Assembly (NCBI GenBank): GCA_051294905.1
Contig: CM119371.1
Location: 35,218,001 to 35,282,000 of the forward strand
Length of the DNA stretch: 64,000 nt
Direction of reading: 5' to 3'
Source of the DNA: Botryllus schlosseri
Lineage: Eukaryota
Shown: positions 1 through 64,000 of the stretch, piece by piece
Position numbering within the stretch: position 1 is the first letter of the stretch
How the letters are laid out: the number at the start of each line of letters is the position of its first letter
Notes under the pieces: generated by a model
The model's input: the letters and a program-made list of their open reading frames with translations, nothing else
Database searches by the model: none
What the model was told of the DNA's origin: nothing
Position numbers and translations under genes: made by a program

Positions 1-1256
1 CTGCATACGTTAGGTCAAACTTGGTCAAAATTAAGATTTTTAAGGTCAAAATTTTGGATTTTTTTTAGTCAAAATCTCGTGTTTTTACGTAAAAAAAATC
101 GCCCTACTGATTAAATGTCATCTGAACTTGAATCAATTTTTTAAGTTTTCGAGAACTCAGTAATTCTGAATCTAATCTAATTCGGCAAAAACCGTGCGAG
201 GTGGTTAGGCCTATAATTCTAATTTTAAGCTTATTGGAAAAAAAACTGTGCAGCTATAATTCTCATTCTAATCTAATTCGGGAAAACTGTACATTAACAA
301 CAAGAGTTGTCTGATGTGACCATTGATCTCGATATTGACAAGAAAAACCATGAAAACCAAACGAATGCAGTGTGCAGCGATCCAACCAATATCGTGGGTA
401 TTTTACCATATACAGAGACGCTTAAGTAATTCAAAGCGGAATGGTTTTCAGTAACCACACATCAGTAGATTAATCTTTATTAATATAAACAGATTGCAAT
501 AGAAACACATCTGGAGATCTGGCCCGAGTGTTTAATCTCTATGAGATTCAATACCATCTCACAAAGGCGACCATATGTTACTTTGGCAATGAAATTAACC
601 ATTGATTCGTGTGACTGAGGGTTGCACAGCCTGTGTCTATTGATTTCCCAGTCAATTCATAACACCCTTGATAGTTAGTGACTAATTGGTGACTAAATGT
701 TCGTGATAATGAATCATAAACGCTTTTGTATGATAGATAGCAAAGACGAGGCTGAGACTGAGGCTCTTTAATGATCGCCATCAGGTTTAACCTGATTATG
801 AATTGACGCATTCTGCAAAATTTAGGATTTCAAATCATAGTATTTACTGTAGGTAGATCTATAATAAATAAGTAAAGAATTTGCTACTGTAAATACTATA
901 TTCTTCAAATCCATAATTTTATACTCAAATAACTTTGCTCCTACTGGTTGGAATTTAGCCAAATTTGGTGAGCATCGTATCTGCAGACAACCTAACAATT
1001 TCACAGGGTAGCCAGAAAAATTTGAAAGTTTTATATTTATATATATAAAATTAATCCCAAACTTATACGGCAATGCTTACATAGGTTGGAATGAAACCAA
1101 AATCGGCGCCCAGCGTTTTTTAGGCAACCCAACAGTTTTATTGAAGAAACAAGTCAACTTTGAACAGCCCCATCGTCTAATTATCATATTATCAAGATAC
1201 TACATAATTTAGACAACAGACATCATATCAAACAAGCAAAACAGTATCTACGTTAC

Positions 1257-4200
1257 CTTAAACTTGAGTGTGGCGAAGCCTCTTCTTCGTCAGTCCTGTT
1301 ACTTGCAACCTGTTCTACGGGTTCAGGCGTACGAAGCTGAGCCAGTTGCTCACCTGCGTGTACAAATTAGATTTTTAGCTTCAAGCATTTTCAATTTCAA
1401 ATTAGAACCCGCCATTAACCAGAGCTAGACAGCATTGCTACTTGCGTTGTTGTAGTAGCAGTAGCACAATTACTTTCTACTGGATTACCAGCAGAGTATC
1501 GATTCCCAAGACGCGTCAAAATTACTTTGAATTGAAGTAATAAATGTAAGGTCGGAAAATTACTGAAGTAGTCTCTAGAAGTAGATTTTTTCGAGGGTTT
1601 GCACACTTTCTGCAAATTATATTTGGCTACTTGTGAACGATTACTGATTTTATGACTACTGCAAAGCAGGGTTGCAACGACTCAAGTCGAGCCATTTTCT
1701 CAAAATACGGCAAAAGAGTCGAATTGAGGCAATCTGTGAATCGACTCGACTTGAACTCGAGTCATATGACTCGAGACTAGGACGGCCAAGAGTAACATTT
1801 CGTTGTGATTTCGAAGAATAGTAAAGTTACCACACTACTGGTATTTCGTCTATTAGTACTGGTACTTGAAAATGCGACCAGAAACTGTTACAAGTGAGGA
1901 AAATTTGCATATTATGAATGTGAAGCATTCGATATCACCAAGCTGAGTAGTGAAAAGTGGGTTTAACACTAAACAGTCAACACCTATGACTTGGACTCGG
2001 ACTTGACTCGAGTCAAAACCATAAAAGTGAGATTGACTCGCGACTCGGCACCTTATGACTTGATTACAATCCTGCTGCAAAGGCTATTTCACCTGGTTCT
2101 TATGACAATTTTGCTACCAAAAGAGAAGCTAACTTATCCTAAAACCTGTTTCTACTATTGAAAATGTAGGAAGTGAGTTGTTTTGCCTCAAAATCTGTCC
2201 AAGTGCGAAAAACCTGTCATTTACACTTGTAAATTTTACAAAAAATGAATAAATAAACTTTGAAAGATATCAAGTCATAGACACACTCACCGATACCGTC
2301 GAGTTCTGTGTTGATGTCGCGTTTCAGAGCGTTCACAAAAGCCCAAATGTCTTTGACTTCTTCCGCTGCCATCTTGCGAGCTTCCTACAAACACAAAAAT
2401 AAAACACGATTGAATAGTATATTCGTATTGAAATGAACCCGAATATTTTCGGCTGACACTCGTCAGGGGTAAACGTCAGCAACTAGTAGAGAATAGGAAA
2501 GAACATTATATACATACGATTTTTTGATAAGATTCCTTATATACAATGTTTTTCCAGATTCTCTGCTAATTGCTGACGATTACCCCTGACGAGTGTCAGC
2601 AAAAATATTGGGGCTCATTTTAATATGAATATACTATTCAAGTGTATATTGAAGTTTTGTGACCTCCAAGTAACTCTTCAAACATAATATACAATTGAAT
2701 AGTATATTCATATTGAAATGAACCCGAATATTTTCTGCTGGCAATCGTCAGCAACTAGTAGCCTAGAGAATTGGAAAGAACATTGTATAGGCCTACATAC
2801 GATTTTGTGATACGATTGCTTACATTTCAATATGAATATACTTCAAGTGTATAGCTATTGAAGTTCTGTAACCTCCAAGAAACTCTTCAAAAATAATATA
2901 CAATTGAATAGTATATTCATATTGAAATGAACCCGAATATTTTCGGTTGACACTCGTCAGGGGTAATCGTCAGCAACTAGTGGAGAATTGGAAAGAACAT
3001 TGTATATCAACAATCGTATCACAAAATATGACGTCACCAGCATGAAATTTCGAATAAGAGAGAGTTCAATGTACCACACTCACCTTTCTTATTAGCGACA
3101 AAAGAGAATTTGATGGCGGATGGGGTTTCGTCTCGCACACGTCTTCCGAGCATAAGCTTGAAGAAACCTCTTCCATTTGAATAGGTTCCCCGCCAACGGC
3201 ACCCTCTGGCGGTTTCACTTGTAATTTGTTAACGGCGAGACCTTGGTTTCTTGCATCGCTGCGAATATTAATTCGGAAAATCAGTACCTGCTAACCGCGT
3301 CGGCCTCTATGTGGTTCATTCCGATATGCTGTGCTTGTTACCAGAGGGACTACAGCCAGACTTCACAACTAGAACATTTTAAACTTTTCTAAATCACAAT
3401 TAGGCCTATAACTAAACGGTTTTGCCAAATTAGGCCGGAATTAGAATTATACCTATGCAGTTTTTTTCAAGTTGGATTAGAATTTGAATTATGACTACAC
3501 AGCTTTTTCCAAATTGGATTACAATAAGTTCAGTTCGTATCAAACCACAGTCGTTCTCATAAGCATGGGAATGGCAAATGCCCGTACAGTAGGGCTCTTC
3601 AAAAATGACTTTTTTTCTCAAATCGTACTGGCTACTTGATAAAATTGTTAGGTTACCTAATTCAAGCCTACACACAAAATTTGGTTCAATTCCAACCAGT
3701 AACCGCTTTGCTACAGGAGAAGAAAGTTTCTATTTATTATATAAAAATAAATAATAAAAAATTTTCTGTTAACCCCATGAAAGTGTTAGGCTGTCTATTG
3801 AAACGATGTTCACCAAATTTGATTCAATTCCAACCAGTGGAAGCGGAGTTATCGCCGTCGAAAAATTTGGATTTGAATAAAATAGTATTTACGGTGACCG
3901 ATTCTTTGTTTCTTTATTATAGTTGTGCTCACCGTAAATACTATTTAATTCAAATAAAAAATTTTCGACAGAAACTTTCTTCTCCTGTAGCAAAGCAGTT
4001 ACTGGCTGGAATTGAACCAAATGTTGTGTGTAGGCTTAAAGTAGGTAACCTAACAATTTTATCAAGTAGCCAGTACGATTTGAGAAAAAAAAGTCATTTT
4101 TGAAGAGCCTTACTGTACTGCAATCTTGGCTCATTTATCACCATACAGTTTTTCTGTAACGTTTACCGGAAAACGAGATATTAGATTAAAATTATAGCTA

Positions 4201-5832
4201 CACAGTTTTCTTTTAAATCAGATTAGAATTAGAATTACTGAGTTTACGAAAACTTAGATTAATGACGTGTCGATATAATCAGACAATTAAACCATTTGGT
4301 TATCCAAGGTCTGGCTGTTGCACAACACAACCAAACAAAGCTTCAGGGCTTCCATGGTGGTTCCCCATTGTCAAAACCATAATTTCGTCATTCCATAACA
4401 ACATCTCTCACTTCTTAACTGAATCATTATTCAGATTTAAGTACCACGGTAAGTCACATTGGTCCCAATATCCAATATCACATCTGACATTCAAGTTGAT
4501 GACTTTCTAATAGCACATCAATATCTCTTATTTATCGATAATATTAGCACTCTATTGCCTAAATCGGTGCAAAATTTCAATGTATCAGCACACGAAACTG
4601 ATGATCAATAATTCCTGTTGGTACGAGTTTATACTAATTATAGCGTACCTCTTTTTTTGCTCTGTATTCGTACGGACAGGATCCGTCTCCGATTCTTCAC
4701 TACATCGATCAGGTAAGATCGCAAACCCCTGTAGACGCATAATGGTCAGATTCAAAAGCAGCAATCAAGAAAGCAACAGCTGCTTTAATCACACTTTCCA
4801 GTAGCAGGCAGCCAATCGATCACGGTATGATATTGATTCCTGGCTTACAGGACAGTTGTCAAATCAATACTTTAACCCGATCATTTCCAACTGAAGTGAG
4901 TCCATTTACCGCTAACATTAGAATATGGTACCATAAACGGTGCACACTAAATATTATCGATGTAGTTCGGTCTGATTATTTTCCATGGGGCTTGTCTGAA
5001 TTCAGCAAGCGGTTGATTTTAGACCAGTGGTTTCCAAATACTTTGAGGCAAGCCAAATTAAGGACCACGCAATTTAATATCATCCGATGTTACAGACATT
5101 AACGCACAAGTAGGCCTACATATCAAGATTAAAAAAGTGCTCTTCCCAGTTCCCACTCGCTATTTTCTTGCACAAAATCTAGTAGAACAGACATTTCCCA
5201 GACACAAATAGGAGAAAATAATTCAATGAAATAGTGACCAGCGATATGGTCCTTAGGTCATCAAGACAGCTGGTCACATATCATACAGTCATACATAGGC
5301 CTATGTTACAAATATAAACATATGTTGTGCAAAGTATAAAGCCATATCTGGCATATTTACTGCTGTTAATACAACTAGATGAAAAAAGTAACACATAGCA
5401 AATTAAGGTTTAAAAAGTATGCGATCATGCACCAGCTAAATGAGAAACCATGTTTTACACGATGGTGTGGTTTCTATGTAATCAACCATGTTAGGCATGA
5501 ATTTTTGCATTCAGACAACCCCTGAACGAAAACCGTAAAATATATCACCTCTGTTTCATTTGTTTTTTGTTTCTTTTTCTTCTTTCGGTCAGTTTTGGTA
5601 CGCTCCCGCACGTTATAGATGTGTAAATCCCGCCTTTCCTTTTGACATATCTGAAGAGCTGTTTCGTATTCCTCTGTAAATAGAAACCGCCGTTAAAATT
5701 GATCGTAACTTATAATACCTACCCAACGCATCAATCGCAACACGCACCTTGTGAATCTATCCTGATTTCATCACCTTCATCGTCGACATATGAAAACTGT
5801 GCTTTATCGCCGCATCCGATTTCTCCAATCAC
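1257..5832 (-). CDS. Multi-exon PB1-domain protein, NBR1/p62-like (partial; start and 3' end unresolved). Exons 5748-5832, 5549-5673, 3084-3287 (or -3258), 2291-2384, 1420-1524, 1257-1353, possibly 578-812
   Basis: GT-AG exons with matching phases translate to VIGEIGCGDKAQFSYVDDEGDEIRIDSQ|EEYETALQICQKERRDLHIYNV... This carries the acidic OPCA motif of PB1 domains and resembles human NBR1 YLDEENEEVSINSQGEYEEAL. Downstream exons are open and phase-consistent. Confidence 0.6.
1667..2074. mobile_element. hAT-type MITE, GACTCGAGTC-rich family (family B)
   Basis: Ends CAGGGTTGCAA...TTACAATCCTG, perfect 8-bp TSD CTGCAAAG. Related copies near 37815-38236, 39977-40608, 45683-46265 and 48970-49603. 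Confidence 0.8.
2408..3075. mobile_element. Cluster of tandem and inverted Penelope-like terminal repeats containing minimal hammerhead ribozyme motifs
   Basis: About five copies of a ~110-170 bp unit in both orientations. The unit contains CCCCTGACGAGTGTCAGCCGAAAATATTCGGG. Dispersed copies near 28430-28495, 38635-38783, 51205-51300 and 62750-62985. Confidence 0.7.
3590..4112. mobile_element. hAT-type MITE with long TIRs (family A)
   Basis: TAGGGCTCTTCAAAAATGAC...GTCATTTTTGAAGAGCCTTA, ~130-bp inverted arms, degenerate 8-bp TSD. Many copies in the window. Confidence 0.85.
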
Positions 5833-6200
5833 CTATCATTGTTATTCAACATGAATAATGACAATCACGGTTACGTCAAACTGCAGACTTGGGCAACTAG
5901 ATGATTCCAGTCGTCTCAGTATGCTAATTCGAGCAAAATGTCAGTAATTTCATTCTAATTTAATTTCCAGTGAGGAACGATTCAAGCTTGCTGTAAAGAT
6001 ATTTGACATTCTTAAGATAATGAACACTGATTTAATATGAACGAAACTGATTTTTGACTTTTGTTGCCATTTCTTTCTAGTTCAGGATTAAATTAAATTT
6101 GAAAGTTTTTACAAATTCAGTAATTCTAATTTTAATCTAATTTGGAAAAAAATTTGTAGCTATAATTGTAATTCTAATACAATTTGGAAATGCTGACAAT

Positions 6201-6450
6201 TATCGCCGCTGTGGAATCAAAGTAGCTCATGTCCAATTTTCAAATTTTCGAAAGTCCATTTTTAAAACTTGAAAAAATCGACTTTTCGAAAACTTTTGAA
6301 TATTTCTTGGTTATAACTTTGCCCTATTTATGTCTGTCTCGGTTTTTTAAAGTTAATCCGGGCAAATATATAGCTGAAAGAAGATGAAAACATAATTTTC
6401 TCAAAATGTGTCAAATAAACATAAGCTACTTTGATTCCACTATGACGATA
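6201..6450. mobile_element. Small MITE with ~30-bp TIRs
   Basis: TATCGCCGCTGTGGAATCAAAGTAGCTCATGT is inverted relative to ACATAAGCTACTTTGATTCCACTATGACGATA. Confidence 0.6.
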
Positions 6451-6476
6451 TAATTGAACTTTTTACTACTTAGATA

Positions 6477-6963
6477 CACTACAAAAAAAAATAAGACAAA
6501 TTTGGTCTCAATGTCTCAAATCGATTTTTTACAAAAAAAAAGTCTTAAAGACCAATAAGTCTTAAAGACCAATTAGTCTTAAAGACCAATTAGTCTTACC
6601 AAGTACTTTATGTCTCAAAAGTAAGCCAGAAATTGATCGAAAATAGTAGCAGTGCCTCGGGGGCATCCTTTTCAGTGTTAGGGGTCTGAGCGGAGGAGGG
6701 GAAGGATGAGAGAGACCAGAAATTGCAGTGTTGAGATGATCCTGTACTAAGTTTACAAGGTATTCACTAGATATAGTTATCAAGGTACATGCCACTTACT
6801 ACTCACATGTACTATTCAGATCAATATATATATGGTTGTCTGAGTCGAAAATAGCATTTATGGTGAGTGGGTGGTAAAATGAGACCAAATCATCCTCATT
6901 TCTTAAATTTGAGACCAAATTTGTCTAATTTTGAGACCAATTTGTCTAATTTTTTTTGTAGTG
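6477..6963. mobile_element. Non-autonomous CACTA (CMC-EnSpm) element, copy 1
   Basis: Starts CACTACAAAAAAA, ends TTTTTTTGTAGTG, has subterminal GAGACCAA/AAGACCAA repeats, and is flanked by ATA/ATA. Confidence 0.85.
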
Positions 6964-6968
6964 ATACG

Positions 6969-6975
6969 TATATAA
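6969..6975 (+). promoter_or_regulatory. Candidate TATA box for the structured RNA at 6997
   Basis: TATATAA 28 nt upstream of the predicted 5' end. Confidence 0.3.
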
Positions 6976-6996
6976 CCAACGACTGCCGAACGAGCA

Positions 6997-7442
6997 GACG
7001 CGAACGAAACGATGAAGCTCTCGGCGACGGCCGACGCCGGTCGGGGCACGGCTTTCTGTGCTAGTGTTCGTCGTGACCCGGGCCGTGGCGCCGACCCCGG
7101 AAGTGGCCGACCGGTCCGCGGGGCGGAACGTGTTCGCGCGCTGACCGGCGCGCAAGCTCCGGATCCGCGCGAGACGGCTGCGTAAACGACCGGTTTTCGA
7201 CGGCGGGGCGGCTCGATCGAGCTGTGCAAAATTAACACCTCTACTTCCTAAAGCCGCGTTTCGCGGAGCTAGCAAGACCCGCAGCCCCATCTGACCCGCG
7301 CTCGTCTGAGGGGCAGTTCAGACCTGTCAGGCGATGACCGCAGCCCGGTTCTGCCACGTCGCCAACCAGTACTACAACGCGGCAAAAGCCCATTGATGAT
7401 CGGCCCTCGCTCGCCACGGGGGAGAGCGATAGCCTGAGCGTC
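6997..7442 (+). ncRNA. Candidate long structured C/D-box RNA (U3-like or scaRNA-like)
   Basis: Terminal stem GACGC/GCGTC. Boxes GATGA (7011), TGATGA (7394) and CTGA (7434). Nested long-range helices pair 7050-7095 with 7326-7390 and contain many G-U pairs on the + strand. Confidence 0.5.
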
Positions 7443-8094
7443 GAGCGCCGCGCTGGAAATTGGGACTCTAAATTGAAAGAGCGATAAGCTTTTAGAAACG
7501 ACGGGTCATAAGTAGACGACAATGTGTATTGGGCTTCGAGTCGTGTCGAGTGTTCGATTATCAATGAGAACGGCGTGGAAAGTTGAAATGTATACAAATT
7601 ATACATGTAGAGTGGCCACAGCGAATAAAATGTCAGTTTCGCATCGGATTAAATGTAATTGCGACAGGACAGGTATATTTTTCGAGCGTACCCGTTTAAT
7701 TGCGCATTTTTGATGATAATTCTGGGATGATCCACCGATCAAGGATAATCCCGGAATTATCAAATATTTATCAAAGAAAAATTGAAATCACTCCACTTCT
7801 ACGGCTTGGAATTCAAAATGCTTGGAATTCAAAATTTTCATGCTGTACTAAATCCGCGAATATTGGTTAGAATGAATTCGAATCTGGTGTACGTCGTTTT
7901 ATCGATTTAATCACGTAACCAACAAGATTCAGAAATAAAGGTTATTTTTCAACAGTCCTATTGCGCATCCATTGTCACTGTTGCCGCGGCTCGACCACGA
8001 CTTCACAGATATCTCATATACAATGACGCACCCCGCTTCGTATGCCGCAACGCGTTGGGAAATTACTTCGAAACTATAAATTAACTCTTAGCGA

Positions 8095-8822
8095 CATCAT
8101 CATTGGTTTATTAGCAATTTTATCAGTTCAATACACCACAAAAAATGCGATACAATGAATAGACAGGAAGATGTCGAAGCGACTTGGATTTGTCAATGGA
8201 ATCGGACACCCACCTTGGCCTAGGCGTAGTAAAGAGGAGGCATGCACACTGAATGAAAGTAAAGAATACAGTATAGAAAAAGAAAGCGACAAGAAATAGG
8301 GCGGCATGTCATGGGAAGCGAGATCGATAGGTCAGTCGTGGTCCGGTAATCTTGAGGATGGACTGTATTTATTTAGTAGTAATTGCTTGTATTTCGACTT
8401 GAATGTGGACATGCTCGTCGACTGTCGGATGGCCGGCGGGATACTATTCCACACATCAGGTCCGGCATATTTGATGGAGCGATGATCTTTTCGGTCGATC
8501 ATATGATATTTGGACGACGTGGACGCGCGCGTGTGTTGTACTTGTGCGCTTTTGATTCAGAGGTAAAGAAGTCATTGAAATATTCGGGGCAACGACCGCA
8601 GTGAAACTGATACATAAACTTGGCGATTTCTAGTTTCCGCATATCTTCTATGTTTAGGACGCCGAATCTCTTCAGCAGCGACTTATTGGATGGGCAGCCA
8701 GGCCCCTTTGGGGCCCTAGCTATGATTCGGAGCACTTTATGCTGTAGTTTCTGCAGTGGCTTGAGTGCAGTTTTACTGGCAGCCCCCCAACAGAGGATGC
8801 CATAATGTAACTTCGACAGGAT
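8095..8822 (-). mobile_element. 5'-truncated CR1/L2-group LINE (ORF2 C-terminus, 3' UTR, (ATG)n tail)
   Basis: Translates to ...HYGILCWGAASKTALKPLQKLQHKVLRIIA...FMYQFH...HKYNTR, a typical CR1/L2-group ORF2 C-terminus. Ends AATAAACCAATGATG. Confidence 0.8.
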
Positions 8823-8901
8823 CGTCTAATTTCAGTACGCTAAGAAATCATGTATCACTACACGATTAGAATCTTTAAATTGTTACTCTGTTCATTTTTG
8901 A

Positions 8902-10088
8902 GTGCCCGTGCCATTGTGTTCGCCCGGCCCCAAACTACGAGCCCGCTCGCGGACGGCGGGAACCGCGGGATTATGCGAGAGACCTCCAGCGGATGACGCG
9001 AGCGTGCGAATTCGAATTGCCGCGTATCGTCTCCCGCTCTCGAGGGCGTCGTGGCCTAATGGGTATAAGCACTGTGCTTGCCTCGCCGAATCCCTCCCAC
9101 CAAAGGCGAAAATGAAGAGCGAAAAAGTATACGGTATGGTTACGCCCAAAGAATGTAGAAGGGCAAGAAGTGCAAGGTCATTGTTGCGTCATGCCACTGT
9201 TACGTTGCGGCATCCATTTTGGTCTCAAAAGACCATAAAAACAGCCTGAACCTATGTGTGAGGCTGTAGTTTTCGTTCATATTGGCAGTGATATTTATGG
9301 GATTACGCCCGCAACTGGTATATTGGACATAGAAACCAAGGTGAATTTATGTATTTTCGTTGTCTGCTGGTCGTTTTTATTTCAGATCACCCCGGACTAC
9401 CACAGCAAAATGCATTTCTGGGCTGCATCAACGAATTGTAGGCCTACATATGGCGATATATTTAGAATCTCAACCTAAAGGCTTCTTGTGAGAATTGTAT
9501 CCTGTTGAAGCAGGAGATGGAGCTAGTAAGATTCAATATGGCCAATAGAAACTTGCCGCATACATACTGTAACAGCATAGACCACCCAATACGATATAAA
9601 GTCACCCATCTTACAATTTGCAGCTACAAGGCCGGTGTCAGGAGAAAGATGAAGAAATTGCGCGTTATTATTATGATTAAAAGTTTATAGAGTCGCCGCC
9701 CTTATCACCTGTTTAGGTCTTGTGTGCCACGGAATACAGTGCAAAGAAATTCAGGGAGAAAGACGAAGAAATTGCGCTGTTGAAATCGCTGGTAATGCGA
9801 AATCATTGTGAAATTAATTGTAGCATTTCGACGATACAAATACACAATGAAAACCAAACAAGATACCCAAATGTGATTAATAGCGGAATTGCACAATTTA
9901 TGATCGTTTTGGAACTTGGATGTAAGCTCGGATAACAAGGACCAGATGGAGGAGGATAGGAAGGTTTTTTCAACAAGGATCAGATTCAGGCTTTGAAAAG
10001 AGAAGGGCAGGCCTCTGGATGCAGATGGGCCGGTGATACATTTATGTCAGCACTGAAAATCAGGTTTTCATTTGGAAAGCATGGGTAG
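8902..10088 (+). pseudogene. Degenerate P-element (THAP9-like) transposase relic
   Basis: 9969-10088 reads FNKDQIQALKREGQASGCRWAGDTFMSALKIRFSFGKHG*, matching the P-transposase F..DQI..L....RW...T...AL..RF..G..GY motif. Broken THAP-like motifs lie upstream (VPLC, YRLP, CRR, CGIHF). Confidence 0.6.
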
Positions 10089-10873
10089 TTTTTGAGCTCC
10101 AACAGTGCTTCTATATCGAATGTAAACATTCGATGGTGTAGATATCTCAGTAAATCCTCTGATACCACGAACATTTTTATTAATTTTTTAATATGTTCTC
10201 GGCAAAAAATCACAAACAAAATATGCGACGGAATCCGACCCGAATACGCAGAAATACAACAAAAACAACCGCCGATACCCCTGTCCGCCCGCGACAAACG
10301 CGACTACACGCGCCCCAATACGGACCGGGACGGGGCTCGTTCACTTGAGGACCAATTCTACTACGTCCTTATGGAGAAAATTGATTTTTGGTCCGAAAGT
10401 GAACGAGCCCCGTAGGTTCGTCAATTAGATTAGCGGACCTGGACGCCTCTGCATTACCTTTTTCCTAGAATTCATGATCATTTCCTATAGAGAAAGGTTC
10501 AAGCGGGTATTTATGTTAAAAACAATTTGTTTTTCTCGTATAATATCAGTTTCAATATGCATATTTCCATCACAGTCCCGTGAATTCAATAAATTCATTT
10601 GCGCATATAGAAACTGGATTTTTGACGGTCCGGAGTTCGTGGACGGGTTTTAGCTTCGAGCTAACGGATCGGAATCTTCGAGGAAATGATCGAGTCGAGT
10701 CGAATCTAGTAGAACATCAACGGAGGTATTTGCCATTATTCATGTAGGTTAGAAAGGGGACACTGTGGATATATGTAATTTATTTTATTTGTGTGTGCAT
10801 GCCGCTTCCTTTGTAGGCCGAGGCTAGAGTGTGACCGATTAACTTCATAGCTTGTTTCGAATTCCCGTACATA

Positions 10874-11361
10874 CACTACAAAAAAAAATAAGACAAATTT
10901 GGTCTCAATGTCTCAAATCGATTTTTTACAAAAAAAAAGTCTTAAAGACCAATAAGTCTTAAAGACCAATTAGTCTTAAAGACCAATTAGTCTTACCAAG
11001 TACTTTATGTCTCAAAAGTAAGCCAGAAATTGATCGAAAATAGTAGCAGTGCCTCGGGGGCATCCTTTTCAGTGTTAGGGGTCTGAGCGGAGGAGGGGAA
11101 GGATGAGAGAGACCAGAAATTGCAGTGTTGAGATGATCCTGTACTAAGTTTACAAGGTATTCACTAGATATAGTTATCAAGGTACATGCCACTTACTACT
11201 CACATGTACTATTCAGATCAATATATATATGGTTGTCTGAGTCGAAAATAGCATTTATGGTGAGTGGGTGGTAAAATGAGACCAAATCATCCTCATTTCT
11301 TAAATTTGAGACCAAATTTGTCTAATTTTGAGACCAATTTGTCTAATTTTTTTTTGTAGTG
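10874..11361. mobile_element. Non-autonomous CACTA element, copy 2 (direct repeat of 6477-6963)
   Basis: Essentially identical to copy 1 apart from one extra T in the terminal T-run. Flanked by TA/TA. Confidence 0.85.
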
Positions 11362-11644
11362 TATAGATACATAAACTTTCACATGGGAGATAGGTAAAGT
11401 GTACATGTAATTTTTAGTGTGCAACACATTGCGTATAATATGTGGGACAATTGAGGTTATCGGACGGTTTGAGTCAGCCTCTAATTTCTTTTGTGTTTCA
11501 AGATTGACACCTCTGAAACTATACAGTCTTGATACTGATCTAGACCTATGTACAGTAGAAAATTATGAAACCATATAGCAATCTTCTATAGGAATAGGAC
11601 TATATAATATATGGACTCACTGCCACTATTCAGCACCAACTTAC

Positions 11645-11836
11645 CAATCCGAGTATGTCCTCCCATTGCATGTGTGTAGGAATTTGAAACGCCGGCGGTT
11701 CCATTACATCGTCATCAATATCCATGGACTCATTGTGATGCACATAAAGGTTGTAACATCCCGCCATATCGTCGTCGTAACTTTTACTTTGGTTTGAATT
11801 AAGACTGTTCACCAGGCTACCGAAAAAACTGGACAT
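11645..11836 (-). CDS. Orphan exon-like ORF of unknown gene or TE
   Basis: CAG|ATG start, 64 open codons (MSSFFGSLV...WEDILGL), strong GTAAGT donor. Confidence 0.3.
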
Positions 11837-13313
11837 CTGCTATTTTAGCTTTGATACGTAGGCTGTGCTAAAGAATGGAATTGTTTCAGTAAGTGTATAA
11901 TATCATTTAAAAAGATTTGCTGCACAATTCAATATATTGTTTAACGACATGTTTGTAATGACTCGAGTCGAGTCAATTTGTGTATTGACTCGACTTGTAG
12001 CTTACTTCGAAAATAACATTCCTTTCAAATTTTACTGGCTCCTTGATGAAATATATAGTTGGGTTGCCTAAAAGAAACGCTACACATTATATAGTGCAGT
12101 AGAAAATTTTGGATTTGAAAAAATAGGCTTATTTATGGTTGAAAATTCTTTGATTAGATTCATTATAGACCTACCTACCCTAAACACTAATTTTTCAAAT
12201 ATGGCTGATGACAGCTCCACTTATCTTCACTAAACAAATGAAGAGGGTGGACCACTTATTGTGATTTCAAAGACTATTCCAAGTTGTCTTGACGCCTTCG
12301 TAGCATTGCATTGCAATCTATGTATACAGCCAAATAATTATAAATGCATTAGGCAACAGACCATGTAGTTCCTTGATTAGCAAAATTCATATTAAAACAA
12401 GACATAACAAATCAAATGCATCAAAAAATTGCCTTAAAAAGCTAGTTTTTCAAGACCACAGACCATTTATATTAGCAAAATTAGTCTTGCAAACGACACA
12501 AAAAACTGATGCATCAAACATTGTCTCAATAAGATCAATATGTCTCAAAAGATGCGTTTTACATTGGTGGTTTATTGGTCTAATCTCAAGACCAAATATT
12601 TATGATTTGTGACAATTCAATCAATACGGTCTTAAAAAGCTAAATCAGTTTCAATTTTAAGACCTCACTTCATCAGATCAGTAAGACTGAAATCGCTGAA
12701 TATGACTTGAGACCAAATCATTGTGCTGTCAAGAATTAAGACCTAAAAGACTACTCCAACTCCAATGGAGACCTTTCTAGCTTTGCACTGTGTCGCAATC
12801 TATATGAAGTGAAATTGAAAAGAAATTGAAGAGCTCAACTGAACGAACCACGAACGAAACAAACCACTCCGTTTTTAATTGACACCTGATACTTTGCTAC
12901 CGCATATTATATTATATTGATGCATATTCTAAAAACCCAGGTAATCCAAAGAATGTGTTCCCGCATCGCGGCATCTCGAGAGATATAACAAACAAAATAG
13001 TTCCTGTTCTAGATCGATTCAGTCATCATGTGATATTTTTGTTCTTGACGTAATCGAATCACGTGACGTAAACAAAGTCATCAAATCGTTCGGGATCGGT
13101 GAACCAGTAAAGGAAAGCGAGAGATAGAGAGAGCGAGAAATAATCAAGATCACCAATCAAAAGCACCATTACCATCCTCCTCCTCATCATCATCACTGGT
13201 TTATTAGCAATTTCATCAGTTCAATACACCATAAATGCGATACAATGAAAAGATAGGAAGGTGTCGAAGCGACTTAGAGTAGTCTATGGAATCAGACCCA
13301 CCTTGGCCTAGGC

Positions 13314-14890
13314 CAGGGGTGGGCAACATACGGCCCGCGGGCCGGATCCGGCCCGCGAAGGGATTTTGTCCGGCCCGCGGACAGTTTTTCGTCTTATATG
13401 ACAATGTGGCCCGCGGCTACAGTCGGCCGAGATACCCCGCTCCTTGCTTACTACGTCAAATTTTAGTGACTGTACGTTATTTTATATATATATGCGGAGT
13501 GCGCAGCGTGCATGCGCAGTGCGCAGCGTGCGAGTGGAGCTTGTGCGTAAGTTCGTCGAAGCGAGAAGACTTGCATTATTTGGCACTTACGATGTACTCA
13601 ACCCTAATATCGTTTGTGGTAATCATGGTGTTTGTAGACTACAATGGTCATGTACACGAGACCGATATTTCTAATTTTTGATTCTGTAACCGCCGACATG
13701 TAGCACGGCACATGCACTTGTAGTCGTTTGTAAGACACCGCTTATGCCAGGAGTCGCCAACTCAAAACGGGTTGCGGGCCACTTTTCAAATTTCATAGAT
13801 GCCGCGGTCCGCATGAATTTAATATCGAGATAAAATAGGCCACACAGATAAACAACGGCGCCATCTCATCACCTATTCATCCCTAATGAATTGATATCTT
13901 GGTAAATTTGGGGTGCCGGGCTTATCGAATGCCTTGAAATAATAATTAGGGATTGCACCGTGTGTTGATTGATCAGAGCATAGTGTCCTATATGGTGTGT
14001 ACACAAGCAAATCTCACAGCTCCTTGAAATTGTTCTACGTCACACTTTCCCTTGGTCAAAGGCAATTTGACGGTAATTTTTGACCGGCTTGCCGAGCATT
14101 AAATTTGATAAAACGGGTATCAATCGAAAGCTACCGCAGTACTGATTGCGAAAATATAAATTCTATTCTGCCCGTGGTCCCGGAACCCCCCCAAAAAAGC
14201 TTCGAACGTTGCATTGTTTCGGAGTTTTGTATTATGACGCAACCATGCCGTCTGGGAGCAGGTGAGGAGCAGAGTAAACCGCAAACGTATTGGCCATTGC
14301 TGCGCAACCGATTGAGCAATGAGCATTCACACTCCTACTCTCGTGCGCGCTTGGTCCCGAGCAGCTCAGACGGCTTGACTGCGTTACAATACCAAACTCC
14401 GTAACAATGCAGCATTCGAGGCTGATTATTATTATTATTATTATTATTTTTTTTTTTTTTGGGGGGGGGTCCAGAACCGCGGTAACTTTCGATTGATACC
14501 CGTTTTATCAAATTTAATGCCCGGCAAGTCGGTCAAAAACTACCGTCAAATTGCCTTTGGCCGAATGGAAAGTGTGACGTAGACCAATTTCACCGAGCCG
14601 TGAGATTTGCTTGTTTCCACACCATATAGGACACTATGATCAGAGAGAGGCTGACATGGCGGCGCCTGTATGACAATGCTGTTCTCAAAGTCACATTATA
14701 TCCTCGTCATTATCGGCGAGAAATAGTTTCGAAGTGACATTGCTGTCGTTAAAATACATTCATTAAAGGCGATTTATTTCTTGTATATGTGGATAAATGG
14801 GTGAATAATGTATCGATTCAGCAATCCGGCCCGCCAAGTATTTAATTTTCCTATATCTGGCCCGCCGACTGGAGAAGTTGCCCGCCCCTG
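13314..14890. mobile_element. hAT (Charlie-like) MITE, family C
   Basis: CAGGGGTGGGCAAC...GTTGCCCGCCCCTG, 8-bp TSD GCCTAGGC. Confidence 0.9.
13979..14638. mobile_element. P-superfamily-like MITE nested in the family C element
   Basis: CATAGTGTCCTATATGGTG...CACCATATAGGACACTATG, ~160-bp TIRs, 7-bp TSD ATCAGAG. Absent from the second family C copy near 21360. Confidence 0.75.
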
Positions 14891-17342
14891 GCCTAGGCGA
14901 TGTAAAGAGGAGGCATGCACACTGAATGAAAAGTAAAGAAGATAGTATCGTATTATCGTAGTATCGATAGCTCGTCGACTGTCGGATGGCCAGTGGGATA
15001 CTGCTCCACACATTAGGTCAGGCATATTTGATGAAATGATGATCTTTTCTGTCGATCATATGATAATTGGACGACTTGGACGCGCGACGCGCGTGTGTTG
15101 TAGGCTACTTGTGCGCTTTTGATTCCGAGGAAAAAAAAGTCATTGAAATATTCGGGGCAACGACCGTTGTGGAACTGATACATGAACTTGGCGATTTCTC
15201 GTTTCCGCATATCTTCTATGTTTATGACACCGAATTTCTTCAGCAGCGATTTGTTTGATTGACAACCAGGCTCCTGTGGGGCCCTAGCTATAATACGGAG
15301 TGCCTTTATGTTGTAGTTTTGCAGTGGCAAGAGTGCAGTTTTGCTGGCAGAGTATCAGGAGAAACCAGGCCGACATGAAGCGTCTAAAGCGGGGGCGGGC
15401 AACATATGGCCCGCGGGCCGGATCCGGCCCGCGAAGGGATTGTGTCCGGCCCGCGGACAGTTTTACGTTTTACATGATGATGTGGCCCGCGGCCCTAGTC
15501 TGCCGAGATTTACCACTACTTGCTTACAACGTCACATTTTAGTGACATGCATGTTATTATACGTATATGCGCAGCGTGCTAGAGTGGAGCTTACGCGTAA
15601 GTTCGTCGAAGCGAGAATACTTGCATTATCGGCATTTGCGATGTACTCAACCCTAATGTCGTTTGTGGTAATCATAGTGTTTGTCGACTACAATGGTCAA
15701 TTACACCAGACGGATATTTCTTGTTTTTCATTCTGTAACCGCCGACTTGTAGCACGGCACACTTCTAGGCTTTTGTAAGACGAAAACACTGCTTATAGTC
15801 CAGACATGGGGTGATTACTTCATGAATGTAATCGATTGCGATTACGATTACTTCAGAATCACGCGATTACGATTACGATTACGATTACAGCAAAATCGGG
15901 AAGTAGTCGATTACGATTACGATTACAATGGAAAAGTAATCACGATTACTCACGATTACATTTATTTTGCATCGTAGTAGTTATGTTGGAAGACACTACA
16001 TGGATTGCGCTGGAAAGGCCCAATGATATACCAACTGTCTTGAAAAAAGATGGGACGCTTCCTTGTTACGTCATAATGCACCCATTGCCCATTTTATAGA
16101 GGACGGTTTATCGTACCCAATGATTTGTATTGCCAGGTCCATAACTGCCGCACCCCCAATTCCCCACTAGGTTGGGGAGCGTGGTTGGAGGTGACTCAAA
16201 AGTATTTTGTAAACCAACATAAATTATAGAGCATTTTCGCGAGATTTCATTAACTTGGAATATCTCTTTGAGCTTTGCGATTTAATTGTCTCTAGATAGC
16301 TTGATTTTGAAATGCATACGTCTCCCCTTGTAGAAATAAAGCATGCATAATTCATAGTAATAGGCATTTAGGTGCCAGTCAATACCGCTCCTCGACACAT
16401 CAAAAGACATATGCAGTTTCGGCCAACATGAGACTCCACGAAGTGTGCTATTAAAGAATGACATTTGCCAAAACTTAGGGTATGTGTCCATAGCCGCGCT
16501 GGCTGGGCGTGACTAATAGTCCATTTTTTCCAATCTGAGCCCACGATGCAAATGCCACCCGGGCACCCACAGAGCATTAGACATGACAATTTGTGTGTGC
16601 GTCTCACGCAAGTTTTTCATTTAGTCTGCTCTTTGGGCCACTACAATCAATATCGTTTGGCTATACAACAGACAGGAGGTCACGAATTAACAACATACAA
16701 TAAAGTAATTATTGCAAGACACCAAATGTTATATTATGAATTACGCCGCCCCCTCCTCCCGCTGTTCAGGTAAATCTGACCATCAGGCGCTGAGATAGGA
16801 TTAGAAATGCAATATAATGCAATTACCAATATTATTGACGAAATTACATCTTCAACTTCAAAATTGACTACCCTATGAGGGCCCAAGACCAAAGTTTGGT
16901 TGGGGGACGCTTTTGTTGTTTTAATCCAGATTCTAGCTACAACCCACGCTAACATGGTATATAAGCCGATGACTATGGCGGCAGGTTCAAATGTTCAGTT
17001 AGGAATTGTGAAAGAGCGACCCGTTTTGGGTAGAATATTATGAGAATAACAGAAAGGGAACATAAAATTCTGCCTTCAACTTAATGCAGATAATGTAATG
17101 CAAGCTGCCATTACGAGAAACGGCAAACAACGGCCCAGTTATGATGATTATATCAGCAGCAGCTGTTGATTTTAATGCTTCGTTGTGGAAATCGTAATGT
17201 TTTATTTGGCGAGTACAGAATTTTAAACCTTTGTCTGCTGTACGTTCGTACCATATAGGCCTACTGCTCGCCAAGCAGCAACGGTGAAACTGCATTTAAC
17301 TATAGAATTAGAACTATTACATTCCATAGTTTAACTAAGCAT

Positions 17343-18345
17343 TAGGGATGGTGTGAACGTGAGGTTCACGTTCGCGTTCTGTGTGTGAACCTCGGAAATT
17401 TAGAGGTTCGTGTTCACAACATAACCTTGGTAGGTTCTGCACTGTGAACCTTTTGGTAAATTGTAATTTTCACTCCATTAAAAGATCTTTGGCTCAAATT
17501 TATTGCATTTCAACGGCGAGCCACTCCATGCATGGTGCTGGCAGCAAAAGAAAATCAACGCTTAACGAGCATGCATCATGCACCTCGACAACCTTAATGT
17601 TTTAGTTGCTTTGTTGCAAAAATTTTCTCGGAATAACCAGCTTTCCGTTTGTGAATATTTAGTGACTATCTGCTGTGAGCTTGACCCGCAATCACACAAC
17701 ATCACGAGCGATATACGTAGTCAGCGAATGATGCTTATTCAACCAATCAATGACATTGATATCGTCTTCTGATGTAAAAAATCGTACGGGCGTACGGGGT
17801 CAATCTTGACTTCATTTCTTTACTGTATCATTAAAACCAAATCCGTGCGATTAAGGTGCTTGCTACTGCTGCATAACTTGTTATTGTTCGTGGTATCGGT
17901 AGCGAGTATTGAAACCCGTTGTACACTCTGCTCCATATCAATGTAGCAATACTCAGACTCCGAACACATTGTCCGGTCTGGCTAAGACCGTTAAGGGGTA
18001 AGCTTATATTCCTTGGTAAGTCCTCGTCGAAATTGTTGGCAAAGCGACGGAATGTATTGATTTTACGCAATTATTATATCCTTTGATTACCGCTGTTGAT
18101 ACATTTAGCGACGTTTAAAACGCCGTTATGTACTTCAGCATTGTGGCATTATGTGGACCGAGTCTTCGCTAGGTAGCCTATCGTGTACTTTAATATAGGC
18201 TATCACTTCATTGGAAGATAGGGTTGGAATTAGCAATATGACGTCACGTGACGTCACGAGGTTCACGTTCGTGTTCACACAGAACCTTTCAAAAAGGTTC
18301 GCGTTCACACGAACCTGAAACTTTCAGAGGTTCACACCATCCCTA
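17343..18345. mobile_element. hAT MITE family E, copy 1
   Basis: TAGGGATGGTGTGAAC...GTTCACACCATCCCTA, 8-bp TSD CTAAGCAT. Confidence 0.9.
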
Positions 18346-18517
18346 CTAAGCATAACCAAACATCAATACAAAAGTTGCTATTTTAACTTAGGCAGAGAGG
18401 TGATTATGATTAATTATCATGATGCGAGGTAGTGGTGTCTGAAATGTATTGATAAACCGATCTCAGCACGGTGGGTTTTCTTACAATCACACAAATGTAC
18501 ATCGAATATCTATTTAC

Positions 18518-20764
18518 TAGGGATGGTGTGAACCTCTGAAAGGTTCGGGTTCGTGTGAACGCGAACCTTTTTGAAAGGTTCTGTGTGAACACGAACGTGA
18601 ACCTCGTGACGTCATATTGCTAATTCCAACTCTATCTTTCAATGAAGTGATGGCCTATATTAATATACATACCTAGCGAAGACTCGGGTCACATAATGTC
18701 ACATTGCTGAAGTACATATTGTCGTTTTAAACGTCGCTAAATGTGATAACCGCGGTTATGAAGGCATATAATAATCTCATAAAATCAATACATTCCGTCG
18801 CTTTGCCAACAATTTCGACGAGGACTTACCAGGGAATATAAGCTTACGCCTTAACGGTCTTTGACAGACCGGACAATGTGTTCGGAGTCTGAGTATTGCT
18901 ACATTGATATTGAGCAGAGTGTAAAACGGGTTTCTATTCTCGCTACCGATACCATAAACAACAAGTTATATAGCAGCAGCCAGCACGGATTTGGTTTTAA
19001 TGATACAGTAAGGACAGGGCCGTAACAGCACTTCGCCAGGCCCCCCCAAAACTTTTGTATTGGGCCCCCCATATGATGATAAACCGAACTTCTGGGGGGC
19101 TTCGCCCCCCAGACCCCCCTCAGGCTGTATCCTGTACACCGTTAACCACAACTTATCATCTTACATGGGGCTCCGTTCACTGGGTACGCTTTTCTCGACT
19201 AAACGCGCGAAGCGCGGAAAAATTATGTAATTCGTGATTGAATCGGTAAATATGATCGGGAATTGCATACGTATTGCTATCAATTTTTACCCTCTCTCTG
19301 CTCACCTAATCAGATTAATAATTAAATATTTAATAATTAAACATCTTCGGGCGTATACCCATTGACAGGAACGAAACAGCACTTCGTCAGGCCCCTAAAA
19401 AATCTTGGGTGTTGGGCTCCCATAGGGTGATAAACCGACCCCCAATGACGTTCGCTTTGCCACGAAATTAGTCGTACTGTTTAGTGAGCCAGCGCCAAGC
19501 GCGAAATTTTTCGATAATTCATAATAAAATCGGTCAATAAGATCGGGAATTGCATATATATTGCTATCAATTTCTTGTCCTCTCTGCTCACGTAATCAGA
19601 TTTACCGGCAGAGCTGAGTGAGGTGTCTTGGAAACTGTAGGGCCCGTTGGTATGACTCCGTAACATAATGGTATTTCGTGACCTCCTTTCTGCTATATCA
19701 AAAAATATAGAATCGCCCAAACGTATGCTACTAAACTAAAAGACACACACGATTTCAAATTGGTATTTCTTCACCGGTATATAATTTTCCCCTGCGGGAT
19801 GGTATTTGTCTTGTGAGGTTCAGATTGCCAAGACAGGAACATTCGGCGCCAGTCATTTAGGCGCCTTTGGACAATTAAACCTACATGTATTTTGTATGTA
19901 TAACGAAGCTTTCGGTCAGCATAAGGGCCGTCCTTTTCGGCCAAGGTTTTCTCACTGCCGATCGTTCTAGCACATTTCTTGGAGTCGCATGTTACATGGC
20001 CTAAAACTTTATATGCCTTGGTACATCGTGGCGCGATAATGACCAACGCCGATATGCCGATTTCCATAAATCTTGCTTATTTTTTTTGGGGGGGGGCAAG
20101 AATACTCCAAAATCAAGATATGTGGCAGCTTGAAATCGCGCGCAGCGCGAAAATTTTTTGAAAAAGTTGCATAAATTTTAAAAAATACTCTATAATTTAT
20201 GCTAATGCACGAAATAATTTTGGGCCCCCTTCGAGCTCGGGCCCCCCCCAATTGGGTGGTTTGGGGTGCGGCAGTTACGGTGCTGAGTAAGGATATGAAG
20301 TCAAGATTGACCCCGTACGCCCGCTCGATTGTTTACATCAGAAAACGATATCAATGTCATTGATTAGTTGAATAAGCATCATTCGCTGACTACGTATATC
20401 GCTCGTGATGTTGTGTGATTGCGGGTCAAGCTCACAGCAAAGAGTCACTAAATATTCACAAACGGAGAGCTGGATATTTCGAGAAATTTTTTGCAACAGA
20501 AAAGCAAGTAAAACTTTTAATGTTGTCAAGGTGCATGCTCGTTTAGTGTTGATTTTTTATGCTGCCAGCGCCATGCATAGAGTGACTCGCAGTTGAAATG
20601 CAATATATTTTAACCAAAGATCTTATAGTGAAGTCCGAATTACAATTTACCAAAAAGGTACACAGTGCAGAACCTACCAAGGTTCTGTTGTGAACGCGAA
20701 CCTCTAAATTTCCGAGGTTCACACACAGAACGCGAACGTGAACCTCGCGTTCACACCATCCCTA
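18518..20764. mobile_element. hAT MITE family E, copy 2 (opposite orientation)
   Basis: Same TIRs, 8-bp TSD CTATTTAC. The interior is the reverse complement of copy 1. Confidence 0.9.
19015..20285. mobile_element. hAT MITE nested in family E copy 2
   Basis: CAGGGCCGTAAC...GTTACGGTGCTG, 8-bp TSD AGTAAGGA. A related end occurs near 16133. Confidence 0.85.
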
Positions 20765-21717
20765 CTATTTACTATGTGTGGATACTTCCTACGCAAAGAC
20801 GAGCAAAGCTAATAGGCTACCTCTGACGTAATAATGAGCAGTGACTTTTGAAAATCAGACGTTTGTGCTCTCAATAACTGGTATAATATCTCTTCCTTGT
20901 TCACGAGTGTTCAGTTCATGTCACAGTCCTTGTACAAATAAAAAGTAATCGTTCCCACACAAAGAAATCGATTAAATATGGGAAGTAGTCGATTACGATT
21001 ACGATTACTTCGGGATTTTTCCGAATGTAATCGATTGCGATTACGATTACTTGAAAATGCTGTAATCGTCGTAATCGATTACGATTACTAATCGCGATTA
21101 CCCCATGTCTGGCTTATACCAGGGGTCGCCAACTCAAAACGGGTCGCGGGCCACTTTTCAAATTTCGTAGAGGTCGCGGACCGCATGAATTCATTATCGA
21201 GATTTCTCAGGCCACACAGTTGAACATTATGAACAACGATGCTATCTCGTCACCTACTCAACCCTAATGAATTTATATGTTGGTAAATTAGGGGTACCGG
21301 GGTTATCGAACTCCTTGAAATCTTAATTGAGGATTGCACCGTGTGTTGATTGATCAGATAGAAGCAGACATGGCGGCGCCTGTATGACGAAAATGCTATT
21401 CTCAAATCCACATTGTCTTCGTCATTATCGGCGAGAAATGGCTTTGAAGTGACATTACTGTCGTTAAAATGTATTCATTAAATGCGATTTATTCCTTGTA
21501 TATGTGGAATGTGGATAAATGGGCGAATATTATATCGATTCAGGAATACGGCCCGCCAAGTACTTAAATATCCGGCCCGTCGACTCGAGAAGTTGCCCGC
21601 CCCTGGTCTAAAGGCTGTAGAACAGGCCCCACCCAGTGGCGTAGCAGCCACTTGGCGGTTCTGGCTCTGCGCCAGGGGCGGCAGGCTCCAAGGGGGCGGC
21701 AAAATGAGGATGCACAG

Positions 21718-21960
21718 TGTGTGTGAGAGAGAGCGATGACATTCTTTTTCGCCAGCACCATCGAGATGCTTTGACGACGGAGATGCGATACGGACTTTAT
21801 AGTCTGCAAACCCATTTTTCTCCTCCGTGATTGCTGAGCGCCTAGCGGGGTAACCGCGGATACCAGTTTTCGAGTCTCTAGTCTGACCCGGCTGGGTATC
21901 GAACGCACGACCTACCGATCAAGAAGCCGGACGCATCAACATTACACTATCTCGCTCGGC
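21718..21960 (-). mobile_element. tRNA-derived SINE
   Basis: Reverse-complement homologue of 60702-60979, with B box GTTCGATACC and a (CT)n/(CA)n tail. Confidence 0.75.
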
Positions 21961-22446
21961 ACAGTGTACACAGCCGGCTAAAATAAGCGTAATTGGTAGT
22001 CCTATAGCTGGCGTCCCGTGAGCTAAAATTTAATCAAACAGGTTGCAATCGAAAGCTAGTGTCCCGCTAATTCCGAACACACGAAATAATATGTTAACAT
22101 GGCAATGGAACCACTCCCAAAAAGTCGTCAAGGTCGATTGTTCGGAGAGTTCTCAGAAAAAGGAGAATGCCTGCCGAAAAATCAGAAGATGCTGGCCTCA
22201 GTGTTGCTGAAGAAGCTATACGATGCATGTTTCAAACTTTGGATTGATTTAAACTTGAAGCTGAAACTAGGTCTACCGGCATACATCACTTAAATGATAT
22301 GTCTGGACTTTTGAATTCCCACGTGCTGTGGCAATGCGAAAGTCACAATTTATTCACCAGCGCTTTTAAGCACTTATGACGACGAGGTGGACTTTTTGGA
22401 GTTCGCTCCGAAAATTGTCAGCTCCGAAAATTGTCATGCCTTATAC

Positions 22447-23177
22447 CAGTGGTTATCAACCTTTTTCGTCGTCTCGTGCCTCCCTTGGCCGATATTTGTG
22501 CTAGAATCCCCCCACCCCTTATGAAAAGTGTCCTATGACTAAAAAATGTGTTTTTAATGCGCAATCATTTGTTAACTGAGCAATTTATGGCCAAAAATAT
22601 TCAGATATGTCCGAACTATGGCGAGTACGGACCGCGCTAAACTTTGATAAAGTAGCCTACAGTCAAATTTGACCGGTTTTTTTACGGGTCGCGTAGCCGC
22701 TGACTAAAAATAATTCACCAAGTCCGCTTGGTATGGACTTGAGTTAAATCGATGAATTTGGTACGATATGTTTTTCACGTTAGCTCATATGTTGGCTTAG
22801 ACAGTTATACAATTTCACTAGTGGCCTTGTGCATTCAGCTTGACGTTTTCCTGCTTAGTAGCAATTCGGTCGAGAGGCTGTCGCGGACCCAACGAAATCG
22901 TCTCGTGAGCCTCACTTTATCAGGGGGTGTAATATATACGGAAGGCATTTAAACATACGCCTAGCTTGAAATCCGCCAAAGAAACATATACGATTGTAAA
23001 GAACTAATTTCTACTTAACAGTTCTATACCATAGAAATCTAAAAACTTTGCGAACCCAGTGTATCTTCCGATACAATCCCAAAGCCAGATTTCCCCTAAA
23101 AAATTAAGCCAGATTCCCTCCTAAAAATTTCAAAATTCCCCTCCCCCCAATGGGGACCCCCCGGTTGGGAACCACTG
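22447..23177. mobile_element. hAT MITE
   Basis: CAGTGGTTATCAACC...GGTTGGGAACCACTG, TSD CCTTATAC/CCTTATAT. Confidence 0.8.
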
Positions 23178-23529
23178 CCTTATATCTTCGAATTAGGGAT
23201 CATATAAATCAGAAGATTGCTATAGCTTTTCGTACAAACCAATATGAGGCCTCTAGGACGTACACAAATTAAGATAAGATCAAATGAAGTTGTTCAACTT
23301 GAGCTTTTAAAAGGGATAAGAGGCTGGTGCGAAGCAGTGGAACCACGTTTGATCGTAGTGCAACAGCGTTCGATGTTTTACATTGGTTATATAATGCAAA
23401 GCTACTTCATTCGACACCATATTTAGGCTCGTGTCTGAAACTTTATCTGACCATTGGTGTTTCAATTGCGAGTTGTGTGAGAAGCGAGAGCCAGGGGCGG
23501 CAGCACATGTTGCTACGCCAGTAGCCCCA

Positions 23530-24065
23530 CCTCGGTGATAATTTAGTGTCTAGGGACTGAATATGACTCTTCCAGGACATGTCAGAGTCCAATAAAATCC
23601 CGAGATATTTGGCATCATCTGTGTTTGAAACGAGCTGACTAGCGATGTTAACGCGGTTAGGTCATCTTTTGAATATACTGTCAGCAGCTCGGATTTCGAG
23701 GCCTTGATGCAAAGGTTATTTTGGGGTGTCCACTCATGCACTTTGGGCAATTGGTCACTAGTAAGGGCATCCAGCTCTGCCGACGAAGATGCGGAAGAGA
23801 GGAGGTGAGTATCATCAGCGAGCACCGAACACTGTGGTGTTCAATGAGGAGGATTCAAAAATGTCGTTGATCGATAAGGTGAAGAGGATCGGTCCAAGTA
23901 CTGATCCTTGGATTGAACCACAGCTTACCGGGTGGGGAGAGGACAAGGTGTTTGAGATTGCAACCGTTTGTTGGCGTCCAGTGAGGTAACTTTTCATGAG
24001 CTCAAGTTGTGGGTCCCGAAATCCGTAACGCGCCAATTTCGAGATGAGAATTTTATGATCTACCA
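23530..24065 (-). mobile_element. Frameshifted non-LTR reverse transcriptase fragment (CR1/L2 group)
   Basis: VDHKILISKLARYG...SYLTGRQQ...QGSVLGPILF...INDI, followed by ADDT in a shifted frame. Confidence 0.85.
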
Positions 24066-24543
24066 TCTCAGTTATCGGCAAACTTGTGGTTCGCATGTAA
24101 TTTACTACAGGCCCGCAAAATTATCTGTTGCAAGTGTAGATTCATATATATAATATAATTGCTCAAAATCTAGTTCGTGTCTTCAAATTATATCTTTTCA
24201 TCCGCTCAAGACACACACTATAGGTGCTGGCGATTGTCCCTCACGAGTGTCATCGGCTCTAAAATGGGGGAGGGGGGCTTGCAGCTGCGAAATGGTCCGT
24301 TAAAAACGAGTCTAGGCCAGGTGGGTGTCTGATTTCGAACCCTACTCCAACAAGTCGTTTCGACACCTTCCTATCTTTCATTGCATCGCAGTCTTGTGGT
24401 GTATTGAAATGATGAAATTGCATGTTAGCAATATGATCAATTCAATTGAATTGAAGGTGGGTGGCTGAATACTATATTACCACACTGCCAGACAACGTTG
24501 ACACCTCCTATCCAGTGGCGTAGCAGCCGCTTTGGCGCTTACG

Positions 24544-26277
24544 TAGGGTTACCATACGTCCTCTTTTAAGAGGATTTGTCCTCTTTTTTGAGTTTTTTGA
24601 AAGTGTCCCCGGAGGACGCCCTTTTGTCTTCTTTTTTGAGATTTTGTCCTATTTTTTGAAAATTTAGGTCACATTTAGAGCAAAATGCGAGTGAAATGCC
24701 GTAAATCAGCACAGAAGTGACGCTCCGGCGGCCGGCGGGTATTTCGGAGTGAAAAACGGCGATTTGAGCTCTGAGCGTAAAGTTGACCTTTTATTATATT
24801 TTTTTAGTCATCCACCTAGCAATGTGGATAAATAAACGGTATGTGACCTGTCAGGTCAACATAATAAGATTTCAAGTAAATATAATTGAACAGATTGAAA
24901 CTATATCAAAATTTGGGCTGTGCCACCGTATCACTGCATGACGACGTCTCAGACATGAAATTCAATTATACACAACCTCCCTCCGTTCGCACAAACTTGG
25001 TTGGCGGATTTTCATAAAAGTCAACTCCAACGGTAGGCCTACATAAGCAAAAGAACTATAACGCCCCCCCCCCCCCCTGACAACGCAAAGTCGGTGGTCT
25101 AGTTATTATTAAACGAGGTTAATTTATTAGTAATCAAATCAGGGCCGTAAGCTCAAAGCGGGCTCAAAATTATTACGTAGATCGTAAACATAAATTATAC
25201 AGTGGAGATTTATTCAAATTGATATTTTTTTGCGCCTCGCGCGATTTAATGTCGCTAAATGTCTTCATTTTAATATAACACCCCAGTTGATGTACCAAAA
25301 AAATAAGCATATTATCTGTTAAGTGACATTTTGATCCCCCATCCCTCGAGATGTTTGGTTGATCACCCCAAGACCAAACTTCTTTTTGGTGGGTTGACAG
25401 AAGTCCTGCTTCGGGTTCTGATCCTAACACCTGTATAAAATTATATATTTTCATCTACACAAGACACAATATTATAGGCTGAGATAGGCCCCGATGTCCT
25501 TTTTCAGAGGATTTGTCCTCTTTTTTCAATAAAACTAAAATATCATCCGAGAACGCCCAAATTATAGAAATTAAACACCTTCCTATCTTTTCATTGTATC
25601 ACAGTCTTGTGGTGTTTTGAATTGATGAAAATTCCTAATAAACTTAACTGAATGAATAGACAGGAGGACGTTTCAACGATGTCCCAAAATATAGGATCCA
25701 CCTCGGCCTAGTATCCGATGCCACAGTCCTGTAAACAATTGACACAACACAAGAGACGATCGTAGTCCAGATAATCCTCCGACTATTCGGTGCTGACGAG
25801 AATCGAGCCAGCTTTTCATGCATAGATGGCGGTGTATTTCGCTCCTGCACCAACTCCGCTTGAAGTAGGGGTACCATACGTCCTTTTTTAAGAGGATTTT
25901 GTCCTCTTTTTTCAATAAATTGAAAGTGTCCTTGGAGGACGCGTACATGTCCTGTTTTTTGGGAATTTGTCCTCTTTTTCTTTGAAAAGGATTAAACTGC
26001 CATGGAAAATGCGACTCCGGCGCATCAAACGTCAGAGTTTCAGAAGAAGCGGGGTAAATCGGGCGTCGTAACAAAGTCATGACCTTTTTAGTAAACACGC
26101 CATACACTATAGTAAAAAGCTAGTAATTCGGGAGTCTAGTCAAAGTAATGACCTTTTTTTCGACACAGTAGCCTACTTTCGGTCGGAAAATTTGAAACAA
26201 TACCAGTTTTACTGCCTGGTGCTGAAGGTTTCAGAATTTATGGTCTCTTTTTAGGATCTCGGAATATGGTGACCCTA
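24544..26277. mobile_element. Composite region of TAGGG(T/G)ACCATA-ended MITEs with LINE tail fragments
   Basis: TAGGGTTACCATA at 24544, a related end at 25866, and the inverted TATGGTGACCCTA at 26277. Shared GTCCTCTTTT subterminal repeats. Confidence 0.55.
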
Positions 26278-26813
26278 TCCGAAGTCTATATGCTCTTCTT
26301 TGGGATAATGACACAAAAATGTTAAAGTACTGGTTTTGTTCCAACGAGATAGTGCAATGGTAGACGAGCGTTTGGCTTCGTGATCGATGGTGAGGGGTTG
26401 GTGTGTGAGCCGGGGTCCTGGGAGACTGGATCACATTAACTCGCAGCAATAGGATCGAGACCAGACGAAACGTAAAACTGGTATCCTCGGCTTCAGTATC
26501 AGTATCAGTTTATGACGATATATACTTTGGTAAATAAGGAGAAACTTAAAGCAACTAGTGATGAAAATGAATGACGCAAGTCGATAAACGAGGGTTGATC
26601 ACTGAGCTGATGTCAGGTCGAGGTCCGGTAATCTTGAGGGCTGACTCGTCTCTCAGCATTCCGGGAAGCATATAGGAGAATATATGATGATACTGACTCG
26701 AAAACCTACAAACGTTTTCTTCTCATCGTCATCGTCATAACACTTCGATGGTGCATACGAAAATGAAAGTGATCTCTCTCTCTCTCTCACTTGCGTCTGC
26801 ATGGTGCGTCTGC

Positions 26814-28027
26814 AAGGTGGGTGTCAGATTCCATAGACTACTCCTTGTCGCTTCGACATCTTCCTGTCTTTTCATTGTATCGCAAATTTGTGGTGTATTG
26901 AACTGATAAAATTGCTAATAAACCAATGATGATGATGGCAATCCTGATAACTTCGATGATACATACGACACCAGTGCTGCACAATCAGTTTCTATTTTTG
27001 GTTTGCTTTGCAAATCCCGAATTGACTATTGAGGATTTACTTTGTTGCTAAATAGTGGTCGATTGTTCTTTAATTTTGCGAGCGGCATTAAAAGAAGTTA
27101 CTGTGTTGATATATAGGAGGATAAGTTGAAAGAAGTACAGTGTCATCTGTGAAAATTGATCGAGATATGACTTCGAATTAACCTGCGTTGCTCCGTGTAT
27201 CGACTAGACCAGATACTTATATTATGTTTTGTTGACGTTATGGACGCGTGAATCCATCATCATTGGTTTATTAGCAATTTTATCAGTTCAATACACCACA
27301 AAAAATGCGATACAATGAAAGAAAGGAAGATGTCGAAGCGACTAGGTTGTCTATGGAATCTGACACCCACCTTGGCTTGGCCTAAGCGATGTAAAGAGGA
27401 GGCATGCACACTGAATGAAAGTAAAGAAGATAGTATAGAAAAAGAAAGCGACAAGAAATAGGGCGGCATGTCATGGATAGGTCAGTCGTGGTCCGGTAAT
27501 CTTGAGGATGGACTGTATTTATTTAGTAGTAATTGCTTGTATTTCGACTTGAATGTGGACATGCTCGTCGACTGTCGGATGGCCGGCGGGATCTGTCAAA
27601 CTCTATGTCTCGAGTTTTCCTCTGTCACTGTTGCATCAGTCGATCAGTGCATCATACTAAATTATTATGAAACGACCATACCGCCGAATATACTGGTATA
27701 TTTGCCGTTTTCATTCCATTACATAAGAAAGAATATATATTAACATCATCATCATCATTGGTTTATTAGCAATTTTATCAGTTCAATACACCACAAAAAA
27801 TGCGATACAATGAAAAGACAGGAAGATGTCGAAGCGACTAGGAGTTATCTATGGAATCAGACACCCAAGTTGGCCTAGGCGATGTAAAGAGGAGGCATGC
27901 ACACTGAATGAAAGTAAAGAAGATATAGTATAGAAAAGGAAGCGACAAGAAATAGGGCGGCATGTCATAGGAAGCGAGATCGATAGGTCAGTCGTGGTCC
28001 GGTAATCTTGAGGATGCACTGTATTTA
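26814..28027. mobile_element. Three short 3' copies of the CR1/L2-group LINE (26814-26937 +, 27254-27592 -, 27743-28027 -)
   Basis: Near-identical to the 3' end of 8095-8822, with (CAT)n tails. Confidence 0.85.
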
Positions 28028-28795
28028 CTTAGTAGTAATTGCTTGTATTATAGACTCGCCCAATCAATAATGCAATAATGATTATTGTATGGATATCTTT
28101 GCATGTATTAATGGTGCGATCCATTCGTCTTACCAATAACCCGAAAAAACTGCTGTAAAGTAAGCTTTAGTTATGCATGATTTAAGAATGCTAAATGTAG
28201 AATACCAGACTGAGGCTGGTTTTACTTACAAATTGGGCATGACGGCATTACCGAAGGATTTCTTGCACTGAATAATGATGTCATGGAACGGAACATTGTG
28301 CATGATGTTGCCACCAATTCTATACCTACCCTGGCTGGGATATAAGAGGCTAGTCAACTGTTCTATCCATTCCCTCTCAGTGTTATACAATTATTCGTAC
28401 GGTAATGTTATTTTTGAATAATAATAATACGTTCATACTAAAATGAACCCAAATATTTCTGGCTGACACTTGTCAGGGTTAGGGGTAATCTTCAGCTGAA
28501 GTTTCGTGTATTCGGGAAAGGCCGGTTATTCTTTCATATGTATACCTGGAGGCTGGAGTTGAGTTTTATCGAGATCTACAAAAGTAGGTTGTACCAACAG
28601 AATGAGTTTGTGTATACGTTGAGCCTATAAGCTCGTCTCGAACTTTCGAATGTCTTATGCCATTGATGCCATGATTATTTTGTGATGCTGATAGGCCTAT
28701 ACTATACGACAGTCGATGTATTATACAATTCTATAATGAAGTTCTGTATTACCTTCAAGAGTCTTTAAATACAATTTTTATTTATAGATCTTAAC

Positions 28796-29404
28796 ATGAC
28801 GTACAACTCCTCTTCGCAAGAAGACAGTCATCCATACGATGGGATATTATACGTTCTTTCGGACTCTGAACACTTTCTGTCCGAAAAGGAGGTACAGAAT
28901 TGTGTGGATTTAGATCCTCTGGCCGTGGAATTAAGATTAATGAAATCCTCAGAAGAAATGCGGGAGAAATTATTGGAAGTGAAACGCGCACACAGAGAAC
29001 TAATCTTTATGAATAAGGCAGCCGATATCTTGCGTTCCGAAGAGCTAAACGGCAAATTAAACTCGGTCGAACTGTTGTTGCAAGGTTTTGAGAGCTGTGT
29101 CGTGGAATCGCAGCATTTGCAGAACGCCTTGTCGAAACCATTCCTCGGTAATAATTTAAAAATAGAAAAAAAGTACCACGAAAGCGTTCAAAAGTTTCTA
29201 TTTGGTAGTGCGGACATGCTCCGTCGTTTTCAGTCTGTCGTAGATACGTTGCAGTGGCATAAAAAGGTTGACCTTTCTGGCGTTTCGGGGTCACTCCGTA
29301 AAATATCATCGGCCGTACAGGAATGCGAAAAGACATGGACTATTATCGATAAAGCGTTTACTCTTCTTAGAGAAAAGAGTGAGGAAGTGTTAAACGACAA
29401 CTGA
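28796..29404 (+). CDS. HAUS2: HAUS augmin-like complex subunit 2 (single coding exon, 202 aa)
   Basis: ELIFMNKAADIL...LQNALSKPFLGNNLKIEKKYH aligns by eye with human HAUS2 ELLKLEKDTADVV...[21 protein letters not shown]. Similar size and coiled-coil character. Confidence 0.75.
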   Translation: MTYNSSSQEDSHPYDGILYVLSDSEHFLSEKEVQNCVDLDPLAVELRLMKSSEEMREKLLEVKRAHRELIFMNKAADILRSEELNGKLNSVELLLQGFESCVVESQHLQNALSKPFLGNNLKIEKKYHESVQKFLFGSADMLRRFQSVVDTLQWHKKVDLSGVSGSLRKISSAVQECEKTWTIIDKAFTLLREKSEEVLNDN

Positions 29405-29488
29405 GCTTTGTAATTGGGTTTGGGCGCGACGATTTGAGCACTGTTACAGTTTCAATACTTGTTTTTCAACGTGGAGGCTGTAAACGCG

Positions 29489-29506
29489 ATTGGTTGTATG
29501 ACGTCA
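29489..29506. promoter_or_regulatory. Inverted CCAAT box plus perfect CRE (TGACGTCA)
   Basis: ATTGG at 29489 and TGACGTCA at 29499, between HAUS2 and the Munc18 ATG. Confidence 0.3.
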
Positions 29507-29549
29507 TCCAAAAATATGTAGTAGGCCTAGGCTACAGAGCCATGCACAT

Positions 29550-29861
29550 TAGGGCTCTTCAAAAATGACTCTTTTCTTAAATCATACTGGCTACTTGATA
29601 AAATTGTTAGGTTACCTAATTTAAGCCTACACACAAAATTTGATTCAATTCCAGCCAGTAACCGCTTTGCTACAGGAGAAGAAAGTTTCTATTTATTATA
29701 TAAAAATAAATAATAAAAAATTTGGAACTTTCTTCTGTAGCAAAGCGGTTACTGGCTGGAATTGAACCAAATTTTGTGTGTAAGCTTAAATTAGGTAACC
29801 TAACAATTTTATCAATTGGCTTGTACGATTTGAGAAAAAAAGTCATTTTTGTAGAGCCCTA
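29550..29861. mobile_element. hAT MITE family A (internally deleted)
   Basis: TAGGGCTC...GAGCCCTA, perfect 8-bp TSD ATGCACAT. Confidence 0.9.
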
Positions 29862-30745
29862 ATGCACATTAATGGGAATGAGATTCGGTGAACCCGTGTT
29901 AAACATACAGCATTTACGCAATCTAAAGTGAAATAGGTATGGCCTAAAAATGCTCAATTATATTCTTTGCGATCGCATAAAAGGTGCTTATTTGAACTGT
30001 CCACAGCATCCATACGACCATACATCGTAATGAGTGATTGTCTTGATATGAAACTGGAAGACTAATACTGAACTTGGCATCGAATCGATGAGGAGCTCGA
30101 TATTACCAAGCCATACTCATAATAAAGTGCCTTCAATAACATTCATGAATTCAAGGAGTTTTGCTGTGTATCTTGTAACCCATCTTGAGTCTGTTTTCCA
30201 ATTCGGCTGCACTAGTCCTTCCCATCATATGACCATTTTCTGGCTTGTCTATGGCCGCACCCGAGGATTTTGAATTGATAGCACCATCTTGTAATAACAT
30301 TATATGCATTGGAGCGTTCAATCACGTTATTTGTTGCAGTTATGAATTGTGCTATAATACGACTTGAATGTTTTAAACCAGTGTCTGATGTAGGTGCTAT
30401 TAATTTTTGTCAAACTTTGCATGATATGAGCTTAACGTTATGCTTGTCAGTGTAATGGTTATTTTTATGTAATTATTTCATACAAAATTGACTGGTCTTG
30501 CACTGCACGTAGATTACTATTGATTGCATGGACGCATTGTTACCTCATACCTTTTGAAGGATATCAGTCGGACTTTCAAAGTTGTTGAATTAAAGTATAT
30601 TGCTTTATATTTTTTGTTGCCGAGTAATTTTGGAATTGCTCTCAATTCATATTGTGTATTCTTTTGCAGCCAATTTTCAATTATTCAGTGAAAAATCTGA
30701 AATTGAGGTAGGGCTATATTGGTTGGTAAATAATACTTCTTCAAG

Positions 30746-33700
30746 ATGGCGTTGAAGGCGATGGTCAACGATCGTATCATGAAGGATATTATCATGAAAG
30801 TTTACAAGCCGAATGAGTGGAAGGTATTTGCTAGGCCTGGTTTGCTATAGTCATATTTGGTCATAACTTTAAACTTTTGTTTCCTTTTGGTGTTCTTAAA
30901 GGTTCCCTCCCCCATCTTGGTGTCGTTTGGTTACAAAGGCCACACACCCTTCCGTACCCTCCCCATACTACATTAGGACTGTACCTCCTTGGGATTTCAT
31001 TTGTCATATAGTTTTTCACATCGTTTCTATTCCTTATCAAGCCCAACACCTACTCATATAAACAATGTTTTTTTTTTTGCCTAAAAGTATAATGACAATA
31101 TGTTCTATATTATCTCTAAATGCAGATCGGTTTTCAACTGGAAGATTTCTGAATCTACGTTCATTGACTTGAATAATCCCAATATTACAGAAAGAATTTT
31201 CATACAGCTGCTATATTTGTCATCACAGATTAGTTTCAACTTGAATTTATGTCCGATTGACTTTGCAACATCCGAATTTTGGCATTCGCGTATCTTTGTG
31301 CACTTGATCAAGCTTGCATATTATTGTTATGTTACATTTATGACTCCCAGTTTTGTATTTTTATTGCGTGCTTAGTGCTTACATTGTGACGTAACACTTT
31401 ACGATTGCTTGTCGTTTGAATCTCTCTTTCTGCATGATGCCATTTACTATTGATAATGGCACACAAGAAGTTGTTTGAGTCTCCATGATGATAATGCCAA
31501 TTTGAAGTTGTGAAGGATATTTGACTTTGAAGTTTGTAATCATTTTGAAAATATTCAACCTCAACTGTATATTCCTGGTAAATTTTCTAGCAAAATGGTA
31601 ATCGCATCAAATTTTTCGCCAGGTGTTGATCCTGGATAGGCTGAGTGTCCGAATTGTCTCGTCTTGCTGTAAGATGACAAATATCATGAACAAGGGCATC
31701 ACATGTAAGTTGGAATATTCATGATTATGGCACTGTTGGTAGTGACAACCTTACGAAATCGCGTAGAATTTTGAACACGGCTCACAACTGGCTTTGAGAA
31801 ACTGGAAGATATTATATGCATTCTGTGGCACTATACCGTAGTTGCTATTTTATTGCTGTGATAATATTACTAGCTGTCAAAACCTGTTATGTAGGCTATA
31901 TTGAGATTATGTGTTTGATCATAATACCAGTTCATAGAGGGGTTTAAATTTTCGTAATAGTCTACCATCATGTATCAGTGAAATGATAGCTGCGAAAGTC
32001 CTGCCATGGACATTATCACTTCTTGTCTGAAACTAATCACACACAATTCAATTGTTTCTCAACTAAGGTATCTATGTGTTCAGTCCTTACCATGATTAGC
32101 AGTCAATTCTCAGCCTGAGATTGAGTTGTAACTCACAATAATCTGATAATTTCAGTAACCAGGCCTTGGTGTCAAACAACTAGTGTCCGGGAGTAATCAA
32201 TATCATACATTCTAGGATTAGCCTTCTTCAAAATTGTGCGTGATGTCAACTTGTCATAATAATGTCAATTCGACTTTATTGACACCACAGGCCTAAACAA
32301 TCAATTGAACATACATAGCTGTTGTACCATATGTGAATCAGTGAATAAACATTCATAGCTAATTTCATGGCAGTCCAAATCATAATGTCTGCTTTCAATG
32401 GCACTGAATTAATGCAATTATTTTGAATTTGTTGGGCATAAATTATTGCTAATTGGGGACCACAAGATATTGACCTAGGTGTTTTCAGTAGTAGCCCTAC
32501 TTCACAAGAATGAATTGGAACAGGTTGGGTAATAATGAATGCATACCATCAATGAACTGCATACATTGCAATTGCAAGGCTGGCTGCAACAACAAGTCTT
32601 GTTGAAGCAGCAACTTGGCAAGCTCATATCAAACTGTACAATGAAATACGTCTTCCGTCATTGCTATGTTATTTCTCCTTCCTGAGTGTGGGATTATGAT
32701 TCACTATTCTAATAGTTGATAGTATGAGGCACACGCTCCTGATCAATATTCTAGTCAAAGCTAAAAGTAGCACGATCTATTATATAACAAATCAGGGATT
32801 TCTGTTGGCCGTAACTTTGTGATTTGGTTGTCAGAGAATTGGCAAGTTATCACGAGTTTCTATTGATGCCGCCGAAGCCACTAATATATTTGAAAATGTC
32901 ATCTGTCGTGTGTGTTGTGATTACAACGTGAACCTAACTTGAAATGGCAACTATAATAAATGATAAAGAATTGGTTACAATTTTATTCAAATCCAAAATT
33001 CTTCGACGGCGATAACTCCGCTTCCAGTGGTTGGAATTGAGCCAAATTTGGTGAACACCGTTTCTGTAGACACCCTTAACACTTTCATGGGGTGAACGGA
33101 AAATTTTGAAATTTTTGTTCATTTATTTTTATGTAATAAATAGAATCTTTGTACTCCTGTAGCAATGCGGCTGCTGGCTGGAATTGAACCAAATTTGGTG
33201 TGTAGGCTTAAATTAGGTAACCTAACAATTCTATCAAGTAGCCAGTACGATTTGAGAAAAAAAGTCATTTTTGAATGCCCCTAACGAACATAACAGTTTG
33301 TTGACTGCCAACATACTAGATTGGTTTGTTCAGGTCGGGTCGTGACATAACAAATATTTTCGCAGTGGTCGAGGATCTGAAGAAAAAGCGACAGCCGCTC
33401 CCGTCGCTAGAGGCTGTTTATTTCATCACGCCGACCGAGGACTCGGTGCATAAGATGATCAACGATTTTGAGGACGGAAAAGGACCGAGATATAAGGGGG
33501 CTCATATCTTCTTCACCGACAGTACGTTGAAAATCTGATTGAATATTCTGATGTGTGTTTTGGTCGGGGCTGTAACGGCCAGTCAGGGCTGTAACGGCCA
33601 GAGTCAATCAAAGTAGCTTATGTTCATTTTTTTCAAATTTTCATATTTTTACGGCTATGTTTAATCTTTATGTTTGTCACATTGTTCCAAAGTTAACCAT

Positions 33701-36700
33701 TGCCAAGATATAATGCCCGAAAGAAAATGAAAACTTTACATAAATTTTCTCAAATTGCGTAAAATGGATATAGACTACTCTGATTTCTAGGGCCTTTTTT
33801 AATCCAAAAAACGGAAGATTTTGACCTGAAAATTTGAATTTTGACATATCTTGAGCCCTAAAAAGCTTGATTTTGACAAAATTTTGACCTTGTGTGCGTA
33901 AATTAGGTGTTTTCTTACATAATGTTATTATTGTAGGAGTACTACTTATCTTCATTTCTGGTTGGAGTTATCTGTCCTAACAAAGTAGTTTGGACTGAAA
34001 AACCTCTTGACTCGAAAACTAACAAATTTTTACAAAGAAAAACCCTATTTTTGCAAAATCTGGACCTACGAAGAACCCCAGTAGTTAGGCTACATCTCGC
34101 ATTGACATGTTAGAGAAAAACCGGCCCATTGATTACGCAATTAAAAACATGGTAATAATCGAAGAAAAACAATCCCTGTTGCTAGATCTGATGTTTTGAA
34201 TTTCGATAGGCCTAGTCATTACTTATCTTTTTGCTTATAGCTGACACATTCTAGCTCTTAGTTGGAGATCCCCATGATTCATTTGTTGGTAATATGTATC
34301 AACTACTGCCAGATAATGTTTGCCGAGATCGCGACCTTGATCAAGAGGGGATCAATTCATCTTGTATCGATAGCTGGAACGTTCCGTGCAAGTGCAAGTG
34401 AACTATGAAAATGCAATCATGCTGACGAAGAATCTATTTAACTCTTGCTGGCACTTGGCTCCAAAATTAATCACAGCGTATTGATTTGTGAATAGTGCCG
34501 TAAGGGTAGTCATGTTCTTGTGAATTTGGCATCTTTGAATGGGTCGAATTTCCAGTATAAGAATGGGGGAATTGTCAAGAATAGGGACTGTTTAAACCAG
34601 TGATGCGTGTCTCGGTAATTGGCTATAGCACCCAACACAGTGACCTTGGATATGTAGGCTATAAAGTATAAGCCAATCCACAAGACATCGTGCAAAGCGC
34701 AAAGAAATTTTTCGTGAATTTTAGCAAATATTTCACACATATTAAAAGATTGTTTCGGTTCATTCGTGATCCAAATTTATACCCCTACTTTAAGAACCCC
34801 TATGTCACAAACTACAAAACAGTTTTGGTTTCTAATCTTACCGACGATAACTCTCGATTATAACAGCTTGCGGAGAAAGCCTCTTCAAGGAGATATGTCA
34901 ATCGAGGATCTCAAAGTTTACCCGTTCCATCGTCGAGATCAATATCGCGTTTCTTCCGTACGAATCACAGGTAGGAGTGTAGCTCTGTGACTATTTAATA
35001 GTATGGCGTGTTGGTGTTGTTAGGAGGCCTACAAGAGTTCATAGAGTAGAGAATGGTAGTTAGTTAAAATTTGAAAGATGTATCTTTGTGGTGAACGAGA
35101 AATGACTGATGACGCCTCAAATAGCTACAATCTCCGAAAATATATGGAGTTAACGTGACACAGGGCCTAGTTCACGTGGCTCGTATGAGAATTTCACTGG
35201 TTAAAGCCAAGATTCCCAATCGTTTTCACACCGTGGGCCCCTTTGAAAATTTTGGAATATCAAAGACCCCCCTGTTTTTTCGAGTGTCGGCTTTCCTGGT
35301 TTTATTGACTCGTTAGTCAGAAATGTTGAACATAGAACACATTGGGGCTCACAAATTCCTTTCCCATGTAGTGTAGTTATGTAAATCGTAACTTTAACCC
35401 TAATTCCGTCTCTGTTGCTGATTTAGCCATTCCGGAATAGTGATATTAAAATCTAGAAAGGCAAAAACAAAGAAAGTAAACTCAAGATCAAGAAGTAGCC
35501 TATTGTTGTAAGCAACTAACACAATTTTAATCTAATTCTTTTGTCATAGTGGATGTCTACTCTACTATAACATGCCCCACCTGCAGCGGTAGGGTGATGC
35601 AAACTTGTCATGAAGCTGCCTATACTTTCCGTATTACATCTGGCGCTGTCAACGTCTCGCTGTTCAGGTGTACACGTTGGACTGCCCGGACTCTTTTGAG
35701 TACACCTTCAGCCCCAATCATCAGGAGCGTAGGAACAAGGGCCTAGAGCGTATCGGGGAGCAATTGGCGACGCTCTGCGCCATCCTGGGAGAGTATCCAG
35801 CTATCAGATTCAAAAGGTAAGGCTGTCTTTGCTCAGATTTGTACAAACTATAAATCTAGCCTGTTCCCAGTTAAGTAACTGCTGGTTTTTTAGTAGTTCT
35901 GGTTCTGGTTGCGTATGTTGAAAAGTAAGCAGTCCTAGTTTTGGTTGCGAGTTTTGATATGTGGGTAGTTTCAGTTCTAGTTCTAGTTGCGAGTTTTGAA
36001 AAGTGAGTATTTCTAGTTCTAATTACTAGGTCGATTTTTTTGACCTAAAAACGAAAGATTTTGACCTAAAAATTCTAAATTTTGACATATTTTCACCTAA
36101 AAAAACTGAATTTTGACCAAATTTTGACCTCGCGTATGCAAATTAGGTGTTTTCGCACATTATGTTAAAATTGCACTACTTACCTTCATTTCTGGTGGGA
36201 ACTGTCTGCCCTTACAAAGTAGTTTGACCTGAAAAAACGTTTTTGGCGCAAAAACTGACAAATTTTTACGTGAAAAATATAGTATTTTAACGAAATCCAG
36301 CCCTGTGAACTATTCCTGTAGTTACATCACGTATTAAGGTACCGTAAACCGGGGTAACTTTGGACAATTTTCAACAATTTTGCTCTGTTTCTTGGAAATG
36401 CTAAGGTGTAGGGGAGGCAAGTTTTGTGGTTTTTTTGGGTCATGGAACAAAGATTAGAATTAACCAATCCAAAATCTTCATGGTCATAAATAAGTACCTT
36501 ATTTTTGTAAATTGTCCATGCATGTGGGGTAACTTTGGACAGTCTAGTTTGTTGTATGCCTTTACACCGTGTTTATGAAACCTCCTATATGAGGCTTATT
36601 TGGTAAGAGTTGATGAGAGCAGTGGCTAAAACTGAAACAAAATAGTATATGACTGGCCTATTGCATGATTTTTACCTAATCCCCCCCGCCCCCCCCCAAA

Positions 36701-39700
36701 AAAAATAAAATTAGGTAGTTTATGAAGACTTTAATGCCCCTTGATTCATCTGTTATCTCAATTTTCCTCCATGCCGTCACCAATTGGGATAACATATGGT
36801 GATAAGGGGTATCCCACTGGCAGTGTCAGCAATCGACAGCAAACATTAAGCATGTTACCATGATTTATTGCCGATTTCAAATATTTTACTGTAGGCCTAC
36901 TTTAAAAGATGCACTTTCCATTTCTTATGTCCTCTGATGGATATTTTGTCGTAATTTACCATAGGCTATCCCATATTCAGCAGCCGCATCTTTAAGAGTA
37001 CGGTATGTGATAAGTTTTTGAAGTAGCTTACACCCAATAACAATCTCTCAGCTCATTGCCTACCCATTTTTTTCATGTTTTGGCAAACTCTTAATTTATT
37101 AACCTCCTCATTCCATTTTAAAAAGATATCAGGCCGGTCATAAGGAATATAGTTGACGATACACTTTGACACAGATGAAACAGCCACTTTACAGAGCTCT
37201 AAATATCACATTTTTCACTGTCCCAAGTTACCCCGTTTTGATAAAATTTGACAGGGTAACTTTGAACATCACAATTTCTTGTATTGATCTAAGGGTGAGC
37301 CCAGTGAGATTTTTACCATGGATTAAGACTTAGAGGTATCTGCTGCCAAGTTTTTAATCTATGTATCACATGCCATCTATGTTTGGTTGTAAGAAGTTTG
37401 ATGGCCATCAATTTTGTTGAAATTGACCCCTGCCATTAATTTATCTATGTTGGGTCAAGTTTATCTGGTAGTGAAATGCATCCACCTTTTAGACAACTTG
37501 TGGTACTGTTGCCTCATGAAAAAGAATTGGACATCCAGCGGCAACCCTTTTCCAACAATAACCATTTAAATCTTTTACTTCTTCGTGTCCAAAGTTACCC
37601 CGGTATACGGAAATTATTATTTAAAAATTCATTGCTCATATCGTAGAGGATGAAAACCGCGGTTTCTATGAAATAATTGTCTTTTGTGGTGGTAATCATG
37701 TTGTTAAATGTCGGCATTCAATATCTTTTGTCATATTTCTTACAGCGAAGACCAAAACTGTCTTCTCCTGGCTCAGTTTCTGCAGAGCAAGTTGGACTCT
37801 TTCAAGGTAGGTCGTAAGTCAATCTCTCTTATATAGTTTTGACTCGAGTCAAGCCGAGTCATTTTCAATTCACCGCCGAGTCAAGTCCGAGTCCAAGTCA
37901 TTGTGTTGAATGTATGGTTTTGAGTTCATTCTGGCTCGACCCACTTTTTTGACTCTACTCAAGTGACATACAATGGCTCGCATTCATAATATAGTAATTC
38001 TCCTCAGTCTTAACAGTTTCTGGCCCTATTTTCCAAGTATCAGGACTAATAGACGAAATATGAATAACGTGGTGACTTTACTATCCTTCGAAATTACAAT
38101 GAAATATCTGTCTTGGCCGTCCTAGTATCGAGTCATATGACTTGGTTCGAATCGTGCATAATGACTCGAGTCAATACAAAAATTGACTCGGGTCAAGTCT
38201 ATTCACCAAAAAATTACGACTCAAGTCATTACAACCAAGTCATTATGTAAAATTTGACTCTATTTTACCCCAGGCTGACAACCCGACCATGGGAGACGGC
38301 CCGGACAAGTCCCGATCTCAATTGATACTGATCGGCCGGGGCTTCGACCCGGTTTCGGCGCTGGTCCACGAGCTGACCTACCAAGCTATGGTGTATGACT
38401 TGTTGCCAGTCGAAAACGATGTTTACAAGTATGTGTAATAATCAGCAGTGTTACAACTAATTCCATTACTTCCTATTCAAATACAAGTAGAAGTGATAAT
38501 TTCCTAGCTATGCCAAAATTGTTTTGAGTCCAAGAGATCTCAAGCGTACTCCAGTTAAAGTGGTTTCAAAAGTTACCAGTGAATTTGGTAGTAGATATGT
38601 AATAACTAGGGCGATTATTTCTTGACATTGCTAAAGATACGATTGTTGATATACAATGTTCTTTCCAATTCCCTGCTAGTTGCTGACGATTACCCCTGAC
38701 GAGTGTCAGCCGAAAATGTTCGGGTTCATTTCAATATGAAGTTACTATCCAATTGTATATTGAAGTTCTGTACCTCCAAGTACCTGCAAATCGTTGGCGT
38801 CGTAGGTTGCACTGCCGGTTAGGGGTAGGCCTACCAAATTTTTTTTTACCCAAAATCCGAAGATTTTGATCTAAAAAATCCAAATTCTGACATTTTTTGA
38901 CAACTTGATTTTGACCAAATTTTGACCTAACGTATGCAAATTAGGTGATTTCCCACATAATGTTAGAATTGTAGTACATATATTCATTTCTGGTTGGAAC
39001 CGTCTGGTATTACGAAGTACTTCGGCCTGAAGAAACTTTTTTGCCTCAAACTGACAAATTTTTACGTAAAGAAGCTTTATTTTAACAAAATCTGGCCCTA
39101 TGAAGAATTCCAGATACATCACGTATTATCGTAGAAATAATTAAAATCTGTTGCAGTCCAACGAAAGATACTTTCCTACATTCTCGTGTAGGGAGTGTGT
39201 GTCCTTAATAAGTAGCTTGCCAAAAATGGATAAAGAACGTTCAACAGCAGCAGTTGTTGGCTGACAACACTGAAGTTGTGCGTGCACTGCTGGTGACAAA
39301 ACTTGTTGCTTCATTCTGGCGATGTTGTCTACATCACAATTTTTCATCATGCGCTTCTTGATATAAGAATCATGCAATGCCCACGCAATCTTGCTTCAGT
39401 TGGGACATCGGTACGTTGAGCACAACACCATGTCAACCCATTTGTTTCATTTGAATGTTTATGATTCACAATGAGCAGACAATTAGCCGTCTACAACGGT
39501 AGGCCTATAAAGTAGGCTACAAGCTGTAAAATGTCAAATGATAAGTTCCCCGACAGTGCAAAATTGATTTTTAGGTCGAAATCTTCATTTTTTTCGGTAA
39601 AAAAAATCGCCCTAGTACTCAGTAGGCTACTTCTTAGTTTACAAAATGAAAAGTTTGAAGAAGCTAGTATGTTTGCTTCAAAAACTGGTAAATATACTTG

Positions 39701-42700
39701 AGTAAGTGGTGCAAGCAGTCAAATCCTATTTGAGTAATCCGAAGAAGTAGAGGTGCTCTTTTATTGACACACTCTGCTCCCTGTGCACAGTGTGCAGGTT
39801 ATAATTTTTGTTTACTATTAATGTAACTTAACAGGTATGACAATCAGCAACAAGCCGGAGGCCCGGAAAAGCAAGTTCTTCTGGACGAAGACGACGACCT
39901 GTGGGTGTCTCTCCGCCATCAGCACATCGCAGTGGTTTCCAAGTACGACAAGTTGAATTCGTATACCTACCTCGCCCAGGGTTGTAACCAAGTCACAAGG
40001 CTCCGAGTCGCAAGTCAATCTCACTTTTCTAGTTTTGACTCGAGTCAAGTCGAGTCATTTTTTGTTCACCACCGAGTTAAGTCCGAGTCCAAGTCAGCGA
40101 GCAGAGGGCCGAGTCCAAGTCATGGTGTTGACTGCTCAGTAGGGCTCTTCAAAAATGACTTTTTTTCTCAAATCGTACTGGCTACTTGATAAAATTGTTA
40201 GGTTACCTAGGTTAAGCCTACACACTAAATTTGTTTCGCTCGGTTTCCAGTTAAAGTCTTGTTAACCCACTTTTTTTATAACTCCGATTGGTGATATCGA
40301 ATATTTCGCATTTATAGCATACTAATTTTCCTCATTTTCAGCGGTATCTGGTCGCATTTTCAAGTGCCAGTACCAATAGACGAAATCCCAATAGTGTGGT
40401 TACTTTACTATTCTTCGAAATTACAATGAAATGTTGGTATTGACCGTCTGAGTCTCGAGTCACATGACTTGGTTCGAGTCATGCGCAATGACTCGAGTCC
40501 AAGTCGAGTCGAGTCATTTCCGTATTTTGACGAAATGACTCGAGTCAAGTCGAGTCATCAGAAAATTGCGACTCGAGTCGAGTCATGACTTGAGTCATTA
40601 CAACCCTGGCCACGGGCAACGCTTCTTGTGGATAAGAAAGTACACCAGACCTTGAGATCTCGTGTCTTTTTTTCGAATCGGTACAAAATCAGTTTCCGCA
40701 TGATTCACGGCACGCTTGAAGAATCTGTTTTTTTTTTGTGGAGATTCCTTCAATTTATTTATTTTTTCCTAAATTTTTAATTTAATTTCTTTACGTTTGA
40801 TTTTATTTCAGGACCGTTACCGCGAAACTGAAGGATTTCGCGACGGAGAAACGCGTCAAAACTGAAAACGAGACCAAGACCACAATGCGCGACCTGTCGA
40901 ATATGCTTAAAAAAATGCCGCAATACCAGAAAGAGTTGAACAAGGTACGCGTCATACCAAACAGAGGTCTTCTAAATGGTCCGTTGGTACTCGAGAGAAG
41001 TAGAATTTCCACTCAATTACGAGTAGAATAACGATTTCGAAGGCATACATCGAAACTTCTACAACAGGGCCGGCCAACCTTTTCAGCCAAAGGGCCACAT
41101 TCGATTGACGAAATATTGCGCGGGCCACTCACCGCGCGAAGTGCGAAATTTTTTTGAAATTCATAGGTCAATAATATTGTCACTTGACTATATTGCGACC
41201 CTGTCGTATATCGCTGGGCTAAGTTTGCGAGGAATGGGCTATTCGGCGCATGGACATATCGGTATCGAAAGCTGCGACCAACATGCGTCAATCTTTCCGT
41301 CCCTAGGTTCCATAGTCAACGATCTTACTGCGAGCGCAAACGCAGGTCGCATATGTTGAACGACACTTTGTCCCGTAATCGCGAATATAGTTAAACTCAA
41401 TCTGATACATCAGGCGTTCTTCCATTTTCACAAAAAGGGCAACAATATTAAAAACAAGGAATCGAGTGACAACATGTTGCGCTAAGCTTGCAGAAAATTT
41501 TTACTTTTCATAAATCCATCGCAAATTATTCTGCTTTATTGTAGTGTACGAAGATATATCAATATGTGACTGGCTGATGGATCTGTCAATGCGTCGGAAG
41601 TGATATATTAGTCATCACATCTCAAGTGTTGCGGCCAAACTAATCACAATTTCACAATCTGTGCAATCCATTTTTGATATTAGAAATTTCCGAAATTACC
41701 TCGCGGGCCACTCAAAACCCTCTCGCGGGCCACATGTGGCCCGCGGGCCACGGGTTGGCCGGCCCTGTTCTACAAGTTTAAATAGAAAACGAAGGCATGG
41801 AAAGAATTCGGGCACTTCTATATACGCCCCAGATCGGAACAGTGTCCCCCATGACACCGGTAAGTGTTTCCCGTGAACACGATAAAATTTTACAAACGTC
41901 AAAATAAATTGTTTTTTGCCTTTGGAGAGACTGATAGGGGTAGGGAGATATTAGGGTTGGATGTGGGTTGGGGTTAGGGTAGCCCAAGATTACGGTTGGG
42001 GGAGGGGGATGTTAGGGTTGGAGGAGAGAGGGATATTAGGGTTGGAGGGGGGTTAGGGTCAAAGTTGAGGTTAGGGTATCTCAACATTAGAGTTATGGGA
42101 TATTAGGGTTGGGGAAGGGGGGTATTAGGGTTGGAGGAGAGAGGGATATTAGGGTAGGGGAAGGGGGATATTAGGGTTAGGGGAGGGGGATATTAGAGTT
42201 AGTGGTCAGTTAGGGTGTCCCAAGATCAGGTTAGGGGTGATGAGGGACACGATATCCAACCCTAATATCCCCCTTCCCCAACCCTAATCTTGGGATACCC
42301 TAACCTCAACTTTGACCCTAACCCGCATCCAACTCTAATATCCATCTCTCCAAAGGCAAAAAACAATTTATTTTGACGTTTATAAACTTTTATTGTGTTC
42401 ATGGGAAACACATGTTGGTGTCATGGAAAGCACTGTTTCGATCTAGAGCAGAGGTCTCAAACACGCGGCCCGACGCCATTTTAGATTTTTATTACGTTGA
42501 CAATGTATAGGCCTAAGTGTCACATATATCTTTTCGGGTTATAAAGTGAAAATTCCCTCTTAAATTGCACCGAAAAACAGAAACTATTCATCAAACTTCA
42601 CCATCACATCAATTGCAAACGCTACCATGCAGTGGAAGATTCACTATTTCGCCCCATTTCCAATTCATGATGACAAAACCTGACCCTTGAACGATTCGTG

Positions 42701-45700
42701 ACTGAAATTTGTGAGTTGGACTTGGACGCGACCTTTCTTAGAATTACTCAGACTCGGGCTAACTCGATGGCAAAATGAAAATGACTCGAGTGGACTCGAA
42801 GTGACTCGGAATGCCGTGAATTTGTTAGAACAATGGGCGCAACAAACTAATCGCGTATTAGGGGAATAGTAATAGATCAGAAAGTCGCAGCTTGGTATTT
42901 CGCGAACTAAGCAAGTAGTTTTGGTAACCATTGGCAATCTGACAGTTACATTTTTGGTCGCTAAATGATGTTATTAAGGGCACTTACAAGTACCGAGTAC
43001 CGTAGTTGTACGCTCCAACGATGTAACAACAATGGCCCGTTCGGCGTCCCGACATTTCAATCACTAGGACACATTCATTAATATATTTATATTATATTTT
43101 TATTTGTTTCTGCTCCTATATTTGAAGATATTTTGCCATGAGATTATTAGCCTACTTATCAGAAGTATACCGGAATCCTGGATTGGAATTACAATGCCCA
43201 ACCTAAAAATGTTTTGATATCAAATCAGTCTCTATTATCAATCTGTTAAATTCAAAATATTCATAGTAGCTGCAAAATTATAACCCGATAGCTTTTATGA
43301 TGGCATCATACATTTGTCCGCCCATATTGTGGCTATATCTTATAATTAATATATATCAAGTACAACAACAATTCTATTCAAATAGTTATAAATGTGATGA
43401 TTCTTTTCGTGCCACGCCTGAATTTATACAAGAGTAAATCACATTTGACGATACTGTCAGTCTTTTGGATCGGCTCACTTTCAATAAAACAATTCATTCC
43501 CGCCAAATAAGGCCTACTTGGAAATACATAGAATATCCCTATAAATGCTGCGGCCCGCGTCGTCGTCAAAACTGGAAAACTGGCCCACGAGCACATTTTA
43601 GTTTGAGACCTCTGATCTAGAGCGTATATCGAACAAGCGCCACAATTCGAATATACCGTTTCAAACCGTAGACTGGCTTGGTAGAAAGTCAAACATGGCT
43701 ACCTTCCAAATTTCAAGATCTTTTTCACTGATACATAATAGGTAATGACACTGCTAGTAGGTGCCAACGATAGATTCGGTCGCCCGGCTACAGGGATCAT
43801 TCCGCATGGTTGTAATGACAGTTTCACTTGTGAAACTTATCCCAAACTACCTTTTACCTTACAAAATTAGTAAAATGAACTGGTAATGGAAGTGATGTTT
43901 TTATTTTTCGCATTTGATTCGTATGATTATGTGGCTGTAGTTGTTGTGTTGGTTTATATCTGCGAATGTTATTGGTTCACGAAACCATGTCTCGAAATTT
44001 TACTGGTCTCCAAGCTAAAACACATTCCGAGCCCCAGTGTTTTATAGTACATATATAGTGATTTAATATCAAAGTTAATTTAATTCTGTAACACCACCGA
44101 AAATTGGAATTAACACTGATGATTTCTTGTTTGGCGTTTCCAGATATCAGTGTGTCTATCACATCACGGCCCACTCCGTTTGTTTTGATGCTGTAAGGTT
44201 ATTTCAACGGCAGCTAGGTCTAATATTAACCAGGCTAACCTCCTCACCTTCGTTTGTTTCGTTGATTTTATTTTGCGTGGATCTGTTGCCAATTCATTTT
44301 AGTTTTATTGCGTTGTGTTCAATCGATGCAGGGCAGTGTTGGGATCAAGTCACAACCTTCAAGTCACAACTCGCCTCGAGTCAATCCAGATTTTGACTCG
44401 ATTCAAGTCGAGTCACTCGATTTTTGAAGGTGACTCGAGTCGAGTCAAGTCACTAGTCAAGTCATATTCATTGCATCATTTTGCTAGCTGTTGGAAATAC
44501 AGATTGAGACCCCATTTATTCTGAATCGAGTCGAATATAGAGTTGAATATACATGCAACGAGACATTGTGTCGATCACACAACTGCTAACTACGCAAGTA
44601 ATGGTATAGCCCTAGTCTGTAATTATCAGCCAAAATACAGGACCTCAGAAAGCTGAAAAAATGCTATGATGCAATACACTACCCACTTACGTATACATGA
44701 TATACAATTTAAGCCTGTCGATGCGTAATATAAGCGTGTGAACGATGTTATTCCGATTTTAATCATACTCGAGGGTTGGTTATATGAGCACTAGGGGTAT
44801 TCAAAAAACACTTTTTTCCTCAAATCGTACAGGCTACTTGATAAAATTGTTAGGTTACCTAATTTAAGCCTACACACCAAATTTGGCACAATTCGAACCA
44901 GTAGCCGCATTGCTACAGGGGAGGAGATTTTCGATTTATTATATCGGAGTTATTGCCGTCAAAAAATTTGAATTTGAATAAAATGGTATTTACGGTGAGC
45001 GCCACTATAATGAATAATTAAAGAATTGGTCACCGTAAACACTATTTTATTCATAATCCAAATTTTTCGACGGCAATAACTCCGCTTCCGCTGATCGGAA
45101 TTGAACCAAATTTGGTGAAAATCGTTACTATAGACAACCAAACACTTTCATAGGGTGAACAGAAAATTTTCAAATTTTTTGTTATTCATTTTTATATAAT
45201 AAATAGAAAATTTCTTCTGTAGCAATGCGGCTACTGGCTGGAATTGTGCCAAATTCGGTGTGTAGGCTTAAATTAGGTAACCAAATTTTTGAATACCCCT
45301 AATGAGCACTTTATAGAAGAGAGATCAATAACTGTAATACTAGATTACGACAACGTAAGATGTAAGCTCCGATCACTGCGTTTGTGGTTTAACTTGATAT
45401 ATATAACAACGGAGGCTAGTTACTACGCACACAATCATTGAGTGATTGGATGCGCTCACGGGTCACACCAGCGTACCGTTAACAATCAGGACTTATAAGA
45501 GATACAGCGATTTGGTTGACACTGATCCCCTGACGACTTGAAATTGACTCGTAAATTTTACTTCGAGTCACGAATCAATCCGTGTTTCTGAAGCGTCAAA
45601 TCGAGTCATTTTTGCAAAGTGACTCGAGTCACCCCAACGCTGGTGCAGGGTGATTGAAATTTGCTCACAAAGGGGGTCAAGTCAGGGCTGTAATGACTTG

Positions 45701-48700
45701 AGTCATGACTCGACCCGAGTCATGATTTTCTGATGATTCGACTTGGCGCGAGTCATTTTCGTAAATTACGAAAATGGCTCGACTCGAGTCAATCTGTGTA
45801 TTGACTCGACTTGGACTCGAGTCATTTCGTATGACTCGAACCAAGTCATATGACAGGAGACTCAGACGGCCAAGACCGTCATTTCATTGTCATTTCGAAG
45901 AATAGTAAAGTAACCACACTATTGGGATTTCATCTATTGGTAGTGGTACTTGGAAATGCGACCAAAACTGCTAAAAGTGAGGAAAATTTGTATATTATAA
46001 TTGCGAACCATTTGATCGCACCAAACAGACTTGTAAAAAGTGAGTTTAACAAGACTTTAACTGGAAACTGAACACTTGAGCAGTCAACACAATGACTCGG
46101 ACTCAGATTCGAGTCATAATAACTCGGACTCAACCCTCTGCTCGCTGACTTGGACTCGGACTTGACTTGGTGTTGAATTGAAAATGACTCGACTTGACTC
46201 GAGTCAAAACTAGAAAAATGAGATTGACTTGTGACTCGGAGCCTCGTGACTGGGTTACAACCCTTGGTCGTGCGCATCCTAACACAGGTTTTAAGAGCCC
46301 CTGCTTTAGAATAATCTATAATTCTAATCGAATTCTGCAGTACTCGACGCACCTCCACCTTGCCGAGGACTGCATGAAGCAGTACAGCGACAAGGTGGAC
46401 AAGCTGTGCAAGGTGGAGCAGGACCTGGCCATGGGCACCGACGTCGAGGGCAACAAGGTCAAGGAGCCCATGAAGAACATCGTGCCCATACTGCTGGACC
46501 AGGACGTTTCCGCCAACGACAAGATCAGAATCATACTGCTTTACATCATTTTGAAAGGAGGTAAGTGGAATACGGAAGCGTGTTGTGTAATGCAAGTGTG
46601 TGGATTTGTATTGATCGAAAGGAAAGAAAAGCTTGTTATGTATTTTTGTCCTTGATGTTTTGCAGCATGCACATGATCTGTGCATAATAGGGTTTTTTTT
46701 CTTAAGATTTCACTGGCTATGTGGTACAATTGTTCGGTTGGCTAAAACAACACTGCACACCAAATTTGGCTCAATTCCGAGCAGTAGAAGCGAGGTTCTT
46801 GCAGTAGAAAGTTCTGAGTTTATTATATAAATAATAAAATTTCAAATTTTTCTGTCCACCCCATAAAATTGGCAAGCTGTCAGTAAAGATATTGTACACC
46901 GAAATCGGCTCAATTCCAACCATTAGAAGCGAAGGTATTGCAGTAGAAAAATGTCTCGTTCCATGATTTTATAATGAATAATCAAACACTTAACCACCGT
47001 AAATGGTATTTTATTGGAATTCGAATTTTTCTACTGCAATAATTTCGCTTCTAGTGGTCGGAATTGAGCCAAATTTGGTATGCATCATCTCTACTGGCAG
47101 CATAACAATTTTATGGGGTCAGCAGAAAATTTTATTTTTTGAAATTTATTTTTATATAATAAAGTCTAAACTTTCTGCAGCAAGAACCCCGCTTCTACTG
47201 GTTGGAATTGAACCAAATTTGGTGTGCAGCGTGGTTTTAGCCAAAATAATAATTTTATCACGTAGCCAGTGAAATTTGAAAGAAAAAATTGATTTTGAAC
47301 AGCCTAACCGGATATGCACGCCATGAGTCCGGGATGTGCATGTGCCGCAGGACAAGGGAGGTGCAGATATAGCCTTGCAAGGCTTTCTAAGTCTGGCACG
47401 ACCCCGCCGTGCTATCCCGGAAATGCTGAGCGCCAAACGGGGAAGTCATGGATACCGGTGCCACTAATCGGGTCTTTGGTCTGACCCGGCCGGGGAGTGA
47501 ACCCACTACCTACAGATCAAGAAGACTGACGCTGTCTTGTCGGTCACAAGCTTATTTCGGGTGTTAATTGGGCGACTGGCCTGAAATTTTTAATCTGGCT
47601 GTCCATTTTGGTTAGATTTCCATTTTGAGCACTATACACAATAATTTTACTAGTTACCGTATGTTTGACGCCCCTGATGTAATGTGTCGTCGTGTTTTGA
47701 CGCCAGCGTTTCGATTCGCGCAGGGATTCCAGACGAGAGCCTGGAGAAGCTGTTGAACCACGCGAAAATCACGGGCTCCGACGTGGATTCCATTCGCAAC
47801 ATGCAATATCTGCCCGTGACAATCAGCAATAACGAGGTATGACCGTCAACCTCTCTCTCTCTCTCTATCATTTTCTCTTTCCCTGTATCTCAGCCGGTGT
47901 CTGCAAACTATCTGAACCTTGCCATGAAATATGATCGAATTTCAATTCTCTCTAGAAAACTGTCGCAGAATTGGAAGTAGTACAGAAACATAACTGCTTC
48001 ATCACTGACCACTAGGGCTGTTAAAAAAACTTTTCCTTCGGATTTCACTGGCTACTTGATAAAATTGTTAGGTTGGTTAAAAAAAACGCTGCACACCGAC
48101 TTTGGCTTCGTTCCAACCAGTGGAAGGGAGATTTGTGTGGTAGAAAGTTTTATCATTATTATCATTAAAATTTATCATTAAAAAATAAAAATGCAAAAGT
48201 TTTCAGCCGACAGCAGAAAAATTTGGATTTGAATAAAATAGTATTGACGGTGACTGATTACTTATTATAAAATCATGGAATTAGAAATTTTTCTACTGCA
48301 ATAACTTTGCTTCTAGTAGTTGGAATGGAGCCAAAGTTGGTGTGCAGTGTTTTTTTAACCAACCTAACAATTTTATCAAGTAGCCAGTGAAATCTGAAGG
48401 AAAAGTTTTTTTTAACAGCCCTACTGAATACTGACCATTCTATCATTTTTTTCCAGATTCAGGGGAGTCACCGATTAAACTATATTAGGTTGCCAAAAAA
48501 TAACGCTGCACACCAAATTTTGCTCAATTCCAACTGGTGTGAACCAACGGTCGTTTGAAAATTTTGAATTTACTAATAATAACTTGAAAAAATAATTCAA
48601 ATTTCACTGTCAACTCCATGAAATAGTTGCGTTGTCTAAAAGAACGTTGCTTGACAATTTTTGCTCACTTCCAACCGGTAGAAACGAAGCTATTATATTC

Positions 48701-51700
48701 ACAAAAATAACATAGACGGTGGGTAATCCCTGAATTATTAGCGAAAAACTCAAATAACTTTGCTTTTACGGTTTGGAATTGCGTCAAATTTGTTATGCAT
48801 CGTTTTCGTAGATAAAATAACAATTTTTTTTTATATTTAATTCAAAATTTTCACATCTACCAGTTTGAGTCGAATTTGGTGGGCACCGTTTTAGGAAACC
48901 CATTAATTTAATCAGTGAATCCCTGGAATCTGTAGAAAAAGCTATTTTTAGCAACCCTAATGTACAACCAGAGGTAGGCTGGTCAGTAATTTAGCAGTTC
49001 GAGTCAGACTACTCACTGAAGGTTTCACATCTGTTAGCAATTTTCATTTTATCAGCTGTAAACAAGTCACAATGTTCCTAGTCACAAGTCAATCTCACTA
49101 TTATAGTTTTGACTTGAGTCAAGTCGAGTCATTTTCAATTCGCCATCGAGTCGAGCCCGAGTCCAAGTCATTGCGATGACTGCTCAGTTTTGAGTAAAAG
49201 CCTTGTTAAAACCACTTTTTATTTAGTGATATCGAATTGTTCGCATATAAAATATACTGATTTCCCCACTTTTAGCAGTTTTAGGTCACATTTTCAAGTA
49301 CCAGTAACAATAGGCAAAATACCAGCAGTGTGGTTACTTTACTATTCTTCGAAACTGCTATGAAATGTCGGTCTTGGCCGTCTGAGACTCGAGTCCTATG
49401 CAGATTGACTCGAGTCTAGTCATTTCCGTATTTTGTGAAAATGACTCGAGTCATTACAACCCTGTGAAATACCAATTATGTGGTGGCTTTACTATTCTTC
49501 GAAGTCACACTGAAATGTTTGTCTTGGCCGTCATAGTCTCGAGTCAATGAATTGATTTGAGTCATTACAAAAATCGAGTTGAGTCCTTAAAATTACAACC
49601 CTGGTCGAAGACGTCACATAAAACTTTCAAAAGCTCAACAGCTTTCATCTGAATTAAACTTCTAATCCGTGCACCTCTAATCTCGCAGGGTCGCAAGAAA
49701 CCCACGGCCAAAATCGAACGGCGCAAGCACGAGGCCCAGTACCAGCTGTCGCGTTGGACGCCGTGGGTGAAAGACGTCATGGAGCAGGCCGTCGAGGACA
49801 AGCTGGACCAGAAGGTGTTCCCGTTCTTGTCCGGACGCAGCAATGCCGGGGCTAGCGGCGGCGGGGTGAAAAGGCGAGTGTGCGCTCGTGGAAATTGAAA
49901 TTGTTTTGCGTTGTCTCGGTTTTTTTTTGCGATTTCAGCGTGAAAAAATGACAAGCACTATAACATTCAAAAAATAATGTAATGAGTGGAGATTTTTTTA
50001 CCTAAAAAACGCAAGATTTTGACCTAAAAAATCAAAATTTTGACATTGTTTTCACTTTCAAAATCTTATTTTGACTAAATTGGACCTAATGTATGCAAAT
50101 TAGGTGTTTTCCCGTATAATGTTAGATTTACACTAACCTTCTCCATTTCTGGTTGGAACTGTCTGTTCTTGCAAAGTAGTTTGGCCTGAAAAAAACGTTA
50201 TTGCCTCTAAAACCAACATGAAAGAAACTTAATTTTGACGAAATCTGGCCTTATGACGAATTCCCGTACTTACATTACTCATTATGTACAACGACAGATA
50301 CTTTTCCACAATCTCGCTTAGAAAGCGTTTGTCCCTATAAGTATATTGCCAGGAATGGAGAAAGAACGTTCAACAGCAGCAGTTGTTGGCTGACAACACT
50401 GAAGTTGTGCGTACACTGCTGGTGACACACCGTGTCGCTTCATTCTGGCAATGTTGTCTACATCACAATTTTTCATCATTCGCTTCTTGATATAAGAACC
50501 ACGCAATGCCCACGCAGTCTTGCTTCAGTTGGGATATTGCGGTACGTTGAGCATAACACCATGTCAACCCGTTCGTTTCATTTGAACGTTCGTGATTCAC
50601 AATGTGCAGACAATGGGCCGTCTACAACGGTAGGCCAATAAAGTAGGCTACAAGCTGTAAAATGTCAAATGATAAGTTCACCGACAGTGCAAAATCTAAC
50701 ATACAAATGCAGGCTGCATAAAAGTTTTAACTTTGTAAACAATTAATTTTGACATTTTTTGACCCCAACGCTACAATTTTGACCTAATTTTGACTTTTTT
50801 TGACATAATGAATCTCTTTCGTAGCTATAGAAATTCAATGTACAATTGAATAATCTATTCGTATTGAATGAAACCAAAAAATAATTTCATGTTGAAATTT
50901 CTTAAACAGCGCGCGGTACCACTGGCACGACCGCCCCACAGAGTACAAGTCCGGCCCGCGTCTCATCATCTTCATGATCGGCGGGGTCACCTGCAGCGAG
51001 ATGAGAAGCGCCTATGAGGTCACAAACCAGCTGCGCAGCGGCGGGGACAAATGGGAAGTGCTCATCGGTGAGTCGTCGTGTGATGATACGTGTGGTAGTG
51101 TTTTGCGATGATGATTTAGTCAGCACCCCGGTAGTGTTTTTCTAACAGAATCCCATATTTCGAAATGACACAAGAATGGTATGGGACCTAAATTTTTAAT
51201 ATGCAATTGAATAATATATTCATATTGAAATAAACCCACGTATTTTCGGCCGAGACTCGTCAGAGGTAATAGTCAGCAATTAGTTAAGAACTGGAATGAA
51301 CTTCATTTTGTCAAAAATTAGTTAAAAAAATTGTAGGATCCAATGAAAGCTAAAAAACGTGGACCTTGAGTCCGAATTTCAGAAAGATTGCTTCTTACAT
51401 CTTGAAGTTATGGGTGAATGAGAAATATTCTATAACAAGGGGTAAATTAGATCCTTGAACGCATCGTTAATCCAAATCCATGCCCATCTCTGACACTTGG
51501 TATTGGCTGCGATATTGCTGTTTGACTCTTTCTTGCTACGTAGTAGGTTTGCCTGTCTAGATCATAAGTCTTTCAGGATTCTGCGGTACCAGTACTTGGC
51601 GATGATGCATTTGTTACAAATTTAATGGCTCTCTCGCAATGGATAGCAATTGGCCACTCTTTCGCACACTCTTTCTATGCAAATAAAAGAAACGAAATTT

Positions 51701-53127
51701 CTTCTGGAACATGCATGAATAGTGTAATTGCCGATGCGTCAAAAGAGGTGCTCGAACTATTTAGCATTGCTGCACAAGTAGAAGTTCTTCCATACTGGTA
51801 AAAAGTAGCTCGTAGACACCCGATCGCGAAAAGGCACACATTGATGTCACTTTTGTATGCTGGCTAAAATCGTAGCACCTTTTTTTTCAGTACCGCCATT
51901 CCAGTATTGTTCGTGAAACATGTTCTAGATATTTCATCGATTGCACCTTGATCTAATATTGTAAGTTTGGTGCTTGGAAAGCCTACCCTGTCTCAATCAG
52001 CTAACGTCCCTAATTCCCCTGTTCGATTCACCAAGCAATACCAGACTTGTGCAAACTACTGGATTTTCAAAATGCCCAACCAAAACTATCAATTGTTTAA
52101 AAGACGCAACTAACTAAAATACAGCTAGTAACTGATAATATGAATTGCTGATTACGCATAAGAAATGTCGGGGATAAGTCGGCATTTCAAAAGGACAGGG
52201 TTCTGACCGCCAAACACCCCCCCCCCCTCTTGGCTACGCCACTGTTAGTAGTGAACTACTGATGACTCTGAGCTAGCAATGGCTACAAGAACGTCGCCCT
52301 ACAAAACACCGGTATCATGATTCATACCAAACGACGACTCTTGCTCTCTAGTTGTTGGTCACTAAATTCCTTTTGAAATGCGCACTAGAACTAGAACTAC
52401 TCACTTTTCAAATCAGCAACTAGCATTATTTAGAACTAGTCAAAAATTCAGTAGTTAGTTGATAGTGAACTATCTTCTTGCATCCTGATTTTAAATCACA
52501 AGACTGATAGTTGGAATGCCTACCCTGTCCCAGTTGGCTAACTTACCAAGCAAGACAGATGCACCTAAATCCTACGCACCGTGTGACACAAGTACTTACC
52601 CTCGCTAACCACATACTCTTTCTTTCATCACAATCCGCCGCTGGGATATCTGGTACGTTGCTGTGTGGCATTGTGATGTCATTCGTTACTTTCCGTATAC
52701 TCTCACCCTCACGTGCATGTCACACCGGTTTTATATTCACGGCGTGTGCAATTTTTCGCCTTTTTTGATATTTTATTTATGTGTGCGCTTCTGCATGCGA
52801 TATTTTTGCATGTCGTCTCTCACACGGGATATTCTGCACCTGCTCATGCAATCGTACTGTATTTAATTACATGACGGTCGTTCTTTTAAAATTGTGGGTC
52901 TAAATTTGTGTTCTGGATTATTAACATATGCAATATCGCATACTTGACGGTCGTTGTCGGTATTTTGGTCACATATGTAATATCACATACTTAACGTTCG
53001 TTGTCTGTATTTGGTGACATATATATCTCCGAATGCAGGCTCGAGCCACATCGTGAACCCATACAACTTCCTCGAAGACCTGCGCCTGTTGACTAGAGCC
53101 GTGCGGTACCATGTTCTCGATTCATAG
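30746..53127 (+). CDS. STXBP1: Munc18/unc-18/Rop (Sec1/Munc18 family), 14 coding exons, 596 aa: 30746-30823, 31623-31704, 33366-33521, 34867-34970, 35668-35816, 37746-37806, 38274-38428, 39835-39942, 40812-40944, 46341-46560, 47724-47836, 49689-49873, 50910-51067, 53039-53127
   Basis: All exons are phase-consistent and sum to 1791 nt. Hallmark peptides include [96 protein letters not shown] and WEVLIGSSHI. Confidence 0.97.
36342..37610 (-). mobile_element. Deleted pogo/Tigger-like Tc1-mariner element
   Basis: TIRs CCGTAAACCGGGGTAACTTTGGACA / TGTCCAAAGTTACCCCGGTATACGG. A minus-strand remnant, [17 protein letters not shown], resembles an HTH_psq domain. Confidence 0.75.
38608..39614. mobile_element. 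TAGGGCGATT-ended MITE family (with a Penelope-like insert)
   Basis: TAGGGCGATT...AATCGCCCTA ends. Homologous segments at 1-105, 33790-34085, 36027-36335 and 49995-50700. Confidence 0.65.
39977..40608. mobile_element. MITE family B with a family A fragment inside
   Basis: CAGGGTTGTAA...TTACAACCCTG, GACTCGAGTC repeats, family A left arm at 40140-40230. Confidence 0.8.
41065..41767. mobile_element. hAT MITE
   Basis: CAGGGCCGGCCAACC...GGTTGGCCGGCCCTG, 8-bp TSD TTCTACAA. Confidence 0.9.
41804..43646. mobile_element. Foldback-type element with long TIRs and an internal TTAGGG-containing minisatellite, interrupted by a hAT MITE
   Basis: 41804-42080 is inverted relative to 42255-42448 plus 43615-43646. 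Internal ~24-bp GGGATATTAGGGTTGGAG repeats. Confidence 0.7.
42449..43614. mobile_element. hAT MITE
   Basis: CAGAGGTCTCAAAC...GTTTGAGACCTCTG, 8-bp TSD ATCTAGAG. Confidence 0.9.
44334..45642. mobile_element. hAT MITE with a family A element nested at 44792-45301
   Basis: CAGTGTTGGG...CCCAACGCTG, TSD ATGCAGGG/GTGCAGGG. The inner element has a perfect TSD, ATGAGCAC. Confidence 0.85.
45683..46265. mobile_element. MITE family B
   Basis: Reverse-orientation homologue of 39977-40608. Confidence 0.8.
46688..48960. mobile_element. Family A-related MITEs (46688-47307, 48013-48423, ~48440-48960) and a SINE (~47330-47535, minus) in Munc18 introns
   Basis: Long inverted arms similar to family A. The SINE core GACCCGGCCGGGG...GCTGAGCGCC is shared with 60702-60979. 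Confidence 0.7.
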
Positions 53128-55958
53128 GCAGAAGAGAAAGGGACTGTTCAGTATTTCGTGACGATATACAGCGTTTAACATGCTCAGGATGGTAGTCAGC
53201 GTGATTTGTTAATAACTACTCCGTTTGATGTCGATGTGATGTATGTAGTTACACAGAAGATTATACAGACAGTTTACACAGTGTTGATTATGTTATTTTT
53301 GTGTATCTCTGTAAGCAACATACTGAGTATACTGATTTGTGAGCTGTTGGTGAGTCAATAATTCGAATCCGACTACAGTAATGATTGTAATGGTTCGATT
53401 TGAGTTGTGTGAAATGATTTTTTTGGAGTAACGGAAATACCAGGAGTAATATTTGATTACTTGGCTCGTGAGAATTCAAATGCACTGATTGTAATTTATA
53501 ATGTCCGCTGTGAATGTAGCAGAATAAAATATGGAAAATAAGTGTATATTTCCATTTTCCATGTAACCCGTCCTTTTCACGACTTTGGGGAGTCCTAAGA
53601 AGCTAAGTTTTTTTCTGTAGCCTATCTGTTTCTTGATACGCCATTATTTTGGCGATTTATCAATCTTCTCGATAACTGCAACAGATTGGACCGGCATTCT
53701 AAGTTTGCTTCAGCATCCTTATAAATAATTCATAACCATACATCCACTGATTTCAAAATTATGTCAGCATTCCGTTGCAAACATTCCATTATCCAGTAAT
53801 CCAATAATAATAGCTCGAAACTGTGGTGAAACCAACTAATCTTATGAAAACTGTTTAGCAAGCACCCATTCAAGGAACAAATAAAAGAGTTTGAATAATA
53901 ATTTAAACTCTGATGCCACAAATTCATTCAATGGTTTCGTGAAATTCAATACCATTTCAAATTCCAAATCACAATCCCCGTTGTATCAAGAATGGCAGAC
54001 ATAATTGTTTGTGATCATCCATGAACGTTTATTTACATTAACGTCGAATGCGTCTATTGTAGTACTAAATGGTATCATGTATTAGAACAGCTATCTTGTT
54101 GAAGTCGTGTATTATATCTAAATATATAATTACTTAGCTACTCTTTCTCGTCTGTTCGTCCCTATGTTTTGCACGCTTGTCTTAATGTTCTTCTGTATGC
54201 TCTCTTCATCCCGCTGATTGATCGATAAAAAGGAAATATTCATGTGATAATAACGTACTTCCATGAAAAGACACTGCATGCAGTTAATGCCCAGGTTTTA
54301 CAGATCTTTGAAGCTCGGAACTCTGTTATAGGTACCGCATTTCATGGCTGTACATTGTACAAGTTTTGCTATTTTCACGGTGAAGTTGTTTGTAGCAGTA
54401 CAATTATCAAATAATGTGTAAAATATATTGACGTATCGTGTAGATTTGAAGTTATTTCTCTGGCACTTGATGTCAGCTTATCGGCATATGTTGTTACTTG
54501 TATCTGTTCGAAGTTGAGACGAGTAGTAGAGGTTCCATCATGAGAAGGATAAAATAGATTGACTGGCGACAGGTTGTGAAGTAATTTCTACAGGATGTTC
54601 ACAGATTTAACAGAGTTTCAGGATAGTTGGTTGACCAGGTTTGAGACAGAAAGGTAACTGCGATGTCACTGTGTTCCAGACTCAGAAATTCAGAAGAATA
54701 GAGACAGAATGTTTGTCAGCCGTGTAAATCAACAACATAGATAGTAAAAATGCAATTGAGTGAAATGTGACATATAAAAAATGGTTATAAGTGAAAAGTG
54801 ATATACAAATATGCAAGATATAGAGACTGAGATATAACAAACTAGTTAAAACGGAGCCACTCAGATAAGTCACATATGCGTATTCGACCCGCCGCCTACG
54901 ACCACAATACAAGAACTCGGTATGGTACTTTTATATCTTAGTAAGTATTCCGCAACTAAACTTGTGTTGGCCTTTGACATTCCCGAGTCGCACACAATCT
55001 CAGAGTCTAACATGCAAATCACCAATATTCCTGGAAAATCTTACTTGTCTTATGTCAGCTTGCTTTGCACGCATAGTACGGCTTTCCATTTGTATTCACT
55101 TCCCACCTAACGTGCGCAAGGCGACTTTTGTCATTGCTTTTCTTGTCTTTTCACGCCAACAACCATATCCTTCAAATGCTTTTGTGGGAGGGGAAAATGT
55201 AAATGTCCACCAAGAAAATATCTGTATTTTGTTTTTGCCTGGTCCGTTAATTTCCACTTATTGCTCCTACTATTATGTTAGTCATGACTATGTCCGTAAG
55301 GACGCTTTTCTGGTCAATTTGTAGTGTCGAATGCCTAGCCCGTTCGTGTATCGAATTTCTTCGTGCTTATATTCTTTGCCTGATGTGATTTGTGTTGGAT
55401 TATTGGTCTTTAGTGTGCTATGAACTGGTCTATCTCGAAACTGACTGCTAGATGTAAAGGTCTGGGCTTACTAAACTGTACTTATTAGTATTTATCATGT
55501 CCCCTTACCATATGGAGGCCTATATTCTCGTTGTCTCCTATTAAAATCGAAGTGATGAAGGACACCATGCCCTATCTATGGAGCAATCGATCAGAACGCC
55601 CCGTTGACTCGAGTCAAGTTAAAAATTGATTGTTGATATCACGAATTGCTTTTTTGTCCATAATCATAATACTAGGGTTCAAGTGTTCTAAAAATAAGTC
55701 TATTTGTCTAGCAATCCACCATTTATAGTTAGAAAACTTTTATGTTGGAAGAAGTCTAGGTACCACCGAACAAATTACTGCGAAGAGAATTGAGAAGAAA
55801 CCACCTGCGGGCCGTACCATATACCGTAATCTATAAACAGAGGTTTTGTCAGCCAAATTGCTGATTGACCGTTCCTTGAACACACGAATTCACTGGTCCA
55901 TAGACAGACAAATAACTTTTCTCAATTCTATTTGTATAATCTTCCTTCGGCGAATTAG

Positions 55959-56038
55959 GATCGACTCACATCGCAAGGCCGGCGGATTTCCTCTGCGATC
56001 TTCAGAATCTGTCGTCCGAAGCGGACGGCTCCGATTGA
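55959..56038 (+). CDS. STXBP1: Alternative terminal exon 14b of Munc18 (GSTHIARPADFLCDLQNLSSEADGSD*)
   Basis: Pyrimidine tract and TAG acceptor, phase 1 matching the exon 13 donor. Paralogous to exon 14a and to human GSTHILTP..FL.DL. Confidence 0.9.
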
Positions 56039-56638
56039 CAATTAGCCCCACTGAAAGAAGGTATCCTGCGAAGAAGCTTGCGAAGACTATCGAAAAAGAA
56101 GAACGTAAGAGATATTAATGATAATATGGATGGTATATGGAAGATCCTAATTGCGGGATTGGTTATTCTCAGAAGTTGTCATAATCAGTGTCCCTGGTGC
56201 TGCTCGGGTAGAAGTCGAATTAACACCGTGAATTTCTATTGTATTAAAATTAGACGTAGCAATTTCCAAGACCTGTTAAAACTATTTCAACTGGCAGTCT
56301 GGAAAGTACTTAACTAAGCCGTTTGGAAATGTAGATTTGGGAGTGAGGTTCACATACTTCTAGCAGAACTGAGGCAAAACTACTAATGACCCCGCATATG
56401 GATTCAATCCTCGGAAATTTATTCAGTTACCGTGGCACGGGGGCTATTTCGTGCATTTCTTACGACAATTTTACTCGTAAAGTGTTGCAGACTTATCCCA
56501 ATACTGCTTATTTTTATAATCCAAAAATTTAAGTAGTGATTTTCAAGTAGCAGTGAAACGGGTTGAAAAATAATTCTAATTGATCAGAAATAGCGCTAGA
56601 ATACAATTGCCGTCAGTTAATCAAACACGTTTTTCCAG

Positions 56639-56758
56639 AAACCTCCAGCCACCGAGATGGAAAATGTCAGCGGTTCTAACAACAAGCAGGTCCCACTGCC
56701 GGCAGTGACAACACACGCCTCGCCAAGTGATATTGACCTGCAGTTTGAGAATGGGTAA
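56639..56758 (+). CDS. Putative readthrough-extension exon 15a (KPPATEMENVSGSNNKQVPLPAVTTHASPSDIDLQFENG*)
   Basis: TTTTTCCAG acceptor, phase 0, open only in the readthrough frame from the donor at 56105. Ends at TAA or at a GG|GTAAGT donor. Confidence 0.55.
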   Translation, partial: KPPATEMENVSGSNNKQVPLPAVTTHASPSDIDLQFENG

Positions 56759-56773
56759 GTTCCGCCTTTCCAG

Positions 56774-56860
56774 AGAAGAACTATCCACAATGTAACTGTC
56801 GATCCGACTGTCTGCAGCTCACAATCTTCTGGACAGGAAAACCCAGCTTTCAGTGACTGA
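56774..56860 (+). CDS. Putative readthrough-extension exon 15b (RRTIHNVTVDPTVCSSQSSGQENPAFSD*)
   Basis: CCTTTCCAG acceptor, phase 0, open in the readthrough frame. Confidence 0.5.
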   Translation, partial: RRTIHNVTVDPTVCSSQSSGQENPAFSD

Positions 56861-58930
56861 ACCGCGGCGCACCACCGCGTTTTCTACGACCTAACCTTGA
56901 CAAGCGTGATCAAACGAAAGGATTCTTTTACTTCATATGTTCAATCTAACTATGCGCACCAGAGCAATGTACTGACTTCACGTTATCGTTTAGTTTCTGT
57001 AGATTACAAGCTCATATACTTTAGTAGTCGTGTCTTTTCTGAGCTTTCTTGATTTAAGAGAGGAATTTCATTCCATTTTCGCCGTCTATAGAAAGTGACA
57101 AGTATGTAAATATCTATATATTCGTTATATGTGGCCTGCCTTGAATGTTTTTATGTTGTGTGAGCAATCGAACTGCATTGCACACCCAATACACTACCGT
57201 GGGTATTTACAAGTCCTGGTGCTCCTTAATGCTTGTAAATCGGCGCTGACTTTTGATGATGACTTCAATATCAGGTAGCCTATTCCCAAATATAATTTAA
57301 GCTTTCCAATACTATTTCTAGTTTAAAATCTTATTAACTTCGAATGCTAACTATTCTAGCTTACTCCTATTGCGACGCGTATTCTAGAGCGTGATTTTTT
57401 CTCCATGATTTCAATGTCGATTACAAAAATCGAATATGCTTTTACACCCGAAAAAGATGCTTAAAATGGAGGAATTCAGCTACTTATCGTCTGTATGATA
57501 ATTCCTGGACCTTATGATGTGCGATCTCGAAATAGCTACATCTTTGTTGGCAATCGACTATGCTGGCCACTTATGGCGATATCCCCGAGTCACGAAACTG
57601 ATATTTTGTGATATATCGATGTGAGTTTCAACGTATTTGATTAGAATCTATTGCAAATATTCAGAGTGTTTATCTTAGTGCAATTTAATTCTTTACTAAC
57701 CAAGAATATAAAGAATATCAAATTGTAGTGCACTGCTTCTTCTAAAAACTCATTATAGCAGCGGCACATCCACTGTTAGCTGGGTAATGGGCATGTGAGG
57801 TTTGATGTTCTTTTTGCGGAACCTAAATTGGTGAGGAGAAATGATGTGGTGGTGAACATCTTGACGAGGAATAAGAGTAGGCGAAAAAAAAACGTTTTTT
57901 CGAATGCAATGCACGTCAGAATAGATATGGGTCGGTAGTTGGTGACGGTAGCTTCGCGTGACAGTCAAACCATTCACAATTACGGGGGTGTATATTGACT
58001 AGTATTGTTAATGAGGTAGTATTTTTATGCACACCAAATGTCTAGTACTGATTACTGAGTATAGGCCTACGGTTTATTAGGGTTGCAGCTATCCCGCTGT
58101 GATCACTCGTCCATGATATTTCCCTATGTCTCGGATAAGAAACTACTTCTTGTGATGACTCGAGACTCTCGAGTCGAGAGTCGAGACTAGTATCGTATAA
58201 AAGTGTATGTAACACGTGTTAGGAGGAACATTAAGATGAGACTCTATACCCAACTACTACATAACGTTTATATAAACCGATTGCATTGAGCATATATCTG
58301 TTACGAAGAACTTCACCCAAGGCAACAGCTTCTCGAGATGAGTATACAATAGCCGATCACCAAGAGGAATCGTTAGCCACACTAAAACTAGAACTAAAAA
58401 AAAACGCCATAACTGACGCAAAATCTGCAGTTCGGATGTTCGGGCTGGTCTTCCGGGAGTAGGACTGGAAGAATGACCTATTCTTTAGTCACCACCACAG
58501 CAGTATTGTGAAAAAGTGAGTCATTCGGGAGTCGAGTCGGAAAATGACCTCTTTTTAGTCGACACAAGATTTTCCGTAAAAATTCTAGAATCGGCACTTT
58601 TCTGCTCCGGTAATTTGTATAAAGTGTCCTTGTTTCCGGATCCCAAAATATATGGTAACCCAGGTTTAAGGGGCACTTGGTGACGGGACGTGACAAACAT
58701 GCCTCTTGTTATCCGAACGCCTGAACTCAAAAAAGGTGCAGGGTGACAGCGATATTCCAAAAAGATTTGGAGCACAAAGTATTTGTTTACTGAATTCAGA
58801 CGTAAACCCGTCTTTTTAGTTTGTGGTGACCAGGCCACCGGTTTTAGGAAGTATAATTTGACACCCAGTTCAATTATACAAACACTTTACTCAAGGCTGA
58901 GATAATTTGCAGTAAAAGAGTGCACCCGCA

Positions 58931-59205
58931 TTAGGGCTCTTCAAAAATGTCTTTTTTTCTCAAATCGTACTGGCTACTTGATAAAATTGTTAGGAGGTTA
59001 CCTAATTTAAGCCTACACACAAAATTTGGTTGAATTCCAGCCAGTAACCGCTTTGCTACAGGAGAAGAAAGTTTCTATTTATTATATAAAAATGAATAAT
59101 AAAAAATTTGAAAATTTTCTGTTCACCCCATGAAAGTGTTAGGCTGTCTATAGAAACGATGCTCACCAAATTTGGTTCAATTCCAACCAGTGGAAGCGGA
59201 GTTAG
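58931..59205. mobile_element. Truncated family A MITE
   Basis: Near-identical to 3590-3850. Confidence 0.8.
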
Positions 59206-60701
59206 CTCAAAGGCACCCAAATTTCGTTGGTCGTTTGTTTGTTGGAGGAGAATTATTCAACTTGAAAATTTTCGTCGCGCTTCGCACGATTTCGTCAGTA
59301 TGGAGGTCTACCTTTGTAATGACCAGTAAGAGAAATAATGCGCATATTTTAGAGAAAAAGGCATATCGATCGGCGCCAGCGATCACCAGTGACCACGCGT
59401 TGAACGGGACCATGACTCCGGGATAAGAGGTGGGCCACACAACATCTTCAAATCGGAAAATGGGCCACTGGCGAAGAACGGCTGAGAACCCCTGTTCTAA
59501 ACAATCGCAGCCACGCAAGGAACGTTGTTATGGTCATTGTGCCGCGCTGTTGCGATTGTTTAGAACAATGCCGATTTTAAGATTTTGAAGACTATTTCTG
59601 GGTGGTTCCATTGCCTTGATGAAAGTTTAATGTATATTATCAGAATCAGCGCGACTGTAGCTTTCAAATAAGATCAACTTTATTCAATTTGAGCGCTCGG
59701 GTCGTCATCTATGGGATTAGCAATTACGTTGCCCTTTCATGCTATGAAGCGACAACAAATCTGCAGTTGTCGCATCACTCGACCGTGAATCACGTGTTGC
59801 GCATATATATCCGTAGGTTAGATATCTATACAGAGATGGCCACGATCCAGTTTGGGAGCCGGAGTAGGAGCAGGAGCAGGATTTCATCGATTTTCGACGT
59901 AGCCGAACTGGATCCGGATTTACAATTTGATTTGAAACTCGGATTTTAGAAGGATTTTCGTAGCGAAATAAGAAAAAATTAGAATGATATGGGGCATGGG
60001 TAGGGTATTTTCGCATTCTCAACTCAATAGGAAATTGATTAGCCGGAGTTTTCGAACTTCAAATTGCCAGCCGAGGCCGGATGGATGTGAATTCCGACAT
60101 TTGGGTCATTCGGGAAGCCGACCGTATCGTGGTGTCTGCGCGCCAAATCAATTGGCGTTTCGGAGGCGGTGCAATAAGATCCAACCGTGATGGCGTGATA
60201 TCTAGCTGTTCGCAGGGTTCCGTTCTTCTGTATGTGCAGAAATAGTTTTCATTGATCGCCAAGGGCAAAGTTATCAGATACCAGTTACGTTACGACGCAT
60301 TCGCGCGGTCTTTTAGGGCGCTTCGCAAACTCGACAGTTTAGTTCAGCTCAAACACAGCATGATGGTAACTCTCACGATGATGATACATCGCTTCTTTAT
60401 TCTCACAAGCCCCGTTTGAGGCGAGTGGTTTCTGCTGCGCGGTTGCAGGAGATGTGTCGTGGTCTCCGCTGTTGATTGAGATCGGTATCAGAACACCAGC
60501 AATACGATTGGTCGATTGCCGGGTTTAGTCTACTTTTTTTACCCATGAATATGGGTTACAATATTCAGTATCAGTATCAGTTTATTAACACTAGAACGAA
60601 CAAGTGGTTTTTTGACGCATTTTCATTTATGAAGAGCTGGCATTCAGTCTAATCCTGCGCTGTTCGGCTGAAACGTCTTGACTTTCATTTATTTTATGTA
60701 C

Positions 60702-60979
60702 CGAGCGAGATAGTGTACGGTAATGGTTGTGCCTTGTGCGTACGGCTTCTCGAGCGGTAGGTCGTGGGTTCGATCCCCGGCCGGGTCATACCAAGGACTC
60801 GAAAATTGGGATCCGCAGCTATCCTGCTAGGCGCTCAGCAATCGCGGATAGCATGGAGGAGAAAAAAGAAAACACGGGCGCAGTCTAGATGACCTCAGAC
60901 CTCATGGGGCCGTATCGCAACTCCGTCGTCAAAGCATCTCGATGGTGCAGGCGAAAAAGAATATCATATCTCTCTCTCT
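60702..60979 (+). mobile_element. tRNA-derived SINE
   Basis: tRNA-like head with B box GGTTCGATCCC, a GGGTCATACCAAGGAC...CCTGCTAGGCGCTCAGCA core (resembles MetaSINE/MESC cores from memory), and a (CT)n tail. Multiple copies in the window. Confidence 0.75.
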
Positions 60980-61164
60980 AGGCCACCTTACCTATGATTT
61001 TCATCACTTGTCTAGTACAAATAAAGAAGTTATACACAGTTTTTCTACCGAAAGGAATCGCAGTTTCATATTACCCTGGTTATGTATCTGCCAAACGCAG
61101 AATAGTCGTTTGTAACAGCATAACTTTATTTATATCGACTTCGTCTAACTGTGTTAGCAACAAC

Positions 61165-62348
61165 CAGAGGTGGTCAAAGTAGTCAAGAAAGCTACTCAAG
61201 TAGAAGTAGAAGTAGCGACACAAAAATCTACTCAATTACAAGTACAAGTACTTCGTTTGAAAGCGACCTAAGATCACTTGAAGTAAAAGTAGAATTTCCT
61301 GGCTTTAAATCTACTCAAGTAAGTAGTTGTGAAAACGGTCATAATACGTTCGCATGGACTGTCAAAAAATCCAAATTGAGCTATGCGGAGGGTGCAGAGA
61401 GATAGATTCATATTGATGCATCACAGGAGGTATCAATGTTCAAGAGCATAAGCGTTCTTTCTCATCATGGGATGCAAATGATAGTATCGCTGTGGAAATG
61501 CGATACTCATATTTGTTCTCTCGAACACCCAGTTTTAAAAAATGTCATGGTCTGGAGCCCTGGCCTATATTATAAGGCCCGTAGTTTAGTGGAAGAGCAA
61601 TACCGATACGGTGTTAACATTTTGAGAGATTAGTGTACGTTGATAGAAAAATATGGCGGATCGTAAAAATGTCAAATAGAGTAATTTTATTTTCGGAAAA
61701 TAGTGACTTCGACACGTAAGTTCTCCAGACAAAGGAAGTGAAACTAAGTAACTCGAAGTATTGATACTATGAATTAAAAGAGAAGCACAAATACTACTTC
61801 TGAAAAGTGGAAAATAGAATCCAGGTCACTTGTCCAGATAGCATCAACAGTGGTCTGCTAAAGCAGGTCTGACGCTCAAACAGTCAGAGACCACTTTTCC
61901 AAAATAGGACATGCCATGCTGGGCTGCTAGACTACGACATGATAGGTAAATACTACATTGCGAAACGGTAGTTTGAAACGTTATGATGGGCCATATTTAC
62001 TGTGATGAAATATTTCATATGGGCGACAATACGGTGTGAACGGAGCCACGCATTCCGCTACCGATTTCATAGCCTATTCACCAATACTGTTGTGAAGACA
62101 TATTTGCCACTCCATATGGCCTATGTACTTTGCGCGAAGCGCGACAAAAATTCTGAGCTATACTTGAAATTTTATGAGAATTAAATGTTGGAGGATTACA
62201 CTACTTCTACTTGGCAAACTGAAAATAGTGAAAAGTAAGTAAGTAGATCACAAAGTATTACCAAGTAGAAGTAGCAGAATTTAGATCTACTTGAGTTAGT
62301 ACCAGAAGTAGAGAGAAGTAGAGTATACTTCGTTACTGAACACCTCTG
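61165..62348. mobile_element. hAT MITE with AAGTA-rich subterminal repeats
   Basis: CAGAGGTG...CACCTCTG, 8-bp TSD GCAACAAC. Confidence 0.85.
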
Positions 62349-63639
62349 GCAACAACATCCCTTGTAATAGAAGGCAGTGTATCTTTATCTTTCCGAGTCA
62401 TCAAGTCTCTGTAATATTATATTTCTGAAGCTCAGCGTGTTACAGGACATGACAAATGAAATGTAGGCCTACCACTAGACCAGCCGACATCTGTATTGGT
62501 CATACTTATATGCTAGGGCTGTACAAGGGCGAAGGGCCTTTGCTTTAGTCTGCGAGATGGGTCTTCGGGGGGAAGGGGCTTGATCTAGTGAATTGAATGC
62601 ATATGAGGACTGAGTGCATGAGTGCATTATGTTTTGTAAGTCCCTCTCGAGGAACAGGTTTATGCAAATTGTGAACTTTTTATTGACATGAAGAGTAAAA
62701 ACAGGTGTAGACTCGGTAAATATACTTTTGTTTTCATTTATTACATGAAGAGCTTCTTGGAGGTACAGAACTTCAATATACATTTGAATAGTATATTCTT
62801 ATTGAAATTGAGGTAAAAAATAGTACATTGAACGCTCTCTCTTCCATGCTGGTGACGTCATATTTTGTGATATGATTGTTGATATACAATGTTCTTTCCA
62901 ATTCTCTACTAGTTGCTGACGATAACCCCTGGCGAGTGTCAGCCGAAAATATTCGGGTTCATTTCAATATGAATATACTATTCAAATTTATTACATGGTT
63001 AAAATGCTAGAAAATAATTGGGGTAAAATGTCAGATGGTGAATGATGCTGCTACCAAGTATTTGTGCAACGGCGTCTCTTAGGCAAGGATAACACAGGAC
63101 ACCTCAGCAGAGGTTGACATTATCCCACTTACCCCATGGAATCTTGGTTAATTTTTTGAAATAAATCCTGCGTGATGAGTGCTGTTCTGCATAGAATAAT
63201 TTAGTAATTAGACAGAAAGTTCTGTTTGACGTTGCCACCAATTCCACTCTGGTCCCACTTCAATACATACACCACAGCCGCAGCATCAGAAATCCTGGTA
63301 GTACGTCATCGACATGGTTCATTGATTTTACTACAGTTTTGGTCTGTGGTTGCGTTTTGTGACTTTTGCTGCTCGAAATCTGAAAAAAATACTAAATTTT
63401 AGAAGGTATGTGCAGGCGCGTAGCCAGCCGAAAAATAAGGGGGGGGGGTTTGAAATAAAAGGGGGGGGTTCCGATTTTTTCCGAATTTAGTAACGTAGCA
63501 TTGACTCATTAGGGTTAAGTACATGCGATGCGTAAATAACGATTATACAACATCCCCGTGTTGGCGATTATAGGCGTACGATAAGCTTTTCGACGAGTCC
63601 GGAAGTGCTGTTAATTAGCGACTCCCTGATCTGTCGTGA

Positions 63640-63760
63640 ACAATGAAATACGCACGCGTCGAACATTTGAATACGCGCGCTTATCAACGCGCTGAACAAT
63701 TAAATTCGCGCGCTTGTCAAAGCGTCCAACAATTAAATACGCCCGCTCATCAATGCGTCT
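63640..63760. repeat. Short ~33-bp tandem repeat (about 3 copies)
   Basis: Variants of AACAATTAAATACGCGCGCTTATCAACGCGCTG, probably within a TE starting near 63413. Confidence 0.5.
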
Positions 63761-64000
63761 TGCGTCTTACGTAGCCTCGGTGACGATTTAGGCAAGTAAA
63801 AATGTACGAGTTTTTATGGAATATGTGCTACAATGACGCCGATTTCAGGTGGTTCAAACCTTTACCTCTTATAACTCAAGCCTACTGGACTATAGCTGAA
63901 GACTAGTGGAAATCAATTACGCATGTACGCACGCGTCGAACATGATTGCGGACATTCGATGTCATTCAGTTACGAGATGTAACTCTTTAATCACAATCGC

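Follow-up and report, generated by a model that had tools for sequence, protein, structure and literature searches.

The window analysed here is a stretch of 64,000 nucleotides of the Botryllus schlosseri genome. Its forward strand carries a Sec1/Munc18 gene extending from about 30.7 to 57.8 kb, seven of whose eight exon-sized ORFs match the Pfam Sec1 family (PF00995). Thirteen exons plus exon 14a align in order with the Styela clava STXBP1-like protein (tblastn, 53-92% identity), and the same exon order is found on the STXBP1 proteins of Ciona and Phallusia. A protein search with exon 13 yielded 35 proteins among 36 candidates. The best matches were from Styela clava, an ENA ORF, Ciona and Phallusia, the remainder being fish STXBP2 sequences; no insect protein appeared among the 35. 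The gene thus has the Sec1 domain and is closest to STXBP1, and on these sequence comparisons it is the ascidian STXBP1 orthologue within the Sec1/Munc18 family. Identity with the insect gene (mosquito Rop) was considered and is ruled out by the ascidian STXBP1 best matches and the lack of insect sequences among them. The original prediction had invoked the enrichment of stop-codon readthrough among Drosophila neuronal genes as a precedent; since the gene belongs to an ascidian and not to an insect, that precedent weighs less than was assumed. Just upstream of the first Munc18 exon (~30746) lies a 211-codon open frame resembling HAUS2 (augmin subunit 2; 28769-29401 of the window, + strand, Pfam E-value 2.5e-11).

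The features under study belong to the 14b-type mRNA of this ascidian Munc18 (STXBP1) gene, of which they form the spliced 3′ end (Table 1). Transcript data were aligned to positions 50800-58300: the raw run X23, and the contig sets X1, X4 and X15 from other studies. All four were taken as RNA, and all are spliced when aligned. Exon 13 is joined to exon 14a (51066/7>53038/9) in X23 (2 reads) and X15, and to exon 14b (51066/7>55958/9) in X23 (2 reads), X1 and X4. Exons 14a and 14b are thereby shown to be two mutually exclusive terminal coding exons. Both open with Gly-Ser-(Ser/Thr)-His-Ile and then continue into different tails. Exon 14a has its own 3′UTR, reaching ~54300-54560, and its tail matches those of the Styela clava isoforms X1 and X2. 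Tails of the 14a type are found in the Styela isoforms and in Ciona X1, those of the 14b type in Ciona X2 and in Phallusia. Counted from the glycine, the Botryllus 14b tail has 26 residues, exactly as many as the 14b-type tail of Phallusia, and the annotated Ciona and Phallusia proteins stop at this end. The equal length argues that the 14b stop is old and not a recent nonsense change. The contig depth of 14b versus 14a, which is a poor measure of abundance, is 12.7 versus 6.8 in X1 and 116.6 versus 32.5 in X4. Within the 14b tail, a C>A difference at 56026 (Asp to Glu) is carried by 3 of 3 X23 reads and the X4 contig, is absent from the X1 and X15 contigs, and represents a polymorphism of the main ORF. 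Directly upstream of the 14a acceptor there is a 47-nt tandem repeat (2.1 copies, 52924-53022).

Table 1. Features at the 3′ end of the Botryllus Munc18 gene (positions in the window)
Feature	Position	Strand	Evidence and remarks
Exon 13	50909..51067 (start approximate)	+	Pfam Sec1, tblastn, RNA joints; phase-1 end ..VLI G/gtgagt
Exon 14a, alternative terminal coding exon	53039..53127	+	..LTRAVRYH..-type tail, TAG 53125-27
Exon 14b, coding part including stop TGA 56036-38	55959..56038	+	Sequence and RNA joints
CAATTA directly after the stop	56039..56044	+	Matches stop-CARYYA; same as TMV hexamer
First piece of the putative extension, 22 codons, 3′ part of exon 14b	56039..56104	+	Donor used in 4/4 runs
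Intron, 534 nt, GT..AG	56105..56638	+	Joint in 4/4 runs
Internal exon, 116 nt, 53% G+C	56639..56754	+	RNA joints; unique in genome
Intron, 63 nt, GT..AG	56755..56817	+	Joint 56753>56817 (cut +1) in 4/4 runs
Second acceptor of the original prediction (AG/A)	56772..56774	+	Inside the 63-nt intron; no use among the best 15 of 31 joints
Last exon	56818..57800 (3′ end approximate, from depth bins)	+	RNA joints

Downstream of the 14b stop, the reading frame stays open for 22 codons up to the donor AAC/GTAAGA at 56104/56105, as originally described, and the predicted junction 56104>56639 (GT..AG, skipping 534 nt) is present in all four RNA runs (two reads in X23, one contig each in X1, X4 and X15). 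This joint also confirms the predicted distance of 66 nt from the stop to the exon junction downstream of it. Depth is zero in 56322-56572 in X23, X1 and X4. A dispersed repeat makes up most of the 534-nt intron (~56190-56540), with at least 40 copies at 70-84% identity in the same genome. A further joint, 56753/4>56817/8, is again found in all four runs and removes a GT..AG intron of 63 nt. Both joints are united in a single X1 contig of 1795 nt, which consists of exon 13, exon 14b, 56639-56753 and 56817-57575. With both introns removed, the stop is located in the antepenultimate exon, followed by junctions at +66 and +182 nt.

The original prediction had supposed two alternative tails, reached through acceptors at 56639 and 56774. 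AG ends at 56638 and 56773 do exist and are followed by open frames of 39 and 28 codons, but no joint to 56774 is seen among the best 15 of the 31 RNA joints. Since the 63-nt intron joins both pieces, a single extension takes the place of the two tails, which are parts of one frame of 74 codons: 22 in exon 14b, 38 in the internal exon, one split Gly codon and 13 in the last exon. Retention of the 63-nt intron would end the frame at a TAA (56756-58). The internal exon is open across its length in the extension frame alone, and its ATG at 56657-59, also in frame, is the first one downstream of the stop. The frame ends at a TGA (56858-60) in the last exon, 40 nt past the last junction, and about 940 nt of 3′UTR follow. 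Neither AATAAA nor ATTAAA occurs in the 3′UTR of the 14b mRNA (56861-58300), and depth ends near 57800; the poly(A) signal is therefore non-canonical or located elsewhere. When the 495.5-Mb assembly, on whose contig 1 the window lies, was searched with the extension exons, neither a second copy nor a haplotig was found, and the intronic repeat alone recurred.

The stop and its context proved to be as predicted. TGA 56036-38 is followed by CAATTA, so that positions 56036-44 exhibit the stop-CARYYA consensus, with C at +4, given together with the contexts of tobacco mosaic virus (TMV) and of plant eRF1-1 in the available text of PMC5397192. The hexamer is identical to that of TMV. The TMV stop is UAG, in contrast to UGA here, and the present context belongs to a cellular chordate mRNA. 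The string TGACARYYA occurs 10 times on both strands of the window (5.8 expected), and we estimate that about 0.3-0.4% of TGAs match stop-CARYYA. The TGA is in the mRNA, since two spliced contigs keep it unchanged: X1 shows no difference in 14b, and X4 only that at 56026. At the stop itself the raw run X23 reaches a depth of only about 3 reads. No stable RNA structure was found after the stop, in either the spliced or the unspliced sequence (z +0.1 to +0.6). There is no match to a SECIS element, the 3′UTR hallmark of selenoproteins, or to any other Rfam family in 55000-59000 at E-values up to 1.

How often would such an open frame arise by chance? Among 12,227 intronic start positions, 1.6% are open for at least 74 codons, and of 24,589 sequences obtained by dinucleotide shuffling of the extension, 4.1% remain open. 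The chance probability of so long an open frame is thus about 2-4%. In their remaining two frames, the 222 nt contain 3 and 5 stops. Open stretches of comparable length are found nearby: no stop is met for 92 codons when the frame is continued unspliced into the intron, and beyond the second stop another 63 codons are open. The combination of a leaky context, two introns after the stop and an open frame is thus rare per gene, and we infer a chance expectation of about 0.1 genes per genome; when very many genes are scanned, look-alikes of this kind are nevertheless to be expected.

To gauge coding potential, a codon model was built from 28 intronless kinase ORFs found elsewhere in this genome (14,751 codons). 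Under it, frame 0 of the extension reaches 0.123 bits per codon and the two remaining frames 0.003 and 0.042; genuine coding windows give 0.109 ± 0.085 (n=146). Open frames in noncoding sequence that span at least 60 codons give -0.089 ± 0.094, and one of 200 reaches the score of the extension. The continuation into the intron yields -0.19, and the open frame behind the second stop -0.03. Much of this gap is due to composition, the extension having 49% G+C versus about 37% in the UTR. Compared with composition-matched open shuffles, the extension stands at z +1.3, a score reached by 9.6% of the shuffles; in the same test 20 of 28 true coding windows stand at z of at least 2, and five at 1.3 or below. 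Within the first 22 codons another frame scores better than frame 0. This stretch (56039..56104), polybasic in translation, is 64% purine, with repeated GAAGA/AAGAA words adjoining the donor, and may represent a splicing enhancer. Taken together, the coding potential of the extension is ambiguous. A model built from the Munc18 exons alone gave 0.064 for the extension and 0.06-0.75 for the exons, and was dropped as biased; the neighbouring HAUS2-like ORF scored -0.26 with it. The GC3 of Munc18 is 0.73, versus an average of 0.50 in the 28 kinase ORFs. Intronless kinase frames of this kind are clustered by the dozen on contig 3 (~16.1-21.7 Mb), which suggests a large tandem expansion; genome-wide there are 134 Pkinase matches, most of them without an internal stop.

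Homology searches returned no relative of the extension. No Pfam family matches the downstream frames. With the 14b tail, an X for the stop and the 22 following residues as query (48 residues) against longer proteins, none of 25 candidates matched at E-values up to 10, and the 38-residue exon gave no match among 1.84 billion representatives at E-values up to 0.001. Such protein searches have low power, because extensions of this kind are not annotated as proteins. A metagenome scan with the same 48 residues pointed to seven loci. The two that were inspected are continuous ORFs sharing only EGILRRSL, and we take all seven to be chance matches, the other five being assumed to be alike. Among the differences listed, the X1 and X4 contigs show none in the extension, too few for a synonymous/non-synonymous comparison.

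Genes with conserved readthrough in vertebrates resemble the present case in their TGA-C context, neuronal role, long disordered extension and intermediate coding score. The literature, surveyed by titles, holds no report of readthrough in Munc18, Rop or STXBP1, or in Ciona. Insect readthrough genes, as described in the available part of Jungreis et al. (2016, PMC5100048), share with it the TGA-C context, a neuronal gene, a long predicted extension of disordered type and an intermediate single-genome coding score. The insect set rests on comparative evidence, whereas a single genome is considered here, and the predicted extension crosses two introns, a feature that led those authors to prefer a splice variant. 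According to the same text, abundant readthrough is reported in insects and crustaceans only. Rop, Sec1, Munc18 and syntaxin are absent from its supplement, and "Rop" is absent from the main text of a 2026 Drosophila preprint (PMC13278127).

That the stop falls ahead of the terminal exon is nothing unusual in this gene family. In mammalian Munc18-1a, the stop is located in exon 19, and exon 20 serves as 3′UTR (available text of Meijer et al. 2015, PMC4583478). As in Munc18-1a/1b, two alternative C-terminal tails are produced by splicing in Botryllus, and one form stops in a non-terminal exon with the next exon as 3′UTR. Munc18-1 as described there differs in that the Botryllus tails lie on mutually exclusive duplicated exons, of which 14a has its own 3′ end, and in that the Botryllus stop is 66 nt from a junction and followed by two UTR introns and an open downstream frame.

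By analogy, the closest mechanistic precedent is the layout described for plant eRF1-1 in the available text of Nyiko et al. (PMC5397192). This 3′UTR, which couples readthrough to nonsense-mediated decay (RT-NMD), combines a stop-CARYYA context (TGACAATCA), an intron in the 3′UTR that provokes NMD, and a harmless next stop. Readthrough ribosomes are proposed to strip the junction complex, and the extension itself is neither conserved nor functional. The definition given there asks for an NMD-inducing 3′UTR element (either an intron whose distance from the stop exceeds 50 nt or a long UTR) and for a stop that lies in a readthrough context and is actually read through. In the Botryllus mRNA, all four runs show spliced junctions at +66 and +182 nt, and the stop stands in a predicted readthrough context. 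In both genes UGA is followed by CAAT(C/T)A, an intron located beyond +50 nt is spliced out, the following stop in frame has a position that should not trigger junction-dependent NMD, and the predicted extension has no recognisable domain. The eRF1-1 gene encodes a termination factor and the present one is an animal synaptic gene, so that no obvious feedback loop is apparent. Moreover, eRF1-1 as reported has one intron and a next stop just before the junction, versus two introns and a next stop after the last junction here. In the Botryllus layout the second stop is followed by a long UTR.

The architecture is real and unusual, and its sequence makes readthrough plausible. The likeliest single reading, which we place just short of an even chance, is nevertheless an ordinary spliced 3′UTR with coincidental features. 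Ribosomes would terminate at TGA 56036-38 to give the ordinary short-tailed Munc18, the two downstream exons would be 3′UTR, the 74-codon frame and the CAATTA context would be coincidences, and readthrough, if any, would be leakage at a low level with no selected role. The first 22 codons would look polybasic because of the purine-rich (GAA/AAG) sequence by the donor, which is typical of splicing enhancers. In favour of such a UTR, the stop position is shared with Phallusia, the annotated Ciona and Phallusia proteins end there, and both splicing and stop are seen in RNA. Chance open frames are not rare here, given the 4.1% of shuffles and the noncoding frames of 92 and 63 codons; the composition-controlled codon score reaches only z +1.3, and the first piece lacks a best frame 0. 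Neither structure after the stop nor a homologue of the extension was found in the searches above. A stop exon followed by a UTR exon is normal in mammalian Munc18-1 (PMC4583478, available text), and abundant readthrough was not found outside insects and crustaceans in the part of PMC5100048 available. Against it stands the coincidence of an exact stop-CARYYA match, two introns after the stop and a frame open into the last exon while the other two frames carry 3 and 5 stops. The codon score of the extension is also in the coding range, in contrast to the noncoding-like intron continuation and sequence after the second stop, and the 14b mRNA is not scarce in X1 and X4 despite a layout that would provoke NMD in vertebrates.

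It is also possible, if on the doubtful side, that the UGA is leaky and the 74-codon frame has been kept, readthrough being selected for a polybasic tail, for a role in an NMD circuit, or for both. The first of these roles, programmed readthrough yielding a functional extended Munc18 isoform, we regard as a rather unlikely candidate. A near-cognate tRNA would decode the UGA in a share of ribosomes, helped by CAAUUA. The 74 residues would form a polybasic Ser-containing segment, possibly an amphipathic helix, and a disordered tail rich in Ser, Asn, Pro and Gln, and the outcome would be a Munc18 with altered membrane binding or kinase regulation. This is consistent with the 74 codons being open across two RNA-confirmed junctions, with the internal exon (56639-56754, 53% G+C) where this frame alone is open, and with a coding-range score that drops to noncoding in the intron and after the second stop. 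The stop is ancient, which argues that the open frame is not a recently broken ORF. On the other side, the composition-controlled score is weak (z +1.3), the first 22 codons carry no frame-specific signal, no Pfam family matches, and titles in the literature revealed no report of readthrough in an SM protein. Functional readthrough known in chordates is rare, which also counts against a functional isoform. In its favour, finally, the context matches exactly the consensus given in PMC5397192 (available text).

The peptide itself would be unimportant in a 3′UTR of the eRF1-1 type, a reading which we consider unlikely. The stop would be kept leaky and the frame open past both junctions, so that occasional readthrough ribosomes strip the junction complexes and the 14b mRNA is spared NMD or tuned in level. 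At the level of sequence, all three features of Nyiko et al. (PMC5397192, as far as available) have a counterpart here: both introns are farther than 50 nt from the stop (junctions at +66 and +182 nt, 4/4 runs), the last exon contains the second stop 40 nt beyond its 5′ junction, and the context of eRF1-1, TGACAATCA, has its counterpart in TGACAATTA. In two of the four runs (X1, X4) the depth of the 14b mRNA equals or exceeds that of 14a, and weak codon bias and a preserved frame would be accounted for together. However, the available text of that paper lists junction-dependent NMD for vertebrates, plants and some fungi only, not for tunicates; the UTR of about 940 nt after the second stop could itself provoke NMD; and the prior is low, because a single such gene was found in Arabidopsis according to the same text. 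Some other route to the downstream frame is very unlikely, be it A-to-I editing of UGA to UGG, selenocysteine, initiation at ATG 56657, or an unseen splice form bringing 56639-56754 into frame. The ATG has G at both -3 and +4, low-level editing would be compatible with a raw depth of only about 3 reads at the stop, and the RNA evidence comprises the best 15 of 31 joints, with a further 67 base differences beyond those listed. Editing is opposed by the unchanged TGA in the X1 contig and by X4, where 56026 is the sole 14b difference, and selenocysteine by the lack of a SECIS or Rfam match (55000-59000, E-values up to 1). As to a splice form, exon 13 ends in phase 1, so that joining it directly to 56639 leads to a stop after 13 codons, and this joint is absent among the best 15 of 31.

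Neurotransmitter release requires Munc18/STXBP1, whose alternative C-termini are known to be functionally distinct. If true, a third tail made by readthrough, basic and phosphorylatable, would be a new mode of regulation of SM proteins. If instead readthrough clears the junctions, the logic of plant eRF1-1 would also work in the closest relatives of vertebrates, with a bearing on how mRNAs with 3′UTR introns escape decay; this would be the first natural readthrough/NMD circuit of the eRF1-1 kind in an animal, one that would control how much of a single splice isoform is present. Should the features be coincidental, the locus provides a calibrated example of how frequent look-alikes are. Because the architecture is now defined by RNA, the readthrough hypothesis is cheap to test.

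Two further observations concern repeated sequence in the window. In the intron after exon 13, RNA contig depth over 51051-51301 and 51804-52556 rises up to 619 (X4) and 790 (X15), with many irregular joints and loose ends, as for an expressed repeat family. At five + strand sites (29531, 44795, 46615, 47981 and 59096), ORF translations exhibit one common type of peptide, which is probably another repeated element spread through introns.
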